DNA from: an uncultured Gemmatimonadaceae bacterium
GTDB lineage: Bacteria; Gemmatimonadota; Gemmatimonadetes; Gemmatimonadales; Gemmatimonadaceae
Direction of reading: 5' to 3'
Length of the DNA stretch: 64,000 bases
Assembly: GCA_963817955.1 (NCBI GenBank)
Contig: CAWFQK010000002.1
Span: forward strand, 1,088,001 to 1,152,000
Position 1 is the stretch's first letter. Every line of letters begins with the position of its first letter. Shown here in pieces: positions 1-64,000 of this stretch. The notes under the pieces were generated by a model. It searched no databases, was not told where the DNA came from, and saw only the letters and a list, made by a program, of their open reading frames with translations. The translations under genes and the position numbers were made by a program.

Positions 1-1673
1 GTGAGCGCGGGATCGAACGGCACGTCCGCGAAGTCCGTGCTCGGGTACCGAAGGAAGTACCACGCGCTGTCGAGGAACGTGTCCGACACGTCAGTCTCGC
101 GTCGCGCCGCCCCGCCGCACGACGGGCAGGTCACTCGATACCAGGATTCGACCCGCGCCAACGGCGAGATGCCGGTGTCGTCCGGCTTGAAATCTTCGAC
201 GAACGGCAGCTCGACGGGCAGGTCGCGCTCCGGCACCGGCACCGTACCACACGTGTCGCAGTAGATGATCGGGATGGGCGGACCCCAGTAGCGCTGTCGA
301 GAAATACACCAATCGTGCAGACGGTAGTTCACGACACCCCGTGCGTGGCCGCGCCGCTCGAGCCACTCAACGATACGCGCCTTTGCCTCGCCGACGTTCA
401 ATCCACTGAACTCGCCCGAGTTCACGATGTGGACATTGTCCGTTTCGGTATATGCTTGCTCGGCGGGCGGCTGCGTGTCGTTCGTGACATCGTCCGCGAC
501 GACACGAACGATCGGCAGATCGAATGCCCGGGCAAATTCGAAGTCGCGTTCGTCGTGTCCCGGCACGGCCATGATCGCGCCGGTGCCGTACTCCATCAAC
601 ACATAATCCGCGATCCAGATCGGGATCGGCTGCTGCGTGGCGGGATTGATCGCGAACGAACCGGTGAACACACCCGTCTTGTCCTTGTTCACCTTGCGCG
701 AGACGATGTCCTGTTTCGCCGCGCGATTCTTGTACTCCTGCACATCGGCGCGCTGCTCGTCCGCCGTCAAGGCGTCGACGAGCGGGTGCTCTGGCGCGAG
801 CACCAGATACGTCGCCCCGAAGATCGTGTCGGGACGCGTGGTGAACACACGGATGTCGATCGGCTGCGCGGTGAACTCACCGCTCATGCCGCTGGCAATC
901 GTCGCGCTGCCAGTGAGCTCCTCCAGGTCCTGCACACGGAAGCCGATCTCGGCGCCGTCCGAGCGTCCGATCCAGTTGCGTTGCGCTTGCTTCGTGGAGT
1001 CCGACCAATCCAGCCAGTCGAGATTGGAAAGCAGACGTCCCGCATAGTCGGTAATGCGGAAGAACCACTGCTCTAGGAAACGCTGTTCGACCTTGGCGCC
1101 ACAGCGTTCGCATTCGCCGGCAATGACTTGCTCGTTGGCGAGAACCGTCTTGTCGTTCGGGCACCAATTCACGGCTGCCCGCTTCTTATAAGCGAGGCCG
1201 CGCTTGAATAATTCCAGGAAGACCCATTGCGTCCACTTGTAGTAGTCGGCGTCCGTGGTGGACAGCTCGTGCCGCCAATCGATCATCAACCCAGCACGCG
1301 TGAGCTGACGCCGGAAGTTGTCGATGTTCTTGGGGATGAGCACCGAGGGATGCGTCCCTACCTTCAGCGCAAAGTTTTCGGAATGGATACCGAACGCGTC
1401 GAACCCCAGGGGTTCGAATACTGTGTGCCCTTGAAGCCGCTGGAATCGTCCATAGATGTCGTTGCCCGTGAAGGCGAAGAGATTGCCCACATGGAGCCCC
1501 TCGGCCGACGGGTACGGAAACATCATGAGCGCGTAGAACGGACGCACGCCGGCAGCGAGGTCGGTGTGGTTCGTACCGCGCGTTTCCCAACGCTCCTGCC
1601 ATTTCCGCTCGATGGCGGCGGGATCGTAGCCGGCCGACTCTTCAGCCGGCGTCTGATGGATCGATTCTGTCAT
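1..1673 (-). CDS. leuS: Leucine--tRNA ligase, 5' part (runs off the window start)
   Basis: Manual minus-strand translation from ATG at 1673: MTESIHQ...YDPAAIERKWQERW...LMMFPYPSAEGLHVGN (HIGH-like); later VFTTRPDTIFGATY and YGTGAIMAVPGHDERD editing-domain motifs. Absent from the ORF track because it has no stop in the window. Confidence 0.97.
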   Translation of the reverse strand, partial: MTESIHQTPAEESAGYDPAAIERKWQERWETRGTNHTDLAAGVRPFYALMMFPYPSAEGLHVGNLFAFTGNDIYGRFQRLQGHTVFEPLGFDAFGIHSENFALKVGTHPSVLIPKNIDNFRRQLTRAGLMIDWRHELSTTDADYYKWTQWVFLELFKRGLAYKKRAAVNWCPNDKTVLANEQVIAGECERCGAKVEQRFLEQWFFRITDYAGRLLSNLDWLDWSDSTKQAQRNWIGRSDGAEIGFRVQDLEELTGSATIASGMSGEFTAQPIDIRVFTTRPDTIFGATYLVLAPEHPLVDALTADEQRADVQEYKNRAAKQDIVSRKVNKDKTGVFTGSFAINPATQQPIPIWIADYVLMEYGTGAIMAVPGHDERDFEFARAFDLPIVRVVADDVTNDTQPPAEQAYTETDNVHIVNSGEFSGLNVGEAKARIVEWLERRGHARGVVNYRLHDWCISRQRYWGPPIPIIYCDTCGTVPVPERDLPVELPFVEDFKPDDTGISPLARVESWYRVTCPSCGGAARRETDVSDTFLDSAWYFLRYPSTDFADVPFDPAL

Positions 1674-1781
1674 ATTGACAGCGAAATTTAGCGGCTGATG
1701 AACCTCCGTCCCAGTACAAGCATTCTCTCGATCACCGATGGCGCTGTTGGCGAGCGGTCGGCACAGTCGCTCCGCCGGCGT

Positions 1782-3926
1782 ATGAGCATCAGCGCCGGCA
1801 TGATCGCGCTGGTCGTCCTGGCCGCCGTCGGCTACGCAGGACAGCTGTTCCTCAAGCGTTCCATGGCTGGTGAGGAGGATGCACGCATCGCGAATGCGGC
1901 CTCGCTCTCCAAGCAGTTGGTCGACCGGGTCCTCGAGGAACGGATGCGGCAGGTTGAGCTCATTGCCTCGGCGCCCACCGTCATTGGAGCCGCCAAGAAG
2001 GGCGGCGAGCTCTCGCGCCAGCGCAACCTGCCCAAGCTGACCATCGATCAGCTCGAGGCAATGTTCAAGGCGACGCGCTCGCAACAGGTGGACCAGGCGG
2101 CCCGCCGGTATCTCACCGACTTGCTCCCGAAACTCGATATCGCCGAAGTCATGGTGACCGACGCGTACGGGTACAACGCCGAGACCACCTCGCCCTCGTC
2201 CGACTTCGTACAAAGTGACGAAGGGTGGTGGCAGACAACCTGGGCAAAAGGTGCGACCACCGCGCAGGCAGCTGCAGACCCGGCCACACAAAAGACTGTC
2301 GTCGAGCTCGCCGGAATTGTCCGTGACGGGCCCACAAGAGTTGGCGTGGTCAAGGTGAAGTTCGGTTTGTCGGCGGTAGATTCGGTGCTCTCCCAGGGGA
2401 GTGCCGGGGGCACGATGCTACGGGTTGATCTCGTAGACTCGACGGGCAAGATCATCGCCAGCTCAATCCCCGCGACGCGATTCAAATCGTTCGGAGGATG
2501 GGGATCAGTTGGCTCGCACGAGACAGCCCAGGTCTTCGATTTCACCGGCGATTCCAGCCTGCAACGGGGCGCGGTGGCGCGTTCGAATGGCGGACAGTGG
2601 CGAATCGTCGCCCACATGAGCGAAGCGGATGCGACGCAGTCGTATGACGTCGCGCGTTGGGCACTCGCGGCAGGACTAATAGTCATGCTGGGGATGGCCG
2701 TCGTCGCCCTGATAGTCGTCGGCCGGTTCGTGGAGCGGCGCATCACCGGACCTGCCCTGGAACTGGCGACAATCGCCGAGGCGGTGGCCGGCGGCGACCT
2801 ATCGAAGCAAGTCACCAACATCGAGTCGCACGACGAGATCGGCCGCCTGGCCCGAGCGATTTCCGCAATGATCGCCGAGCTGCGCCGCTTGGCGATGGCG
2901 CTCAACGAGTCTGCAACGGAAACGGCGAGCATGACGGCAGAGATCACCGCCAGCTCAGAAGAAATGGCGGCATCGGCTGGGCAGATCGCTTCCACCGCGT
3001 CGGATCTGAGCCAACAATCCAATGCTATGGCCGGGACAATTCAGGCATTGGTCGGCTCGTCGGAACACCTTGTCGGAGTGGCTGCGGGTTTGGACAAGGG
3101 CGCCCAAGAAGGGGTGGAGCGAAACACGCGCCTGCGGTCCCTGGCGCTCGACAACCGAGCGCGACTCGACGACAGCTCGCGATCGCTGACCATGCTGTCG
3201 GATGACGTCGCGGCCAGCGCGTCGGCGATCGACCAACTCGCAGTGGCGTCGGAAGAGGTGCGGACCTTCGTGTCGCTCGTGCAGAAATTGGCGCGGCAGT
3301 CCAAACTCCTGGCCCTCAATGCGGCGATGGAAGCGGCACGCGCCGGCGAGCACGGGCATGGTTTCGCAGTTGTCGCCGAGGAGGTACGCCGACTCGCGGC
3401 AATGTCATCTGATGCCGCGGAGCGTACGGAACGGGTCGTGAGCGGCGTGCTGAACGGCATTGCCCAGTCGCGCAGTTCGAGCGAGCGCACTGTGGAGACG
3501 GTGCGCGCAGTACGCGGCGCCACGGAAGAGGGTTCTCGTTCCTTTGGACAGATCGAAACCGCAGTCGCCGAAGCGGACGCTTGGACATCCTCGATTCAGG
3601 GCGCGGTTACAGCGGCCAACGAGCTCGCGCGAGAGATGAGCGTACGGCTGGATTCGCTCTCCAGCGGCACCGAGGCGTTCGCTGCAGCAATGGAGGAAGT
3701 GGCTGCTTCGAGCGAGGAGCAAAGCGCGAGCACGGAGGAGATCGCTGCAGCCGCAGCAACACTGGCCGGCGCGGCGGACCGCCTCATGAGAATCGTCTCG
3801 AATCTCCGGCTCGATCAGGCGTCGCGACCGTCCGGTGAGCATGTGCGCGTGGGCGTCCCCGTTCGTGTGCCCCCCGATGTCACCATTGGTCGCCCGACTC
3901 CGGTACGCGGAACGGCGAAAGTCTAG
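1782..3926 (+). CDS. Methyl-accepting chemotaxis protein (Cache-like sensor, HAMP, signalling domain)
   Basis: Two TM segments, HAMP (DEIGRLARA), hairpin tip LLALNAAMEAARAGEHGHGFAVVAEEVRRLA. Start uncertain (ORF opens at 1698). Confidence 0.93.
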   Translation: MSISAGMIALVVLAAVGYAGQLFLKRSMAGEEDARIANAASLSKQLVDRVLEERMRQVELIASAPTVIGAAKKGGELSRQRNLPKLTIDQLEAMFKATRSQQVDQAARRYLTDLLPKLDIAEVMVTDAYGYNAETTSPSSDFVQSDEGWWQTTWAKGATTAQAAADPATQKTVVELAGIVRDGPTRVGVVKVKFGLSAVDSVLSQGSAGGTMLRVDLVDSTGKIIASSIPATRFKSFGGWGSVGSHETAQVFDFTGDSSLQRGAVARSNGGQWRIVAHMSEADATQSYDVARWALAAGLIVMLGMAVVALIVVGRFVERRITGPALELATIAEAVAGGDLSKQVTNIESHDEIGRLARAISAMIAELRRLAMALNESATETASMTAEITASSEEMAASAGQIASTASDLSQQSNAMAGTIQALVGSSEHLVGVAAGLDKGAQEGVERNTRLRSLALDNRARLDDSSRSLTMLSDDVAASASAIDQLAVASEEVRTFVSLVQKLARQSKLLALNAAMEAARAGEHGHGFAVVAEEVRRLAAMSSDAAERTERVVSGVLNGIAQSRSSSERTVETVRAVRGATEEGSRSFGQIETAVAEADAWTSSIQGAVTAANELAREMSVRLDSLSSGTEAFAAAMEEVAASSEEQSASTEEIAAAAATLAGAADRLMRIVSNLRLDQASRPSGEHVRVGVPVRVPPDVTIGRPTPVRGTAKV

Positions 3927-5860
3927 CGCGTGGCGGGCGAAAGCGGACGGATCCACCCATTGAACCGAATGGGGATCCATCGGCTGTCGGGCGAACCGTG
4001 CTCCGGGCCGATCGACGCAATCGCAACCGTCGCGCCCGCCGCCGCGAATTCGGCGAGCAGCGAGTCCTGCGCCGCTGAAGGCAAACTCCAAAAAGCGGCG
4101 GCGCGGGGCTTGGGGACGTTCGCGGCGATGTGCAACCTGGCAGTACGCACCCAATAAGATTCCGCGTGCGGCCCAACGAGCGCGATGCGTGTGCCGGGGG
4201 TGATACCGTGCGCCGCGAGTTCGCGCGCGATGTTCCACTGCACGTTCCCCCATCGTCCGGACGCGCCACGATCGCGCGCATCCAGGTCTTGATTGAATCG
4301 GAGCTGCAAGCGCAGAAGCAGCGTAATGAGAAGCAGCAGTCCCATTGCCCCCAGTGTACGCTGCGCAAAGTCCACGGTTCTCCGATTGCGCACCGCCGCC
4401 CGTGACGCGAACCACAAGCCGATGGCGAGGGACACGGCGCCCAGGCGCAGGAGCGTTGGCGCGAACGGTGGGAAAATCACGCGGGTGACGACGAGCGCCG
4501 CCACGACGAGTATGCCCCACGCGACGCGTGACCGCACGCGAAGCACGGCACCGGCAAGCATGCCGCCGAGCACGGACGTGATCAGTGCAAGTCCGAGGAT
4601 GGTCTGGGGACTCAATGCCTCGAGCGCGATTGGAACGGCCACGCCGAACAGGGCCAGCAGCGGCAGCATGCGTCGGGGACGAGGGAGTGTCGCAAGCAAC
4701 ACCAACGTTCCGGATAGCGCAAAGGGCATGACGTACCGCGCAGTGACTATCACCATCGCGTAGGCGAGCATGCCTGCGAGCGCCGGCACGTAGACGATCC
4801 AGCCGCCCCACCACGCGACCCTGCGCGTCCCCCGCGGCGCGCACGCAATGAGCAGAAACAGAAAGAGCAGCGGCGTCAGATTCTGCACGTAGAACCGCTG
4901 AAAGACTCCCAGCGTGCCCAGTTGCTGACTCAGGCTGAAACGTGGGTGCAGCACTGCGTTCCACCGCGCGGGATCGTACCACATCGGATCGCTGCCCGGC
5001 GCAGCCCCGGTGACGCCGACACCTGGCAGTATCATCTCCGTACGCGCCGTGCGCGTGCCAGGCGGAACACCGCCGCGCGACGGCGCATCTTCCATGTTCA
5101 CGTACCACACGTACGTCAAGCGACCCGTGTCGCCGAAGGTGGGATGTCCGGCCACCCGCGACAGCGCCACGGTCCAGGGCAGCACGATCGCGAGCCACAC
5201 CCCGGCGCTCACGGCCACCGTCTTCCACCGCCGTTGGCGCATGGCGCTAGCGAGCGTCCCGAGACAAACGAGCGCCCACGGCACCATGAACGATTTGGCT
5301 AGCGCGCCGACACCAAGTGCGACACCGAGCACGGCGGCATTGCGCCAAATGTGTTCCTCCGAGCCCCGCAATCGTAACAGTGCGCCGAACGCGACGAAAA
5401 CGGCCGCACCACTCAACAGGTCGGGCGTCGTGAGCTCTAGCGGAATCATCGTGAGCGCGAAGCAGCCGAACAGCACGAACGCGCCGGCGAGGCCCCAGGA
5501 GCCGCCGAGCACCGATCCTCTGGTAGATGACGCGATGGCGCGCACCGCGCCGAGCATGTAGTCGAACGCCGCCAGCATCGCGACGAAGCAGGCGAAGTTG
5601 ACGGCGTGCACCACGCCGATCTCCGTCGCGGGGCCGGCGCCGCTTATGGCACGCGCAATTCCGATCAGCGCTGGGTAGAGGGGACTCCAGTAGACGTTGA
5701 GCAGCTCTGACCAGCGGCCGTTGACCACGGCGTCGCTCAGGTCCAGATACGACATGCCGTCCGGACTGATCGTGAATCGCTGCGCGTATGCTTGAAAGCC
5801 CGCGAGCGCCAGAAGGATCACCCAGGCTCCGACGCGAATTCGTGATTCTCGCCGCGTCAC
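3923..5860 (-). CDS. Polytopic membrane protein, possibly GT-C fold glycosyltransferase-like
   Basis: Many hydrophobic helices; first-loop ISPDGMSYLD...YWSPLYP resembles the GT-C acidic loop; GTG start overlaps the stop of the K+ channel gene. Confidence 0.6.
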   Translation of the reverse strand: MTRRESRIRVGAWVILLALAGFQAYAQRFTISPDGMSYLDLSDAVVNGRWSELLNVYWSPLYPALIGIARAISGAGPATEIGVVHAVNFACFVAMLAAFDYMLGAVRAIASSTRGSVLGGSWGLAGAFVLFGCFALTMIPLELTTPDLLSGAAVFVAFGALLRLRGSEEHIWRNAAVLGVALGVGALAKSFMVPWALVCLGTLASAMRQRRWKTVAVSAGVWLAIVLPWTVALSRVAGHPTFGDTGRLTYVWYVNMEDAPSRGGVPPGTRTARTEMILPGVGVTGAAPGSDPMWYDPARWNAVLHPRFSLSQQLGTLGVFQRFYVQNLTPLLFLFLLIACAPRGTRRVAWWGGWIVYVPALAGMLAYAMVIVTARYVMPFALSGTLVLLATLPRPRRMLPLLALFGVAVPIALEALSPQTILGLALITSVLGGMLAGAVLRVRSRVAWGILVVAALVVTRVIFPPFAPTLLRLGAVSLAIGLWFASRAAVRNRRTVDFAQRTLGAMGLLLLITLLLRLQLRFNQDLDARDRGASGRWGNVQWNIARELAAHGITPGTRIALVGPHAESYWVRTARLHIAANVPKPRAAAFWSLPSAAQDSLLAEFAAAGATVAIASIGPEHGSPDSRWIPIRFNGWIRPLSPATR

Positions 5861-6951
5861 TTCATTCCGGCCACGCCACGCGCGGGCGTCGGCATTACAC
5901 CATTGGCAACACCGCAGGTGGTGCGCAGGACATTCACGCCAGCCGGGTCGCCCATCACGATCAGCACGAGCCCCGGAACGATGCGATGCGAATCCGGCGG
6001 GTTGTACCGGTAGTCGCCGGTGAGCGGATCCTTGATCGCCAACAGCAGGCAATTCGCCCGATCATGCGTGTTGAGCTGCAGGAGGGTCATACCAACTACG
6101 GGCGAATTGTCAGGCACCACGACTTCTTCAATGCGCAGGTTGCGATCGGTATCGCGCAGCATCATATCGAGAAAGCTGACGACGCTCGGCCGAATCAACT
6201 CACTTGCCATGCGCATGCCGCCGATCAACGCGGGCGACACGACGCCGTCCGCGCCCGCTTGCCGCAGGCGCACCATGGACCGCTCGTTCGCGGCGCGGGC
6301 AATGATGCGTATCGCGGGATTGAGCTGGCGCGCCGTCACGGTGGTGACCAGCGAGTCCTTGTCGATTGTCGTGCAGATGACGATGCCTTCGGCCCGGTTC
6401 ACGCCGGCCTGAAGCAATACCTGATCGTCGGTGAAATCCGCCTGCAGCACCGGCACGTCGGGAAAGTCGTGTTCGACGCGACTGACGCGCGCCGGTTCGA
6501 CCTCGAGCGCCACGACGGCCCGTTGCGTCTTCACCAACTCGGCGATCACGGCGTAGCCGGTGGCGCCGGCACCGCACACGATGTAATGGCCGCTCATCTC
6601 CTTGACCGCGCGCCGCATGCGGTGTCTCCTGAACCCCTGCGTGAGATCGCCCTCGATGACGAAGGCAGTGATGATCGAGATCGCGTAGACTACACTGCCG
6701 GCGCCGATGAACAGCATCACGACAGTGAACAGCATGGCGGTCGGATTGTCGGCGATGTCGATCGCCTCTCTGAAGCCGGTCGTCGTGAGAACGTTCGCGG
6801 TCATGTAGACCGCTTGCATCCACGTATGCTGCGGACCGCCAAGCCACTTGTACCCGAACACCCCGATCGCGAACAGACTGCCGATGAGCAGCCCGGCGAA
6901 CCGAAGCCGTTTGCCCAACGGCGAAAGTTCCGGCGGTGTACGGTCTGCCAT
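5857..6951 (-). CDS. Potassium channel protein with RCK (TrkA-N/TrkA-C) domains
   Basis: 2 TM plus pore loop TTTGFRE; Rossmann HYIVCGAGATG; C-terminal TrkA-C. Confidence 0.92.
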   Translation of the reverse strand: MADRTPPELSPLGKRLRFAGLLIGSLFAIGVFGYKWLGGPQHTWMQAVYMTANVLTTTGFREAIDIADNPTAMLFTVVMLFIGAGSVVYAISIITAFVIEGDLTQGFRRHRMRRAVKEMSGHYIVCGAGATGYAVIAELVKTQRAVVALEVEPARVSRVEHDFPDVPVLQADFTDDQVLLQAGVNRAEGIVICTTIDKDSLVTTVTARQLNPAIRIIARAANERSMVRLRQAGADGVVSPALIGGMRMASELIRPSVVSFLDMMLRDTDRNLRIEEVVVPDNSPVVGMTLLQLNTHDRANCLLLAIKDPLTGDYRYNPPDSHRIVPGLVLIVMGDPAGVNVLRTTCGVANGVMPTPARGVAGMK

Positions 6952-6966
6952 GGGCCGGAAAGACCG

Positions 6967-8169
6967 CTACGGCTTGACCATCACGCCGCTGATCGGGCCC
7001 TTCGGCTGCTCCGATTGCTTGAACAGGTAGGCGCAGTCCTCCAGCCGGGCACCGCTCGCGTCCGCGACGGCAAACTTGGAATTCTCATAACAGCAGGCAC
7101 CGGCGTACTCACCCTTCTTGTTCACGGCGTAGTACTGGAGCTGGAAGTACGGGCGGCCCCGATCGTCCAACAGACGTTTCTCTGTCATGGCAATGACACG
7201 CTCCATGACCTTCATGAGCGCCTGCTGCGGCGCCATGCCCTGGCGCATGAACTCCACGGCGAGGAACGCGCCGCAGACCTTCATATTGGCCTCGCCGCGA
7301 CCGGTCGAACCGGCCGCACCGATGTCGTTGTCGCAGTACTGGCCGGCACCAATGATTGGTGAGTCGCCCACGCGCCCGGGAATCTTCCACGACAGTCCGC
7401 TCGTCGTCGTTACCGACGCGATGTCTCCGCCTGCCGTGACCGCGTTCATGTTGATCGTGCCGTACGTATACGGTACGCCCTGCGCGTCAAAGTACACATG
7501 GCTGACCGAACGATCATCGCCCTCGCCCGGCCGGCCCGCACCGTTCGGCAAGGGGCGCCGCGCAGGCGAATCGACCGGGTCCAGCCAATTGTCGGTCGGG
7601 TTGAGCTTCGACTTCCACCGCAGCCAGGCACGACGGCTGTCTTCGGTAAGCAGATTCTGCTCTTTGAAGCCCAGTTCGAGCGCGAACTTCTTTGCGCCGG
7701 CGCCCACCAACATGATGTGATCGGTGTGGTCCATCACCGCCTGCGCCACCGCCGCCGCCGTAGCCACGTCCTCTAAACAACCGACTGCCCCGGCACGTTT
7801 CGTGGGTCCATGCATGCAGCTCGCGTCGAGCTGCACCACGCCTTCCTCGTTCGGCAAACCGCCGAGTCCAACGCTCTGGTCGGCCGGATTCAGCTCGACC
7901 ACCTGCACCCCGGCGACAATGGCATCCAGCGGATCCGATCCGCCGGCCACCATATCGTACGCCACTTGAATGCCGCGTTTCCCGTTCCCGTCGACCGTGT
8001 AGCCATTCGCCGCAGACACCACTACTGGCCGGCCAACGAACAATGATGGCACGAGTTCGGAACGGTCGCGGACGGTAATGACTGGCAAAGCGTTGGCGAA
8101 CTTTGGCAGCGCGAGGCCGGCCGCGGCTGCGGCACCGGCGCCGAGGAAATCACGGCGGGAAACGGACAT
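6967..8169 (-). CDS. N(4)-(beta-N-acetylglucosaminyl)-L-asparaginase / Ntn-hydrolase with Tat signal
   Basis: SRRDFL Tat motif; LDASCMHG, YG|TINM autocleavage Thr, KIPGRVGDSPIIGAG, STGRGE. Confidence 0.92.
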   Translation of the reverse strand: MSVSRRDFLGAGAAAAAGLALPKFANALPVITVRDRSELVPSLFVGRPVVVSAANGYTVDGNGKRGIQVAYDMVAGGSDPLDAIVAGVQVVELNPADQSVGLGGLPNEEGVVQLDASCMHGPTKRAGAVGCLEDVATAAAVAQAVMDHTDHIMLVGAGAKKFALELGFKEQNLLTEDSRRAWLRWKSKLNPTDNWLDPVDSPARRPLPNGAGRPGEGDDRSVSHVYFDAQGVPYTYGTINMNAVTAGGDIASVTTTSGLSWKIPGRVGDSPIIGAGQYCDNDIGAAGSTGRGEANMKVCGAFLAVEFMRQGMAPQQALMKVMERVIAMTEKRLLDDRGRPYFQLQYYAVNKKGEYAGACCYENSKFAVADASGARLEDCAYLFKQSEQPKGPISGVMVKP

Positions 8170-8268
8170 AGGACGCTCCGGGAAGCGAGGGAGAATCGGA
8201 ATCATACTGCCCCGGTCGGCCGTCGGCCATCCACTTGGCTGTCACTTTCCAATTATTATGAACGCACT

Positions 8269-10131
8269 ATGTCCTCCTCCCTAGTCCGCAACCGCCTCGG
8301 CGGCGCGAAGTTTCTCGACGGCCTGACTGAATCGGCCCTCCACCAGCTCACTAAGCTCGTCGCACCGGCCACCTACGAGTGCGACCAGATCCTTTTTGAA
8401 GAAGGGTCGCCTCGTACGTTCATGGCGATCCTCGTGTCCGGTGCCGTCGCCATTGAAAAAGGGCTGAACGGCCGGTCAGTCCGGCTCGTTACCCTCGGCG
8501 CGGGCCAGGCGCTGGGCGAAGGGCTGCTGCTCGATTCATCACCGCACGGCACAAGTGCCCGCGCCATACAGCGGACCGAAGCCTATGTCCTTACGGACCA
8601 GCAGATCCAGGACTTGGTGAAGGACTATCCGACCGTATACGCGGCGCTGGTCGCGAGAGCTGCACGTTCGATCTCGCAACGACTTGCGGCGACTGATGCC
8701 ACGCTCGTCGGTCACGGCCGGGCGCTCGGTTTCACCGGCGCTCGTACCCGCTCAGAGCACGACCTGCTCGGCGATCGCGACGTTCCCCAGGAAGCGCTCT
8801 ACGGCGTGCAGACGCTCCGAGCCATGGAAAATTTCCCGATCACGGGCATTCCGCTGCGCGAATTTCCCGTACTGATCGAAGCACTGGGAGCCGTGAAAGA
8901 GGCTGCGGCACTCGCCAACGCCGAGCTAGGACTCCTCGACAAGGGCGTTGCCGAACTCATCGTCCGTGCCTCGGCCGAGTTGCGCGCCGGCCGACACCAC
9001 GAGCACTTCGTGGTCGACATGATCCAGGGCGGCGCTGGAACCTCTACGAACATGAACGCCAACGAGGTCATCGCCAACCGTGCGCTGGAATTGATGGGGG
9101 CTGAACGAGGCGATTACACGAAGGTGCATCCAAACAGCCACGTGAACCTCAGCCAGTCGACGAACGACGTCTATCCCACGGCGGTCAAGCTCGCGCTCCA
9201 TCACGCGATCGAAGAACTGCGCACGGCCATGAGCCAGCTCGCCGCCGCCTTCCTGGCGAAGGGTGAAGAGTTCGCGCCGCACATCAAGATGGGCCGCACA
9301 CAGCTTCAGGACGCGGTGCCAATGACCCTTGGCCAGGAATTCCGCGCCTTCGGTCATACTATTCTCGAAGACGTCGAGCGCCTGGGCGAAGCCCAAGCAC
9401 TCATCCGCGAGATCAACATGGGCGCCACGGCAATCGGCACCGGCATCAATGCGCCGGCCGGCTATGCCGCCACCGTCTGTCGGGAGTTGTCGCGTATCAC
9501 CGGGCTGTCCCTGATCACGGCGTTCGATCTCGTCGAGGCGACGGCGGACACCGGCGCGTTCGTACAACTCTCCGGTGTGCTCAAGCGCTGCGCCGTCAAG
9601 ATATCCAAGATCTGCAACGATCTCCGCTTGCTCAGCTCAGGACCGCGCGCTGGGCTCGGCGAGATCAACCTTCCGGCCATGCAGCCCGGGTCGTCGATCA
9701 TGCCGGGCAAGGTAAACCCGGTGATCCCGGAGGTCGTGAACCAGGTCTGTTTCGATGTGATCGGCGGCGACATGACCGTGACGATGGCGGCCGAGGCGGG
9801 TCAGCTCCAACTCAACGTATTCGAGCCTGTGATCGCCTATCGTTTGCTGCGCAGCATCGAGATGATGCGGAACGGATGCAACGTGCTACGTGAGCGTTGT
9901 GTGGACGGCATCACGCCGAATCCATCACGCATGCGGTACTTCGTCGAGCATTCCATCGGCATCGTGACGGCGCTCGTTCCGGTGATCGGCTACGAGCAAG
10001 CCACGTCAATGGCCAAGGAGGCACTCGATTCAGGGAAGGGCGTCTTCGAGGTAGTGTTGGCGCGCGGAGTGCTCACTCGAGAACAGCTCGACCGCATCCT
10101 CGATCCAGAAGCGATGCTCGGCGCGACGTAA
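8269..10131 (+). CDS. aspA: Aspartate ammonia-lyase with N-terminal cyclic-nucleotide-binding domain
   Basis: N-terminal cNMP fold (ILFEEG...GQALGE...HGTSARA); aspartase motifs QGGAGTSTNMNANE, KMGRTQLQDA, GSSIMPGKVNPVIPE. Confidence 0.93.
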   Translation: MSSSLVRNRLGGAKFLDGLTESALHQLTKLVAPATYECDQILFEEGSPRTFMAILVSGAVAIEKGLNGRSVRLVTLGAGQALGEGLLLDSSPHGTSARAIQRTEAYVLTDQQIQDLVKDYPTVYAALVARAARSISQRLAATDATLVGHGRALGFTGARTRSEHDLLGDRDVPQEALYGVQTLRAMENFPITGIPLREFPVLIEALGAVKEAAALANAELGLLDKGVAELIVRASAELRAGRHHEHFVVDMIQGGAGTSTNMNANEVIANRALELMGAERGDYTKVHPNSHVNLSQSTNDVYPTAVKLALHHAIEELRTAMSQLAAAFLAKGEEFAPHIKMGRTQLQDAVPMTLGQEFRAFGHTILEDVERLGEAQALIREINMGATAIGTGINAPAGYAATVCRELSRITGLSLITAFDLVEATADTGAFVQLSGVLKRCAVKISKICNDLRLLSSGPRAGLGEINLPAMQPGSSIMPGKVNPVIPEVVNQVCFDVIGGDMTVTMAAEAGQLQLNVFEPVIAYRLLRSIEMMRNGCNVLRERCVDGITPNPSRMRYFVEHSIGIVTALVPVIGYEQATSMAKEALDSGKGVFEVVLARGVLTREQLDRILDPEAMLGAT

Positions 10132-10175
10132 TGGGGCGCTGCTCGTAACTCGAATCTCGTCCCATATCCATCGCC

Positions 10176-11237
10176 ATGCCTCCTCGTCGGCGTAAGAGAC
10201 TGGACCCGGCCGCGTTCGGCTTGCCGGTCGAACAGGTACAGAACGGCTTCTATTCCGACGCGTATTTCGTGCGCGCTCGAGAGATCGTGCGGCAGGCCGG
10301 ACAGTCGCCGAAGGTGCTGATGCAGTTCACCGGGAAGAACGAAGCATGGCTGGGCGGTATCGACGAGGTGATCGCCATTCTGAAGCTGTGCAGCGAGGAC
10401 TGGAGCGCGCTCGCCGTGCATGCGCTATACGAGGGCGATCGCTGCGAGAGCTGGGACACGGTGTTGACAGTCGAAGGTCCATATGAGGCATTCGGGCATC
10501 TCGAGACGCCCTGCCTCGGCACGCTGAGCCGGCGCACGCGGATCTGCACGAATGCAAAGCGGATATGTCAAGCCGCGCGATCCAAGCCGGTGATACTCTT
10601 CGGCGCCCACGACGACGTCTACTGCACGCAGGTCGGCGACGGCTACAGCGCGATGGTCGGCGGCGTGAAAATGGTGTCCACTGAGGCGCAGGCGTCGACG
10701 TTCGGCGGCCGCGCCGTGGGCACCATTCCGCATGGCCTGATTGCGGCATACGATGGCGACACGGTGAAGGCAACGAAGCGCTTCTGCGAGACGATCCAGG
10801 AGGTAGATGTCATTGCGCTCGTGGACTACGACAACGACTGCGTGAGGACGAGCCTCGAAGTCGCGCGCGCCATTGAAGACCGGCTGTGGGCCGTGTGTCT
10901 CGACACCGCTGAGAACATGGTAGACCAGTCGGTGTTGCCGCAGATGGGATCGTTCAGGCCGACGGGCGTCAACGAACATCTGGTGTGGAACGTCCGCAAT
11001 GCGCTCGATGCGGAGGGTTTCGGGGCTGTGAAGCTCATCGTCTCCGGCGGGTTCGACGCGGCGCGGATCAACGCCTTCGAGGAGAACGGCGTTCCCGTCG
11101 ATGCGTACGGAGTGGGTGCAGCGATGATGGAGGGCCGCTACGACTTTTCGGCGGACATCGTGCAGGTCAACGGCAAAGCGCAGGCGAGAGCCGGCCGAAC
11201 GCTCCGCGATAATCCGCGGCTGGAACGCGTGAAGTAA
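10176..11237 (+). CDS. Nicotinate/quinolinate phosphoribosyltransferase-family protein
   Basis: YSDAYF, GTIPHGLIA, ALVDYDND, LIVSGGF, VDAYGVG motifs of type II PRTases. Confidence 0.82.
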   Translation: MPPRRRKRLDPAAFGLPVEQVQNGFYSDAYFVRAREIVRQAGQSPKVLMQFTGKNEAWLGGIDEVIAILKLCSEDWSALAVHALYEGDRCESWDTVLTVEGPYEAFGHLETPCLGTLSRRTRICTNAKRICQAARSKPVILFGAHDDVYCTQVGDGYSAMVGGVKMVSTEAQASTFGGRAVGTIPHGLIAAYDGDTVKATKRFCETIQEVDVIALVDYDNDCVRTSLEVARAIEDRLWAVCLDTAENMVDQSVLPQMGSFRPTGVNEHLVWNVRNALDAEGFGAVKLIVSGGFDAARINAFEENGVPVDAYGVGAAMMEGRYDFSADIVQVNGKAQARAGRTLRDNPRLERVK

Positions 11238-11635
11238 TGGCTGGGGGCCCCAAGCTCGATGGCGCCGGAATTGCCAAGCTGAAGACGCTGGATGAGGCGA
11301 TGCTCCTGCTGCAGCGAGTCCATGCCCTGGTTGAGCAGTACGCGCTGGCGATGAAGCGCAATCAGCCAGGCGGACCACTCGTTCAGACGATTCGTCGTAC
11401 GCTTCCCTCCCTCTCGGAGAATCTCAAGAACCAGTTCGGAACAATTTCCGAGCTCGTGATGTCTGTAAATCTGGCGGCAACTCGCGGCGCCAGCGAAGCC
11501 GTTCGGGTCCGTACGTTGCGTGAAGGCGTCGCACAGATCAAACAGGCGCTGGAGATCGCGATGAAGCAGACAAGAGACAGGCATACGTCCAAAGATGATC
11601 GAGGCCAAGCCCCAAAGGATCAAGGCGCATCGTAA
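11237..11635 (+). CDS. Hypothetical alpha-helical protein
   Basis: 132 aa ORF whose ATG overlaps the upstream stop (TAATG). Confidence 0.75.
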   Translation: MAGGPKLDGAGIAKLKTLDEAMLLLQRVHALVEQYALAMKRNQPGGPLVQTIRRTLPSLSENLKNQFGTISELVMSVNLAATRGASEAVRVRTLREGVAQIKQALEIAMKQTRDRHTSKDDRGQAPKDQGAS

Positions 11636-11640
11636 CTCAA

Positions 11641-11703
11641 TGTAGGACAAGCTCCTACATCTGGGCTTCCTCGCTTGCTTTGATCGTCTGGTGCCGATAT
11701 GCT
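11641..11703 (+). promoter_or_regulatory. Putative sigma70-type promoter of the cox operon with an upstream palindrome
   Basis: TTGCTT (11675-80), 17 nt, TATGCT (11698-703); palindrome TGTAGGA-caagc-TCCTACA at 11641-59. Confidence 0.5.
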
Positions 11704-11779
11704 CTCAGGTGACCTGTCGGTTTATTGCCTACGACGTGTAAGGATTTCACGCAAACGAACGACGGTTCAAGGACCTAAC

Positions 11780-13009
11780 ATGCACGTTCCTACCCGCCTG
11801 CGCTGGCCGGGTATCCGCAACGCGAGTGCGGTCGCATTGACGATTGGCCTGGCCATTTTCCTGGCCGCCTGTGGTCAGAACCACCCCAACTCGATCTTCC
11901 ACAGACGCACGGAGATCAATCGGGACGTCGATCATCTTTTCCAGATTCTGATCTGGGCGGGAACGGCGGTGTTCGTTCTCGTCGAGGCGATTCTGGTCCT
12001 GACGCTCATTCGGTTTCGCAGGCGCCCCGGACAGCCCGAACCGAAGCACGTACACGGGAACACCACCCTCGAGATCACATGGACGGTCATTCCGCTCCTG
12101 ATCTTGATTATGATCGCGATTCCCACCATTCGAACCATCTTCAAGAGTCAGACGAAGGCGAGCGCCAACGCACTGCAAGTCGAAGTGATCGGCCATCAGT
12201 GGTGGTGGGAATTCCGCTACCCGCAGTACCAGATCGTCACGGCGAACGAGTTGTATCTGCCGATCGGCCGGACGGTGAACTTCACGCTCAAGACGCAAGA
12301 CGTCATTCACTCGTTCTGGGTGCCGTCGCTCGCGGGCAAGCGCGATGTCGTGTCGAACCACGTGAACTATCTGTGGTACACTCCAGACTCGACGACCGCG
12401 AACGTGTTCAATGGATCCTGTGCCGAGTATTGCGGCACGAGCCACGCGAACATGCGCTTCAAAGTGTTCACGGTGGCGGCAGCCGACTTCGAGAGCTGGG
12501 CCAAGCATCAGCAGGAACCCGCGGTCGGCAGTCCGAGCGGCACTGACACGACGACGCGAGCCGCTCCGGCGCCGGTGACGCAGGCCGGCTTTCTCTCCTT
12601 CCCGAAAGAGCAGATCCCGGGCTACGCCGTGCCGCAGACGCCGCTGCCGCCGTCACTCGCCTTCAACGACAACTTGACGGGCGACCCGGCAAGCGGCGCG
12701 AAACTCATTGTCGGCGCCGGCGGCTGCCTCGCCTGCCATTCCATCAAGGGCAATCCCATGATGGTCGGCGTCATCGGGCCGAATTTGACCCACATCGCAT
12801 CCCGGACGACGATCGGTGCGGGTCTCTACCCAAACGATGCCAGACACCTCGCCCGGTGGATCAAGAACGCGCCAGTCATGAAGGCGGGAATTCTGATGCC
12901 GTCGCTCGGCGCCAACCAATATGACCCTGTACGCAAGATGACGATGCGGCCCGGTCTCAGCGACCAGCAGATCGCCGACATCGTGGCATACCTGCAGACG
13001 CTGAAGTAA
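11780..13009 (+). CDS. coxB: Cytochrome c oxidase subunit II with C-terminal cytochrome c (caa3 type)
   Basis: Lipobox LAAC; GHQWWWEF; CuA ligands DVIHSF and CAEYCGTSHANM; heme c motif CLACH. Confidence 0.97.
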   Translation: MHVPTRLRWPGIRNASAVALTIGLAIFLAACGQNHPNSIFHRRTEINRDVDHLFQILIWAGTAVFVLVEAILVLTLIRFRRRPGQPEPKHVHGNTTLEITWTVIPLLILIMIAIPTIRTIFKSQTKASANALQVEVIGHQWWWEFRYPQYQIVTANELYLPIGRTVNFTLKTQDVIHSFWVPSLAGKRDVVSNHVNYLWYTPDSTTANVFNGSCAEYCGTSHANMRFKVFTVAAADFESWAKHQQEPAVGSPSGTDTTTRAAPAPVTQAGFLSFPKEQIPGYAVPQTPLPPSLAFNDNLTGDPASGAKLIVGAGGCLACHSIKGNPMMVGVIGPNLTHIASRTTIGAGLYPNDARHLARWIKNAPVMKAGILMPSLGANQYDPVRKMTMRPGLSDQQIADIVAYLQTLK

Positions 13010-13037
13010 CGAACCGCTGAATCGGAGACACAGACGA

Positions 13038-15035
13038 ATGGCAACCGCCGCCGTCAGCCCATCGTATGCTCATGCCGGCATGCATCAGCCCAGTGGGCTC
13101 TGGAGTTGGCTCACGACCGTCGACCATAAGCGCATCGGCGTGCTCTATCTGTTCACGGCGCTGACGTGGTTCCTGGTCGGTGGGATCGAAGCGATCATCA
13201 TGCGGGCGCAGCTCCAGGGACCGAACGGTCGCGTGGTCTCGCCCGAGACATTCAACATGTTGTTCACGATGCACGGCACGACGATGATCTTTCTCGTCGT
13301 CATGCCGTTGTCGGCCGCGTTTTTCAACTTTCTCATCCCGCTGCAGATCGGCGCCCGCGACGTCGCGTTCCCGCGACTCAACGCCTTCAGTTATTGGGTG
13401 TACCTGTTCGGTTCACTCTTCATGAACTCGTCGTGGCTCATCGGCGCGGCGCCCAACGACGGTTGGTTCGGCTATGCACCGCTCACGACGCTCGCCTACT
13501 CGCAGGGCCTGAACATCGACTTCTGGATGCTCGGCCTGCAGATCCTCGGCGTGTCGTCGCTCGCGGCGGCGTTCAATTTCATCACCACGATCATCAACAT
13601 GCGCGCACCGGGGATGAACCTCATGCGCATGCCGATGTTCACGTGGATGGCGTTCATTGTGCAGTTCCTCCTCGTGCTGGCGTTCCCGGTCATCACGGTC
13701 GCACTCGTGTTTCTCCAGTTCGACCGCTTCTTCGGCACGAACTTCTACACGATGACCGCGGGGGCCGACCCACTGCTCTGGCAGCACCTGTTCTGGATCT
13801 TCGGCCACCCCGAGGTCTACATCCTCATCCTGCCGGCATTCGGGCTCGTGTCGGAGATCCTGCCGACCTTCTCGCGCAAACCGATCTTCGGGTATCCGGT
13901 CATGGTGTATTCGGGGATTCTCATTGCCTTTCTCGGCTTCGGCGTGTGGGCGCACCACATGTTCGCCGTCGGCATGGGCCCGATCGCCGACTCGGTGTTC
14001 TCCGTGACCACCATGCTCATCGCGATCCCGACCGGTGTGAAGATCTTCAACTGGATCTTCACCATGTGGGGCGGCACGTTGCGCTTCACCGTGGCGATGA
14101 AGTTCGCGATCTCGCTCGTCGCACTCTTCACGATCGGCGGCATCTCCGGCGTGATGCACGCGTCACCGCCGGCCGACTTGCAGCAGACCGACACCTACTT
14201 CGTCGTCGCGCATTTCCACTACGTGCTCGTCGCCGGTTCGCTGATGGGTCTCTGGGGCGGCATCTACTATTACTTCCCGAAGATCACGGGTCGCCTGCTG
14301 AGCGAGAAGATCGGCAACTGGCACTTCTGGCTCACCTTCATTGGCGTCAATCTCACGTTCATGCCGATGCACTGGTCGGGTCTGTACGGCATGCCGCGCC
14401 GCATCTACACCTACGACGCGGGCCAGGGCTGGGGGATGTTCAACCTGATGAGCTCCCTCGGCGCGTACCTCCAGGGACTCGCCGGGATCGTGTTCGCGTA
14501 CAACATCTTCCGTAGCCGCAAGCACGGCGAGATCGCCGGCAACGATCCGTGGGGCGCTCCGAGCCTCGAGTGGTCGACCACGTCGCCGCCGCCAGACTAC
14601 AACTTCGCCGTGATCCCGACCGTGACTTCGCGGTATCCGCTCTGGGACGTGAAGTCGCCGGAGCTGACGGCCGACGTGCCGCATAGCCGGCACGGAGATG
14701 AGCGCAGCGAGATCTCCCTGGGCGGCAAGAAGGTGGCAGAGTTCCACGATCACATGAGTGCCGGTACGCCGGAAGGCGGACGCAACCCGGGCGCGGTGCA
14801 ACCACCGACCAAGCTGTCACAGAAGACGGCGGAAGAACTCGGCATTCCAATGCCCTATTCCACGATCAAGCCATTGTTCGTCGCACTGTTCATGGTGTTG
14901 ATGTTCGGAAGCCTGTTGCTCATTCACAAAGACAAGACGACGCTCGCGATTGGCGGCGTCCTCGTCTTCGCCACCATGATGACGACCTCTCTTTACGCCT
15001 GGCTGACAGCGCCGCTCGAACCGCAGCACCACTAG
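13038..15035 (+). CDS. ctaD: Cytochrome c oxidase subunit I (type A1) with C-terminal two-helix extension
   Basis: TVDHKRIG, FTMHGT, WIFGHPEVY, VWAHHMF, VAHFHYV, GMPRR. Confidence 0.98.
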   Translation: MATAAVSPSYAHAGMHQPSGLWSWLTTVDHKRIGVLYLFTALTWFLVGGIEAIIMRAQLQGPNGRVVSPETFNMLFTMHGTTMIFLVVMPLSAAFFNFLIPLQIGARDVAFPRLNAFSYWVYLFGSLFMNSSWLIGAAPNDGWFGYAPLTTLAYSQGLNIDFWMLGLQILGVSSLAAAFNFITTIINMRAPGMNLMRMPMFTWMAFIVQFLLVLAFPVITVALVFLQFDRFFGTNFYTMTAGADPLLWQHLFWIFGHPEVYILILPAFGLVSEILPTFSRKPIFGYPVMVYSGILIAFLGFGVWAHHMFAVGMGPIADSVFSVTTMLIAIPTGVKIFNWIFTMWGGTLRFTVAMKFAISLVALFTIGGISGVMHASPPADLQQTDTYFVVAHFHYVLVAGSLMGLWGGIYYYFPKITGRLLSEKIGNWHFWLTFIGVNLTFMPMHWSGLYGMPRRIYTYDAGQGWGMFNLMSSLGAYLQGLAGIVFAYNIFRSRKHGEIAGNDPWGAPSLEWSTTSPPPDYNFAVIPTVTSRYPLWDVKSPELTADVPHSRHGDERSEISLGGKKVAEFHDHMSAGTPEGGRNPGAVQPPTKLSQKTAEELGIPMPYSTIKPLFVALFMVLMFGSLLLIHKDKTTLAIGGVLVFATMMTTSLYAWLTAPLEPQHH

Positions 15036-15049
15036 CAACGGCAATCAAC

Positions 15050-15703
15050 ATGGCTACCGCAGTGGCATCCCACGCGCATCCCCCGACCAGTACGGGTCTC
15101 GATCACCGCAAGATCGGAATCTGGGCGTTCATCGGGTCGGAGTGCATGCTGTTCGCGTCGCTCATCTCGACCTATCTGATCTACAAGGGACGCAGCGTCG
15201 TCGGGCCATTCCCGCACGAGGCGTGCGATCCACCGAAATGCGCGACGCACCTCAATGCCATCCTCAACATCCCGGTCACATCCATCTCGACGTTCGTGCT
15301 CCTCATGTCGTCGCTCACCATGGTACTCGCGCTCGCGGCGGTGGAGAACAAAGGCAAGCCGGGCTACGAAGGCATCAAAGGCTCGTCCAAGCTCTGGCTG
15401 TTGGCGACGGCGCTCCTCGGCACCACGTTCCTCGGCTTTCAAGCGTTCGAGTTTACGTCATTCGTCCATGAGGGACTGACCCTCAGGACCAACCTCTTCG
15501 GCTCGTCGTTCTTCACACTGACCGGGTTCCACGGAGCCCACGTTACGGTGGGCGTCCTCTGGCTGGTGACCCTGTTGGCGATCGACATCAAACGCGGGCT
15601 CGGTCCAAAGGATGCATTGATCGTCGACATTTCCGCGCTGTATTGGCACTTCGTCGACGTCATCTGGATCGCGATCTTCACGCTGGTGTATCTCATCAAG
15701 TAG
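15050..15703 (+). CDS. ctaE: Cytochrome c oxidase subunit III
   Basis: WAFIGSE, FFTLTGFHGAHV, LYWHFVD. Confidence 0.96.
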   Translation: MATAVASHAHPPTSTGLDHRKIGIWAFIGSECMLFASLISTYLIYKGRSVVGPFPHEACDPPKCATHLNAILNIPVTSISTFVLLMSSLTMVLALAAVENKGKPGYEGIKGSSKLWLLATALLGTTFLGFQAFEFTSFVHEGLTLRTNLFGSSFFTLTGFHGAHVTVGVLWLVTLLAIDIKRGLGPKDALIVDISALYWHFVDVIWIAIFTLVYLIK

Positions 15704-15721
15704 CAGCCGGAGCCGACGACC

Positions 15722-16069
15722 ATGGCTGATCAGGATTTCACGCACACGAATCCCGCGATCGACGTGCACGCAATGGGCGAGATGCACGAGCACCCCACGT
15801 GGCGCGAGTACAGATGGGTGGCGCTCGTCCTCGCTCTCATCACGGTCTTCGAAGTCTGGGTGTACTACACGCCGTTCAACGCTTCACGGTGGTTCGTGCC
15901 GGTGCTGTTGGTCATGTCGGCAATGAAGTTCTCGATCGTCGTCCTCTTCTACATGCACCTGAAGTACGACCATAAAGTGTTCAGGGCCCTGTTCACCGGA
16001 CCGCTGATGATCGCGATCTCCACCGTCATTGCGCTGTTCTTCCTCCTGGCGAAGATCGCGGGGCGGTAA
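15722..16069 (+). CDS. Cytochrome c oxidase subunit IV
   Basis: Three TM helices, KF..VVLFYMHLKYD, operon position. Confidence 0.9.
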   Translation: MADQDFTHTNPAIDVHAMGEMHEHPTWREYRWVALVLALITVFEVWVYYTPFNASRWFVPVLLVMSAMKFSIVVLFYMHLKYDHKVFRALFTGPLMIAISTVIALFFLLAKIAGR

Positions 16070-16071
16070 GA

Positions 16072-16965
16072 ATGGTGTCCCTCGCGCTGCTGCACACCGG
16101 TGCGCGGCTGAGCCCGACCACTTTCACGGTTCATTCGAGCACCGTCGTCGGCATTGCCGGCTTGGCCGCGTTGTACGAATGGGCAGCGCGCCACGAGTGG
16201 CAAACGGTCACCGGCGACGAATCGGGCCATGCGCCTCACTCGACACGCACCGCCCAACCGTCTACCGGGCAGCGCGCCTGTTACTATGGCGCGCTCGTCA
16301 CGATGTTCTTCACACTGAACGGCTGGCTGCACGATCTCAGCGATTCCTACCTGTTCAGCGCGCATATGCTCCAGCACCTGTTGCTGAGTCTCGCCATCGC
16401 GCCACTGATGGTCATGGGCACTCCCGGCGGCATGTTGCGGCCAGCGCTCTCGGTGCGCGGCGTGCGCGCCGTCGCTGCATGGCTGACCAAGCCAATGCAC
16501 TCTTTCGCAATCTTCATCGTCGTCATGGCGGCTTGGCATCTGCCGCCTCTGTACAACTATGCCCTGGCGCACCATCCCGTGCACATTCTGCAGCACCTGA
16601 TGTTCCTGGTCGCATCGGTGCTGATGTGGTGGCCGGTTCTCAGCCCGCTCCCGGAACTGCCACGGCTCAGCTACCCGGGACAAATGCTATACATGTTCCT
16701 GCTCACCATCCCGATGGCGATTGTGGCCGTATACATCACGTACGCCGATACCATCCTCTATCCGCTGTACGCCAGCGCGCCCCGTATCTGGGGGATCACC
16801 CCAATGAACGATCAGCTCATCGGCGGGCTCATCATGTGGATTCCTGGCGGGTTGTACTTCTACACCATCATTTCGATCGTCTTCTTCCGGTGGCAGCAAC
16901 GAGACGGGGTCGAAACACAAGCCGGCGCGCAAGTGGATTGGCGGATCGAGGAAGGGGCCGTCTGA
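16072..16965 (+). CDS. ctaG: Cytochrome c oxidase assembly factor (caa3 CtaG family)
   Basis: YLFSAHMLQHL, WHLPPLY, HILQH, DQLIGGLIMWIPGG. Confidence 0.92.
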   Translation: MVSLALLHTGARLSPTTFTVHSSTVVGIAGLAALYEWAARHEWQTVTGDESGHAPHSTRTAQPSTGQRACYYGALVTMFFTLNGWLHDLSDSYLFSAHMLQHLLLSLAIAPLMVMGTPGGMLRPALSVRGVRAVAAWLTKPMHSFAIFIVVMAAWHLPPLYNYALAHHPVHILQHLMFLVASVLMWWPVLSPLPELPRLSYPGQMLYMFLLTIPMAIVAVYITYADTILYPLYASAPRIWGITPMNDQLIGGLIMWIPGGLYFYTIISIVFFRWQQRDGVETQAGAQVDWRIEEGAV

Positions 16966-16993
16966 GAGCAGCGCTTTCAGGGTGGCTACTCGG

Positions 16994-17074
16994 CGAGTGT
17001 CGAGTTGCCAGTGATGAGTTATGCGTTGCGCGTTTTTAAACACTCACAACTCACAACTCACAACTGGACACTCG
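16994..17074. repeat. Heptamer-repeat hairpin (CACAACT x3 arm with a degenerate inverted partner)
   Basis: Left arm CGAGTGTCGAGTTGCCAGTGATGAGTTATGCGTT pairs imperfectly with right arm CACTCACAACTCACAACTCACAACTGGACACTCG. Confidence 0.7.
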
Positions 17075-17251
17075 AACCTCGCCGACCGGCGATGGTGGCC
17101 GGCAAACCAGGCCCCCCGCGCGACTACTCTGCACGATTGATGAGATTTCCTCCGCGTTCCTCCGCGCGCTCTGCGGTGTGCTCGCACGGGCACCATCCGC
17201 GATCCGTCTGGAGAGGTAGCCACTACCACAAGCCTAGCTCATAGTAGTTCC

Positions 17252-17563
17252 ACGATCGCGACGGCGATGCTCGGCAACCTGCTCGGCAACCTGCTCGGCC
17301 AATGGATCGGCACCAAACGCCCCCTCATTGAGCGGCTCAACGGCATGTTCGCGGTCGGCGCGCTCGGCATGATGGGGGCATGATGGGAACTGGTCAATTA
17401 CCACGGCAAGGTCATGCCGCTCGAGGCCGTCAATTTTCAGTCGGTGTTCCGGACGTGGCTCGATCCGGTAAACGCGTCGCTCGCCTTCGCCCTCACGTTC
17501 GTTCTTGTTTGGTTCGGCGCCCTCTACGCGCTTTACCGCAAGGATATCTTTTTCAAGGTGTAG
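17252..17563 (+). pseudogene. Remnant of an HGSNAT/DUF5009-like membrane acyltransferase
   Basis: Fragments TIATAMLGNL(LGNL)LGQWIGTKRPLIERLNGMFAVGALGMM, then frameshift/stop, and C-terminus TWLDPVNASLAFALTFVLVWFGALYALYRKDIFFKV*; 12-bp internal duplication and large deletions. Confidence 0.7.
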
Positions 17564-17597
17564 TGCCTGGGTACCATAGTTGCCCGTTGATCATGAC

Positions 17598-19229
17598 ATG
17601 ACGCAGACTTTTTCCCGAGCGGGCTTCGCCGCCCAACTCACCATCGCAGCATTCGGCGCCGTACTCTTCGCCGTCCCAACTGCCGGGGCCGTGGCGCGCC
17701 CAAGACTCGAGGTTCGCGCCGAAACAACGGTTGCCGGACACGCACCCGGCAAAGCCGCCCGGACCTCGAAGAAGGCACAGCGCCGTCCGAAGAAAAGACC
17801 GCCAACCCAGGCACGGGCGGCTGCCGCCAGGAAACCGCCAGCGGGACCCGCGTGGAGCAGCCCGCGTGGCGCGGTTGCCCTGTCCAGCGCGGTGGGCGCG
17901 GCGCTGGCCGGCCACACCCGCAGCGGTGAGTGGGGAGCCATGATCGTATCGCTCACCCGCGGCGACACGCTATTCGAGCAGAATGCCGACACCATGATGC
18001 AGCCAGCGTCAACGATGAAGATGTACACGTCGGCGGTAGCGCTCGATCAATTCGGCCCCGATTACACCTTCCGAACGCCGGCATTACGCGACGCACCGGT
18101 AGGTACCGACGGCACGCTCGCCGGCAATCTCTATCTGCGGGGGGTCGGCGACCCGTCGATGAGCGCGCGCTTCTGGCACCAAGAAGAGCCGATGGACGTG
18201 TTGGCCAAAGCGATCGCCGCCGCCGGGATCAAGCACATTCGCGGCGACATCGTGGGCGATCCTTCGGCGTTTGATGAGAAGCTGGTGCCGGACGGATGGA
18301 AGACCAGCTACCTCGGCGCTGCCTACGCGGCACGTGTCTCGGCGCTGTCGCTCAACGAGAATCTCGTCTGGGTGGTGGTGAAGCCCGACGGTAACAAGGC
18401 GTCGGTCACGCTCGACCCCGCGACGACGGCCATTCCTCTCGAGAGCTCGGTGCGCGTCAGCGGTGGAGGGGGCGGCCAGATCAGCGCGTCGCGCCGCTCG
18501 GACGGCACGATTAGCGTACGCGGCTCCATCGGCTCACGTTCTGGGCCCTTGAAGTACTCATTGGTAGTCGACAACCCTGCGTTGTTCACGACCGGTGCGC
18601 TACGCGCCTCCCTGATGAAGGTCGGCGTCACGATAGACGGTCAAACGCGTCTCGGTGCGACACCGGAGAACGCCACACAAGTGGCGGCCGTTGCATCGCC
18701 GCCACTCGCCCAGATCATTGGCGAAATGGACCGCGAGAGCATCAACGTGTTCGCCGAGCTGTTGTTCCGCGCATCCGCGCACGCGGCGACGAATCGCGTC
18801 GGATCGGCCGAAACCGGACTCGCCAATCTACGCGACTTTATGTCCAAGAAGGTGGGGGCGCCGGGCACGATGGTGGACGTGATGGACGGCAGCGGTCTGT
18901 CTCAGCTCGATCACGTCACGCCGCGCTCGATGGTGGAACTGCTCGGGTACGTGCATCAGGCGCCATGGGGACCGGTGTTTCACGCCGCGTTGCCGGTCGA
19001 GGGCGAATCGGGCACACTCAAGCGCCACGGCAAGGGCGCTCCATCGCGCGGCAACCTGCATGCGAAAACCGGGACGACCAACACCGTCGCGGCACTTGGC
19101 GGTTATGTCACCGCCAAGAACGGCGAGGTGCTGGCCTTTTCGCTGATCTACAACGGCAGCGATCGATGGAACGCCAAAGCCGCGATGGACCAGATCGGCG
19201 CGACCATGGCGGAGTTCGTGAGAGAATAG
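17598..19229 (+). CDS. dacB: D-alanyl-D-alanine carboxypeptidase/endopeptidase (PBP4, S13)
   Basis: PASTMK (SxxK), ESIN (SxN), DGSGLS, HAKTGT. Confidence 0.95.
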   Translation: MTQTFSRAGFAAQLTIAAFGAVLFAVPTAGAVARPRLEVRAETTVAGHAPGKAARTSKKAQRRPKKRPPTQARAAAARKPPAGPAWSSPRGAVALSSAVGAALAGHTRSGEWGAMIVSLTRGDTLFEQNADTMMQPASTMKMYTSAVALDQFGPDYTFRTPALRDAPVGTDGTLAGNLYLRGVGDPSMSARFWHQEEPMDVLAKAIAAAGIKHIRGDIVGDPSAFDEKLVPDGWKTSYLGAAYAARVSALSLNENLVWVVVKPDGNKASVTLDPATTAIPLESSVRVSGGGGGQISASRRSDGTISVRGSIGSRSGPLKYSLVVDNPALFTTGALRASLMKVGVTIDGQTRLGATPENATQVAAVASPPLAQIIGEMDRESINVFAELLFRASAHAATNRVGSAETGLANLRDFMSKKVGAPGTMVDVMDGSGLSQLDHVTPRSMVELLGYVHQAPWGPVFHAALPVEGESGTLKRHGKGAPSRGNLHAKTGTTNTVAALGGYVTAKNGEVLAFSLIYNGSDRWNAKAAMDQIGATMAEFVRE

Positions 19230-19247
19230 AGACTCGGGTCCCGTCTC

Positions 19248-20384
19248 TTACGACTCCTTGATGTCGACTCCGCGCTTGCGCAGCTCATCGATATATCCCT
19301 GAGCGGGCACGCACTCGTCCGGGGTGTGCACGCCAAGGGGCTGCACTTGGCCGCGCACCTGCATCAGCCCGGTGATCGATAGCGAATACCCCGTCGTCCG
19401 CATCATCGCGCTGATCTCGTGCTGCTGGTCATAACAGTCGACCAACTCGAACGTCTTCTTCGCAGCCGCACCGTTCTTCTTGCCGCTCACGATCACGCGC
19501 AGCGCCACGAGGTCATGCCCTTTCGGCTTGTTCAGCTTCGGCATCACCGAGGCGATGAACGCGTCCCGCGGCACGATCATATGGCCCTTCACATCCACCG
19601 GCTTGAGATCGAGCAGGCCCATCTCCCGAACATCTTCCATGAGCCGGGCGTGCCCGGGATATCGAAGCGTCTTGTACTCCATCGTCGGGATCTTGCCTTC
19701 GTACGTGAACGCCATGGTGGACAACCCGCCCGCCGTATGAAACGCCTCGAGATCCGAAAAATCGAACTTCACCGGCTCGATCTCCGACAGCGCCTTCACC
19801 TGCGTGCGCTTGCCGTTTCGCAGCACCCACGACAGCGTGGTGTAGTAGTCGAGTGCACCCTCGAGCGAATACACCAGCATGTAGTTGAGCGGCGGCTCCG
19901 GATGTTGTGGCAGACCGCCAACAAAGATCTTCACGGAGTCGACGCTATCGAGTTGCCGGATCCCGTACTCAGCGAGAATGTTCACCATGCCGGGCGCCAA
20001 CCCGGAATCGGGCACCACGGTGATCTTCTTCCGCCGGGCTTCGGCGTCGAGCTCCTTCTGCTTGAACACGATCTCGGTATTGCCGCCGAGATCGCAAAAA
20101 TGAACGCCGGCCTCGACGGCAAGCCGCGCCATGTCGTAATTGAAGTAATATGGAATCGCGCTCATGACCGCATCACACTCGCGCATCACACCCAACACTG
20201 CGGCGTTGTCGCGAACGTCGAGCGGCGTCGGGAGCAGCCGCGGCCCGGAGTAGGGCGCCAGAAACTCAGGAATGTGTCCGACGTGAATATCGGCGAGACG
20301 TACCTCGGTAACGTCCTTATCCTGCAGCAGGTCGTAGGCACATGCCGAGCCTTGCAAACCCGCACCCAATACGAGCATCCGCAT
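19248..20384 (-). CDS. Saccharopine dehydrogenase / lysine 6-dehydrogenase family
   Basis: LVLGAG, DLGGN, GLAPG, EAFHTAGG, EYKTLRYPGH. Confidence 0.9.
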   Translation of the reverse strand: MRMLVLGAGLQGSACAYDLLQDKDVTEVRLADIHVGHIPEFLAPYSGPRLLPTPLDVRDNAAVLGVMRECDAVMSAIPYYFNYDMARLAVEAGVHFCDLGGNTEIVFKQKELDAEARRKKITVVPDSGLAPGMVNILAEYGIRQLDSVDSVKIFVGGLPQHPEPPLNYMLVYSLEGALDYYTTLSWVLRNGKRTQVKALSEIEPVKFDFSDLEAFHTAGGLSTMAFTYEGKIPTMEYKTLRYPGHARLMEDVREMGLLDLKPVDVKGHMIVPRDAFIASVMPKLNKPKGHDLVALRVIVSGKKNGAAAKKTFELVDCYDQQHEISAMMRTTGYSLSITGLMQVRGQVQPLGVHTPDECVPAQGYIDELRKRGVDIKES

Positions 20385-20485
20385 GCGGTCAGTCTCCGTG
20401 AGAGCGTGAAAGCTGTCGAAACCTACATGAGGCCGACTCAGCCGTCACCTGCGCGCGCGCAGGTTCCTCGTTCATTTCACCTGGC

Positions 20486-20941
20486 ATGATGTTTTTTGGA
20501 AGAAATTCCGACTGGCGTAGACATCTCATTCACGACGATGCCGGCATCGCCGCCGTGCTCTCTGCGACTCATCGTATCGCGGTGCTGGGCATCAAGATGG
20601 ACCCCTCCCAGGCCGCATATTACGTCCCCGAATACGCGCAGGGCGCAGGGCTCGAGATCGTGCCGGTGCCAATCTACTACCCGGACGTGACGGAGATTCT
20701 CGGCGAGCGTGTGTACCGGAACGTATCCGACATTCCAGGGGATGTGGACATGGTGAACGTTTTTCGTCGTCCGAGCGACGTCGCGGCGCACGTTGACGAC
20801 ATACTGGCCAAGAAGCCAAAGTCGGTCTGGATGCAACTCGGAATCCAGAATGATGCGGCGGCGGAGCGTCTGGCCCGCGCCGGCATCGACGTCGTACAGA
20901 ACCGCTGTCTGATGGTGGAGCTGCGCCAACACGGCAAATGA
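20486..20941 (+). CDS. CoA-binding protein (YccU-like)
   Basis: IAVLG, VDMVNVFRRP, VWMQLGI, VVQNRCLMVE. Confidence 0.92.
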   Translation: MMFFGRNSDWRRHLIHDDAGIAAVLSATHRIAVLGIKMDPSQAAYYVPEYAQGAGLEIVPVPIYYPDVTEILGERVYRNVSDIPGDVDMVNVFRRPSDVAAHVDDILAKKPKSVWMQLGIQNDAAAERLARAGIDVVQNRCLMVELRQHGK

Positions 20942-20956
20942 GGCGCGATGCAGCGC

Positions 20957-21916
20957 CTACTCTATCCGGATCTGCCCGCGCCTGGCGTCGAGAGTCCACC
21001 GATGCTCGGCGAGCCGTTGCGCTATGCTACGCTCGCCGATCGATGCCCAGTGGCCGGCTTGAAGTACAAGAATGTCATCGTGGGTCATGCGCGTCGCCTG
21101 GCCGCTCAGCGCCCTTTCCGCATCCGGCAGCGCTCCGCCCACGCGCAAGCTGATGCGATCGGTGCGTGGATCGAACGTAGGCGCGAAACGCGACAGCACA
21201 TCCAGACCGATCACGACGCCGCTATCCATACCGCGCGCGACTGAAACGGGAATGTTCGTATAGGTGAGGCGCCCAATCGTGACCGAGTCGGCCGTTGCTG
21301 GCCCAGCGCTGGCCGCGGTACCTCTTCCATCCGTCGATGCGAACCGGCGAATGCGTAGTGCCGCTGCCATCGAGTCGCTGAGCATGATTCCGCGCGGCCG
21401 GCACGAGATCACCGCCTCCACCGGATGCCCGTTCACTCGGAGCGTCGTACGACCAATGGTGTTATCGACGTCCGTATGTTGGTAGCCCACCGTTAGCACG
21501 GAGTCCGGCGCGATGATGCGCGTCGGATGCGCTATCAGCCATTCGGCGCGTTCGCGCTCACCAGCGCCAAGCGACGGCGCCAGGCCGGCGAGTGCCCGGT
21601 ACTCGCCAATCGAGAGATACACTGGCGCGAGATCGCTGGCGACCAGGGGAGCCCAGTCGCGGCCGCCAAACTGGATCGCCTCCTCCATCAGCGTTGCGCC
21701 CACTCGGGGCGCGCCGCGTTCTACCAGGTATCGTCCGAGCGCCCATCGGGCGCCTGGATCATGCGGCTTCGCGTTGACGGCAGCGTAGAACTCCGATTCC
21801 GCGCGAACAAGTGCGCCGGCGCGGAGCAGCGAATCAGCGGCGTGATTGAGCTGCGCGTCCGCGCCAGCGGCGAGCGCGAGCGTCCAGCCGATGGCGATGT
21901 AACCACGAACCATCAT
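20957..21916 (-). CDS. Secreted hypothetical protein (TPR-like N-terminus, degenerate retropepsin-like C-terminus)
   Basis: Signal peptide; TPR-like helices; VNGHPVEAVIS and VIGLDVL, without the catalytic DTG. Confidence 0.6.
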   Translation of the reverse strand: MMVRGYIAIGWTLALAAGADAQLNHAADSLLRAGALVRAESEFYAAVNAKPHDPGARWALGRYLVERGAPRVGATLMEEAIQFGGRDWAPLVASDLAPVYLSIGEYRALAGLAPSLGAGERERAEWLIAHPTRIIAPDSVLTVGYQHTDVDNTIGRTTLRVNGHPVEAVISCRPRGIMLSDSMAAALRIRRFASTDGRGTAASAGPATADSVTIGRLTYTNIPVSVARGMDSGVVIGLDVLSRFAPTFDPRTDRISLRVGGALPDAERALSGQATRMTHDDILVLQAGHWASIGERSIAQRLAEHRWTLDARRGQIRIE

Positions 21917-23559
21917 TGCTGCATCAACACCAGTGAAGCGAGTAATTCGACATCTGGATCCAACACGACCCGGGCAGGAGGAGTGCCGAGCGGAATCCGA
22001 AGCTCCGTCGTCGTACCCGGCGCCGCCGGCACCTGCATGATCCCGCGATGCATGGTCCCTGACGAATCGACGACGGCCACGGTGAGAGGAAACCGAAATA
22101 CGCCGAAGCGAGCTCGTTGCGTCACTCTGATGACGACCTCGCGTGCACTCGAGTCATACGACCACGTCGCGTTCACTTCAGGGAAACCCGGCCGTCGCAG
22201 CCACTGGTCGAAGAACCAGCCCAGCGACTGTCGAGACTCGTGCTCTAGGGCGGCGCGCAGATCGTCGGTCACGGCCGTGCCGTGCCGGTGCGCACGATAG
22301 TAACTCCGGAGGCCATCGAAGAAGGCGCGTTCGCCAACCTGAACACGCAGCATGTGCAGCACGAACCCACCTTTCTCGTAGCTATTCCTGTTCAGTAGCG
22401 CAAACAGATTGGTTTCGATCGTGTCGATCACGGGCCGCTTGGGAACCGAGATCGTGTCGTAGAGCACGGCCCGGCGGATTCCACTCATCTGCCCATGAAA
22501 TGCGCTGTCGCCACGTGCTGCACGAGTCCAGAGAGCGGAGAAATACGTGGCGAATCCCTCCGATAACCACAGGTGTGGCCAATCGCGCTCCGTCACAGCA
22601 TCGCCAAACCACTGATGCGCCGTCTCATGCGCGATCAACACGTCAGACACACTGTGGCGGCGGAACGCCTCGTCCGAGTAGAAGATCTCGCTGGCGTTCT
22701 CCATGCCGCCAAAGCGGGTGGACGACTGCACGTGCGCGAGCTTCTCATAGGGAAACGGACCGATGAGGCTCGAGAATAGCTGCACGATCTCACCCGCGCG
22801 CGCGAAGGGACCGGGCATGTAATCGCGCTGTTCCGGCGCCGTATACACTGATTGGGAAACACACCGTTGCAGCTCGGCGAGCCCACAATCCGTCTCGCCA
22901 AGGTCGAATCTCGCCAGCGGCGCCGCTGCAATTGCCATGAGATAGACAGGAATGCGCCGCGTTTCGCGCCACACCCACTCGACGTGCGATACGCCATCCG
23001 CCGTGGTCACCGTACGCGAAGAGAGAAGCATTCCGTTAGCGACTACCGTACGACCGGCGGGCGCGCGCACGCGCCAGGTCACCGTTGCCTTGTCGCTGGG
23101 ATGGTCGATACTCGGAATCCAGTGCCGCGCGCGATTCGGCCAGTTGTCGCTGAAATACGTCCACCGTCCAGCGCTATCCTGGTGCACGATGAGCCCATCG
23201 CTCACTGCGCCGCCATAATCCACTACAACAATGCGCGTGTTCGGGCGCCCTCGGGCCGTTGGAATCGCGACGATGCCGTCATGCTGCACGAAGGGCGTTT
23301 GTCGGCCATCCACCTTGACGCCATTCACCCGAAGATCGAGCAAATCGAGCATGAGCGAGTCGGCCGGCGCCGTGCGCGACACCGTCAACGTGGCGACCGC
23401 ATGAATGATCGACCCGCTGTCGGGGAGTTCGATCGCGATCGCGTAGTCCGTTACGGCGAACGCGGAACGATACGGGCGAATCTGCTGGGCGCCGGCCGCG
23501 GCGACAGACAGACACGCCATCGCGGCGGTGAAGCACGCTGCGCGCGAGAGGCGAATCAC
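21913..23559 (-). CDS. M1-family aminopeptidase, secreted
   Basis: GGMEN, HETAHQWFG...WLSEGFATY, YEKG; GTG start just after the kinase stop. Confidence 0.95.
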   Translation of the reverse strand: MIRLSRAACFTAAMACLSVAAAGAQQIRPYRSAFAVTDYAIAIELPDSGSIIHAVATLTVSRTAPADSLMLDLLDLRVNGVKVDGRQTPFVQHDGIVAIPTARGRPNTRIVVVDYGGAVSDGLIVHQDSAGRWTYFSDNWPNRARHWIPSIDHPSDKATVTWRVRAPAGRTVVANGMLLSSRTVTTADGVSHVEWVWRETRRIPVYLMAIAAAPLARFDLGETDCGLAELQRCVSQSVYTAPEQRDYMPGPFARAGEIVQLFSSLIGPFPYEKLAHVQSSTRFGGMENASEIFYSDEAFRRHSVSDVLIAHETAHQWFGDAVTERDWPHLWLSEGFATYFSALWTRAARGDSAFHGQMSGIRRAVLYDTISVPKRPVIDTIETNLFALLNRNSYEKGGFVLHMLRVQVGERAFFDGLRSYYRAHRHGTAVTDDLRAALEHESRQSLGWFFDQWLRRPGFPEVNATWSYDSSAREVVIRVTQRARFGVFRFPLTVAVVDSSGTMHRGIMQVPAAPGTTTELRIPLGTPPARVVLDPDVELLASLVLMQQ

Positions 23560-23560
23560 G

Positions 23561-24700
23561 TCAGCGGCCGAACAACTTGCCAAACAACCCGCCCTCGCCG
23601 GGCTGGGACGTGCCCTCGGCGGCCGCGGCCGCGAGCGCATCGGAGAATTCGATCGTGTTCTGGTGCCGCTCGTCCGGATTTCGCTGCAATGCCTTACCGA
23701 GTACGCGCTCGACACTCTCCGGAAAGCCAAATTCCGGCCGCATCTTCCGGAGCGGTGTTGGGTCGCTGCGCAGACGAGCGATCATCAGCTCTTGCTGCGT
23801 GCGCCCATTGAATGGAAGCTTGCCGGTAAGCATCTCATACGTCATGAGTGCGAGCGAATAGATATCGGTACGCGCATCGAGCGGCTTGCCACGCAATTGC
23901 TCCGGGCTCATGAATTCCGGCGTGCCGAGAATGATACCGGTCGCTGTGAGTTTCTGCAGCTCCGTGCCCGCCTTGCGTTCCTTGGCGAGACCGAAGTCCA
24001 TGACCACGGCGTAGTCGGAGCCATCGGCGGCCTTGCACACCATCACGTTCTCAGGCTTGAGATCGCGATGCACGATCTTCAGGTCGTGCGCCACGTGCAG
24101 ACCGGCCGCAATGTCACGCACCAGGCGCACGACCGAATCGAGCGGAATATGTCCGAGCCGATTCGTTCGATCGGAGAGGATCTCGCCATCGACGAACGGC
24201 ATCACCACGTACACCAGACCGTCTTCGGTCTCGCCGAGGCGGATGATATGGCAGACATTCGGATGGGCGAGCCGCATCCCGAGGCTCGCTTCACGTCGCA
24301 GACGCGCCATGGCGTTGGCGTCCTGTGACAGCGCCGCTGATAATACTTTGATTGCATATCGCTCGCGCGTCGCGACGTCATTTGCATGATACACGAAGGA
24401 CATCCCGCCCTCGCCCACTTTTTTCACGATCTCGTACCGGCCCTGAAGCGTCGTGCCAACGAGATTGACGTACGTGAGCGGCACACCTGCATCGACGTGA
24501 CCGTGCGGAGTCGTGGCGCGAGGTGGCGTCGCGGTCCCGGCGGAGCTTTCCACAACTGGCGTGGAGATCGCCGGGGTCATCACCGCATTTCCCGACGGCG
24601 TGAGCAACCGCGTCCCGTCGCGCGTGCAGAAGCGCGCGTCATCGGGGTACGTCTTGCCGCAGGCGGGGCAACGATTCATAGAGAAAAATGGCGATGCCAT
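23561..24700 (-). CDS. Hanks-type Ser/Thr protein kinase with N-terminal zinc ribbon
   Basis: CPACG...FCTRDG; GEGGMS, AIK, HRDLKPEN, DFG, GTPEFMSPE; no TM segment. Confidence 0.95.
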   Translation of the reverse strand: MASPFFSMNRCPACGKTYPDDARFCTRDGTRLLTPSGNAVMTPAISTPVVESSAGTATPPRATTPHGHVDAGVPLTYVNLVGTTLQGRYEIVKKVGEGGMSFVYHANDVATRERYAIKVLSAALSQDANAMARLRREASLGMRLAHPNVCHIIRLGETEDGLVYVVMPFVDGEILSDRTNRLGHIPLDSVVRLVRDIAAGLHVAHDLKIVHRDLKPENVMVCKAADGSDYAVVMDFGLAKERKAGTELQKLTATGIILGTPEFMSPEQLRGKPLDARTDIYSLALMTYEMLTGKLPFNGRTQQELMIARLRSDPTPLRKMRPEFGFPESVERVLGKALQRNPDERHQNTIEFSDALAAAAAEGTSQPGEGGLFGKLFGR

Positions 24701-24724
24701 TGCCCACCGTCAAATGCGCCTACG

Positions 24725-25681
24725 TCACCCCCCGAGAAGCTCGTGCAGTCCGTCCCATTCGATATTGCCGCCGCTCAGAATCGCCACGGTGGGGCCGCGA
24801 GGCGTGAACTTCTTCTCGAGAAGTGCCGCGACGGTGATCGCCCCGCTGGGCTCGACGACGAGCTTCATGCGGTCGAGCAAGAGCCGCATTGCCCGACAGA
24901 GTGCCGCGTCGTCCACGAGCACGACGTCGTCGACGTACCGCTCATGGTGCGCGAACGTCAGCTGCCCCACCTCGACCGCGAGGAGCCCATCCGCGAGGCC
25001 GCCGGTGTGCTCGAGTTTCACCGGCCGTCCCGCTGCGCGGGCGCGACTGAGCTTCGGTGCTCCCGTCGGTTCCACGCCGATGACACGCGCGTTCGGCAAC
25101 CGCAACTTGATGGCCGCTGACACGCCGGCGCTGAACCCGCCGCCGCCAACCGGCACGAGCACGGCCTCGACGTCCGGAAGGTCTGCCGCGATCTCCAAGC
25201 CCACGGTGCCCTGCCCTGCGATGATCGTCGGATGATCGTACGGCGGAACGAGCGTCGACCCGTCCTGTTTCACCAGCTCCTCGGCCTTGCTCATGCGATC
25301 GGCCGTCGTCCTGCCGGCCAGAACCACCCGTGCCCCTAGGCGCTCGGCACCACCGCGCTTGGCGGCCGTGACGGTCGTCGGCATGACGACCGTGGCTGGG
25401 ACTCCAAATAGTTTCGCGGCGAGCGCAACGGCTTGCGCGTGGTTCCCCGATGAGGGCGCGATGACGCCACGCTTCCGCAGCTCCGGATCCATGCGCGACA
25501 GAAAATTGTACGCGCCCCGGAACTTGAACGCGCCGCCACGCTGCAACACCTCCGGTTTGATCCAGACCGGTGCGCCGACCTGTTCGGAGATCGCGTCAGC
25601 AGGAAGTAAGGGCGTGCGAACGGCGACGGGCGCTAGCACCTTCGCTGCAGCCTCCAGATCGTCGATGGTCACCAAATGCAT
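24725..25681 (-). CDS. PLP-dependent threonine/serine dehydratase (no regulatory domain)
   Basis: GAFKFRGA, SSGNHAQ, PVGGGG, EPSGA, LSGGN. Confidence 0.93.
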   Translation of the reverse strand: MHLVTIDDLEAAAKVLAPVAVRTPLLPADAISEQVGAPVWIKPEVLQRGGAFKFRGAYNFLSRMDPELRKRGVIAPSSGNHAQAVALAAKLFGVPATVVMPTTVTAAKRGGAERLGARVVLAGRTTADRMSKAEELVKQDGSTLVPPYDHPTIIAGQGTVGLEIAADLPDVEAVLVPVGGGGFSAGVSAAIKLRLPNARVIGVEPTGAPKLSRARAAGRPVKLEHTGGLADGLLAVEVGQLTFAHHERYVDDVVLVDDAALCRAMRLLLDRMKLVVEPSGAITVAALLEKKFTPRGPTVAILSGGNIEWDGLHELLGG

Positions 25682-25686
25682 GTCGC

Positions 25687-26970
25687 TCAAGAGAACACCC
25701 GGTTCCGGCCAGTAGTTTTTGCCTTGTAGAGGGCGGCGTCGGCTTCCTGCAGCAGCACCTCGGTCGAGATGGAATCGTTGCCGCGGCCGAGCGCCAGCCC
25801 GACGGAAATGGTTTGACTCAATGAAGCTCCGGCAGGGCCGAATGTGTAGTCGTCGACGTGCTGCCTCAGGCGCTCGGCAAAGGTGATCGCCCCCTGCCAA
25901 CCCGTGTCCGGCAGAACGATCACGAACTCGTCGCCGCCAAAGCGTGCGACGGCGTCCGTATCACGCGCCGTGGATTTCATGATCGCCGCGAGCTGCTGCA
26001 ACACGATGTCGCCCACCGGATGTCCGCGCGAGTCGTTGATGTCCTTGAAGTGATCGAGGTCGATCGCGACGACGGCCACTGTGGAGCCCCGGCGGCGCGC
26101 GTGGCGCAGGTCGGAGCGGAGCCGCGCTTCGAGGGAACGACGATTCATGCAACCGGTGAGCGGGTCGCTGCCCACCTGTTCCGCCAAACGGTCGTGCATC
26201 GCCTGGAAGCTGCGAGCCAGCAGCGTGAGCTCATCGGGCCAGCGCTCCGCGCCAAGCTGCGGAAGCGTCGCGATCTCGCCGCGCTCCACCACCTTGCAAT
26301 ACATCCTCAATGCATCCATGCGTTCGCGAAAGCTGCCGAACGTAGAGATGAGCACCGTGCTGATGATCGAGAACAACACCACGTTGAAGGCGACAGCGAG
26401 CGTCGTGGGACGCGGGCCGGTCACGAACTCCGGCATGCGGAGCGTCGCCGCCACATACGCCACGACCGTGAGCGCCGCAGCCAGCGAACCGTGACGACGG
26501 CCGAAGTAGAACACTCCGAGCTGCATTGAAAGAAAACCGAGCAGCAGAATGCGATGCATCTGCTCCGGCGTGCTCGTGAGATAGCAAAACGTGGCGAGTG
26601 CGCCGATGTCGGCCGTGAGCAGCAGCGATGGGAACCAGAGCTGGACGCGGCGCGACGGCGAGTGCTGAAGCATCCAGGTCGTCGCCATGACGACGCCGAC
26701 ATAACAGGCGCCGATGGTCGCCATCGCGACGAACCCGTCATCGACCGTCGAGGGGAACAGGAGGGTCAGCAGCACCATGGCGCCGAGCGCGAGGTACCGG
26801 ACCCAGCGCTGCCACAGGAGCACCTCGCAACGCAGCTTTGCCTGTTCGGCGAGCAGTGCCTCTCCGAGCTCCACGGAAACCAGTGGCAGCTCCTGCGTGA
26901 CCCCCGCCACAGACAGTGGCAGGGTCGTCATCGTCGTCGGTTCGGGCTGACTGCGGACTGGAGAGGACAC
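25687..26970 (-). CDS. Membrane diguanylate cyclase (TM, HAMP, GGDEF)
   Basis: DPLTG, DLDHFKDIND, RDTD I-site, RFGGDEF. Confidence 0.93.
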   Translation of the reverse strand: MSSPVRSQPEPTTMTTLPLSVAGVTQELPLVSVELGEALLAEQAKLRCEVLLWQRWVRYLALGAMVLLTLLFPSTVDDGFVAMATIGACYVGVVMATTWMLQHSPSRRVQLWFPSLLLTADIGALATFCYLTSTPEQMHRILLLGFLSMQLGVFYFGRRHGSLAAALTVVAYVAATLRMPEFVTGPRPTTLAVAFNVVLFSIISTVLISTFGSFRERMDALRMYCKVVERGEIATLPQLGAERWPDELTLLARSFQAMHDRLAEQVGSDPLTGCMNRRSLEARLRSDLRHARRRGSTVAVVAIDLDHFKDINDSRGHPVGDIVLQQLAAIMKSTARDTDAVARFGGDEFVIVLPDTGWQGAITFAERLRQHVDDYTFGPAGASLSQTISVGLALGRGNDSISTEVLLQEADAALYKAKTTGRNRVFS

Positions 26971-27071
26971 ATCTGGCTTCGCGGGACGAGACTAAGCTAC
27001 AGTGTGGCAGCAGGGCCGGAAAGATTAGCACCTGCAACGATGTGTTCCATCCATCTGCCAACCCATCTCAG

Positions 27072-27110
27072 GACAAACGGGGTCAGCGCCAGGCGCTGAC
27101 CCCGTTTGTC
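27072..27110. terminator. Long perfect hairpin downstream of gyrA
   Basis: GACAAACGGGGTCAGCGCC-A-GGCGCTGACCCCGTTTGTC. Confidence 0.75.
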
Positions 27111-27129
27111 ACGCCGCGAACTCGGGAGG

Positions 27130-29655
27130 CTATTCCTCGTCGCCCTCGGATTCCGGGCTCACGCCTGCGGACTCGTCCATCCCCTCATCGCCCAGATCCA
27201 CATCGTCGTCGGGCACGACACGCGCGACGTCCATCACTGAATCGTGCGACTCGAGGTTCACGAGCCTCACTCCTTGCGTGTTGCGTCCAGCCACCCGGAT
27301 GCCCCGAACCGGCATGCGGATCGCGATGCCCTGCTTGGTGATGAGCATCAACTCATCGTCCGGCAGGACTTCCTTGATGGACACCGCGTCGCCGGTCTTG
27401 TCAGTGCGGTGGACGGTGATGATGCCCTTGCCGCCGCGCTTCTGCACGCGATACTCGTCGATCGGCGAGCACTTGCCCATGCCCAGCTCTGTGACCACCA
27501 GCAGGTTGGCCTCACGCTTGATGACCACCATGCCGATCAACGCATCGCGCGGTCCGAGCTCGATGCCCTTTACACCCGTGGTATCGCGACCCATCTCGCG
27601 CACGTCCTGCTCGTGGAAGCGAATGGACAGCCCGTGGCGCGTCGCAAGGACGATGTCGCTCGTGCCGCTCGTCACCTGCACGTCGATCAGCTCGTCGCCC
27701 TCCTCGATCTTGATCGCCTTGATACCCGTCGTGCGCACGTTCGAATACTGCGAGAGCGCCGTCTTCTTCACCGTGCCTTTCTTCGTCGAGAAGAGCAGGA
27801 ATTGATCGTCGGGGAATGAACGCACGGTCACGATGGCCGAGACCTTCGTATCGGCCGACACGTTGATCATGTTGACGATCGGCTTGCCCTTGGCTGCGCG
27901 CCCCGCCTGCGGAATCTCGTGCACCTTGAGCCAGAAGCAGCGGCCATCGTCGGTGAACACGAGTACATAGTCGTGCGTCGACGCGACGAAGAGATGCTCG
28001 ACAAAATCCTCATCCTTGAGCGTCGCACCGTTGTTTCCACGTCCACCACGTCGCTGCTTCTTGTATGTGGACGCCGAGGTGCGCTTGATGTAGCCCGAGT
28101 GCGAGATGGTGACGACCATCTCCTCTTCGGCAATCAAGTCCTCGATCGTAAACTCGCCCTCGTCGCTCGTGATCTCCGTGCGGCGCTCGTCGCCATACTT
28201 GCGAGCGATCTCCGTGAGCTCATCCTTGAGGATCTTCATGCGCGCGTCCTTGGAGGCGAGGAGCGCACGCAGATCCTTGATGAACGCCTGCACTTCCGTC
28301 AGCTCTTCTTCCAGCTTGTCGATCTCGAGGCCGGTGAGCTTGGCGAGGCGCATGTTGAGGATCGCCTCGGCCTGCCGGTCGGACAACTTGAACCGCTTCT
28401 GCAGTTGCGCGCTCGCCGACGGTGTATCCTCGGCCTTGCGGATGAGCTTGATCACTTCGTCGATATTGTCGACGGCAATCTTGAGCCCCTCGAGTATGTG
28501 TTCGCGCTCGAGTGCCTTGTCGAGATCGAACTGCGTGCGACGGACAATGATCTCATGTCGGTGCGTGATGTAATGCTCCAGCACCTCCTTGAGCGGCATC
28601 ACCTTGGGCACGAGGCTGCCCGTGGCCGGATCCGGCACGAGCGCCAGCATGATGACGCCGAACGTCGACTGCATCGCGGTGTGCTTGTACAGCTGGTTCA
28701 GCACCACACGCGGAATGGCGTCACGCTTCAGCTCGATGACAATGCGCATTCCGTCCTTGTCGGACTCGTTGCGCAGGTCGGATATGCCTTCGAGTTTCTT
28801 GTCACGTACCAGGTCAGCGATGTTCTCGATGAGCTTGGCGCTGTTGACCTGGTACGGGATCTCGTTGACGACGATTTGCGACTTGTTCGAGGATTCCTTT
28901 TCCTCGATGACCGCGCGGGCGCGCATGACGATGCGTCCGCGCCCGGTTTCCTGGTAATCCGTGATGCCGGCGCGGCCGTAGATATAGCCGCCCGTCGGAA
29001 AATCCGGACCCTTGATGAACTTCCGGATGTCGGCGCCGCTGGCCTCCGGATGCTCGACGAGGTGGATAATGGCGCTGACGACCTCGCGCAGGTTGTGCGG
29101 CGGAATGTTCGTCGCCATGCCCACAGCAATGCCCGACGATCCGTTGACGACGAGATTGGGAATGCCGGCCGGCAGAACCGAAGGTTCTTCGAGGTGGTCG
29201 TCGAAGTTCGGAACGTAGTTGACGGTGTTCTTCTCGATGTCCGCCAACAACTCCATCGCGATCGGCATGAGCCGCGCTTCGGTGTAGCGGTACGCCGCCG
29301 CCGGATCGCCTTCCACCGAACCGAAGTTGCCCTGGCCGTCGATCAGCGGACACCGCAGCGAGAACTCCTGCACCATACGCACGAGCGCGTCATACACGCT
29401 CGAGTCGCCGTGCGGGTGATACTTGCCTAGCACATCACCGACCACGGTCGCCGACTTCTTGTATGGACGTCCGGGCACCAGACCGAGATCGTTCATCGCG
29501 TACAACACGCGGCGGTGCACAGGCTTGAGCCCGTCACGCACGTCGGGAAGTGCGCGAGAGACGATGACGCTCATCGAGTAATTGATGAACGACTCTTTGA
29601 TCTCGTCGTCGATCAGGCGCGGGAGAATACGTTCGCGATTGTTGGGAGCGGTCAT
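27130..29655 (-). CDS. gyrA: DNA gyrase subunit A
   Basis: [31 protein letters not shown], GyrA box QRRGGRG. Confidence 0.99.
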
Positions 29656-29801
29656 GTCGTGTCGGAGGAAGCGATCAGCGAGCGGCAAGTGCCTGGGCGC
29701 GCGCGGACTTCAGCACGCGGCGAAGGACCCCAAAATGGAGACATTCCGAGACTTCTAAATGTACCCGAAAACACAACGAAACGCAACGGCAAGAAGGCGC
29801 T

Positions 29802-29828
29802 GTAAGTTGTTAATTGTCAATAGCTTGC
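29802..29828. promoter_or_regulatory. AT-rich imperfect palindrome upstream of gyrA
   Basis: GTAAGTTGTT-AATTGTC-AATAGCTTGC. Confidence 0.4.
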
Positions 29829-29859
29829 AATGATCGTATTTCCGGTACTGTTGGGTGCG

Positions 29860-29885
29860 AAAAAGGGCGTCCGAACCGGACGCCC
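29860..29885 (-). terminator. Intrinsic terminator of the MscS-like gene
   Basis: Minus strand GGGCGTCC-loop-GGACGCCC followed by TTTTT. Confidence 0.8.
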
Positions 29886-29915
29886 CTCGCACCATGACGC
29901 CGAACCGTCGAGTGC

Positions 29916-30722
29916 TCATTCCGGCGGTGTGGACGATTCTGGCCGCCGCAGATCGGGGTTCGCCGGGCGGCGCATTTGCGCCTCTTCCTCATCAGCTTCG
30001 GCATCGGCCTGCTCCTCCTCGTGCCGTTCGCGCGCCAGCGCTTCCGAGCGCTCGCGACGATAGCGCTCGTACCAGTCGCGCGTGATCTCACCGGCAAGCT
30101 CACGGTTGCCGAGCCCGAACGACAGCGACAGCGCCAGCGCGATCGCTCCAAACAAAATGGCGAATGCTGTCGTCACGATGTCCGTCGCGATGCCCAGCTG
30201 CTGCAACGCCATGAAGATCGCGAGCAGGATGACGCCACCACGGCCCAATCGGGCGAGCGAACGCCCGCCGTGCACCGCACCCGCCGATGCGGCGATCAAT
30301 CCCCCGACGAATCCCCCGAGCACGATGCCGACGAGAATGATCACGATCGCCGCGATCACGCTCGGGATGTAGCTCACCAGCGTCGACACCACGTTTGCCA
30401 GCGAGTCGAGTCCGAGCGAGTTCGACGCGAGCAGGATCACGGTGAACATCACCAACCAGAACACCAGGTTGGCGAGCACACGCGTCGGATTCACGTGCGT
30501 CCCGGAGCGCTCCACCGCCTGAGTAACGCCGCCGCGCTCGAGCAGGTAATTCAGCCGAATCCGACGCAGCCCCCGCTCGACCCATCTCTCGAGCAGCTTC
30601 GCGAGCAGATAGCCGGCGAAGAGAATGACCAGCGCGCCGAGCAAGGCCGGAAGCGTCTGTCCGAACACCCGCTGGAAGCTCGTTTGCAGGCGATCGCTAA
30701 AATCGGTCGTGTCTTGTTGCAT
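29916..30722 (-). CDS. Conserved TM-helix protein (CmpX / mechanosensitive channel-associated)
   Basis: Two repeats of LP.L..A.VIL..G; LQQLGIA..IVTTAF...A.ALSFGLG. Confidence 0.85.
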   Translation of the reverse strand: MQQDTTDFSDRLQTSFQRVFGQTLPALLGALVILFAGYLLAKLLERWVERGLRRIRLNYLLERGGVTQAVERSGTHVNPTRVLANLVFWLVMFTVILLASNSLGLDSLANVVSTLVSYIPSVIAAIVIILVGIVLGGFVGGLIAASAGAVHGGRSLARLGRGGVILLAIFMALQQLGIATDIVTTAFAILFGAIALALSLSFGLGNRELAGEITRDWYERYRRERSEALARERHEEEQADAEADEEEAQMRRPANPDLRRPESSTPPE

Positions 30723-30904
30723 TGTGGGTGAATCTAAGGAGCTTGCGTCTGTGGCATAGGGTCAAACGGTCAGGCATCTCGTCTCCCGTGTCCCGTTGTC
30801 TGTGTGACCGCAGACGGCGCAACAGCCATTTAACGCAGAGAACTGCAAGAGAACGCAGAGAACTGCAGAGCTATCTGAGGTTATCCGTCAAGGGGAAAAG
30901 GACG

Positions 30905-32203
30905 TCATGCAGTCGCGGGGACGAGGTGCGCGGTGAGGGGTGAGCCGCGGTGTTCGAGCGCGCGGACATAGCGCGCGTCGTCATACGGGATGCTGTCGTG
31001 CCAGCAGCGCCAGAGAATCCGGATCCATTTGAACGCGAGCGTGCGAATGGCGGCGTGATGCGACTTGCCGCGTTGTCGTTGCAGGTGATAGAACGCGCGC
31101 GCCCAGGGGACGTGCGGTAGCGAGTACTGTGCGAACTCATGAAAGGTCTGGCGAAGAAACTTCGAGGTCGCCCAGCGCCAGTGCACCACGCAGCTCTTGC
31201 CGCTGCGCACGGTAATCGGGGCGATCCCTGCGGTTTGCTGCACGTCCGCCGCTGAGGGGTAGCGCGTGCGGTCCGAGCCAAACGCGACCAGGAGCCGCGG
31301 TGCGAAGGCCGCGCCGGCGCCCGGCACTGACTGAAAGATCACTGCATCGGGATGGGCGGCGAACGCCGCGGCGATCCGCTTCTCGAGCGCGACCAGACTC
31401 GGGTGCAGGGCCAGCAACTGGCGGGCGAGCATCTGCGCATGGAGGGCATGGGACTCGATGATGGCCGGGTCGCGCGTCAACGGGGTGGCCGTGGCGATTG
31501 CCTCCAGGCGCGCCGTGATGCCCGACTGGCTGCGGCAATTGTGCGCCGTGTAGAACGTCCGCACCGTCGCGGGGCGCGCGCGCTGCAGGGCTTCCAGCGT
31601 GGGCCACCGCTCCAGAAAGTCGCAGGCCAGGGGCGCACTGAGGTCGGTGCCGGCCACGGTGAGGGCGAGGGGGAAATAGGCCTTGAGCACGGCCTGCAAC
31701 TGCTGCGTGAGCCGGGTCCGCATGTCCACGAGCGTGCGCCGGATCTGCACGAGGTAGTTGAGCGAGCGCGTGGCGGCATCCTCCGGCATCCAGGGGTGCA
31801 ACTGGGCCTGATGGTGCGTCAGCAAGGCGAGCAGGAGCCGCGCATCCGGCACGTCGTCCTTGGCGCCGTTGGGGGAGAACACTTGGCGGAAGCGGCACAG
31901 GCTGCGCGGATTGACGGGATAGAGCACGAGGAACGGCGCCTCGAGGAGCGCGTGGACAATCGGGCCCCGCGAGGTCTCCAGGGCGATGCCGATCGGTTGG
32001 CCCCCGAAGCGGTGCGCGAGCGTGGCGAACCAGGCCGCGAGCGCCTCAGGGGTGTGCGCGAGGCGGACGGTCTCGACGGTCGCCGAGTCGGCGGCCTGCA
32101 GCGCGATCTCGTGGTGCTGGTCGCCCCAGTCGAGGCCGATCCGGGCCGCGAGTGGGATCAGTGGGGTCAGCGGAGTGGTATCCATTAGAGGAGTGGCATC
32201 CAT
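30905..32203 (-). CDS. IS110 DEDD recombinase A (~432 aa)
   Basis: IGLDWG (D), ALETS (E), KDDVPDA (D,D), VPGAG, TVRSGK (catalytic Ser), KWIRILWRCW. Confidence 0.95.
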   Translation of the reverse strand: MDATPLMDTTPLTPLIPLAARIGLDWGDQHHEIALQAADSATVETVRLAHTPEALAAWFATLAHRFGGQPIGIALETSRGPIVHALLEAPFLVLYPVNPRSLCRFRQVFSPNGAKDDVPDARLLLALLTHHQAQLHPWMPEDAATRSLNYLVQIRRTLVDMRTRLTQQLQAVLKAYFPLALTVAGTDLSAPLACDFLERWPTLEALQRARPATVRTFYTAHNCRSQSGITARLEAIATATPLTRDPAIIESHALHAQMLARQLLALHPSLVALEKRIAAAFAAHPDAVIFQSVPGAGAAFAPRLLVAFGSDRTRYPSAADVQQTAGIAPITVRSGKSCVVHWRWATSKFLRQTFHEFAQYSLPHVPWARAFYHLQRQRGKSHHAAIRTLAFKWIRILWRCWHDSIPYDDARYVRALEHRGSPLTAHLVPATA

Positions 32204-32279
32204 GAGACGCTCCGGACAAAGGAAAGGGTCGCAGCACGGGTCGCCGGGGCCACGCACGCTTCGGCACTCGAAAGTCTTA

Positions 32280-32540
32280 TAGCAGTCGTCGAGGGGTCGT
32301 CTCTCGCAGTCGTCTCTCGCAGTCGTCTGCCCTGACCCGCTTGACACACGTCAGTATCTGAGGATTCGTTTCACCGAAGCGCATCATCCGGCTCGTCGGG
32401 CTCTGCAGATTCGTCGCACGAAAGACCGTAGGCAGTCGTAGCCGGGTGGTGCGTGTTCCCTCTTCTGCCTACACCGCAGAAGCAGTTTCAACTGGCGCGG
32501 AAGACGTGCGACCCGCACCCCTCACTCGGCGCAGCGGAAG
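32280..32540 (-). ncRNA. Putative bridge RNA of IS110-A (ends approximate)
   Basis: Target loop closed by GCACCACCCGGCT/AGCCGGATGATGC, with left guide ACGGTCTT (32429-22), inner hairpin TTCGT-gcg-ACGAA and right guide CTGCAGAG (32408-01); donor-matching CCTCAGATA (32363-55). Confidence 0.78.
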
Positions 32541-32625
32541 AACTAAAGATAGGACCGTGAAGGATTGTCTCGCCTGGAAGTCTTGGCTGATGCCGTCGTG
32601 ACGCTCCGATGGTATCGCCCAGGTC

Positions 32626-32685
32626 GGGATCATCAACGATATCGGCGGAATGCTTGTGGACTCGGCAATCACGGTTCATTCCACC
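32626..32685 (+). pseudogene. Short remnant resembling the N-terminus of a GxxExxY protein
   Basis: GIINDIGGMLVDSAITVHST, truncated before the GPGxxExxY motif and lying inside the inverted-repeat unit. Confidence 0.45.
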
Positions 32686-32837
32686 AATACGCGCTTCCCT
32701 CTTCCGTACGCTTACAGTTCTCTCCTGCAGTTCTCTCGCAGTTCTCTTGCAGTTCTCTGCGTCCTCTGCGTTAAAAGCTGTTCTATCGGTCACCGAGATC
32801 CTTCGCTTCGCTCAGCAACTGTCTTGAAAGTCAAGGA

Positions 32838-34045
<1,208 letters not shown>

Positions 34046-34140
34046 AGATACAAGGATGACAGACAATTCGCCCACTCATTTCCGCGAAGACCCCCCTCTA
34101 GGGTAGACGCGCCGGTGTCACCGGACCTCCGCGAAGGTCA

Positions 34141-34368
34141 TTAGTTCCTCGTCCCCCGCTTCACGTCAAAGATCACGCTGCGCTTGCACGTGGCGCAGAT
34201 CAACCATTCGCGCCGCCGCGAGTAGCCCAACCCGAATGAACCGCCGCCGATGCTGCGGGCGGTGAGTTGCGTACCATCGCGTGGGCAGACCGCCGCGCCG
34301 CCGCTCGCGTATGCATCGCGAATCGCGCGCTCCTCGACCAGCTCGTACTTCGCTGATTCAGCGGTCAT
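34141..34368 (-). CDS. Small putative zinc-ribbon protein
   Basis: CPRDG...CATC; start overlaps the stop of the upstream dehydrogenase. Confidence 0.7.
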   Translation of the reverse strand: MTAESAKYELVEERAIRDAYASGGAAVCPRDGTQLTARSIGGGSFGLGYSRRREWLICATCKRSVIFDVKRGTRN

Positions 34369-35405
34369 GAGATCCGCACTACGATTTTGCCGAACTGCGC
34401 GCCGCTCTGCAGTCGCTCGAAGGCGGCCCGTCCGTCGTTGAGCTGATACACGCTATCGATCGGGGGCAGCAACCGTCCCCGTCGCAGTTCGCCGACGACC
34501 GCGTCGAAGTCGGCGTCACTGCCCATGGTGGAACCGAGAATCGACCACTGATTCCAGAACAGTCGGCGCACATCGGTTTCGACCATCGGGCCTGACGTGG
34601 CACCACAGGTCACGAGCCGCCCGCGCCGACCTAGCGCGCGCAAGGATTGATTCCAGGTCTCTTTGCCAACGTTGTCCACGACAACATCAACGCCACGTTT
34701 GCCAGTCTGATCGCGAATCGTGCGGGCGACGTCCACCTCGTTCCGATTGAGGCATTCGTCGGCACCAAGTCCCGCGGCGCGACGCAACTTCTCGTCACTG
34801 CTCGACACCGCCCAGACACGGGCGCCGAGCTGTTTGCAGATTTGAAGCGCCGCCAACGCCACGCCCCCGCCAATGCCCCAGATCAGCACGCTCTCGCCCG
34901 CCCGCACACGTGCGCGCGTCACGAGCATGCGCCACGCAGTGAGCGTTGCCAGCGTGAAGGCCGCAGCCTGCTCGGGTGAAACGCTGGCCGGCACGGAACG
35001 GACGTTCACCGCCGGCACCACGATGTACTCGGCCATCGTGCCGGGATAATGCTCGCCGAGGATGCCGAACTGCGGACAGAGCGGTTGCTCACCCTCGAGA
35101 CAATACTCGCAGGTTCGATCACTCAAACCCGGATTGACGACGACGTAGTCGCCGGCCGAAACGTCCGTCACCTCGGCGCCTACCTGGTCGATGACGCCGC
35201 AGGCATCGGCGCCCAGTGTCCACGGCGGCGTGATGGTAACACCGGGCAAACCCGGTAGGACGAACAGGTCGAGATGATTGAGCGCTGCCGCCTTCACGCG
35301 AATGCGCACATCAGTTGGGCGCTGCACTTCGGGCGCGGGAATGTCGTCACGCCACTCGATGCGATCGAGCCCACCGTGAGTGGAGATGGTAAGTGCTTGC
35401 ATCAC
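34365..35405 (-). CDS. Zinc-binding alcohol dehydrogenase / quinone oxidoreductase (MDR)
   Basis: ALNHLD, CEYC...C, WGIGGGV, CGATSG, GSTMG. Confidence 0.93.
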
Positions 35406-35459
35406 AGGCCGATTATATTGAGTGCGACGGAAACTAGGCCTCTCTCTGAGTACACGCGA

Positions 35460-36719
35460 ATGTCAGCCATCAAAGTGCCGCCGCTCGGGGAATCGATCGT
35501 CGAAGCCACGATCTCACGATGGCTGAAGAAGGAAGGCGACCGCATTGTCCCCGGCGACACACTGGTCGAGCTCGAGACCGACAAGATCACCGTCGAGGTG
35601 CCGGCCATGAGCGCGGGTGTGCTGACGAAACGCGCACGGGCCGAAGGGGATGTCGTGAAGGTCGATGATCTCCTCGCCGAAATTGACGAGAACGCTGCCG
35701 TCGCGGCCGCCCCGGAGCCTTCCCCCGCCGCCACCACGATCGCAGCCCCCACGCCGCTGCCAAACGCGCCCGCGGTGCCACGCGACGTTCGTGTCTCACC
35801 CGCCGCGCAACGAGTTGCCGCCGAACGCGCGACGGACTTGTCGACGGTACAGGGAACCGGACGCGGCGGCGTGGTGAGCAAGCCCGATGTAATCGAGAGT
35901 GGCGAGCTGCGAGCTGCGACGCCCAAGGAACAGCCGAGCGCGAACCTGACGCCGCGTCGTCAAGAAACCAAGCCTACCCCCGCACCGACCGCACCGACCG
36001 CACCGGCCGCGCAGCCCGCCAGCGAGCGCGAGACGCGGGAGAAGATGACGACTCGACGCAAGCGCATCGCCGAGAATCTGCTCGAGTCGCAACACGCGAC
36101 AGCGCACCTAACGACGTTTAACGAGATCGACATGTCCGCCGTGAGCGCGGTCCGCGAGCGGCTCAAGGAACGAGTGGAAAAGGAACACGGCGTGAAGCTG
36201 TCGTTCATGCCGTTCTTCGTGAAGGCAGCATGCCTCGCTCTCAAGGCCTATCCCACGGTCAACGCGCAGGTCGATGGTGACTCGATCGTCTACAAGCACT
36301 ACGTGAACATGGGTATTGCCGTCGCGTCGGAAGGCGGCCTGGTCGTGCCGAACGTGAAGGACGCAGACCGGAAGGGGTTGCTCGATATCGCGCGGGACAT
36401 CACGGGACTCGCGAAGAAGGCGCGCGAGACCAAACTCACGATGGAAGATCTCACTGGCGGCACGTTCACGATCACGAATGGTGGCGTGTTCGGCTCGCTC
36501 CTCTCGACGCCAATCATCAACTATCCCCAGGTCGGCATCCTTGGTTTGCACAAGACTCAGGATCGGCCCGTGGCGATAAATGGCAACGTCGAAATTCGGC
36601 CGATGATGTACACGGCGCTGTCGTACGACCATCGCATCATCGACGGACAGAATGCCGTACTGTTCCTGGTGCGCGTAAAGGAATTGATGGAGGATCCGGC
36701 GGCCATGTTGGTGGAATAG
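35460..36719 (+). CDS. sucB: 2-oxoglutarate dehydrogenase E2 (dihydrolipoyl succinyltransferase)
   Basis: Lipoyl ETDK, E3-binding [33 protein letters not shown]. Confidence 0.96.
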
Positions 36720-36764
36720 AGGAAGTCGGCGCCGCCGCCGGTGACCTCCAGTTACTCTTTCGCC

Positions 36765-38150
36765 ATGAACACTTCTGACGTTGTAATCATCGGCGGCGGG
36801 CCGGGCGGCTATGTCGCGGCCCTTCGCGCGGCACAGCTCGGACTCAACACGGCCTGCGTCGAGATGGATAAGACGCTCGGCGGCACCTGCGTCAATGTCG
36901 GCTGCATTCCGTCGAAGGCGCTGCTCACCTCGTCCGAACATTACGAGTTTGCGCGACACGCGGCGGCGGCGCACGGCATCAAGCTCGGTGACATCGAGCT
37001 CGACCTCCGCACCCTGCTCCAGCGCAAGGACGACGTTGTCGACCAGAATACCAAAGGGATCGAGTTCCTGTTCCGTAAGAACAAGATCACCTGGGCCAAG
37101 GGCAAAGGCACGCTACGCCCCGGAAACGTCGTGGAAGTCTCCGACGGATCCAGCTATCAGGCGAAGCACGTCATCATCGCCACCGGCTCCGTGCCCATCG
37201 AGTTGCCCTTCCTCAAGTTCGACGAAGAGCGAATCCTCTCGAACGTCGGCGCGCTCAAGATACCCCAGGTGCCCAAGCATCTGATCGTCATCGGCGGCGG
37301 TGTGATCGGACTCGAGCTCGGGTCGGTGTGGAAGCGGCTCGGCGCCGCTGTCACGGTGGTCGAGCTACTCCCTGGAATCTTGCCTGGGATGGATGACGAC
37401 ATAGTCAAGGAAGCGCACAGGGCGCTGCGCAAACAAGGACTCGACATTCGCACGGGTACGCGGGTGACGAATGGCGGCCGCACTGAGGACGGCGTATTTA
37501 TCGAAGTCGAGAAGGATGGGACGGCCGACCGCATCGAGGGCGACTGCGTTCTCGTATCCGTTGGACGCCGACCGGCGACCGGCGGCATCGACGCCACAGC
37601 GCTCGGGCTCAACGTCGGCAGGCGAGGGGAGATTCTCGTCGACGACCAGATGCGCACAAACCTGCCGAACGTCTTCGCGGTCGGCGATTGCGTTCCCGGA
37701 CCCATGCTCGCGCACAAGGCGGAAGAGGAGGGCGTCGTTGCCGCCGAAGTGATCGCCGGCAAGCCGATGCACATGCACTACACGTCGATTCCGAGCGTCG
37801 TATATACCTGGCCGGAAATCGCGGCCGTCGGATTGACAGAGCGACAGGTGAAAGAAAGCGGCCGCGCCTACAAGACCGGCAAGTTCCCGTTCTCGGCGAA
37901 CGGACGTGCACGGTCCATGGGCGAAACCGTTGGCTTCGTGAAGTTCATTGCTGACGCAACGACCGACGAACTGCTCGGCGCGCACATGATCGGGCCGAAC
38001 GTCTCGGAATTGATCGCCGAGGTAGTGCTTGCGTTCGAGTACAGAGGTTCGTCTGAAGACATCGGCGTGACGGTTCACGCGCATCCGACATTGTCGGAGG
38101 TCACCAAGGAAGCGGCGCTCGCCACGCTCGGACGCGCGTTGCACATCTAA
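36765..38150 (+). CDS. lpdA: Dihydrolipoyl dehydrogenase
   Basis: GGGPGGY, GGTCVNVGCIPSK, GGGVIGLE, HAHPTLSE. Confidence 0.98.
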   Translation: MNTSDVVIIGGGPGGYVAALRAAQLGLNTACVEMDKTLGGTCVNVGCIPSKALLTSSEHYEFARHAAAAHGIKLGDIELDLRTLLQRKDDVVDQNTKGIEFLFRKNKITWAKGKGTLRPGNVVEVSDGSSYQAKHVIIATGSVPIELPFLKFDEERILSNVGALKIPQVPKHLIVIGGGVIGLELGSVWKRLGAAVTVVELLPGILPGMDDDIVKEAHRALRKQGLDIRTGTRVTNGGRTEDGVFIEVEKDGTADRIEGDCVLVSVGRRPATGGIDATALGLNVGRRGEILVDDQMRTNLPNVFAVGDCVPGPMLAHKAEEEGVVAAEVIAGKPMHMHYTSIPSVVYTWPEIAAVGLTERQVKESGRAYKTGKFPFSANGRARSMGETVGFVKFIADATTDELLGAHMIGPNVSELIAEVVLAFEYRGSSEDIGVTVHAHPTLSEVTKEAALATLGRALHI

Positions 38151-38151
38151 C

Positions 38152-38634
38152 GTGTCAGGCTACTTTGCCCTCGACCCGCGGCCGCTGCGGCCGGAAGATA
38201 CGCAAGACTCGCGCGTACTTCTGATGGGAGCGCTGGGTATCACCCCATACATCGATCGTGCGATCGAGGTATTGGAACTCGCCGAACGCCGTGACGATCC
38301 CGAGCATCGCGCGCTCGTAATCGCGCGCGATGGAACGATTGCGGGACTCGTGCTCTACGGCGCTATCGCCGGAACCGACGGTGGCGCGCGGCTGCATACC
38401 GCGATTCTTGCACCCGGTGTAGACGTGGACGACGTCGGCGAACGGCTGATGCGCGCCATGTCCACGGCATCGCGAGACGCCGGCGCGCGTTTCATCCTCG
38501 CTGAGCTGCCGGATGATCCCGCCATCGGCACTGTTCTGACGCTGCTGCGCGACTTCGGCTTTCAGGAAGAAGCGCGCGTACCCGATTTCTACCGCGAAGG
38601 CATCGCGCTCACATTTCTCCGACTGAATCTCTAG
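38152..38634 (+). CDS. GNAT-family acetyltransferase-like protein
   Basis: VGERLM...GARFILAE...GFQEEARVPDFY. Confidence 0.75.
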   Translation: MSGYFALDPRPLRPEDTQDSRVLLMGALGITPYIDRAIEVLELAERRDDPEHRALVIARDGTIAGLVLYGAIAGTDGGARLHTAILAPGVDVDDVGERLMRAMSTASRDAGARFILAELPDDPAIGTVLTLLRDFGFQEEARVPDFYREGIALTFLRLNL

Positions 38635-38668
38635 CCCGCGATGCGCAGATCGCGAAGAACGCCGAGCC

Positions 38669-39211
38669 TCAGGGCTTGCCGATCGTCGCCTTGACCTGTT
38701 CGAGGAATAGCGCCTCTAGGCGTCCGCTCGTTCCACACGGGAACCGATCGGAGCTGCTGCCGGACATATCCTGACCCATGGGGACGAACGTCGTCTGAAC
38801 CTTGGTGCCACCGTTCCCGTCGGTCACCACGCTCGTCAGCAGCGACATATAGATTCGATAGCTGGCGGCCTTGGGCCCAGTCATTCCGGTGCCACAATCA
38901 ACTAGCTGCGCCATCGGCTGGCCGTCGAACTGCCGCGATCGATAAAACATGGGATTGCCGATCTGATGGGCCGCTGGGTTATCGACCGTGAGCGGAATCT
39001 CCAGGTCGGCATAGACCTTCCTCACGGCGAGCCAGACAGTGGCCGGGGGCGCCGCGATCGTGATGGCGGTGGCGGTGGGACGATCGGCAAGGAGTTGTCC
39101 CGTTTCGGCGCTGGAGAAGATCGCCGCCTGCCGGGGGGTGATTTCCTCTTCGGTGGTATTGCCGGCAGTCGCGCAGCCGCACAGGAGGAGGACAAGGAAG
39201 GTACGACGCAT
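38669..39211 (-). CDS. Hypothetical lipoprotein
   Basis: MRRTFLVLLLCGC lipobox; paired Cys (DCG...PCG). Confidence 0.75.
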   Translation of the reverse strand: MRRTFLVLLLCGCATAGNTTEEEITPRQAAIFSSAETGQLLADRPTATAITIAAPPATVWLAVRKVYADLEIPLTVDNPAAHQIGNPMFYRSRQFDGQPMAQLVDCGTGMTGPKAASYRIYMSLLTSVVTDGNGGTKVQTTFVPMGQDMSGSSSDRFPCGTSGRLEALFLEQVKATIGKP

Positions 39212-39278
39212 GAGAAAATTGGTTGAGGACGGCACACGATGCAGGAAATTGCAGGAGTTGCAACCCCAACATCATCAC

Positions 39279-40382
39279 ATGATCATGACGCCAATTCGAT
39301 TGCTCTGCTGGACCACCGCCACAGCGGTCGTCCTCGGCTGCGCACGTACGACGGTGACTCCACAACCGACACCGGGGAGCCGCACAACACTGTCTTCGGC
39401 GGTAACTGAAGCGAACGTTCGTGCCAAGCTATATGTGCTCTCGGCAGACTCTATGGAAGGACGAATGACGGCGGCGCCCGGCGGTGCGCGCGCCGCACGA
39501 TATATCGCTGCGCAGATGCAGATCGCGGGACTGCGACCAGGAGGCGACAGCGGGTTCTTCCAGCGTATTCCCGTGTCGGTCGCAGCCGGTGGCACGCCAC
39601 GCAGCGTCGACAGCTTCGCTACATGGGACACCATTCCCGTCGCGCGCCGCGGCATGGCGGTGAATGTCATCGGAATTTTGCCGGGCGAGATCGGCGATAG
39701 CGCGATCGTCATCGACGCGCATTACGACCACCTCGGTCGTGCGCCAGGAGGTCGCTGTCGTCCCGAGGGTGCGGACTCGATCTGCAACGGTGCCGATGAC
39801 GATGCATCGGGCACTGTCGCCATCCTCGAGATCGCAAAATCGCTTGCTGCGGGACCAAAGCCGCATCGCACGATTGTCTTTGTGGCAACAACCGGCGAGG
39901 AAGTAGGGTTGGTCGGCACGCGATGGTACATCGCGCATCCCGCTGTGCCGCTCGATCACATGACCGCCAACCTCGAGATCGAAATGATCGACCGCCCGGA
40001 TTCGCTCGCCGGCGGCGCAGGGCGCGCCTGGCTCACCGGCTACGATCGCTCATCGATGGGCGATATGTTCGCGGTGGCAGGACTGCCAATTGTACCTGAC
40101 CGCCGCCCCTGCCAAGGATTTTTCGAACGCAGCGACAACATTGCGTTTGCGCGCGCTGGCATTCCCGCGCACACGCTGTCCACCTTCGATCTGCACGCCG
40201 ACTATCACCACGTCAACGACGAAGCGCAGCTTGCCAACATTCCGCACATGACCGGAGTGATTCGCGGCGCGGTCTCGGCCGTCGATCTGTTGGCGAACGG
40301 TCCGTCGCCCAAGTGGTATGACGGCCGACGGCCGCCGGCGACGGGACGGATCATGGTTCCTGGCTGCTCGCCGGTGCGTTAA
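39279..40382 (+). CDS. M28-family metallopeptidase (lipoprotein)
   Basis: AHYDHLG, NGADDDASG, TGEE, NLEIEMI, RSDN, YHH. Confidence 0.93.
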   Translation: MIMTPIRLLCWTTATAVVLGCARTTVTPQPTPGSRTTLSSAVTEANVRAKLYVLSADSMEGRMTAAPGGARAARYIAAQMQIAGLRPGGDSGFFQRIPVSVAAGGTPRSVDSFATWDTIPVARRGMAVNVIGILPGEIGDSAIVIDAHYDHLGRAPGGRCRPEGADSICNGADDDASGTVAILEIAKSLAAGPKPHRTIVFVATTGEEVGLVGTRWYIAHPAVPLDHMTANLEIEMIDRPDSLAGGAGRAWLTGYDRSSMGDMFAVAGLPIVPDRRPCQGFFERSDNIAFARAGIPAHTLSTFDLHADYHHVNDEAQLANIPHMTGVIRGAVSAVDLLANGPSPKWYDGRRPPATGRIMVPGCSPVR

Positions 40383-40984
40383 GGCAGGCATCCCAGCGCT
40401 TGGAGCGCGACTGGTAGTGCCAGTCGCGCCCACTCGGCGTACATCACGCCCGATGGATGAAGTCCATCACTTGCCGTGAGCGCCGGATCCCCCGACGCGG
40501 TACGCGAAACTGGCGTGATGTCGAGCAAGCGCGCGCCAGCGCGAGCGGTCTCGTCGCGCGCTACTGCATTGAATGCGTCAATGTCCAGCGAGATCCCCTT
40601 CCGGTTGCGTCCCGCAGCAAACGGCGTCACGCTCCAATCGGGAATTGAAAGCACGATCACGCGAGATGCACGGGATGCTGCGTACGTGACCGCGTGCGCC
40701 AGCAACGCGCAGAATTGCGTTTGGAATTCGTCGATTGGCCGACCGCGGTATTGGTTATTCACGCCGATGAGCAGCGTCACCAGGTCGTAGGACCGGGCCA
40801 ATCGCGCCGCGTGGATTCCTGCCAATAACTCGTCCGTCGCCCAGCCCGTCCGCGCAACGATCGATGGATCCGCGACGGAAATGCCGCATGTGCGCAGCAT
40901 CGCGACAAGGCGCGCGGGCCATCCCTCATCGGCGGGAACAGCTTCGCCGATTGTGTATGAATCGCCGAGACACAGGATGCGCAC
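40379..40984 (-). CDS. SGNH/GDSL hydrolase
   Basis: LGDSYTIGE, LIGVNNQYRG, DGLHPS. Confidence 0.95.
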   Translation of the reverse strand: MRILCLGDSYTIGEAVPADEGWPARLVAMLRTCGISVADPSIVARTGWATDELLAGIHAARLARSYDLVTLLIGVNNQYRGRPIDEFQTQFCALLAHAVTYAASRASRVIVLSIPDWSVTPFAAGRNRKGISLDIDAFNAVARDETARAGARLLDITPVSRTASGDPALTASDGLHPSGVMYAEWARLALPVALQALGCLP

Positions 40985-41212
40985 CTAGGACTTCGGTGGC
41001 TTCTGGTGCTCCTCGGCGCGGGCATTCTGCCCCATCACCAAACGGAGTTGTGAGAGAAACCGGGCGGGCCCCGCGTCATTCGGCAGTTCGGAGAGTGCCC
41101 GCATCACGTCGTGCTGACTCACCGCCAAGCCGGCGCTGAGCGTATTCGGATCGACGCCGACGCGTTCGAATTCGTGGAGCAGATGGGAAAAACGTTCAGC
41201 TTGCCTAGACAT
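40985..41212 (-). CDS. Small hypothetical protein
   Basis: ORF abutting the SGNH gene start, same strand. Confidence 0.55.
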   Translation of the reverse strand: MSRQAERFSHLLHEFERVGVDPNTLSAGLAVSQHDVMRALSELPNDAGPARFLSQLRLVMGQNARAEEHQKPPKS

Positions 41213-41328
41213 GCTGCCCTCGGATAGCTGTCCCCTTGAAGGTTCACCGGACACGCGTCCGCGTCAACGCTGAGACCGCTGCGCAAGGTGCGTTCCGCTA
41301 CGGCAGTGGGTTGAGGAACTAACGGAAA

Positions 41329-41366
41329 ACAGAACGGCCGGCTCCGAAAGGAGCCGGCCGTTCTGT
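41329..41366. terminator. Strong hairpin terminator
   Basis: ACAGAACGGCCGGCTCC-GAAA-GGAGCCGGCCGTTCTGT just after the anti-sigma gene. Confidence 0.85.
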
Positions 41367-41382
41367 TCTGGAAGGCAAGCTC

Positions 41383-41835
41383 TTAGTGCGCCGCAGCCAT
41401 GAAGACCGCGGTGACCGCAGCGACCACTGCCACGAGGGCAGTGGTTGCAGCGAGGGCCGTAACAGGCGTCACGACGAACTCTCGGCGCCACCAGGGCGTA
41501 ATGACCTGGGGGACGGTTTGTGGCAGCGCTTCCATGATGCGCGCCTCGAGATACGTCGGCGTGTGCATGCGGCGGCGGCGCTCGACTTCGACATTGATGT
41601 GTTTCCAGAACTCCACGTCTCGAGCCGTATCGCCCTTGCGGACGCTCGCCTCGGGAAGTTCGCCATCCAGCCACGCATGCAGCGCCGGCGCTAACACACG
41701 GGCATCCTGCTCCTGATGACCCAGCGGCACTTCTCGATCGGCAAGCGGGCGCTGGTTTTCGCTGCGCCGCGCAGGCCGAACTTGGTGACCGTCGAACCCG
41801 CCAAGGCCGTCATCGGAGCGGAGATCGTCTACCAT
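41383..41835 (-). CDS. Putative anti-sigma factor
   Basis: Starts immediately after the ECF sigma stop; LHAWLDGEL helix, TP..LEARIM, C-terminal hydrophobic helix. Confidence 0.65.
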   Translation of the reverse strand: MVDDLRSDDGLGGFDGHQVRPARRSENQRPLADREVPLGHQEQDARVLAPALHAWLDGELPEASVRKGDTARDVEFWKHINVEVERRRRMHTPTYLEARIMEALPQTVPQVITPWWRREFVVTPVTALAATTALVAVVAAVTAVFMAAAH

Positions 41836-41836
41836 G

Positions 41837-42436
41837 TTAGGCGTACTTTTCCTCAAGGAGTGCTTGGAGAGCTTCACGCGCGCGATGTACGCGCATCTTC
41901 AGCGCTCCGACCGTAGTACCGAGCAGATCAGCCATCTCCTCGTAGGAGCGGCCTTCTACGTGCTTCATGACGAACGCCTCGCGCAGGGATGCTGGTAGCG
42001 TCGTGAGTGCAAGGTCCAGATCACTGCGCAATTCGGTTCGGTCAAGTTCTTCATCTGGGGTCGCATACGCCGACGGTTGATCGTCTTCGTCGTAGCTCAG
42101 ATGGGACCGGCGGATGTTCTTCAGCCAATCTTTGCAGCCATTGGCGACAATTCGGAACACCCAAGCATCGAAGCGACCGCGCACCTCCGCGAGATGCTGG
42201 TACGCCTTGATGAAGCTCAGCTGCAGGATGTCTTCGGCCACGTCCGGACTGCCGGTCATGCACAACGCATGTCGGTAGAGCGGGTCGCTATAGCGGGAAA
42301 TCAGGACTTTGAACGAGTCGCGATTCCCACTCAGTACGCGCTGAATGATGAGTTGATCGGTGTTGTCCTGATCAACCAGGATCTGATCAGCCCGCAGGGC
42401 TGCTTCCGTCGTCTTCACGACAACAGAGTAACGCAC
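41837..42436 (-). CDS. ECF RNA polymerase sigma factor
   Basis: AEDILQ..F, FDAWVFRIVAN, REAFVMKHVEGRSYEEMA...KMRVHRAR; start uncertain (ORF opens at 42529). Confidence 0.93.
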   Translation of the reverse strand: MRYSVVVKTTEAALRADQILVDQDNTDQLIIQRVLSGNRDSFKVLISRYSDPLYRHALCMTGSPDVAEDILQLSFIKAYQHLAEVRGRFDAWVFRIVANGCKDWLKNIRRSHLSYDEDDQPSAYATPDEELDRTELRSDLDLALTTLPASLREAFVMKHVEGRSYEEMADLLGTTVGALKMRVHRAREALQALLEEKYA

Positions 42437-42532
42437 TTTCCGCGCTTCGGACAGGGCGCTAGCCCTGCCGTCATGCTCCAGGAGGCTTGTCACGTTGGTA
42501 TGACGAAAACACAGCGCGACGGGTAACAACGG

Positions 42533-43612
42533 TCAGAACGCCTTCCATCCCCGAGCCCGTATTGCGGGTCCATGCTCGTCCAATCCGGGGGGGGCGAAGC
42601 GGATGCGGCCGCCGACACTCGAGGGCATTCCGGTAACGGCCGACGCGTTCACATCGCGCAACGATTCCAGGACCGTTCGCACAATGCCGTTCGGCACACC
42701 GGCGGCATCGAGTAACCGCGACCATGTGGTCGCCGGCTTGGTGGCGAGTCGTTGTGAGAATTCCGTGACGATCCGATCGCGCTGCGCGATGCGGCCGGCA
42801 TTTGTCGCGAGCGATGCATCGTCAGCCAGCGCATCGAGGTCCAACACGCGCGCGCACGCCACCCATTGCGCGTCACTCCCCACCGCGATGACGATGGGTT
42901 TGTCCTGAGCACGGAACAGTTGATAGGGCACGAGATTCGGATGCGCGTTGCCCCAGCGTTGCGCATCCCGTCCAGTGACGAGCGTATTTTGCGCCACATT
43001 GACGAGTGCGGCACGAGCGCTGTCGGCGAGCGAGATGATGATACGCGCGCCGCGTCCCGCCCGGTGGCGCTGCAGGAGCGCCGCGAGAACGGCGATCGCC
43101 GCGTCCTTCCCTGCGAGAATGTCGGCCAGGGCCACGCCAACTTTCATTGGATCGCCGTCAGGCTCACCGGTGATGGCCATCCATCCCGATTCCGCCTGCG
43201 TGACGAAGTCATAGCCGGGCCGATCAATGCCGGGTCCAAAGCCAGTGATCGTGCACCACACCAGGTCCGGCCGCCGCGTGCACCACTCGTCCGGTCCAAT
43301 CCAGCGACGCTCCAGCGTCCCGATGCGGAAATTGTCCACCACCACGTCCGCTTCACCGATGAGCTGTTCGAGCAACTGCTGATCCTCAGCGAGTCCCAAA
43401 TCCGCAGCAACACTCAATTTGTTTCTGTTGATGCTCAGGTAGTACGCGCTCAGCCCGTCGGCTGCGAACGGCGGCCCCCACCCACGCGTGTCGTCACCGG
43501 CTCCCGGGCGCTCCACCTTGATGACATCGGCGCCGAGATCCCCGAGGAGCATCGTGCACAACGGACCGGCCAGGACGCGGGTCAGATCGAGTACTTTGAT
43601 TCCCTGAAGCAT
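42533..43612 (-). CDS. CoA-transferase family III (CaiB/BaiF)
   Basis: VLDLTRVLAGP, DLGADVIKVE, GDDTR, NRNK, RPGYD. Confidence 0.95.
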   Translation of the reverse strand: MLQGIKVLDLTRVLAGPLCTMLLGDLGADVIKVERPGAGDDTRGWGPPFAADGLSAYYLSINRNKLSVAADLGLAEDQQLLEQLIGEADVVVDNFRIGTLERRWIGPDEWCTRRPDLVWCTITGFGPGIDRPGYDFVTQAESGWMAITGEPDGDPMKVGVALADILAGKDAAIAVLAALLQRHRAGRGARIIISLADSARAALVNVAQNTLVTGRDAQRWGNAHPNLVPYQLFRAQDKPIVIAVGSDAQWVACARVLDLDALADDASLATNAGRIAQRDRIVTEFSQRLATKPATTWSRLLDAAGVPNGIVRTVLESLRDVNASAVTGMPSSVGGRIRFAPPGLDEHGPAIRARGWKAF

Positions 43613-43711
43613 TCGGTGTGATGAGGATACAAAATTGAATATTGCGATGGTGCGATTAAATTCCTGTTGACGCCCGCGCTACGGACTACCTCGACTTGAT
43701 ATCACTCCGTC

Positions 43712-43739
43712 TTGCGTAGCTGCTGCAGAATCATATACT
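43712..43739 (+). promoter_or_regulatory. Putative sigma70-type promoter
   Basis: TTGCGT-16-TATACT in the AT-rich divergent intergenic region. Confidence 0.45.
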
Positions 43740-43839
43740 TCCGCCACCAAAGCCTCGGGCCGCGCGAAGATAGCGCGCCCGGCGACGCGTGACAACGCAA
43801 CGCTCCGCCGCACACCTTCGCCTCCCCGGGTTACATCTC

Positions 43840-44526
43840 ATGGTGGACAAGCCGCAAACGAATGACGCGCCCGCTACTGTGGGCTCTGCCGCGACACCGG
43901 CGGGGGGGCCACGTCACAGTCCGGGACACCGTGGCGCCGACATGCGCGACACGATGGCCGAAATGGCGGAACGGGCCCAGATCATAAGCCAGGAAGCGGG
44001 CAGCAAGGTCGCAGCCGCGATGAAGGATGTCATCAGCGCCGCCGCCGGAATCACCGGCTTCGCCATCGAAAGCGCGCGCGATCTAGTGCAGTACATGGTG
44101 AAGCGGGGCCAGATGACGCCCGAGGAAGCCGAAAAGCTCATGCATGAGGCTGAGGTCGCTCATGCGAGGCGGCCAGCCAGCGAGCAAACCCGTCCAACCG
44201 CGACAAAGATTGCCGCCGACCGTGCAGCCGTCGCCAAGACTGAAGCAGCGGCGCGTGCTGCGGCACAGGCAGCAGCGATGCCGCCGCGCACCCCGTTTCG
44301 TCCTGCGCCGCCCCCCACCCCGACACTCACCGACAGCCCAACGAAACCCGTTGCGAAGAAGCCGGCCGCGAAAGCTGCGAAGCCACTCGAGCCCGCGAAG
44401 GCTTCGATGAAGGCACCGGCGAAAGCGACCAAATCGGGCGTAAAATCGCCAGCCAAGGTGGCCAAGGCGCCCGCGAAGGGCGCGAAGTTGGCGAAGCCCG
44501 CCCCGAAGAAAGGCGGCAAGCGCTAA
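43840..44526 (+). CDS. PhaF-like protein (phasin-like helix plus Lys/Ala/Pro-rich tail)
   Basis: LVQYMVKRGQMTPEEAEKL; tail KKPAAKAAK...KAPAK; start uncertain. Confidence 0.65.
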   Translation: MVDKPQTNDAPATVGSAATPAGGPRHSPGHRGADMRDTMAEMAERAQIISQEAGSKVAAAMKDVISAAAGITGFAIESARDLVQYMVKRGQMTPEEAEKLMHEAEVAHARRPASEQTRPTATKIAADRAAVAKTEAAARAAAQAAAMPPRTPFRPAPPPTPTLTDSPTKPVAKKPAAKAAKPLEPAKASMKAPAKATKSGVKSPAKVAKAPAKGAKLAKPAPKKGGKR

Positions 44527-44530
44527 TTCG

Positions 44531-45349
44531 TCAGCGCGCCACGGTCATTCCCCGGCGCCGCGCCAGCACGGCCTCCAGCAACTCGCGCATCGCGTCGGTG
44601 TCGGGGACACTGAACTCTGCGGCGGTTTCCCCCCGATCGGCTTCCGTGCCGACGCGCACCGTCACGGCATGCGGCTGAACCAGCCGTAGCGCACGAAAAG
44701 CGTCTTCGTCGGTGCGATCGTCTCCAGCGCACAACACCGATGCTCCGGCATGCGCCGCCCCCAACCGCTCGGCCAGGGCCACTGCGGCGGTTCCCTTGTC
44801 GACATCGACCGGCGGTCGAAGTTCGAGTACTTCCTTTCCGCGCGTGAGACGCAACCCCAAGTCCCGAGCGACCTCCGAAACCTGCTCGGTGAGCTCGGGA
44901 ACGATGCCCGGGTGCGCAAGCCGGTAGTGAATGCTCAGCGTCCAACGCTTATCCTCGACCACAACGCCCATTCTTGTGCTCGCAATCACGTAGCAACGCT
45001 TCGCAGCAGCCGCAATGTGATGGGCGAAGCGCGCCACGTCCTCGAGTACGGCGGCCGGTGCATCCGGCGGCGCCAGCTCCATGCCATGATTGCCAATCGT
45101 CCAGAGTCCGGGAACGCCAACCAGGCGCCGCGCATCATCGGCGCCGCGGCCGGAGAGGATCGCGACGTAGGTGTCAGGCTGGTGAGTCAGGCCGGACAGT
45201 ACCTGCTGCATGGCCGGAGATACGATAGCGTGATCGGGACGCATCGCGATCGGCGAAAGTGTTCCGTCCACGTCGAGGAGGAGCATCAGCGGGCGGCCGG
45301 AAAGGCGTGTGGCGAGCGCCGGCGTCACAGGAAGCGCCGGGGTGGTCAT
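44531..45349 (-). CDS. otsB: Trehalose-6-phosphate phosphatase
   Basis: LDVDGTL, LSGR, GNHG, EDK...HYR, DKG, GDDRTDEDAF. Confidence 0.95.
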   Translation of the reverse strand: MTTPALPVTPALATRLSGRPLMLLLDVDGTLSPIAMRPDHAIVSPAMQQVLSGLTHQPDTYVAILSGRGADDARRLVGVPGLWTIGNHGMELAPPDAPAAVLEDVARFAHHIAAAAKRCYVIASTRMGVVVEDKRWTLSIHYRLAHPGIVPELTEQVSEVARDLGLRLTRGKEVLELRPPVDVDKGTAAVALAERLGAAHAGASVLCAGDDRTDEDAFRALRLVQPHAVTVRVGTEADRGETAAEFSVPDTDAMRELLEAVLARRRGMTVAR

Positions 45350-45353
45350 GTCG

Positions 45354-46853
45354 TCACGCGATCACCGGCTGCGGATGTTCGGCATGCTGCGTCAGCATGA
45401 TTTCGGTGGCGCTGCCGATGATGGAGTCGAGCCAGTCGAAGATGGTGGAGTTGTGCAATTGGCGCCGCATCCGATGCATGCGACGCTTGCGCTCCTCCGG
45501 CAACATTTCCAACGCCGTGCGAATGCCGGCCACGAACCCGTCCACATTGAAAGGATTGATCAGGACCGCACCGTCGATCTCCTCGGCACTCCCGGTGAAG
45601 CGGCTGAGAATGAGTACGCCTCGCTCGTCGAGCTGACAAGCGACAAATTCCTTGGCGACGAGATTCATCCCATCCTGAAGCGACGACACGATGCACAGGT
45701 CCGCGGCGCGGTAGACCGCGGCCAGCAGATCGGAATCCACGTTCTCGTTGATCAACACAATCGGCGTCCATTCGGCTCTGCCGAACTGCTCGTTGATCGC
45801 GATGACCGACTGAATCACCTCGCGCTCGAGTGTGTTGTACGCGGGCACATCGGTGCGGGACGGCGTGCAGACGAAGATGAACGTAAAGCGTTCGCAAAGT
45901 TCCGGCGATTCCGTCCACATCGTCTCGAGCGCGTGAATGCGCTCGCGAATGCCCTTTGTATAATCGATGCGGTCGACGCAGACGCCGAGTTGGCGAGTGC
46001 CCTTTGCATACCGCTGCCGCAACGTCTGAACCCGCGCGACACTGTCCGGCGAGCCGGCCATTGCCTCGAAGCGATCGACGTCGATGCTGATGGGAAACGC
46101 GCCAACGTGAACCACTCGATCACGAAAGTGCACGACCTGTTTCGCGTGATCGACCCGCGCATCCGGAATGAACTTGTCCACGCAGTCCAGAAAGTTCACC
46201 GCGTACCGGTCGATCTGGAATTCCATCAAGTCGTTCCCCAACAACCCGCGCAACACCGCCTCGTGCGTGCCCGCGGGCAGGAGATGGAGAATGTCAGCTG
46301 GCGGAAAGGGAATATGCCAGAACTGGTGGATGAACAGCGCCGGCCGCATCGCACGCAGAAACTCCGCGGCGAGCGCGAAGTGATAGTCCTGGATCCAGGC
46401 CATCGCCCGCCCGGTGCACCGCTCTGCCTCATCCGCCACGGCGTGGGCAAAGCGAAGATTCACCGTACGGTACCGCTCCCAGAATTCGGTGCGATACTCG
46501 AAGTGCTGAATGAGCATGTGGCAGATCGGCCACAGCGCGCGATTCGCGAAGCCGTGATAATAGCCATTGACGTCAGCATCATCGAGCCAGACGCGCCGCA
46601 ACGTATAGCATTCCTCCCCGGGCGGCACCGCCACACGGCCGGTTTCGTCGGAGACGTCGCGATCGGCTGTGCCGGAGCCCCACGCCACCCACGTACCGTG
46701 GGTGCGGCGCATGGTGGGATCGAGCGCGGTCACGAGGCCGCCTGCCGGCTGCCTCACCTCGACACCGTGCACGCCGCGCATATGCTCGTACGGCTCGCGA
46801 TTGGAAACGAGTATGAGCTTACAGTCGTTCAGGTAATGCGTGATATCGACCAT
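45354..46853 (-). CDS. otsA: Trehalose-6-phosphate synthase
   Basis: VSNREP, AGGLV, WIQDYH, FWHIPFP, DRIDYTKG, DGMNLVAKE. Confidence 0.97.
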   Translation of the reverse strand: MVDITHYLNDCKLILVSNREPYEHMRGVHGVEVRQPAGGLVTALDPTMRRTHGTWVAWGSGTADRDVSDETGRVAVPPGEECYTLRRVWLDDADVNGYYHGFANRALWPICHMLIQHFEYRTEFWERYRTVNLRFAHAVADEAERCTGRAMAWIQDYHFALAAEFLRAMRPALFIHQFWHIPFPPADILHLLPAGTHEAVLRGLLGNDLMEFQIDRYAVNFLDCVDKFIPDARVDHAKQVVHFRDRVVHVGAFPISIDVDRFEAMAGSPDSVARVQTLRQRYAKGTRQLGVCVDRIDYTKGIRERIHALETMWTESPELCERFTFIFVCTPSRTDVPAYNTLEREVIQSVIAINEQFGRAEWTPIVLINENVDSDLLAAVYRAADLCIVSSLQDGMNLVAKEFVACQLDERGVLILSRFTGSAEEIDGAVLINPFNVDGFVAGIRTALEMLPEERKRRMHRMRRQLHNSTIFDWLDSIIGSATEIMLTQHAEHPQPVIA

Positions 46854-46969
46854 GACTCGTCAGGACTAGCAACAGCCATGCCCGCTGCGGTACAGCTCGA
46901 ATTGGCGACTGGCGAACGGCGGGGCGCCGAATACGTTTACCCCGATCGTCCCCCTGTCACACCAGGATC

Positions 46970-47449
46970 ATGCCCTCGCTACCACGCTTGCTGTCGAACG
47001 GCGCCGTTTTCTTGCTTGTCGCATGCGCGCAGACGCCGGCCCGGAACACGGCGCCGATACCGGCGACGGCCACAGCGACGGCCACCGTTCGCGACGAGAT
47101 CGCTGCTACACTCGCACACGGGGCGCGTGCGTGGAATGCCGGCAACCTGGACGATTTTCTCTCCGATTATCTGCCGAGTGGTAGCACAAGCTTCGTGACC
47201 AATCGCGGCGTGCTGCACGGTTTGGATGCCATTCGCGGCGTGTATGCCGCGCGGTTCGCCGCAGGTGCGCAGCGCGATTCGCTGCACTTCGAAAATCTCG
47301 AGGTCGATCTGCTGACGCCCGACGTGGTCAATGCTATCGCGTTCTATGTGCTCATGCGTCGCGACTCTGTAACGTCGCGCGGGCCGACGTCACTGCTGAT
47401 GCGCCGTGTGGATGGACGTTGGCGCATCGTACACGATCATAGCAGCTAA
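46970..47449 (+). CDS. NTF2-like (DUF4440) lipoprotein
   Basis: Lipobox LVAC; AWNAGNLDDF; WRIVHDHSS. Confidence 0.85.
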   Translation: MPSLPRLLSNGAVFLLVACAQTPARNTAPIPATATATATVRDEIAATLAHGARAWNAGNLDDFLSDYLPSGSTSFVTNRGVLHGLDAIRGVYAARFAAGAQRDSLHFENLEVDLLTPDVVNAIAFYVLMRRDSVTSRGPTSLLMRRVDGRWRIVHDHSS

Positions 47450-48400
47450 GTGGCCGAGTCCATCGTCACGCGCGCGCCGACGCGCATCGATTTCGGCGGC
47501 GGCTGGACTGATGTCCCGCCCTACTCCGACGAAGTAGGCGGTTTCGTCTGCAATCTCGCCATCGCGCGATACGCCACCGTGACGCTGACGCGCGGCTCAG
47601 GACCGCCGCATGCGGACATGGCCGCTGCCGACCGCTCGATTGCGGATGCCGCCATGCGGCGTTTTCGCGTGCACGACTCCCATATCACCGTGCAGAGCGA
47701 TTTTCCGCTCGGGGCCGGACTGGGCGGCTCGTCCGCGGCTGGCGTTGCGATCGTGGCCGCACTCGCTGCCGCACGGGGCGAGCGAATGACTCCGACCGCA
47801 TTGGCCGAACTGAGCCGCAGCGTGGAAATGGCGGATCTCGGGATAGCCGGCGGGCGGCAGGACCACTACGCCGCCGCGTTCGGCGGGGCCCTCGGCCTGC
47901 GCTTCTCCGCCAGTGGTGTCGACGTGCGTCACATCCGCATTACTGCCAAGCTCCGCAGCGAGATCGAGCGCCGGTGCATGATCGTCTACACCGGCCAAAG
48001 CAGGATTTCGGGCGACACCATCAATGCTGTGCTCCGAGATTACCAGCGCGGCGATGCCGCCGTCGTCGCGGCGCTGGCTCGCATGAGAAAGTTGGCCGAA
48101 TCGATGGCCGCTGCGCTCGCCAACGGCGACTTGGACACGCTCGCGTCGTTGGTGAACGAGCACTGGTCGCATCAGCGGTTGCTGCATCCTGCCATTCCAA
48201 CGGCCCACATCGACGAAATCATCGCACGCGCTTACGATGCCGGGGCTCTTGGCGCAAAAGCCCTCGGCGCATCGGGCGGCGGCTGCGTATTGGTGATGGC
48301 GCAAGACCGCACCGTAGATGCGGTTCGCAAGGAGGTATCGTTACTCGGCGAGTTGCTGCCATTCCGAATTGATGAGAACGGAGTGGAACGATGCGCGTAG
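47450..48400 (+). CDS. GHMP kinase (HddA/fucokinase-like sugar kinase)
   Basis: APTRIDFGGGWTD, PLGAGLGGSS, GRQD, GASGGG. Confidence 0.9.
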   Translation: MAESIVTRAPTRIDFGGGWTDVPPYSDEVGGFVCNLAIARYATVTLTRGSGPPHADMAAADRSIADAAMRRFRVHDSHITVQSDFPLGAGLGGSSAAGVAIVAALAAARGERMTPTALAELSRSVEMADLGIAGGRQDHYAAAFGGALGLRFSASGVDVRHIRITAKLRSEIERRCMIVYTGQSRISGDTINAVLRDYQRGDAAVVAALARMRKLAESMAAALANGDLDTLASLVNEHWSHQRLLHPAIPTAHIDEIIARAYDAGALGAKALGASGGGCVLVMAQDRTVDAVRKEVSLLGELLPFRIDENGVERCA

Positions 48401-49554
48401 CGCGCGGCGACGCCGTAGCGCTTACACTCGAGTTGGTCCGCATTGATTCACGCAATCCATCGCTCGTTGTGGGCGGCCCAGGCGAATCGGCGGTAGCCCG
48501 AGCGTTGTGCGAGGTACTGGCCGCGTGGGGGGTTCGCGTCGCGGTTCTCGAGCCAGTGGCGGGGCGGCCCACCGTCGTAGCACGCGTCGGTACGCCAGGC
48601 GCGCGCAGTCTCATGTTCAACGGCCATCTCGACGTCGTTGGCGTCGAGGGCATGACACACGCGCCTTTTGCTCCCGATGTGCGCGACGGACGCCTGTACG
48701 GCCGCGGCGCGGCGGACATGAAGGGGGGAGTCGCGGCGATGTGCGCTGCTGCGGTTACCGCTGCAGATCAATTGCTCGAGGGAGAGATCGTGATCGCCGC
48801 CGTGGCCGACGAGGAATTCGAGAGCATCGGTACTCGTGCGCTCCTCGATAGCGGCGTGCGCGCCGACGCCGCCATCGTCACCGAGCCGACCCACCTCGCG
48901 ATCATGCCGGCGCATTTGGGATTCGTATGGCTCGATGTCACCACATATGGGCGCGCTGCACATGGGAGCCGGTGGGATCTGGGGGTCGACGCCATTCGAC
49001 ATGCGGGACTCATCCTGGCCGAGCTGGATCGGTTCGACGCGGAGGAGCTCCCGACGCGCGCCCATCCGCTGCTCGGCCGGCCATCGATCCATGCCTCCGT
49101 GATCGAGGGCGGAAGCGGTATGTCGACGTATCCAGATCGGTGCATCGTCCAAATCGAGCGGCGTACGATTCCCGGCGAATCTCCGGAGCTGGCAAGACAA
49201 GAATTGGAGGCGCTATGCCGACGTGCCGCCGAGCGTCAGCCGACGCTGCGCGCTAACGTGCGCGTGACCTTCGCACAGCCACCGAGCGACGTGGCCATTG
49301 AGGCACCGATCGTACACGCGCTGGACGGCGCGCTTCGCGGCGCGAATGAACCGGTCCGCGTGGAAGGAATGACCGCCTGGACAGATGCGGCGCTGCTCAA
49401 TGCCGCCGGCATTCCGGCGGTCTGTTTCGGCCCAGGCGACATTACACTGGCGCACGCAGCCGAAGAGTGGATTCCCATGGATGAGATCGAGCGCGCGACC
49501 AGTGTGCTGGCGCGTCTCGCAACGAGTTGGTGTGGAGGAAGAAGCCAAGCATGA
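48391..49554 (+). CDS. M20 ArgE/DapE-family deacylase
   Basis: FNGHLDVV, GRGAADMKGG, DEE, VTEPT, AH. Confidence 0.93.
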   Translation: MRVARGDAVALTLELVRIDSRNPSLVVGGPGESAVARALCEVLAAWGVRVAVLEPVAGRPTVVARVGTPGARSLMFNGHLDVVGVEGMTHAPFAPDVRDGRLYGRGAADMKGGVAAMCAAAVTAADQLLEGEIVIAAVADEEFESIGTRALLDSGVRADAAIVTEPTHLAIMPAHLGFVWLDVTTYGRAAHGSRWDLGVDAIRHAGLILAELDRFDAEELPTRAHPLLGRPSIHASVIEGGSGMSTYPDRCIVQIERRTIPGESPELARQELEALCRRAAERQPTLRANVRVTFAQPPSDVAIEAPIVHALDGALRGANEPVRVEGMTAWTDAALLNAAGIPAVCFGPGDITLAHAAEEWIPMDEIERATSVLARLATSWCGGRSQA

Positions 49555-49772
49555 CGCAGTTGACACACGATCAGTACAACACCTTGGAGCATGCCGTAGC
49601 ACATGGCACGCGCATCGTCGTCCACCGCAAGGGACGACGTCAATATGTGATCATTCCCCTGCGTCTACACGTGCAGGGTAGCCGCGAAGCCATCGAGGCG
49701 CGGAACCCGACGACCGGGCACGAATTGACACTTTACCTCGATGAAGTGGACGCGATCGAGGTGGTGAAATGA
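49551..49772 (+). CDS. Small protein with a WYL-like pattern
   Basis: ATGA overlaps at both ends; LEHAV...IVV...VIIPLRL...IEA...LYLDEVDAIE. Confidence 0.65.
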   Translation: MTQLTHDQYNTLEHAVAHGTRIVVHRKGRRQYVIIPLRLHVQGSREAIEARNPTTGHELTLYLDEVDAIEVVK

Positions 49773-50431
49773 CGCGCGGACCTGATGATTCTGATGGGAC
49801 CGCGTTCCCCATGTTGGCCATCTATGCCGACGAGTCTTGCCTGGGCAACGGACGGGAAGGAAGTAACCCGGGCGGGGCGGCGGGCGTCATCGAGTATGTA
49901 CACCCCGAGACCGGAAATCTGACGCGTTGGGACTATTGGGTGTCGGAACCGGGAACGACAAACAATCGGATGGCGCTGAGGAGCGTGATCGAGGCCTTTC
50001 GCGGCATCTCGCGCAAGGGCGTGCACTTCCGGGTGACATTCACGAGCGATTCACAATATCTCGTGAAGGGGATGAGCGAATGGGTGTTCGGTTGGATGTC
50101 GCGCGGTTGGACGAAGAAGGTTGGTCCGATCCTCAACCTTGAATTGTGGCTGGATGCGGTCGAGGCCGTGCGCGGGCATCAGGTGAGCTGGCAATGGGTG
50201 CGCGGACACGAAGGACATCCGCAGAACGAGTATGCAAACGATCTGGCGGTGCGGGCCGCTCGCGAGCAACTCAGCTCGAACGGCATCGTATCGTCAAACT
50301 TCGATGCGTGGCTCGCGGCACAGCGCGAACGGGGGCGCATGGCCGTGGATCCGCAACCGTTTCCCGACGGCGCTCGCTTCAAGGCGCTGCGTCCCTATCC
50401 CTCGGCGACGAGGCCGACCTTGCTTACGTAG
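49769..50431 (+). CDS. rnhA: Ribonuclease HI
   Basis: IYADESCLGN, TTNNRMAL, TSDSQY, WVRGH.GHPQNE..NDLA. Confidence 0.9.
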   Translation: MTRGPDDSDGTAFPMLAIYADESCLGNGREGSNPGGAAGVIEYVHPETGNLTRWDYWVSEPGTTNNRMALRSVIEAFRGISRKGVHFRVTFTSDSQYLVKGMSEWVFGWMSRGWTKKVGPILNLELWLDAVEAVRGHQVSWQWVRGHEGHPQNEYANDLAVRAAREQLSSNGIVSSNFDAWLAAQRERGRMAVDPQPFPDGARFKALRPYPSATRPTLLT

Positions 50432-50457
50432 GTCCGCATTTGCGGAAGGCGGTATCA

Positions 50458-50640
50458 ATGAAGCGCGTCATACTAGCACTGATCATCGGCTTGGCCGCGG
50501 GGTATCATTGGGGATATGACGATGGGAACGACGGCAATCCCTCGATCGTCTGGCGCACACTGGACAGGTTCGGGGCGGCCAGAGTAAAAGCGGCGCAGGA
50601 AGAGACTCAGCGGCGCGTTGACGAGGCGGGACGGCCTTAG
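50458..50640 (+). CDS. Small exported/membrane hypothetical protein
   Basis: MKRVILALIIGLAAGY; preceded by GGAAGGCGG. Confidence 0.65.
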   Translation: MKRVILALIIGLAAGYHWGYDDGNDGNPSIVWRTLDRFGAARVKAAQEETQRRVDEAGRP

Positions 50641-50665
50641 AGCGTACACCCCAAACCCTTCCCCT

Positions 50666-51343
50666 ATGGATGCCGTCGATCGGATGTTCCGCCACCTCGT
50701 GCGGACGATTCGTTCCCGTTTTCCGCAGTACCTCGGGCAGTCCTTCGACGTGACCGAGCTTTACCAAGACATTATCCCGTACCGCCATCATCGGCGGGAG
50801 CTCGGACTCGAGACGAATGACGATTACGAGATCGCACTGACCGAGCTGCTCTCAGGCGCTCGTGATTATCTGGTCGTCGACGACCGCATGCGCGACACAC
50901 TACGCGCTCAGTTAGCGTCGGTAAATCCAGATCCGACAGGTTTCAAGCAATTCGCCGGCTCCAGCGTCGCCATCTCTCCCTCGGCGCTACGCAGTCTCGA
51001 TATCGGCCCGGCCGACGATGCCGTGCCACGAACCGCAGTGGTCTCGGCCGACGCTGTTACTGGCGCCGAGAGCCCAGCACCACGGAGCGAGGCTGCGACG
51101 CCGCCACCGAATCTTGCTGCTCGGCGATCGGTGGGATTGGCCACGCCTAGCTCGAATGCCATTTCCCCCCGCCTAGGCGAACGCTGCCGATCGTGCAGCG
51201 AAGAGCTTCCCAGTGGGCGTGCAATCACATTCTGCCCGCACTGCGGCCAGAATGTAACGACCATGAATTGTGCCGCCTGCGGCTCGGAGCTCGAAGTGGG
51301 TTGGAAGTTCTGCCCCACCTGCGGCAAACCAGCCGCGACATGA
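50666..51343 (+). CDS. Double zinc ribbon protein
   Basis: C-terminal CRSC, CPHC, CAAC, CPTC. Confidence 0.88.
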   Translation: MDAVDRMFRHLVRTIRSRFPQYLGQSFDVTELYQDIIPYRHHRRELGLETNDDYEIALTELLSGARDYLVVDDRMRDTLRAQLASVNPDPTGFKQFAGSSVAISPSALRSLDIGPADDAVPRTAVVSADAVTGAESPAPRSEAATPPPNLAARRSVGLATPSSNAISPRLGERCRSCSEELPSGRAITFCPHCGQNVTTMNCAACGSELEVGWKFCPTCGKPAAT

Positions 51344-51421
51344 TGCCGGGCAGGTGTATTGCCAACGCACGGCCCGGGTGCTGCATGGAGGAGAACGCGC
51401 ACCCCCAGATCTGAGACAGAC

Positions 51422-52556
51422 ATGATCCACGATAGCTATCGGCGCCACGCTGCCGCTCGCGCCATAACGTTCCTTGGCCTCATGCTCTCCGCCGGATGTG
51501 CAACGGCTGGCATGGGCTCGTCCACTGCGACGGCCGGCACCGCGACCGAAAGTCCTGTGGTGCGTCACAGCGTGAACAGCTGGCGGATCGCGACCTTCGA
51601 GCACATGGATCTCTGGCTACACGGGTTCGCCCTGCTCACCAGTGATACTGGCCGCGTCCCCTTTTTCGCGCGCGGATACAAACAGCAGATCACCGCGGTG
51701 AAACGGCAGCGCAATCTGTTCACGCAGCTCGATGCGAACCAGCAGACGCTCTCGGCGCGCTTCGCGTCGAATCCGGCGCTCACGAATGCGCAATTCCTGG
51801 CGATGTACTTCCCGTCGTTCCAGGAAATCGTGAACGCTACGGACCTGTTCATTCGCTCGCAGGGCAACCCGCGCGCCGCAAGCGATCCGCAGATGCAACA
51901 GGAGATCGCCATCATGGCCGCGACCTTTCCCTCAGGCGCGGATCGCGACTGGCTGCGGATCTTTGTGCAGAGTCTGCAGGATGAGAACAACCGGTTCTAC
52001 CACACGTACTGGACGGGCGAGCAGCAGATGCGCGGTGCAGCATACGCCGCGATTCAGCAACAATGGACATCGACGTGGTATCCAAAGCTATCGCGCTTCC
52101 TGAATAACACGCAGCAGGGGGCCGGCCAACTCGTGCTGTCGCTCCCGTTGGGGGGCGAAGGACGCACGATCAACGACAGCAAGCAGGCGAACATCATCGC
52201 GGTCGACTTCCCCTCGACGGTGGACGCGGCGCCCCAGGCGCTCTTCACCTTCGTTCACGAAGCCGTCGCGCGGATCGTTCAGGAGTCGATAAACGACAAC
52301 ACGACACCGGCCGAGCAGCGGTCGGGCGCAATGGAGGGGTACGTCGGCAATGGCGCCGTCAGGGGCGGAGCGCTCCTGTTACAGCTGCGTCGCGCCCGAC
52401 CTCGTCCAGGACTACATGCGCTACTATCTCCGTACGATGGGCCGCCCGGCGCCCAGCGGCGGTGCAGCTGTGCCGTTCGCATCCGCTTTCCCCCTGCCCG
52501 AGGCAATCCTCACCTCCATCGGCCGACAGATCGACGCGGTACTCGGCGGGATATGA
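51422..52556 (+). pseudogene. Hypothetical lipoprotein with a +1 frameshift near 52386 (error or recent lesion)
   Basis: Lipobox SAGC; FVHE; removing T52386 gives GGALLLQ-RVAPDLVQDYMRYYL...VLGGI*. Confidence 0.7.
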
Positions 52557-52615
52557 CGCGGGCTGGCACTGCGAGAACCGTTTGGCTGTTCGGATGATAC
52601 GAGTAGTATTCAAAT

Positions 52616-53452
52616 ATGGCTGACACACCATCTTCCGGTCCGCCCACTCCAGGCCTCAACCGCGGCGCTCTCGAGCGCGTGCTGGCGCGTGCGGCCGAGC
52701 TTCAGAGCGGCCCGAACGACTCGGCGGAAGAGTTCTCCGAAGCCCAACTGCTGGAGCTGGGACGTGAAGTTGGACTGTCGCCGCAGAGCCTGCGCCAGGC
52801 GCTCGCCGAGGAGCGCACGCGCTGCGCGCTGCCCGACGACGAGACGGGATGGTCGGCAAGCCTGTTCGGCCCATGCCACGTGGGCGCTGTACGCACCGTG
52901 CCTGGTCGTGCCACCGACGTGCTGGCCGCAATCGACGCCTGGATGCAGCGGCGCGAGCTGCTGATCGTGAAGCGTCACCACGCCGATCGAATCGTCTGGG
53001 AACCACGCCGGGATTTTCTTGTCGGCCTCAAGCGCGCGTTGCGTGTCGGCGGGCGCGACTACGCGCTGTCCCAGGCCTTCGAAGTGAGCGCGACCGTGAT
53101 CCCAGTGGACGACGCTCTGGTGCACGTCGGCCTCGATGCCGACTTCAAGTCCGCCCGTCAACGGTCCGCCAAGCGGTTCGTCTTGACCACCACCGCCGGA
53201 GCAGCCATCAGTGGGTCGCTGTTCATCATGGGTGTGATGACTGCAATTGCCGCCGCGCCGGTGGTGGTGCTCGCCGGCGCCGGCTTCGTAGGGGCACGGG
53301 CGCTCCAGGCGCATGTGGTCGGGCGCGCGCAGCTCGCACTCGAGCAGCTGCTCGATCGGCTGGAACGCGACGATCTTGCCCGTGGCGGTGCTGACTCATT
53401 CCTCGGCGCGATCGTCGCCGCGGCGACTGCGCTCCCGCCGCGGCGCCTTTAG
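52616..53452 (+). CDS. Hypothetical membrane protein
   Basis: VLARAAELQ...LLELGREVGL...ALAE N-terminal motif; two C-terminal TM helices. Confidence 0.8.
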   Translation: MADTPSSGPPTPGLNRGALERVLARAAELQSGPNDSAEEFSEAQLLELGREVGLSPQSLRQALAEERTRCALPDDETGWSASLFGPCHVGAVRTVPGRATDVLAAIDAWMQRRELLIVKRHHADRIVWEPRRDFLVGLKRALRVGGRDYALSQAFEVSATVIPVDDALVHVGLDADFKSARQRSAKRFVLTTTAGAAISGSLFIMGVMTAIAAAPVVVLAGAGFVGARALQAHVVGRAQLALEQLLDRLERDDLARGGADSFLGAIVAAATALPPRRL

Positions 53453-54507
53453 CGCCAGCCCACGACCAGCGGTTTCGTGCGGGCGCGCTCCACGAGCCAA
53501 GCCATCGCACGATTGCTCAACACCCCGACCATGCTGAGCAGCGTCAACGATTTGACCTCGGAACGCGAGATCTTCACGACCTCCCGGCGGACCAGCGTCC
53601 CCGGCGTGCGAGTGAGATCGCGTAGCGTGGCATAGGCGAAGAGCAGCGGCAGCGCGCAGAAAAGGCGGATCGACACGGCGCGGCGCGGTATCGCGAGAAA
53701 ATATGCCTTCGCTTGGTCGAGATCCTGCCAGGCCAGCTGCACGAGCGCGGCCAGGGCGGCGCGGTTCTGAGACGAGAGCTCGGCGGCGAGAATGGTTGCG
53801 TGCGCGCTCCCGTGCTCGCGGAGCAGCTGTTCCGGGATGTAGATGGAGTTCTCGTGCTCGGCGTCTCGCGCGACGTCCTTGAGGATATTGACCGTCTGCA
53901 ACGCCTCAGCGAAGGCGCGGCAATGTTCGCGCAGCACCGTGTACTGCGCTACGCCGATGCTCGGCGAATGCTCGTACCAGAGATCGGTGAGCAGGTACCC
54001 GACGGTGCCGGCAACGTAGTAGCAGTACTCTTTGTACTCGTCGATGCTCTGGATGCGAACGCCATGCGGGTACGCGAGCACGAACTTCCGCATGCCGACG
54101 ATCATTTCGCTCACCCAATGTCGCACGACGCCGCGCGTCCGCTCGGGCAGGTCACCATAGCTGACGAACACCAGATCGGTGTTCCTGACCAGTCGCGCGT
54201 ACGCCTCATCGCCGCGCGAGGACGACATCGCTGCAATGAACGCAGCCACGGAGCGGTCATCCACGGCGTGGTCGCTGTGGAAGCAGGCGGCCAGAGTCTC
54301 GAACAGCGCCGCCTTTTCTTCCGCCGCCAAGTCGGGCTGATCTTCCACGGTATCAGCGATGCGGCAGAGGAGGTAGGCACAACGAACGGCGGCCCCGAGG
54401 TCGCCAGGCAGCAGGCGAATGCTCAAGGCAAACGTGCGCGACACCGCCGGAAGCATGTCCCGACAGAAGTCGTTCGCCTGTTGTGTCCGTGAGTCGCCGT
54501 GCACCAT
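53449..54507 (-). CDS. Squalene/phytoene synthase family protein
   Basis: VSRTFAL, YLLCRIADTVED, YCYYVAGTVG, LQTVNILKD. Confidence 0.93.
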   Translation of the reverse strand: MVHGDSRTQQANDFCRDMLPAVSRTFALSIRLLPGDLGAAVRCAYLLCRIADTVEDQPDLAAEEKAALFETLAACFHSDHAVDDRSVAAFIAAMSSSRGDEAYARLVRNTDLVFVSYGDLPERTRGVVRHWVSEMIVGMRKFVLAYPHGVRIQSIDEYKEYCYYVAGTVGYLLTDLWYEHSPSIGVAQYTVLREHCRAFAEALQTVNILKDVARDAEHENSIYIPEQLLREHGSAHATILAAELSSQNRAALAALVQLAWQDLDQAKAYFLAIPRRAVSIRLFCALPLLFAYATLRDLTRTPGTLVRREVVKISRSEVKSLTLLSMVGVLSNRAMAWLVERARTKPLVVGWR

Positions 54508-54609
54508 GGTCTCGCGTTGCTCGCGTTTGCCTCGCCGCTCCGGTTACACTACAGCGTCGGTACGCGGGAAGATAGCCAAAGAACCATCGCGACGCGTTCA
54601 CAACCGCTC

Positions 54610-56244
54610 ATGTCCCTGACGCCACCAACCAAATTTCGAGGCATTTTCCGCGCTGACGACGACGCGCGTGCCGTGTACGCCGAGGCGGCGGGCATCGCGC
54701 GCATCTGGCCGCGCGCGGTGGCGGTGCCGCTCGACCATGACGATCTCGTGACACTCGTCCGGTGGGCGGCGGCGGATCGAATCCCGCTCATTCCCCGCGG
54801 GTCGGGAAGCAGCATGCCGAGCGGAGCGATCGGCGATGGCGTCGTTGTCGACATGAGTCGCTGGCGGCACATCGGAGATGTCGACGTGGCAACGCGCACG
54901 GTTCGAGTGGGACCCGGGGCGCTATGCGGCGACGTCGATATCGCGGCGCGGAAGCATGGCCTCCGCTTTCCGGTCGATCCGTCGAGCGGGGCTGTCTGCA
55001 CGGTGGGAGGCATGGCATCGACGAACGCGGCCGGTTCGCATTCCATGTACTTCGGTGCAATGAGGCGGTGGGTTCGGACGATCGATTGCGTTTTTGCCGA
55101 TGGCTCACGAGCCGAGATTCGCCGCGGCGCGCAGCCCCCTGCCGGTGTTCCGGCCATCGACCGCTTCTTGTCCATTGCGGACATGATCATGGACGATGAA
55201 TCGACGAGGCCGTCGATCCATCGTGGCGTGTTGAAGGACTCCTCCGGGTATGCCCTGAACACCTACGCGCAATCGCGCGATCTGGTGGACATCCTCGTCG
55301 GCAGCGAGGGCACGCTGGCGTTTTTCACCGAACTGGAGCTCGATCTCATTCCTGTGCCGGTGGCCACGAGTAGCGCTCTTGGCGCATTCTCCACGATCGA
55401 GCAGGCGGTGGTCGCGGCAGGACGGGCACGCGCGGCGGGCGCGGTCGCTTGTGAGCTGCTGGACAAGACGTTTCTCGATGTAGCAGCATCCCGCGGAGCG
55501 GAACGGCCGCTGCCGGCGGACACCGAGTCGGCCCTCCTCGCTGAAGTCGAGGGAATCGACGCAGCGGCGGCGGCGCGGACGGTGCGAGCGGTGGAGCAAA
55601 TTTTCCGCGACAACGGCGCAACCACGGTTCGCGTGGCGCTGGATGCGGCGACCGAGACCGAGTTGTGGGAGTTGCGGCATGCGGCGAGTCCCATTCTCGC
55701 GAAGCTCGATCCATCACTCCGGTCCATGCAGTTCATCGAAGACGGTGCGGTGCCGCCGGAGCGGTTGGCCGATTACGTGCGAGGCGTTCGGGCCATTCTC
55801 GCAACGAACGATACGCGCGGCGTGATCTTCGGCCACGCGGGCGACGCACACGTCCACGTGAACCCCTTGGTGGACGTGAGCCGAGCAGATTGGCGCATTC
55901 GCGTTGGAAGAATTCTCGACGGGGTTGTCGAGCTGACAGCCTCGCTCGGTGGCACGCTCACCGGCGAGCACGGCGACGGGAGACTCCGCACGCCAATTCT
56001 GCCGCGCGTCTGGTCGAGAGAGGCACTGGAGCATTTCCGCGCTGTGAAAATCGCCTTCGATCCCGCTGGCATTCTCAACCCGGGCGTGAAGGTGGCGACA
56101 CCGGGCGAATCGGCCCTTGGCGAGATCAAGTACGATCCGATGCTGTCGCCGCTCGGGTCACGAGCCCGCGCCGCGCTCGACGTGGTGGACCAGCAGCGCG
56201 CCTACGATCGTTTTCGCCTCGATCTTCTCGATCAGAGCGATTGA
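54610..56244 (+). CDS. FAD-linked oxidase (GlcD / D-lactate dehydrogenase-like)
   Basis: PRGSGSS, PVDPSS, GSEGTL, GHAGDAHVH, GEHGDG, FDPAGILNPG. Confidence 0.92.
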   Translation: MSLTPPTKFRGIFRADDDARAVYAEAAGIARIWPRAVAVPLDHDDLVTLVRWAAADRIPLIPRGSGSSMPSGAIGDGVVVDMSRWRHIGDVDVATRTVRVGPGALCGDVDIAARKHGLRFPVDPSSGAVCTVGGMASTNAAGSHSMYFGAMRRWVRTIDCVFADGSRAEIRRGAQPPAGVPAIDRFLSIADMIMDDESTRPSIHRGVLKDSSGYALNTYAQSRDLVDILVGSEGTLAFFTELELDLIPVPVATSSALGAFSTIEQAVVAAGRARAAGAVACELLDKTFLDVAASRGAERPLPADTESALLAEVEGIDAAAAARTVRAVEQIFRDNGATTVRVALDAATETELWELRHAASPILAKLDPSLRSMQFIEDGAVPPERLADYVRGVRAILATNDTRGVIFGHAGDAHVHVNPLVDVSRADWRIRVGRILDGVVELTASLGGTLTGEHGDGRLRTPILPRVWSREALEHFRAVKIAFDPAGILNPGVKVATPGESALGEIKYDPMLSPLGSRARAALDVVDQQRAYDRFRLDLLDQSD

Positions 56245-56347
56245 TTCCCGCTTGTCGCCCGCCGAGCGACGCCGTTGATTTCGCGTCGGCCGGCGATGAC
56301 GCATCGCCCATCGCCCATCATCGCCCACGCTCACGCCGATTGCATCG

Positions 56348-57109
56348 ATGCCCAGCCCCCGCTACTACGCCGACCCCGTTCTCTCCCTGCTCGCGCGTCC
56401 GAGCTTCACGCAGCCCGAGCATCTGGCGGTGAGCTATGTCGGCGACAGCACCGACGGAGAGCGGCTCGCGGAATTCGCCGGCCGGCTGTGCTACATGAGT
56501 CAGCACAATCCGGCCAAGCGAGCGACGCGCGACTACCTGGAGAACATCAAGAAGCAGGGGCACGGTAGCGTCCTCGAGCACGCGAACTACTCGATTCTCC
56601 TGGAAGGCGTGAGCCGTTCGTTGACGCACGAGATGGTTCGTCACCGCGCCGGATTCGCCTACTCGCAGCTGTCGCAGCGGTACGTGGATGAGTCTGAGGC
56701 GAGCTTCGTGATTCCTCCGGCCATCATCGGCGACGAGGCTCTCGAGGGCATGTGGCGCGAGCAGGTGGAGCAGGCGCAGACGGTGTACGTCGAGCTAGTG
56801 GCGAAGTTGATGGAGCGCTATGGCTGGGTGGCGGACAAGGTCCACCGGCGGAAGATGGCGCGTGAAGCCGCACGGGCCGTGCTGCCAAATGCGACGGAGA
56901 CGAAGATCGTCGTCACGGGAAACGTGCGCGCCTGGCGTACGATGCTCGAGCTGCGATCGAGCGAAGGCGCCGAGCTGGAAATTCGTCGCCTCGCGCTCGC
57001 CGTGCTGCGACTGCTGCAGCGCGAAGCGCCGGGATTCTTCGCAGACTTCGAAATCTTTCAGGCAGAGGATCGGCGAGAAGCAGCGAGGATCGGTTACCAC
57101 AAAGTCTGA
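56348..57109 (+). CDS. thyX: FAD-dependent thymidylate synthase
   Basis: GHGSVLEH, THEMVRHRAGFAYSQLSQRY, AREAARAVLP, EIRRLA. Confidence 0.97.
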   Translation: MPSPRYYADPVLSLLARPSFTQPEHLAVSYVGDSTDGERLAEFAGRLCYMSQHNPAKRATRDYLENIKKQGHGSVLEHANYSILLEGVSRSLTHEMVRHRAGFAYSQLSQRYVDESEASFVIPPAIIGDEALEGMWREQVEQAQTVYVELVAKLMERYGWVADKVHRRKMAREAARAVLPNATETKIVVTGNVRAWRTMLELRSSEGAELEIRRLALAVLRLLQREAPGFFADFEIFQAEDRREAARIGYHKV

Positions 57110-57133
57110 GGGGGGGACAACTGAGCCCGCTCT

Positions 57134-58200
57134 GTCGACACAGGATCGATCGGCGTCCAGATGGAATCCCTCGCTGTCTAGATCGAATGCACGCTTGCGC
57201 AGCCGGGATCGATCCTCGTCTAGATCGAATTCACGCGTGTTCAGGTGGAAGTCACGGCTGCTCAGATGGAATCCCTCGCTGTCTAGATCGAATTCACACC
57301 AGTGAAGATGGAAGTGCCGCCTGTCGAGATCGAACCGGTTCTCACCAACACGCCTCTGACGCGCGCCCACTCGCCTGTCACGCGCGTCCACTCGCAATCC
57401 TCGCTTGTTCAGCTGGGATGATGTGACGTCCACCTGCGATTGCCTCTCGGTCAGCTCGGATCCCTTCCGGTCGAGATGTAACCCACGCGTGTCCAGGGGT
57501 GACTCGCCGGTGCGGAGATCGCACAGCGCCGGTGCAAGCACGAACCCCTCGCGTGCAAGCACGAACCCTTCGCAATCAACATCGGACTCGCCGCCGTCTA
57601 GGAGGCTTCATCGCTCGTCTCGCTCGGATGCCCGCGTGCTCACGAGTAACTGCGCGCCGTGCCGGAGGGATCGACGTGTGTCAACCGAGGATTCATCGCG
57701 TACAACATCAGACCCTCTGCCGTCAACAGCAGACCCTCGGCCGTTGAGGCCTCTCTCACGCGACCCCATGTCGGAATCATCCGTGTCGACATGGAATAGA
57801 TCGTTGTCGACATGGGATAGATCGTTGTCAACGTACAATGGCTTCGTGTTCACCTGCAATAGCTCGGAATTCAGGACCCAGTCGTGCGCGTACAGCAGGG
57901 ATGGCTGACGTATAAGGTGGAATCGTCTGCTGTGCAGGCCCCACGCTCGATCGTCAAGATCGAATGCGGTCGTGTTGAGGACGGACTCCGCACCTGACAG
58001 GCAAGACCATCGCCTCTCACGCAGACACCGATCGGTTCACACGGCACGTCGCGCCGTCCCTCGACGACTCCGACACATCCGAAGGTACCTCCGTCGTTTT
58101 CGACGACCACTGCGTCGCTGTCGACGACCATTTTATCGCTTCCGACGACATTTCCGTTGCTTCCGACGACCACTTCACTGCTTCCAATGGCGAGTGCGGC
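57134..58200. repeat. Degenerate 21-nt tandem array, about 50 units
   Basis: Units such as GTCCAGATGGAATCCCTCGCT / GTCTAGATCGAATGCACGCTT / GTCGACATGGAATAGATCGTT; phase kept from 57134 to 57785 (31 x 21); exact 31-bp copies at 57158 and 57263. Confidence 0.8.
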
Positions 58201-58353
58201 ACGTCTCACACCTGTTATTCCTCATTTCGCTCCGGCGCTTCGGCGCCCGCCGGCGTGCCGTTCTCTTTCAGCGCGCACGGAGTCCCTCGGAGGCCATCTG
58301 AAAGATCGTGAAGGCCGCACCGTGGAGATGCTCCGCCGCAGCGGCGCGGCGGC

Positions 58354-58428
58354 ACGAGACACGATCACAACATACGAGACGCGGGACACGCGACACGAGA
58401 CATCAGATCGTGTCTCGATGTCTCGATC
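58354..58428. repeat. Heptamer (GAGACAC-like) repeat hairpin
   Basis: CGAGACACG...GGGACACGCGACACGAGACATC followed by the complementary GTGTCTCGATGTCTCG. Confidence 0.55.
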
Positions 58429-58440
58429 GGAAGAAAATCA

Positions 58441-58474
58441 TTGCGCGACAAAATCAGCACTCCTATTTTGCGCG
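58441..58474 (+). promoter_or_regulatory. Putative promoter of the ATP-grasp operon, overlapped by an inverted repeat
   Basis: TTGCGC-17-TATTTT; CGCGACAAAAT...ATTTTGCGCG. Confidence 0.5.
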
Positions 58475-58590
58475 AAGATCGCAGGTGGCATTTGTTTTGC
58501 GCCATCGCGTCGCTGGATTGAGCGCACGACTCACTCTCGCAGTTCGAGCATCTGGCGGCCGATTCGCCGCGGACGATCAACAGAGATGGA

Positions 58591-59721
58591 ATGACCCGTA
58601 TCGGGTTCGCGTACAACCAAAAACCTGAAACGAGCGTGGGCCTCGTGAGCGCTGCGTCGTCGGAGCCGCGCTCCGACGAGGAGCCTCCCAGTATCAGCGA
58701 CGTCTATGCGGAGTGGGACTCCGCAGAAACGATCGACGCCGTCGCGTCCGCGCTCTCACCGTACGGCGACGTGATCCGCCTCGAGGCGAACGAGGAGTTC
58801 CCCGAGCGGCTGCAGGCCGAGCGCCCCGACATCGTGTTCAACATTGCCGAAGGCCTCTACGGCGCGAATCGCGAAGCTCACGTCCCGGCGATCTGTGAGT
58901 TCTTCGACATCCCCTACTCCGGAAGCGACCCCTTCACTCTGTCGCTCTGCCTGCAGAAGGCAAGAACGAAGGACATTCTCACGGCGTACGGCATTCCAAC
59001 GGCGGCGTATGTTCTGATCCAATCGGCTGCAGACGTCGAGTCTATCCTCAAAGGGAATTCCCCCGTCGGCCCTCCATCGCCCACCACGCCGCTCTTTCTC
59101 AAGCCGGTTCAGGAAGGCTCCAGCAAGGGAATCACGGAGAAGAATCTCGTACGCTCACCCGAGGAGCTCGCGGTCCAGGCCCGTTTTCTCCTCGACGCAT
59201 ACCAGCAGCCGGTGATCGCCGAAGCATTTCTTCCCGGCGCCGAGTTCACGTGCGGCGTCCTGGGCAATGGGGCGAATGCGCGCGTGCTACCGCTCGTCGG
59301 AATCAACTTCCAGTCGCTGCCGCAAGGCGCACTGCCAGTCTACGGCTACGAAGCGAAGTGGATATGGGACACACCACAGAATCCGCTCGCAATCTTCGAA
59401 TGCCCCGCGAAAATCGACCCCGGCCTGCGGAGCGCAATTGACGACGCAGTGCTCCGCGCCTATCGCGCTGTCGGTTGCCGCGACTGGTCGCGCATCGATG
59501 TCCGACTCGACGCGGACGGCATCCCGAACATCATCGAAGTGAACCCACTCCCTGGCATTCTGCCGAACCCGGAGGACAATTCCTGTCTTCCCAAGGCCGC
59601 CCGCGCCGCCGGGCTGTCGTACGATCATCTCATTCAGTCCGCGCTTCAGCACGCCGCCGAGCGAACCGGGGTGCAGCTACTCCCCTCGCCGATAGCTGAT
59701 CTCCCATCACGGGTCGCATGA
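58591..59721 (+). CDS. ATP-grasp ligase 1 (D-Ala-D-Ala ligase-like)
   Basis: VFNIAEG..RE, PYSGSD, KPVQEGSSKGI, RIDVR, EVNPLPG. Confidence 0.92.
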   Translation: MTRIGFAYNQKPETSVGLVSAASSEPRSDEEPPSISDVYAEWDSAETIDAVASALSPYGDVIRLEANEEFPERLQAERPDIVFNIAEGLYGANREAHVPAICEFFDIPYSGSDPFTLSLCLQKARTKDILTAYGIPTAAYVLIQSAADVESILKGNSPVGPPSPTTPLFLKPVQEGSSKGITEKNLVRSPEELAVQARFLLDAYQQPVIAEAFLPGAEFTCGVLGNGANARVLPLVGINFQSLPQGALPVYGYEAKWIWDTPQNPLAIFECPAKIDPGLRSAIDDAVLRAYRAVGCRDWSRIDVRLDADGIPNIIEVNPLPGILPNPEDNSCLPKAARAAGLSYDHLIQSALQHAAERTGVQLLPSPIADLPSRVA

Positions 59722-60776
59722 AAGTCGCCATTCTGTTCGACGGCGCATCCGCCTACGCCACGACTCCCGACCTGCTCATCCTCGGCACCGTGCAGGCAAT
59801 CGAATCGTCGCTGGCAGCGGAAGGAAACGAAGTGGTCCACGTCCCGGTGTTTCACGACGGCAAGTGGATCGAGAAGCTGCGGCGCGGGAAATACGATCTC
59901 GCCTTCAACATGTGCGAGGGGATCGACGGCATCGCCACGATGGAATCCGCCGTGATCTCCGTCCTCGAGCTGTTCAGGATTCCGTTCACGGGTGCGTCGA
60001 GCTACTGCACTGCCGTCTGCCTCCGCAAGCAAGTCATCAACGGGCTGCTGGAGAAAGCGGGGCTGCCGGTGCCACGCTTCACGTCCATTCGGCGCGGTGA
60101 TCCGTTGGTGAGTGTCGGCTATCCGGCCATCGTGAAGCCGGCCGCGGAAGACGCCTCACTGGGAGTAGAGCAGCGGTCGGTAGTGCGGAACACGCGCCAG
60201 CTCGCCGAGCGCGTGGAAGCGATGCTCGGCTTGTGGGACGAACTGCTGGTGCAGCGGTATGTGGACGGGCGCGAGGTGAACGTCGGGATCCTGGGCGAGG
60301 CGGTGCTGCCGATTGCCGAAATCGACTTCAGCCGCATGCCGAGTGGGCGCTGGCACATCGTGACCTACCAATCGAAATGGATGACGGGCAGCGTAGACGA
60401 CGTCGGCACCGAGCCACGCTGTCCAGCGCGGCTGCCGGCGAAGGTGGCGAACGAGGCACGACGCGTGGCGCTTCGGGCCTGGAAGCTCGTCGGTGGCGTT
60501 GGCTACGGGCGGGTGGATATGCGCATCGACGCGAACGGCCAGCCCTGGATTCTCGAGGTGAACGCGAATCCCGACATTTCGCCCGACGCCGGCCTGGCGC
60601 GCATGTCCCGGGTGGCAGGGATCGAGTACGGCGCGCTCATTCGGAACATCTGCGAGCTCGGGCTCGCACGCAGCAACGGAACGGGGCGCGCCGACGCATG
60701 GGCGCTCGCTCAGAAGTTGTCCGGTGTAGACAGCCCTCCGCCGGAGTGCGATCTGTTCGCGGTGAACCAGGAGTGA
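59718..60776 (+). CDS. ATP-grasp ligase 2 (D-Ala-D-Ala ligase-like)
   Basis: AFNMCEG, PFTGA, KPAAEDASLG, GRVDMR, EVNANPD. Confidence 0.92.
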   Translation: MKVAILFDGASAYATTPDLLILGTVQAIESSLAAEGNEVVHVPVFHDGKWIEKLRRGKYDLAFNMCEGIDGIATMESAVISVLELFRIPFTGASSYCTAVCLRKQVINGLLEKAGLPVPRFTSIRRGDPLVSVGYPAIVKPAAEDASLGVEQRSVVRNTRQLAERVEAMLGLWDELLVQRYVDGREVNVGILGEAVLPIAEIDFSRMPSGRWHIVTYQSKWMTGSVDDVGTEPRCPARLPAKVANEARRVALRAWKLVGGVGYGRVDMRIDANGQPWILEVNANPDISPDAGLARMSRVAGIEYGALIRNICELGLARSNGTGRADAWALAQKLSGVDSPPPECDLFAVNQE

Positions 60777-60777
60777 A

Positions 60778-61342
60778 ATGCCGGTGAGGCTCGGCGCCCT
60801 GCAGAAAGGGCATCGAAACCGTATTCGTGAAATCCTCGACGCGACAGCCGTCTTTCGCGACGAGGAAGTGGCGGTGGCACTCGAGTTATTCGATGAGACC
60901 TTCGCGGCGGGACCGACCCGCGCGCCGTACGATCCGGGCGACGGCGTGGCCAATTACGAGTTCGTCGGGTCGTTCTCGCGCGAAGGCCAACTCATCGGAT
61001 ACGTCTGCTACGGCGCCACTCCGGGCACTGATCGTACCTACGATCTCTACTGGATCGCCATGCATCCGGAGTTTCAAGGCGGAGGCGGCGGCAGCCAGAT
61101 GCTCGAAGAAGTCGAGCGCCGCCTCCGCCAGCGCGGACGCTCGATTGCTCGTTGTCGAAACGTCGTCGCGCGCCGATTACGCGCCGACGCGGCACTTTTA
61201 CGAAGCGCGAAGCTACATCTGCACCGCATCGCTGGCCGATTACTATGCGCCCGGCGACGACCGGGTGGTATTCACGAAGAAGCTGCAAGCCAACGAGCCG
61301 CGAGCAACGTCCCTCTCCTTCAATCGGAGTCGTCGTGCATGA
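60778..61342 (+). CDS. GNAT acetyltransferase with a +1 frameshift near 61135
   Basis: YDLYWIAMHPEFQGGGGG in one frame continues as DARLLVVETSSRADYAPTRHFYEARSY...DYYAPGDD in another; the corrected stop overlaps the kamA ATG (ATGA). Confidence 0.85.
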
Positions 61343-62517
61343 GTGACTGGCAGAAGATCATCCGCGAGAGCGTGGACACTCTCGACAAGCTCGCCGAGAA
61401 GTTCGGACGGGACGTCATCGATGTCGAGGCGCTCCAGCCGGCCTTCGACAACTTCCAGATGCGCATCACGGCGAATACCCTGGCGACGATCAAGGAGATC
61501 GGCGACCCGATGTGGCAGCAGTTCGTGCCCACGACGCAGGAGCTCGACATCGTCGATGGCGTGATCGACTCGCTGGACGAGGACGGCGACTCGCCTGTGC
61601 CGAACATCACCCACCGCTATCCCGACCGCGTGTTGTTCCTGGTGAGTCCGGTGTGTGCTAGCTACTGCCGCTTCTGCACGCGACGGCGCAAGGTCGGTGA
61701 TCCGGAGAAGATTCCGCTCAACCAGTACGACTCGGCCTTCGACTACATCCGGAAACACCCCGAGGTCCGCGACGTGATCCTCTCGGGCGGTGATCCGATG
61801 ATGCTGTCGGACCGCCGGCTGGAGTACATCTTCCAGCGCCTCCGCGAGATTCCGCATATCGAAATCATCCGCATCGGCAGCCGCATCACGTCCCATCTGC
61901 CGTCGCGCATCACGCCTGAGTTCTGCGAGATGGTCAAGAAGTACCATCCCGTGTACATGAACACCCATTTCAATCATCCCGCCGAGCTCACTCCGGAGAC
62001 GGTGGCGGCACTGGCGCGGCTCGCTAACGCCGGTGTGCCGCTGGGGAGCCAGACCGTGCTCCTGCGCGGCGTGAACGACGACCCCATGATCATGAAGGAG
62101 CTGATGCAGAAGCTCCTGAAGGCGCGCGTTCGCCCCTACTACATCTATATGGCCGATCAGGTGGCGGGCGGTGAGCACTTCCGCACCACTGTAGAGAAGG
62201 GGCTCAAGATCGTGAAGGCGCTCCGTGGCTGGACGAGCGGCCTGGCCGTGCCGCACTTCGTGATTGACGCGCCAGGAGGCGGCGGCAAGGTGCCGCTACT
62301 CCCCGAGTATGTGGAGGAGATCAATGAGGACGAAGTGATCTTCCGGAACTACGAGGGGCAGCGCTTCGTCTACAAACAGCCCCGCCTGCCGGCGATCGCC
62401 GCGAGCGCATGCGGCGACGCGGCAGCGGCTGAGTCGGATATCGTTCCCATTCAGACTGGCAAGAACCCGCGGCCGAAACGGAAGACGGTGGCGCGGAAAC
62501 AACGCACCGGGACCTGA
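61339..62517 (+). CDS. kamA: KamA-family radical SAM aminomutase (lysine 2,3-aminomutase-like)
   Basis: THRYPDRVL, CASYCRFCTRRR, LSGGDP, THFNHP, DAPGGGGKVP (PLP lysine). Confidence 0.93.
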   Translation: MSDWQKIIRESVDTLDKLAEKFGRDVIDVEALQPAFDNFQMRITANTLATIKEIGDPMWQQFVPTTQELDIVDGVIDSLDEDGDSPVPNITHRYPDRVLFLVSPVCASYCRFCTRRRKVGDPEKIPLNQYDSAFDYIRKHPEVRDVILSGGDPMMLSDRRLEYIFQRLREIPHIEIIRIGSRITSHLPSRITPEFCEMVKKYHPVYMNTHFNHPAELTPETVAALARLANAGVPLGSQTVLLRGVNDDPMIMKELMQKLLKARVRPYYIYMADQVAGGEHFRTTVEKGLKIVKALRGWTSGLAVPHFVIDAPGGGGKVPLLPEYVEEINEDEVIFRNYEGQRFVYKQPRLPAIAASACGDAAAAESDIVPIQTGKNPRPKRKTVARKQRTGT

Positions 62518-62544
62518 GCGGCACCACCGTCCGTCCGCCGCCGC

Positions 62545-64000
62545 TCAGGGCACGTCTGGTCCTGGGTCCTTCAACTCGTCTTTCCTGAGAAACGGCACAC
62601 CGTCCGTCATCCACTTTGGTGCCGGCGCGCCCTTCAGGTAGTGATCGAAGAACTGAAAGTAGCGGATCGTGAGATCCTTTCGGTTCGCCAGACCACGCAG
62701 CCCGTGACCCTCGCCTGGGTAAGCGAGCAGGATCGCGTTCTTTCCGTTGTAGCGGAGCGCATTGTAGAAATTGAGTCCCTCTATGAACGACACGGTCGGA
62801 TCCGCCGTCCCGTGCATGATCAGGATCGGCTCCGTCACCTCCGGCACGTGCGTGAGCGCCGACTCATTGCGATAGAGTTCCGGCTTCTCCCATGGGGACA
62901 CGCCCCACCGCCCCTGGCCATAGATGTAGTACTCGTTCCCATTGGCTCCGCTGCCGCCGCTCACTTGGTACGACCAGCCCCATTCCTGGTTGAAATCGGT
63001 GAAGAGATCCGTGACACCGGCTCCCACGCCGACCGCCGCGAACATGCGTGACCTCGTCGCAATGAACGCCGCGCCCTCCCCGCCGTAGCTATGGCCGTTC
63101 AACCCGATGTGCTTCGGATCCGCATAGCCCATTGCGATCACTTTGCGCGTCGCCGCCTCCACTGCGTCCAACTGGTCCGTATGCGACGACCCGGTGTGGT
63201 AGTACACGTCGGGGACCATCATGATGTAACCGCGACTTACCCCCTCGGTGGGCGACGCGCCCATCCCCGTCAGATACGACGGCGCTGAATAGCGATTCAG
63301 GTTCTGTGTGTTCTTCTCGTAGAAGTTCACGATCATGGGACGCTTCTCGCCGGACTTGTAATCATCCGGCAGCGTGAGCATACCCTGCAGCTTGTGCCCG
63401 TCGCGATCGGCGAAGTCGAACAGGATGCGATGGCCCCACTGATACTCCGCCTGCTGTGGATTGGCATTGGTAATACGTTTCGCGCTCTTGAAATCCGGCC
63501 CGGACACGTAGACATCAGGGAACTCGGCGAAAGTCTGCCGCGTGAACAGGAACTGGTCAGCCTTTGCCGCCCGCGCCGGCACACTGAACGCCGCATCGTC
63601 ATAGACGATTTCACTCAGCCGCCCATTTTCCAGACGGTAGAACCCGTCTTTCTTCGTCAGCTCGCCAAACACCGAGAGCGTCACGGGGGCGGCAAGATCG
63701 ATCTCCTGACCCGTGCGTATTCGGCGGCTCGCGGTGGAATCGATCGGCGCCGTCCGCGCGAGACGAAGCGACATACGATTCTTTGCGCCAACGCCAGCGG
63801 TGATATTCCGCGCTGCCGACGCGCCATCGAGCGGCAGCAGCCACAGATCGTATTTCGCCTCGACCACCACGTTCTTGCCATCGCTCGTGTAGGCGGCCAC
63901 ACCGTACGGTGGCTTGGGCCCGGGATGGTCGAACTCCGAGTTCGCGAAGTTCGGCGCGCCGGCTCCGAGGACGACCGACGTGCCCGCATCGAGATCATAG
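62545..64000 (-). CDS. S9 prolyl oligopeptidase-family peptidase, 3' part
   Basis: GHSYGG nucleophile, HGTAD, GEGHG; gene begins beyond the window end. Confidence 0.93.
   Translation of the reverse strand, partial: YDLDAGTSVVLGAGAPNFANSEFDHPGPKPPYGVAAYTSDGKNVVVEAKYDLWLLPLDGASAARNITAGVGAKNRMSLRLARTAPIDSTASRRIRTGQEIDLAAPVTLSVFGELTKKDGFYRLENGRLSEIVYDDAAFSVPARAAKADQFLFTRQTFAEFPDVYVSGPDFKSAKRITNANPQQAEYQWGHRILFDFADRDGHKLQGMLTLPDDYKSGEKRPMIVNFYEKNTQNLNRYSAPSYLTGMGASPTEGVSRGYIMMVPDVYYHTGSSHTDQLDAVEAATRKVIAMGYADPKHIGLNGHSYGGEGAAFIATRSRMFAAVGVGAGVTDLFTDFNQEWGWSYQVSGGSGANGNEYYIYGQGRWGVSPWEKPELYRNESALTHVPEVTEPILIMHGTADPTVSFIEGLNFYNALRYNGKNAILLAYPGEGHGLRGLANRKDLTIRYFQFFDHYLKGAPAPKWMTDGVPFLRKDELKDPGPDVP

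Follow-up and report, generated by a model that had tools for sequence, protein, structure and literature searches.

The window analysed here, a stretch of 64,000 nucleotides, carries at positions 30869–32552 an insertion element that reads on the minus strand, as do all of its parts described below, and that is present as a single full-length copy including both of its CT cores (AG on the plus strand). The left copy of the core dinucleotide lies at 32551–32552 and the right copy at 30869–30870; CT is all that the two junctions have in common, and the boundaries are uncertain by this 2-nt core only (30869/30871 to 32550/32552), and the element proper measures 1682 bp. A recombinase coding sequence of 432 aa plus stop occupies 30905–32203 without frame breaks, flanked upstream by a non-coding left end (LE) of 347 nt that carries the bridge RNA (32204–32550) and downstream by a right end (RE) of 36 nt from stop codon to core. 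The initial annotation had described a member of the IS110 family whose long non-coding end, upstream of the gene, encodes a bridge RNA, a description that is supported.

The recombinase combines an N-terminal, RuvC-like DEDD_Tnp_IS110 domain with the C-terminal Tnp domain Transposase_20. In Pfam, the former (PF01548) matched residues 70-226 of the 480-aa ORF at E 1e-25, with 90.8 bits against a cut-off of 29, and the latter (PF02371) matched at E 1e-12. Residues D25, E76, D117 and D120 are invariant in the clade protein alignment, KxDxxDA aligns with ISCro4, and these four are the putative catalytic acidic residues by homology with D11/E60/D102/D105 as given for IS621 in PMC11208158. S334-G335 is likewise invariant in 13 clade members and aligns with the ISCro4 SG motif; among solved structures, relatives are limited to two bridge recombinases, ISCro4 (9t56) and IS621 (8wt6). 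As originally remarked, the protein is about 110 aa longer than recombinase B (432 aa versus ~323 aa counted from Met69 of the latter), and ~420-430 aa is normal in its clade. A search recovered more than 4460 homologues, and 158 related loci were retrieved; members of the clade occur in Gemmatimonadota, Acidobacteriota and other MAGs; the main text of Durrant 2024 (PMC11208160) contains neither 'Gemmatimon' nor 'Acidobacter'. A short CT core without a long target duplication, and termini without long inverted repeats, are features of the IS110 family, and the lengths of the two ends are those of the IS110 rather than the IS1111 group. Judged by its sequence, the element is a member of the IS110 group of the IS110 family, within a large and ordinary clade.

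The element lies inside a genomic repeat of ~250 bp, which was its insertion target and of which one decamer-array end, built of GCAGAGAACT units, flanks it at 30807–30868, while the body and the other decamer-array end of the same repeat copy follow at 32553–32800. When the 16-nt right flank was compared with 30 fetched loci, 29 matches were obtained, comprising the window itself, one spurious match and 27 uninterrupted copies of the repeat. These 27 copies read ...AG|GACCGTGAAGG, with CTGCAGAG directly before the flank in 17 of them, and exact copies of the 14-mer CTGCAGAGGACCGT number 14 in the genome, compared with none in a reversed control. Empty sites thus read ACGGTC-CT-CTGCAG, and from the 27 uninterrupted copies and 14 exact 14-mers it follows that excision between the AG/CT cores restores this target (minus strand), exactly as had been proposed; empty sites, which the initial annotation had suggested seeking in relatives, were found among repeat copies of the element's own genome and give the predicted boundaries. 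Only the flanks are repeated in this genome, which holds one full element copy. A search of its own proteins (E<=0.001) returned the recombinase gene alone, recombinase B being too distant to appear at that threshold, and when 60 genomes of relatives (30 from the same genus) were searched at the DNA level, the element was not recovered and no match exceeded 80 nt. A near-identical comparison for the element's terminus is therefore limited to a remnant in its own genome, described below.

We next consider the RNA of the left end. RNAalifold on 66 aligned RNAs yielded 28 pairs in four helices (P1-P4), 24 of them with compensatory changes. Across the 66 RNAs, 95.1% of pairing cells were able to pair compared with 77.2% in shuffled alignments, none of 500 shuffles reaching the observed value, and the proportion fell to 29.5-42.7% in a control in which the partners were slid. 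At the 5' side, a stem-loop (CTTCTGC / GCAGAAG, 32462–32482) is supported by the sequence and by the minimum-free-energy fold of this single copy. The target-binding loop is closed by an outer stem, helix P1, which pairs 32440–32453 with 32380–32393 through 13 pairs, 12 with compensatory changes, and encloses the inner hairpin P2 (32410–32422; four pairs, three with compensatory changes). The outer stems of the donor-binding loop are formed by P3, whose 5' arm at 32374–32382 contributes seven pairs, all with compensatory changes, and P4, whose 5' arm at 32365-32369 contributes four, two of them with compensatory changes; the 3' arms of P4 (32269-32273) and P3 (32257-32264) together span 32257–32273. 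An inner hairpin of the donor-binding loop (CUGAC...GUCAG, 32332–32354) is seen in single sequences only, in a region that aligns poorly across the clade. Between this hairpin and the right donor guide lies an insertion of ~50 nt that is absent from that interval in most of 65 relatives and that includes a perfect 13-nt tandem repeat (32296–32328; 2.5 copies, 100% matches). An 11-nt identity between the tandem-repeat unit and the decamer array of the host repeat does not exceed chance expectation, 19 of 300 shuffles reaching 11 nt. Throughout the 66 aligned RNAs the donor loop keeps one order, namely outer stems, left donor guide on the 5' side, inner hairpin and right donor guide on the 3' side. 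The initial annotation had proposed a non-canonical bridge RNA from a subfamily with a different donor-loop geometry; the aligned RNAs instead display the standard layout, with covariation, and the RNA is accordingly predicted to be a canonical two-loop bridge RNA whose four helices are supported by covariation. A search of positions 30000-35000 against Rfam 15 (E<=1) gave no match within the element; the sole match in that interval was a sub-threshold sX15, located in the neighbouring element.

The two target guides flank P2. At DNA level, ACGGTCTT (32422-32429) and CTGCAGAG (32401-32408) stand on either side of the hairpin TTCGT-GCG-ACGAA. The left target guide, ACGGUCUU (32422–32429), has the sense of the left target (ACGGTC) and the core, the core C being met by a U.G wobble, so that its match in this copy consists of 6 nt, the wobble and 1 further nt. 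The right target guide, CUGCAGAG (32401–32408), is the reverse complement of the core CT plus the right target CTGCAG, matching at 8/8 positions, and it covaries with the right flank in relatives. Among 84 elements, the longest match between the left or right flank and the element's own RNA averaged 6.1 and 6.5 nt, respectively, compared with 4.7 and 4.6 nt when RNAs were swapped among elements, with maxima of 4.9 and 5.0 nt in 200 permutations. Relative to the hairpin, the left target guide of this copy is in the +1 register, which occurs in 11 of 58 elements and so is not exceptional. A target loop with guides flanking an inner hairpin inside CCGGCT/AGCCGG had been recognised from this locus alone; the sequences are present as described, and the stem proves to be the inner part of the covarying 13-pair helix P1.

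Turning to the donor loop, the left donor guide CCUCAGAUA (32355–32363) matches the left-donor end at 30872-30880. In DNA letters, CCTCAGATA (32355-32363) matches the right-end terminus CCTCAGATAG (30871–30880) at 9/9 nt and ends one base before the core, in agreement with the initial annotation. This one-base gap is the commonest state in the clade (30/60 elements). An A/G position of the guide covaries with the right-end terminus in seven of eight Gemmatimonadota elements, and across the clade the guide variants GATG/GAGG/GAAG/GTTG track the donor end. Directly after the right donor guide, CUAUAAG (32276–32282), comes the handshake dinucleotide AC (32274-32275). In 57 of 60 elements the guide is an exact complement of core+TATAG, and two more differ by G.U only; left-end starts in relatives were detected by requiring core+T[AG]TA[GT], so that this count is partly built in and only the variant cores and ends constitute independent evidence. 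Such variants are compensatory: a CC core accompanies CUAUAGG (L126, L127, L141, L151, L186), a GT core accompanies CUAUAAC (L152), and a right-donor end TATAT accompanies AUAUAAG (L081). In this copy, by comparison, only two of seven positions of the right donor guide pair with the element's own end, both of them in the core, which falls short of what is expected of a bridge RNA. The initial annotation had reported no clean right donor guide, which holds for this copy taken alone and fails for the RNA, since the guide CUAUAAG is present and it is the DNA site that is altered; the guide was missed because the left terminus of this copy is mutated. The comparison with relatives thus places the right-donor mismatch in the DNA end and not in the RNA.

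The left donor guide skips one base, the G that ends the left donor; this base is accounted for by the target-loop handshake guide CC (32399–32400), whose first C is complementary to it. Across the clade, the target-loop handshake base complements the last left-donor base in 54 of 54 elements, through four different base pairs. The donor-loop handshake pairs with the last left-target base in 44 of 59 elements, with one further wobble; here, as in 10 further elements, it does not pair, an A standing against the left-target C. The handshake scheme is described for IS621 in Hiraizumi 2024 (PMC11208158), where the passage on A123-C130 likewise has the left donor guide stopping short of the full core. 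Taken together, covariation establishes the four predicted guides and the target-loop handshake base.

The left terminus of this copy carries the aberrant right-donor (RD) end ATCTTTAG (32543–32550) in place of the TATAG of relatives and of the remnant; close relatives start CT+T[AG]TAG in 21 of 21 cases. The remnant is a 44-nt piece of this element lying in a different copy of the host repeat (G000:C8, L201); it reads ACGGTC-CT-TATAG-TTCTTCCGCTGC, continuing after CT-TATAG with TTCTTCCGC. It keeps CT-TATAG, so the terminus of this copy, read against it, is a derived change from TATAG to ATCTTTAG. In nine of nine pairwise alignments, the CTT-TAG of this copy stands opposite CTTATAG and follows four extra bases, with only three of the nine (L109, L031, L035) scoring above all shuffles. 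We also considered an 8-nt terminal deletion of TATAGATG, which we rejected, as both the alignments and the remnant show extra bases and one change. With the altered terminus, the predicted circle junction forms a perfect 12-bp palindrome, AGATAG|CTATCT, which is unexpected for a random mutation, so the change could have arisen while the ends were joined, before this insertion.

The same predicted junction contains TTGACG-16-TATCTT, recognised by hexamer matches only. Its −35-like hexamer TTGACG (30886–30891), a consensus match only, is kept in the right end of relatives and would point into the left end after circularisation. The sequence of this promoter-like element aimed into the RNA, predicted in the initial annotation, is confirmed. 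A search of the linear locus for sigma-70-like sites found none. The bridge RNA would be transcribed from this junction promoter and bound by the recombinase.

Combining these observations, we consider it probable that the locus holds a stranded IS110-group copy with a canonical bridge RNA, in which the right-donor end has mutated from TATAG to ATCTTTAG. The element would move by bridge-RNA-guided recombination, with the left-end RNA supplying the guides: the target-binding loop (ACGGUCUU, CUGCAGAG and the handshake CC) would specify ACGGTC-CT-CTGCAG in the multicopy genomic repeat, and the donor-binding loop (CCUCAGAUA and CUAUAAG) would specify a circle junction reading ...CCTCAGATAG-CT-TATAG.... 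The element inserted at this guide-specified site, and in this copy the change of the first left-end bases from TATAG to ATCTTTAG leaves the right donor guide no longer fitting its own end and also alters the junction promoter at its −10. As both the recombinase gene and the RNA look intact, the copy is most probably stranded, unable to excise or transpose with any efficiency, and we infer that it has probably lost its mobility. One full copy exists despite 14 exact empty targets, and a cell-free study of IS621 reports that excision depends on donor-arm recognition (Xie et al., preprint 10.64898/2026.08.31.748434). Against this reading, the ORF, the four guides and the right end are intact and both internal tandem duplications are perfect or almost perfect, so that there is no visible decay.

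It is unlikely, in our estimate, that the copy is still mobile with its altered terminus, using the left donor guide alone or a relaxed reading of the right donor, and single only through recent arrival. The intact ORF, RNA and right end would suit such an element, as would the absence of any copy detectable by DNA similarity in the 60 relatives' genomes, and the palindrome AGATAG|CTATCT suggests a templated change made with right and left ends adjacent. Half-matched substrates do recombine in IS621, according to the same preprint (10.64898/2026.08.31.748434); that result, however, concerns dispensable target arms and not donor arms. Moreover, the right donor guide and its site are conserved and covarying in 59 relatives, which implies selection for the pairing, whereas here two of seven positions pair; no second full copy occupies any of the 14 exact empty targets, and the only other genomic trace of the element has the canonical end. 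Less probable again is that the terminus, rather than having decayed, was rewritten from a template in the circle and the element inserted in that form, with donor recognition independent of the right donor guide. Because the junction is palindromic, either donor half would carry the sequence that the left donor guide reads; if this were true, the clade could use a symmetric, DBL-DBL-like donor recognition. A related possibility is that a stranded recombinase, its target loop aimed at at least 14 identical sites, drives rearrangements of the host repeat.

We attach very little weight to the subfamily originally proposed, with its different donor-loop geometry, offset left donor guide and no conventional right donor guide. 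The left donor guide of this copy does end one base short, its RNA holds no complement to CT-ATCTTTAG, and its protein is only distantly similar to IS621 (E 3e-7, C-terminal domain only). However, the donor loop is standard, with covarying outer stems, CUAUAAG covaries with core+RD across the clade, and the remnant shows an earlier conventional TATAG end. In all 54 elements the handshake guide reads the skipped base, as in the IS621 scheme of PMC11208158, where the left donor guide also leaves the core partly uncovered. Slightest of all is the chance that an assembly or sequencing error produced the odd terminus, the true sequence being CT-TATAG. Four soil/sediment metagenome runs from one study, but no RNA run among those listed, contain parts of the stretch, in unitigs of ~150-220 nt with neither an excision joint nor a circle junction among them and with no read over either element junction or over 32543-32552; one contig ends exactly at 30868, and the public contig nearest to the left terminus stops at 32542. 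Nevertheless, consensus errors do not typically take the form of a 3-nt insertion and a substitution outside homopolymers, and elsewhere the element, like its flanks, is colinear with relatives and with the other copies of the repeat. We therefore retain the stranded copy with a mutated right-donor end as the preferred reading.

As a comparative case the finding has modest value, and it adds no new kind of bridge RNA. The logic of IS621, four guides plus a handshake (54/54), recurs in a distantly related clade, which supports the generality of the mechanism, and the well-aligned set offers ~60 natural combinations of guide, target and donor. This copy, in turn, offers a naturally occurring mutant of the right-donor site together with a remnant, in its own genome, that keeps the canonical end, a possible test of the weight of right-donor pairing in excision.

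Among known systems, the closest parallel is drawn with IS621 of E. coli as described in PMC11208160 and PMC11208158. Both have DEDD RuvC-like and Tnp domains, a long left and a short right end, a CT core without other duplication, and a right-end −35 facing the left end across the junction. In both, the RNA consists of a 5' hairpin followed by target and donor loops, with 5' guides that are the sense of the left half, 3' guides complementary to the core plus right half and handshake bases after the 3' guides, and the target is a genomic repeat. In contrast to IS621, the protein here is ~100 aa longer (432 versus 328 aa), with similarity confined to the C-terminal domain; the left target guide of the clade usually covers the first core base only, its left donor guide often ends 1 nt before the core, and its right-donor end TATAG and right donor guide are almost invariant, the site being mutated in this copy. 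The best solved relative by sequence is the ISCro4 transposase (PDB 9t56; E 5e-8), whose SG-containing Tnp motif aligns, although the similarity is distant and the comparison is at the protein level. The IS1111 group, or seekRNA elements (Siddiquee et al. 2024, PMC11187229), shares the DEDD family and RNA-guided target choice; IS1111 elements, however, are described as having the RNA in a long right end and 7-17-bp subterminal inverted repeats (Durrant 2024, PMC11208160), whereas the RNA of the present element lies in its left end, and its right end measures only 36 nt. Finally, the insertion site in a multicopy intergenic repeat resembles that of the IS110-family elements ISPpu9 and ISPpu10 of Pseudomonas putida, which are reported in REP or other conserved intergenic repeats (PMC12288879, 10.64898/2026.03.19.712850); the likeness is by description, and the host repeat here is not a REP, with arrays of 10-nt units at both of its ends.

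The IS110-group element (30869-32552, minus strand) is flanked on both sides, at 30807-30868 and 32553-32800, by parts of a host repeat of about 250 bp, which is present in at least 40 copies in the genome (other copies in loci L002-L030) and whose ends carry arrays of a 10-11-nt unit (GCAGAGAACT) in inverted orientation; no Rfam match to the repeat was found in the stretch searched. A search with the 16-nt right flank across 30 fetched loci gave 29 hits, comprising the window itself, one spurious match and 27 uninterrupted repeat copies. The latter read AG directly followed by GACCGTGAAGG, with CTGCAGAG immediately 5' of the flank in 17 of the 27. Additionally, the exact 14-mer CTGCAGAGGACCGT had 14 occurrences in the genome against none in the reversed control. 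Together, these repeat copies and counts define an inserted segment of 1682 bp between two CT dinucleotides (minus strand) and an empty site, ACGGTC-CT-CTGCAG, exactly the sequence that excision at the cores had been proposed to restore. The host repeat thus served the element as its insertion target, and 14 of the repeat copies contain the exact 14-nt site. Only one copy of the element itself is present in the 4.5-Mb genome: used as a DNA query, the element with its flanks matched itself alone at full length, with all remaining matches in the flanks, the recombinase gene was the sole match in a protein search, and the right-end terminus occurs once.

The recombinase ORF (30905-32347, minus strand) carries two IS110 domains (DEDD_Tnp_IS110, E = 1e-25; Transposase_20, E = 1e-12), and its likely start, an ATG at 32203, gives 432 aa with 347 non-coding bases upstream and 36 downstream, confirming the 347-nt non-coding end described in the initial annotation. 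The protein is indeed longer than recombinase B, the second IS110 recombinase in the window (~323 aa from Met69), but its length is no peculiarity: scoring 8000 candidates gave over 4460 homologues, of which the best 120 span 414-472 aa, so 432 aa is ordinary for the clade. Because relatives' recombinases align only from about residue 12-18 onward, translation may really begin at the second ATG. An 18-nt tandem duplication (32172-32207, 2.0 copies, 88% matches) lies across the gene start and encodes MDATPL-MDTTPL. Solved structures related to it by sequence are limited to two bridge recombinases, ISCro4 (9t56, E = 5e-8) and IS621 (8wt6, E = 3e-7), both matching mainly in the Tnp domain.

Relatives were collected by confirming 293 of 307 pattern matches in genome_contigs (78 loci retained) and 561 of 600 in metagenome_contigs (80 loci retained), and the named records among them are MAGs of Gemmatimonadota, Acidobacteriota, Nitrospirota, Verrucomicrobiota and others. 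The left end could be aligned to Gemmatimonadota relatives with plain BLASTN or MAFFT, and to the whole clade with anchors. In several long-read Acidobacteriota/Terriglobia MAGs, a clade member reaches 8-11 copies per MAG (L043-L053, L060-L067, L068-L075 and others), at insertion sites that are similar to one another and match the elements' guides; in one of these MAGs (L043-L053) the right flanks resemble a conserved coding sequence and not an intergenic repeat.

We examined RNA structure in 92 relatives with a complete RNA window, thinned at 85% identity to 66, of which 65 (without L084) were aligned with the window's RNA. RNAalifold returned 28 pairs in four helices, with compensatory changes in 24. 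Cells at these 28 pairs were paired in 95.1% of cases compared to 77.2% after column shuffling, on none of five measures did any of 500 shuffles attain the observed value, and sliding the 3' partners by 1-3 columns lowered pairing to 29.5-42.7%. P1 (13 pairs) closes the target loop, P2 forms its inner hairpin, and P3 and P4 (together 11 pairs) close the donor loop; the target-loop stem CCGGCT/AGCCGG recognized earlier is the inner portion of P1. Rfam 15 holds no family matching this RNA. Between the donor-loop inner hairpin and the right donor guide lies an insertion of ~50 nt containing a perfect 13-nt tandem repeat (32296-32328, 2.5 copies). In the 65 relatives, insertions at this place are comparably long in L035 and shorter in a few others (e.g., L110, L114, L116), and given these varying lengths the site seems tolerant of extra RNA.

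Within the target loop, the left target guide ACGGUCUU (32422-32429, minus strand) runs in the same sense as ACGGTC-CT and wobbles (U.G) at the core C, in a register of +1 relative to the hairpin that is common to 11 of 58 elements, while the right target guide CUGCAGAG (32401-32408, minus strand) complements CT-CTGCAG exactly. In 84 distinct elements having both flanks, the mean longest match of flank to own RNA was 6.1 nt (left) and 6.5 nt (right), compared to means of 4.7 and 4.6 nt and maxima of 4.9 and 5.0 nt over 200 permutations with swapped RNAs; some left-end starts were mis-parsed in this run, which can only lower the signal.

On the donor side, the right ends of all relatives read ...TTGAC[AG]-N-CTCAGATG[GT]-CT, with variants, and the RNA contains the same-sense CUCAGAUR, the left donor guide; the variants GATG, GAGG, GAAG, GTTG and GATA track between RNA and right end. 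In this copy the match stops one base short of the core, as reported previously, which is where it stops most often in the clade (in 30 of the 60 elements parsed; the match ends at the last left-donor base in 7, includes the core C in 14 and ends further back in 9). The skipped base is complementary to the base 3' of the right target guide in all 54 elements with a locatable guide (T-A 35, G-C 13, C-G 5, A-T 1), here C at 32400 with G of GATAG, the same handshake pairing as that described for IS621 (Hiraizumi 2024, PMC11208158). For the reciprocal handshake, between the base after the right donor guide and the last left-target base, 44 of 59 elements show complementarity and one more a wobble, whereas this copy shows neither.

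The left ends of all relatives start with the core followed by TATAG, whose reverse complement is the conserved RNA heptamer CUAUAAG, directly 5' of the 3' arm of P4. The initial annotation had found no clean right donor guide; the heptamer is nonetheless present at 32276-32282 (minus strand) and covaries in relatives, although in this copy the core bases alone can pair. Exact complementarity to core plus right donor holds in 57 of 60 elements parsed for both ends (of 66 aligned), a figure that is partly circular given that left-end starts were located by requiring T[AG]TA[GT] after the core seen at the right end. Of the others, L156 and L039 are off by a single G.U each, leaving the window's copy as the only real mismatch. 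Independent evidence comes from variants: core CC is matched by CUAUAGG in five elements (L126, L127, L141, L151, L186), core GT by CUAUAAC (L152) and a TATAT end by AUAUAAG (L081). The tested defining features of an IS110-group element with a predicted bridge RNA were all found, except right-donor pairing in this copy. Judged by sequence, the RNA is a bridge RNA of canonical type, with standard loops, covarying P1-P4 and a right donor guide; the earlier reading as a bridge RNA therefore stands, whereas its description as non-canonical does not. The pairing defect lies in the DNA end.

This copy's left end starts CT-ATCTTTAG, compared to CT-T[AG]TAG in 21 of 21 close relatives, so that the right donor guide can pair with two core bases only. 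Nine pairwise alignments all set positions 5-10 (CTT-TAG) on CTTATAG and leave four extra bases; three scored above every shuffle (L109, 25 vs. a maximum of 17; L031, 27 vs. 17; L035, 21 vs. 20) and the other six did not. BLASTN renders the change as a 3-nt insertion and one substitution. Another host-repeat copy, on contig C8 of the same genome (L201), reads ...TTCACGGTC-CT-TATAG-TTCTTCCGCTGCGCCGAGTGAGGGGTACGTGCCGCACGT-CT-CTGCAGTTCTCC... and holds a 44-nt left-end remnant (L201 323-372, ~G000:C8:4622-4671, minus strand) with ~91% identity over 127 nt, flank included. This remnant marks an independent second insertion at the same target position, which also agrees with the guides, and since it retains the canonical CT-TATAG start, the window's terminus is derived. 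The remnant ends ...GCACGT-CT-CTGCAG, an internal left-end CT being fused exactly to the right junction with the rest of the element gone; its right breakpoint is the element boundary to the base, and ACGTCTT there resembles the left target guide. The deletion resembles recombinase action at a pseudo-site more than a chance loss. Elsewhere, outside the host repeat, a 28-nt stretch preceded by CT-CA (L202 222-252, ~G000:C4:1573071-1573101) matches left-end bases 8-35 at 26 of 28 positions and may be a further small remnant, either of this element or of a sister.

With the altered terminus, the predicted circle-junction promoter changes from TTGACG-17-TATAGT, which the ancestral end would give, to TTGACG-16-TATCTT, in agreement with the initial annotation; a search of the linear locus turned up no sigma-70-like site. 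Excision of IS621 reportedly relies on donor-arm recognition (Xie et al. preprint, 10.64898/2026.08.31.748434), and given this dependence and the clade-wide right-donor complementarity, we expect excision and transposition of this copy to be inefficient or absent. Such a lack of mobility fits the count of a single full copy beside 14 exact empty targets. Against this expectation, the ORF and RNA are intact, and the predicted circle junction (30871-30876 joined to 32547-32552) is a perfect 12-bp palindrome, AGATAG/CTATCT (AGATAGCTATCT), where the ancestral TATAG end would leave only AGCT palindromic. The palindrome could reflect a templated change made in the circle. Public runs yielded short unitigs only, 0 of which cross either junction.

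The recombinase B element (~32806-34100, minus strand; ORF 32838-34013) has a sub-threshold Rfam hit to sX15 at its upstream end (33859-34016, plus strand; 35.4 bits against a gathering score of 55, E = 0.0028). It borders that same host-repeat copy at its outer end, and the repeat sequence shared with the contig C8 copy, ...CTTCGCTTCGCTCAG, halts where the right end of B starts.
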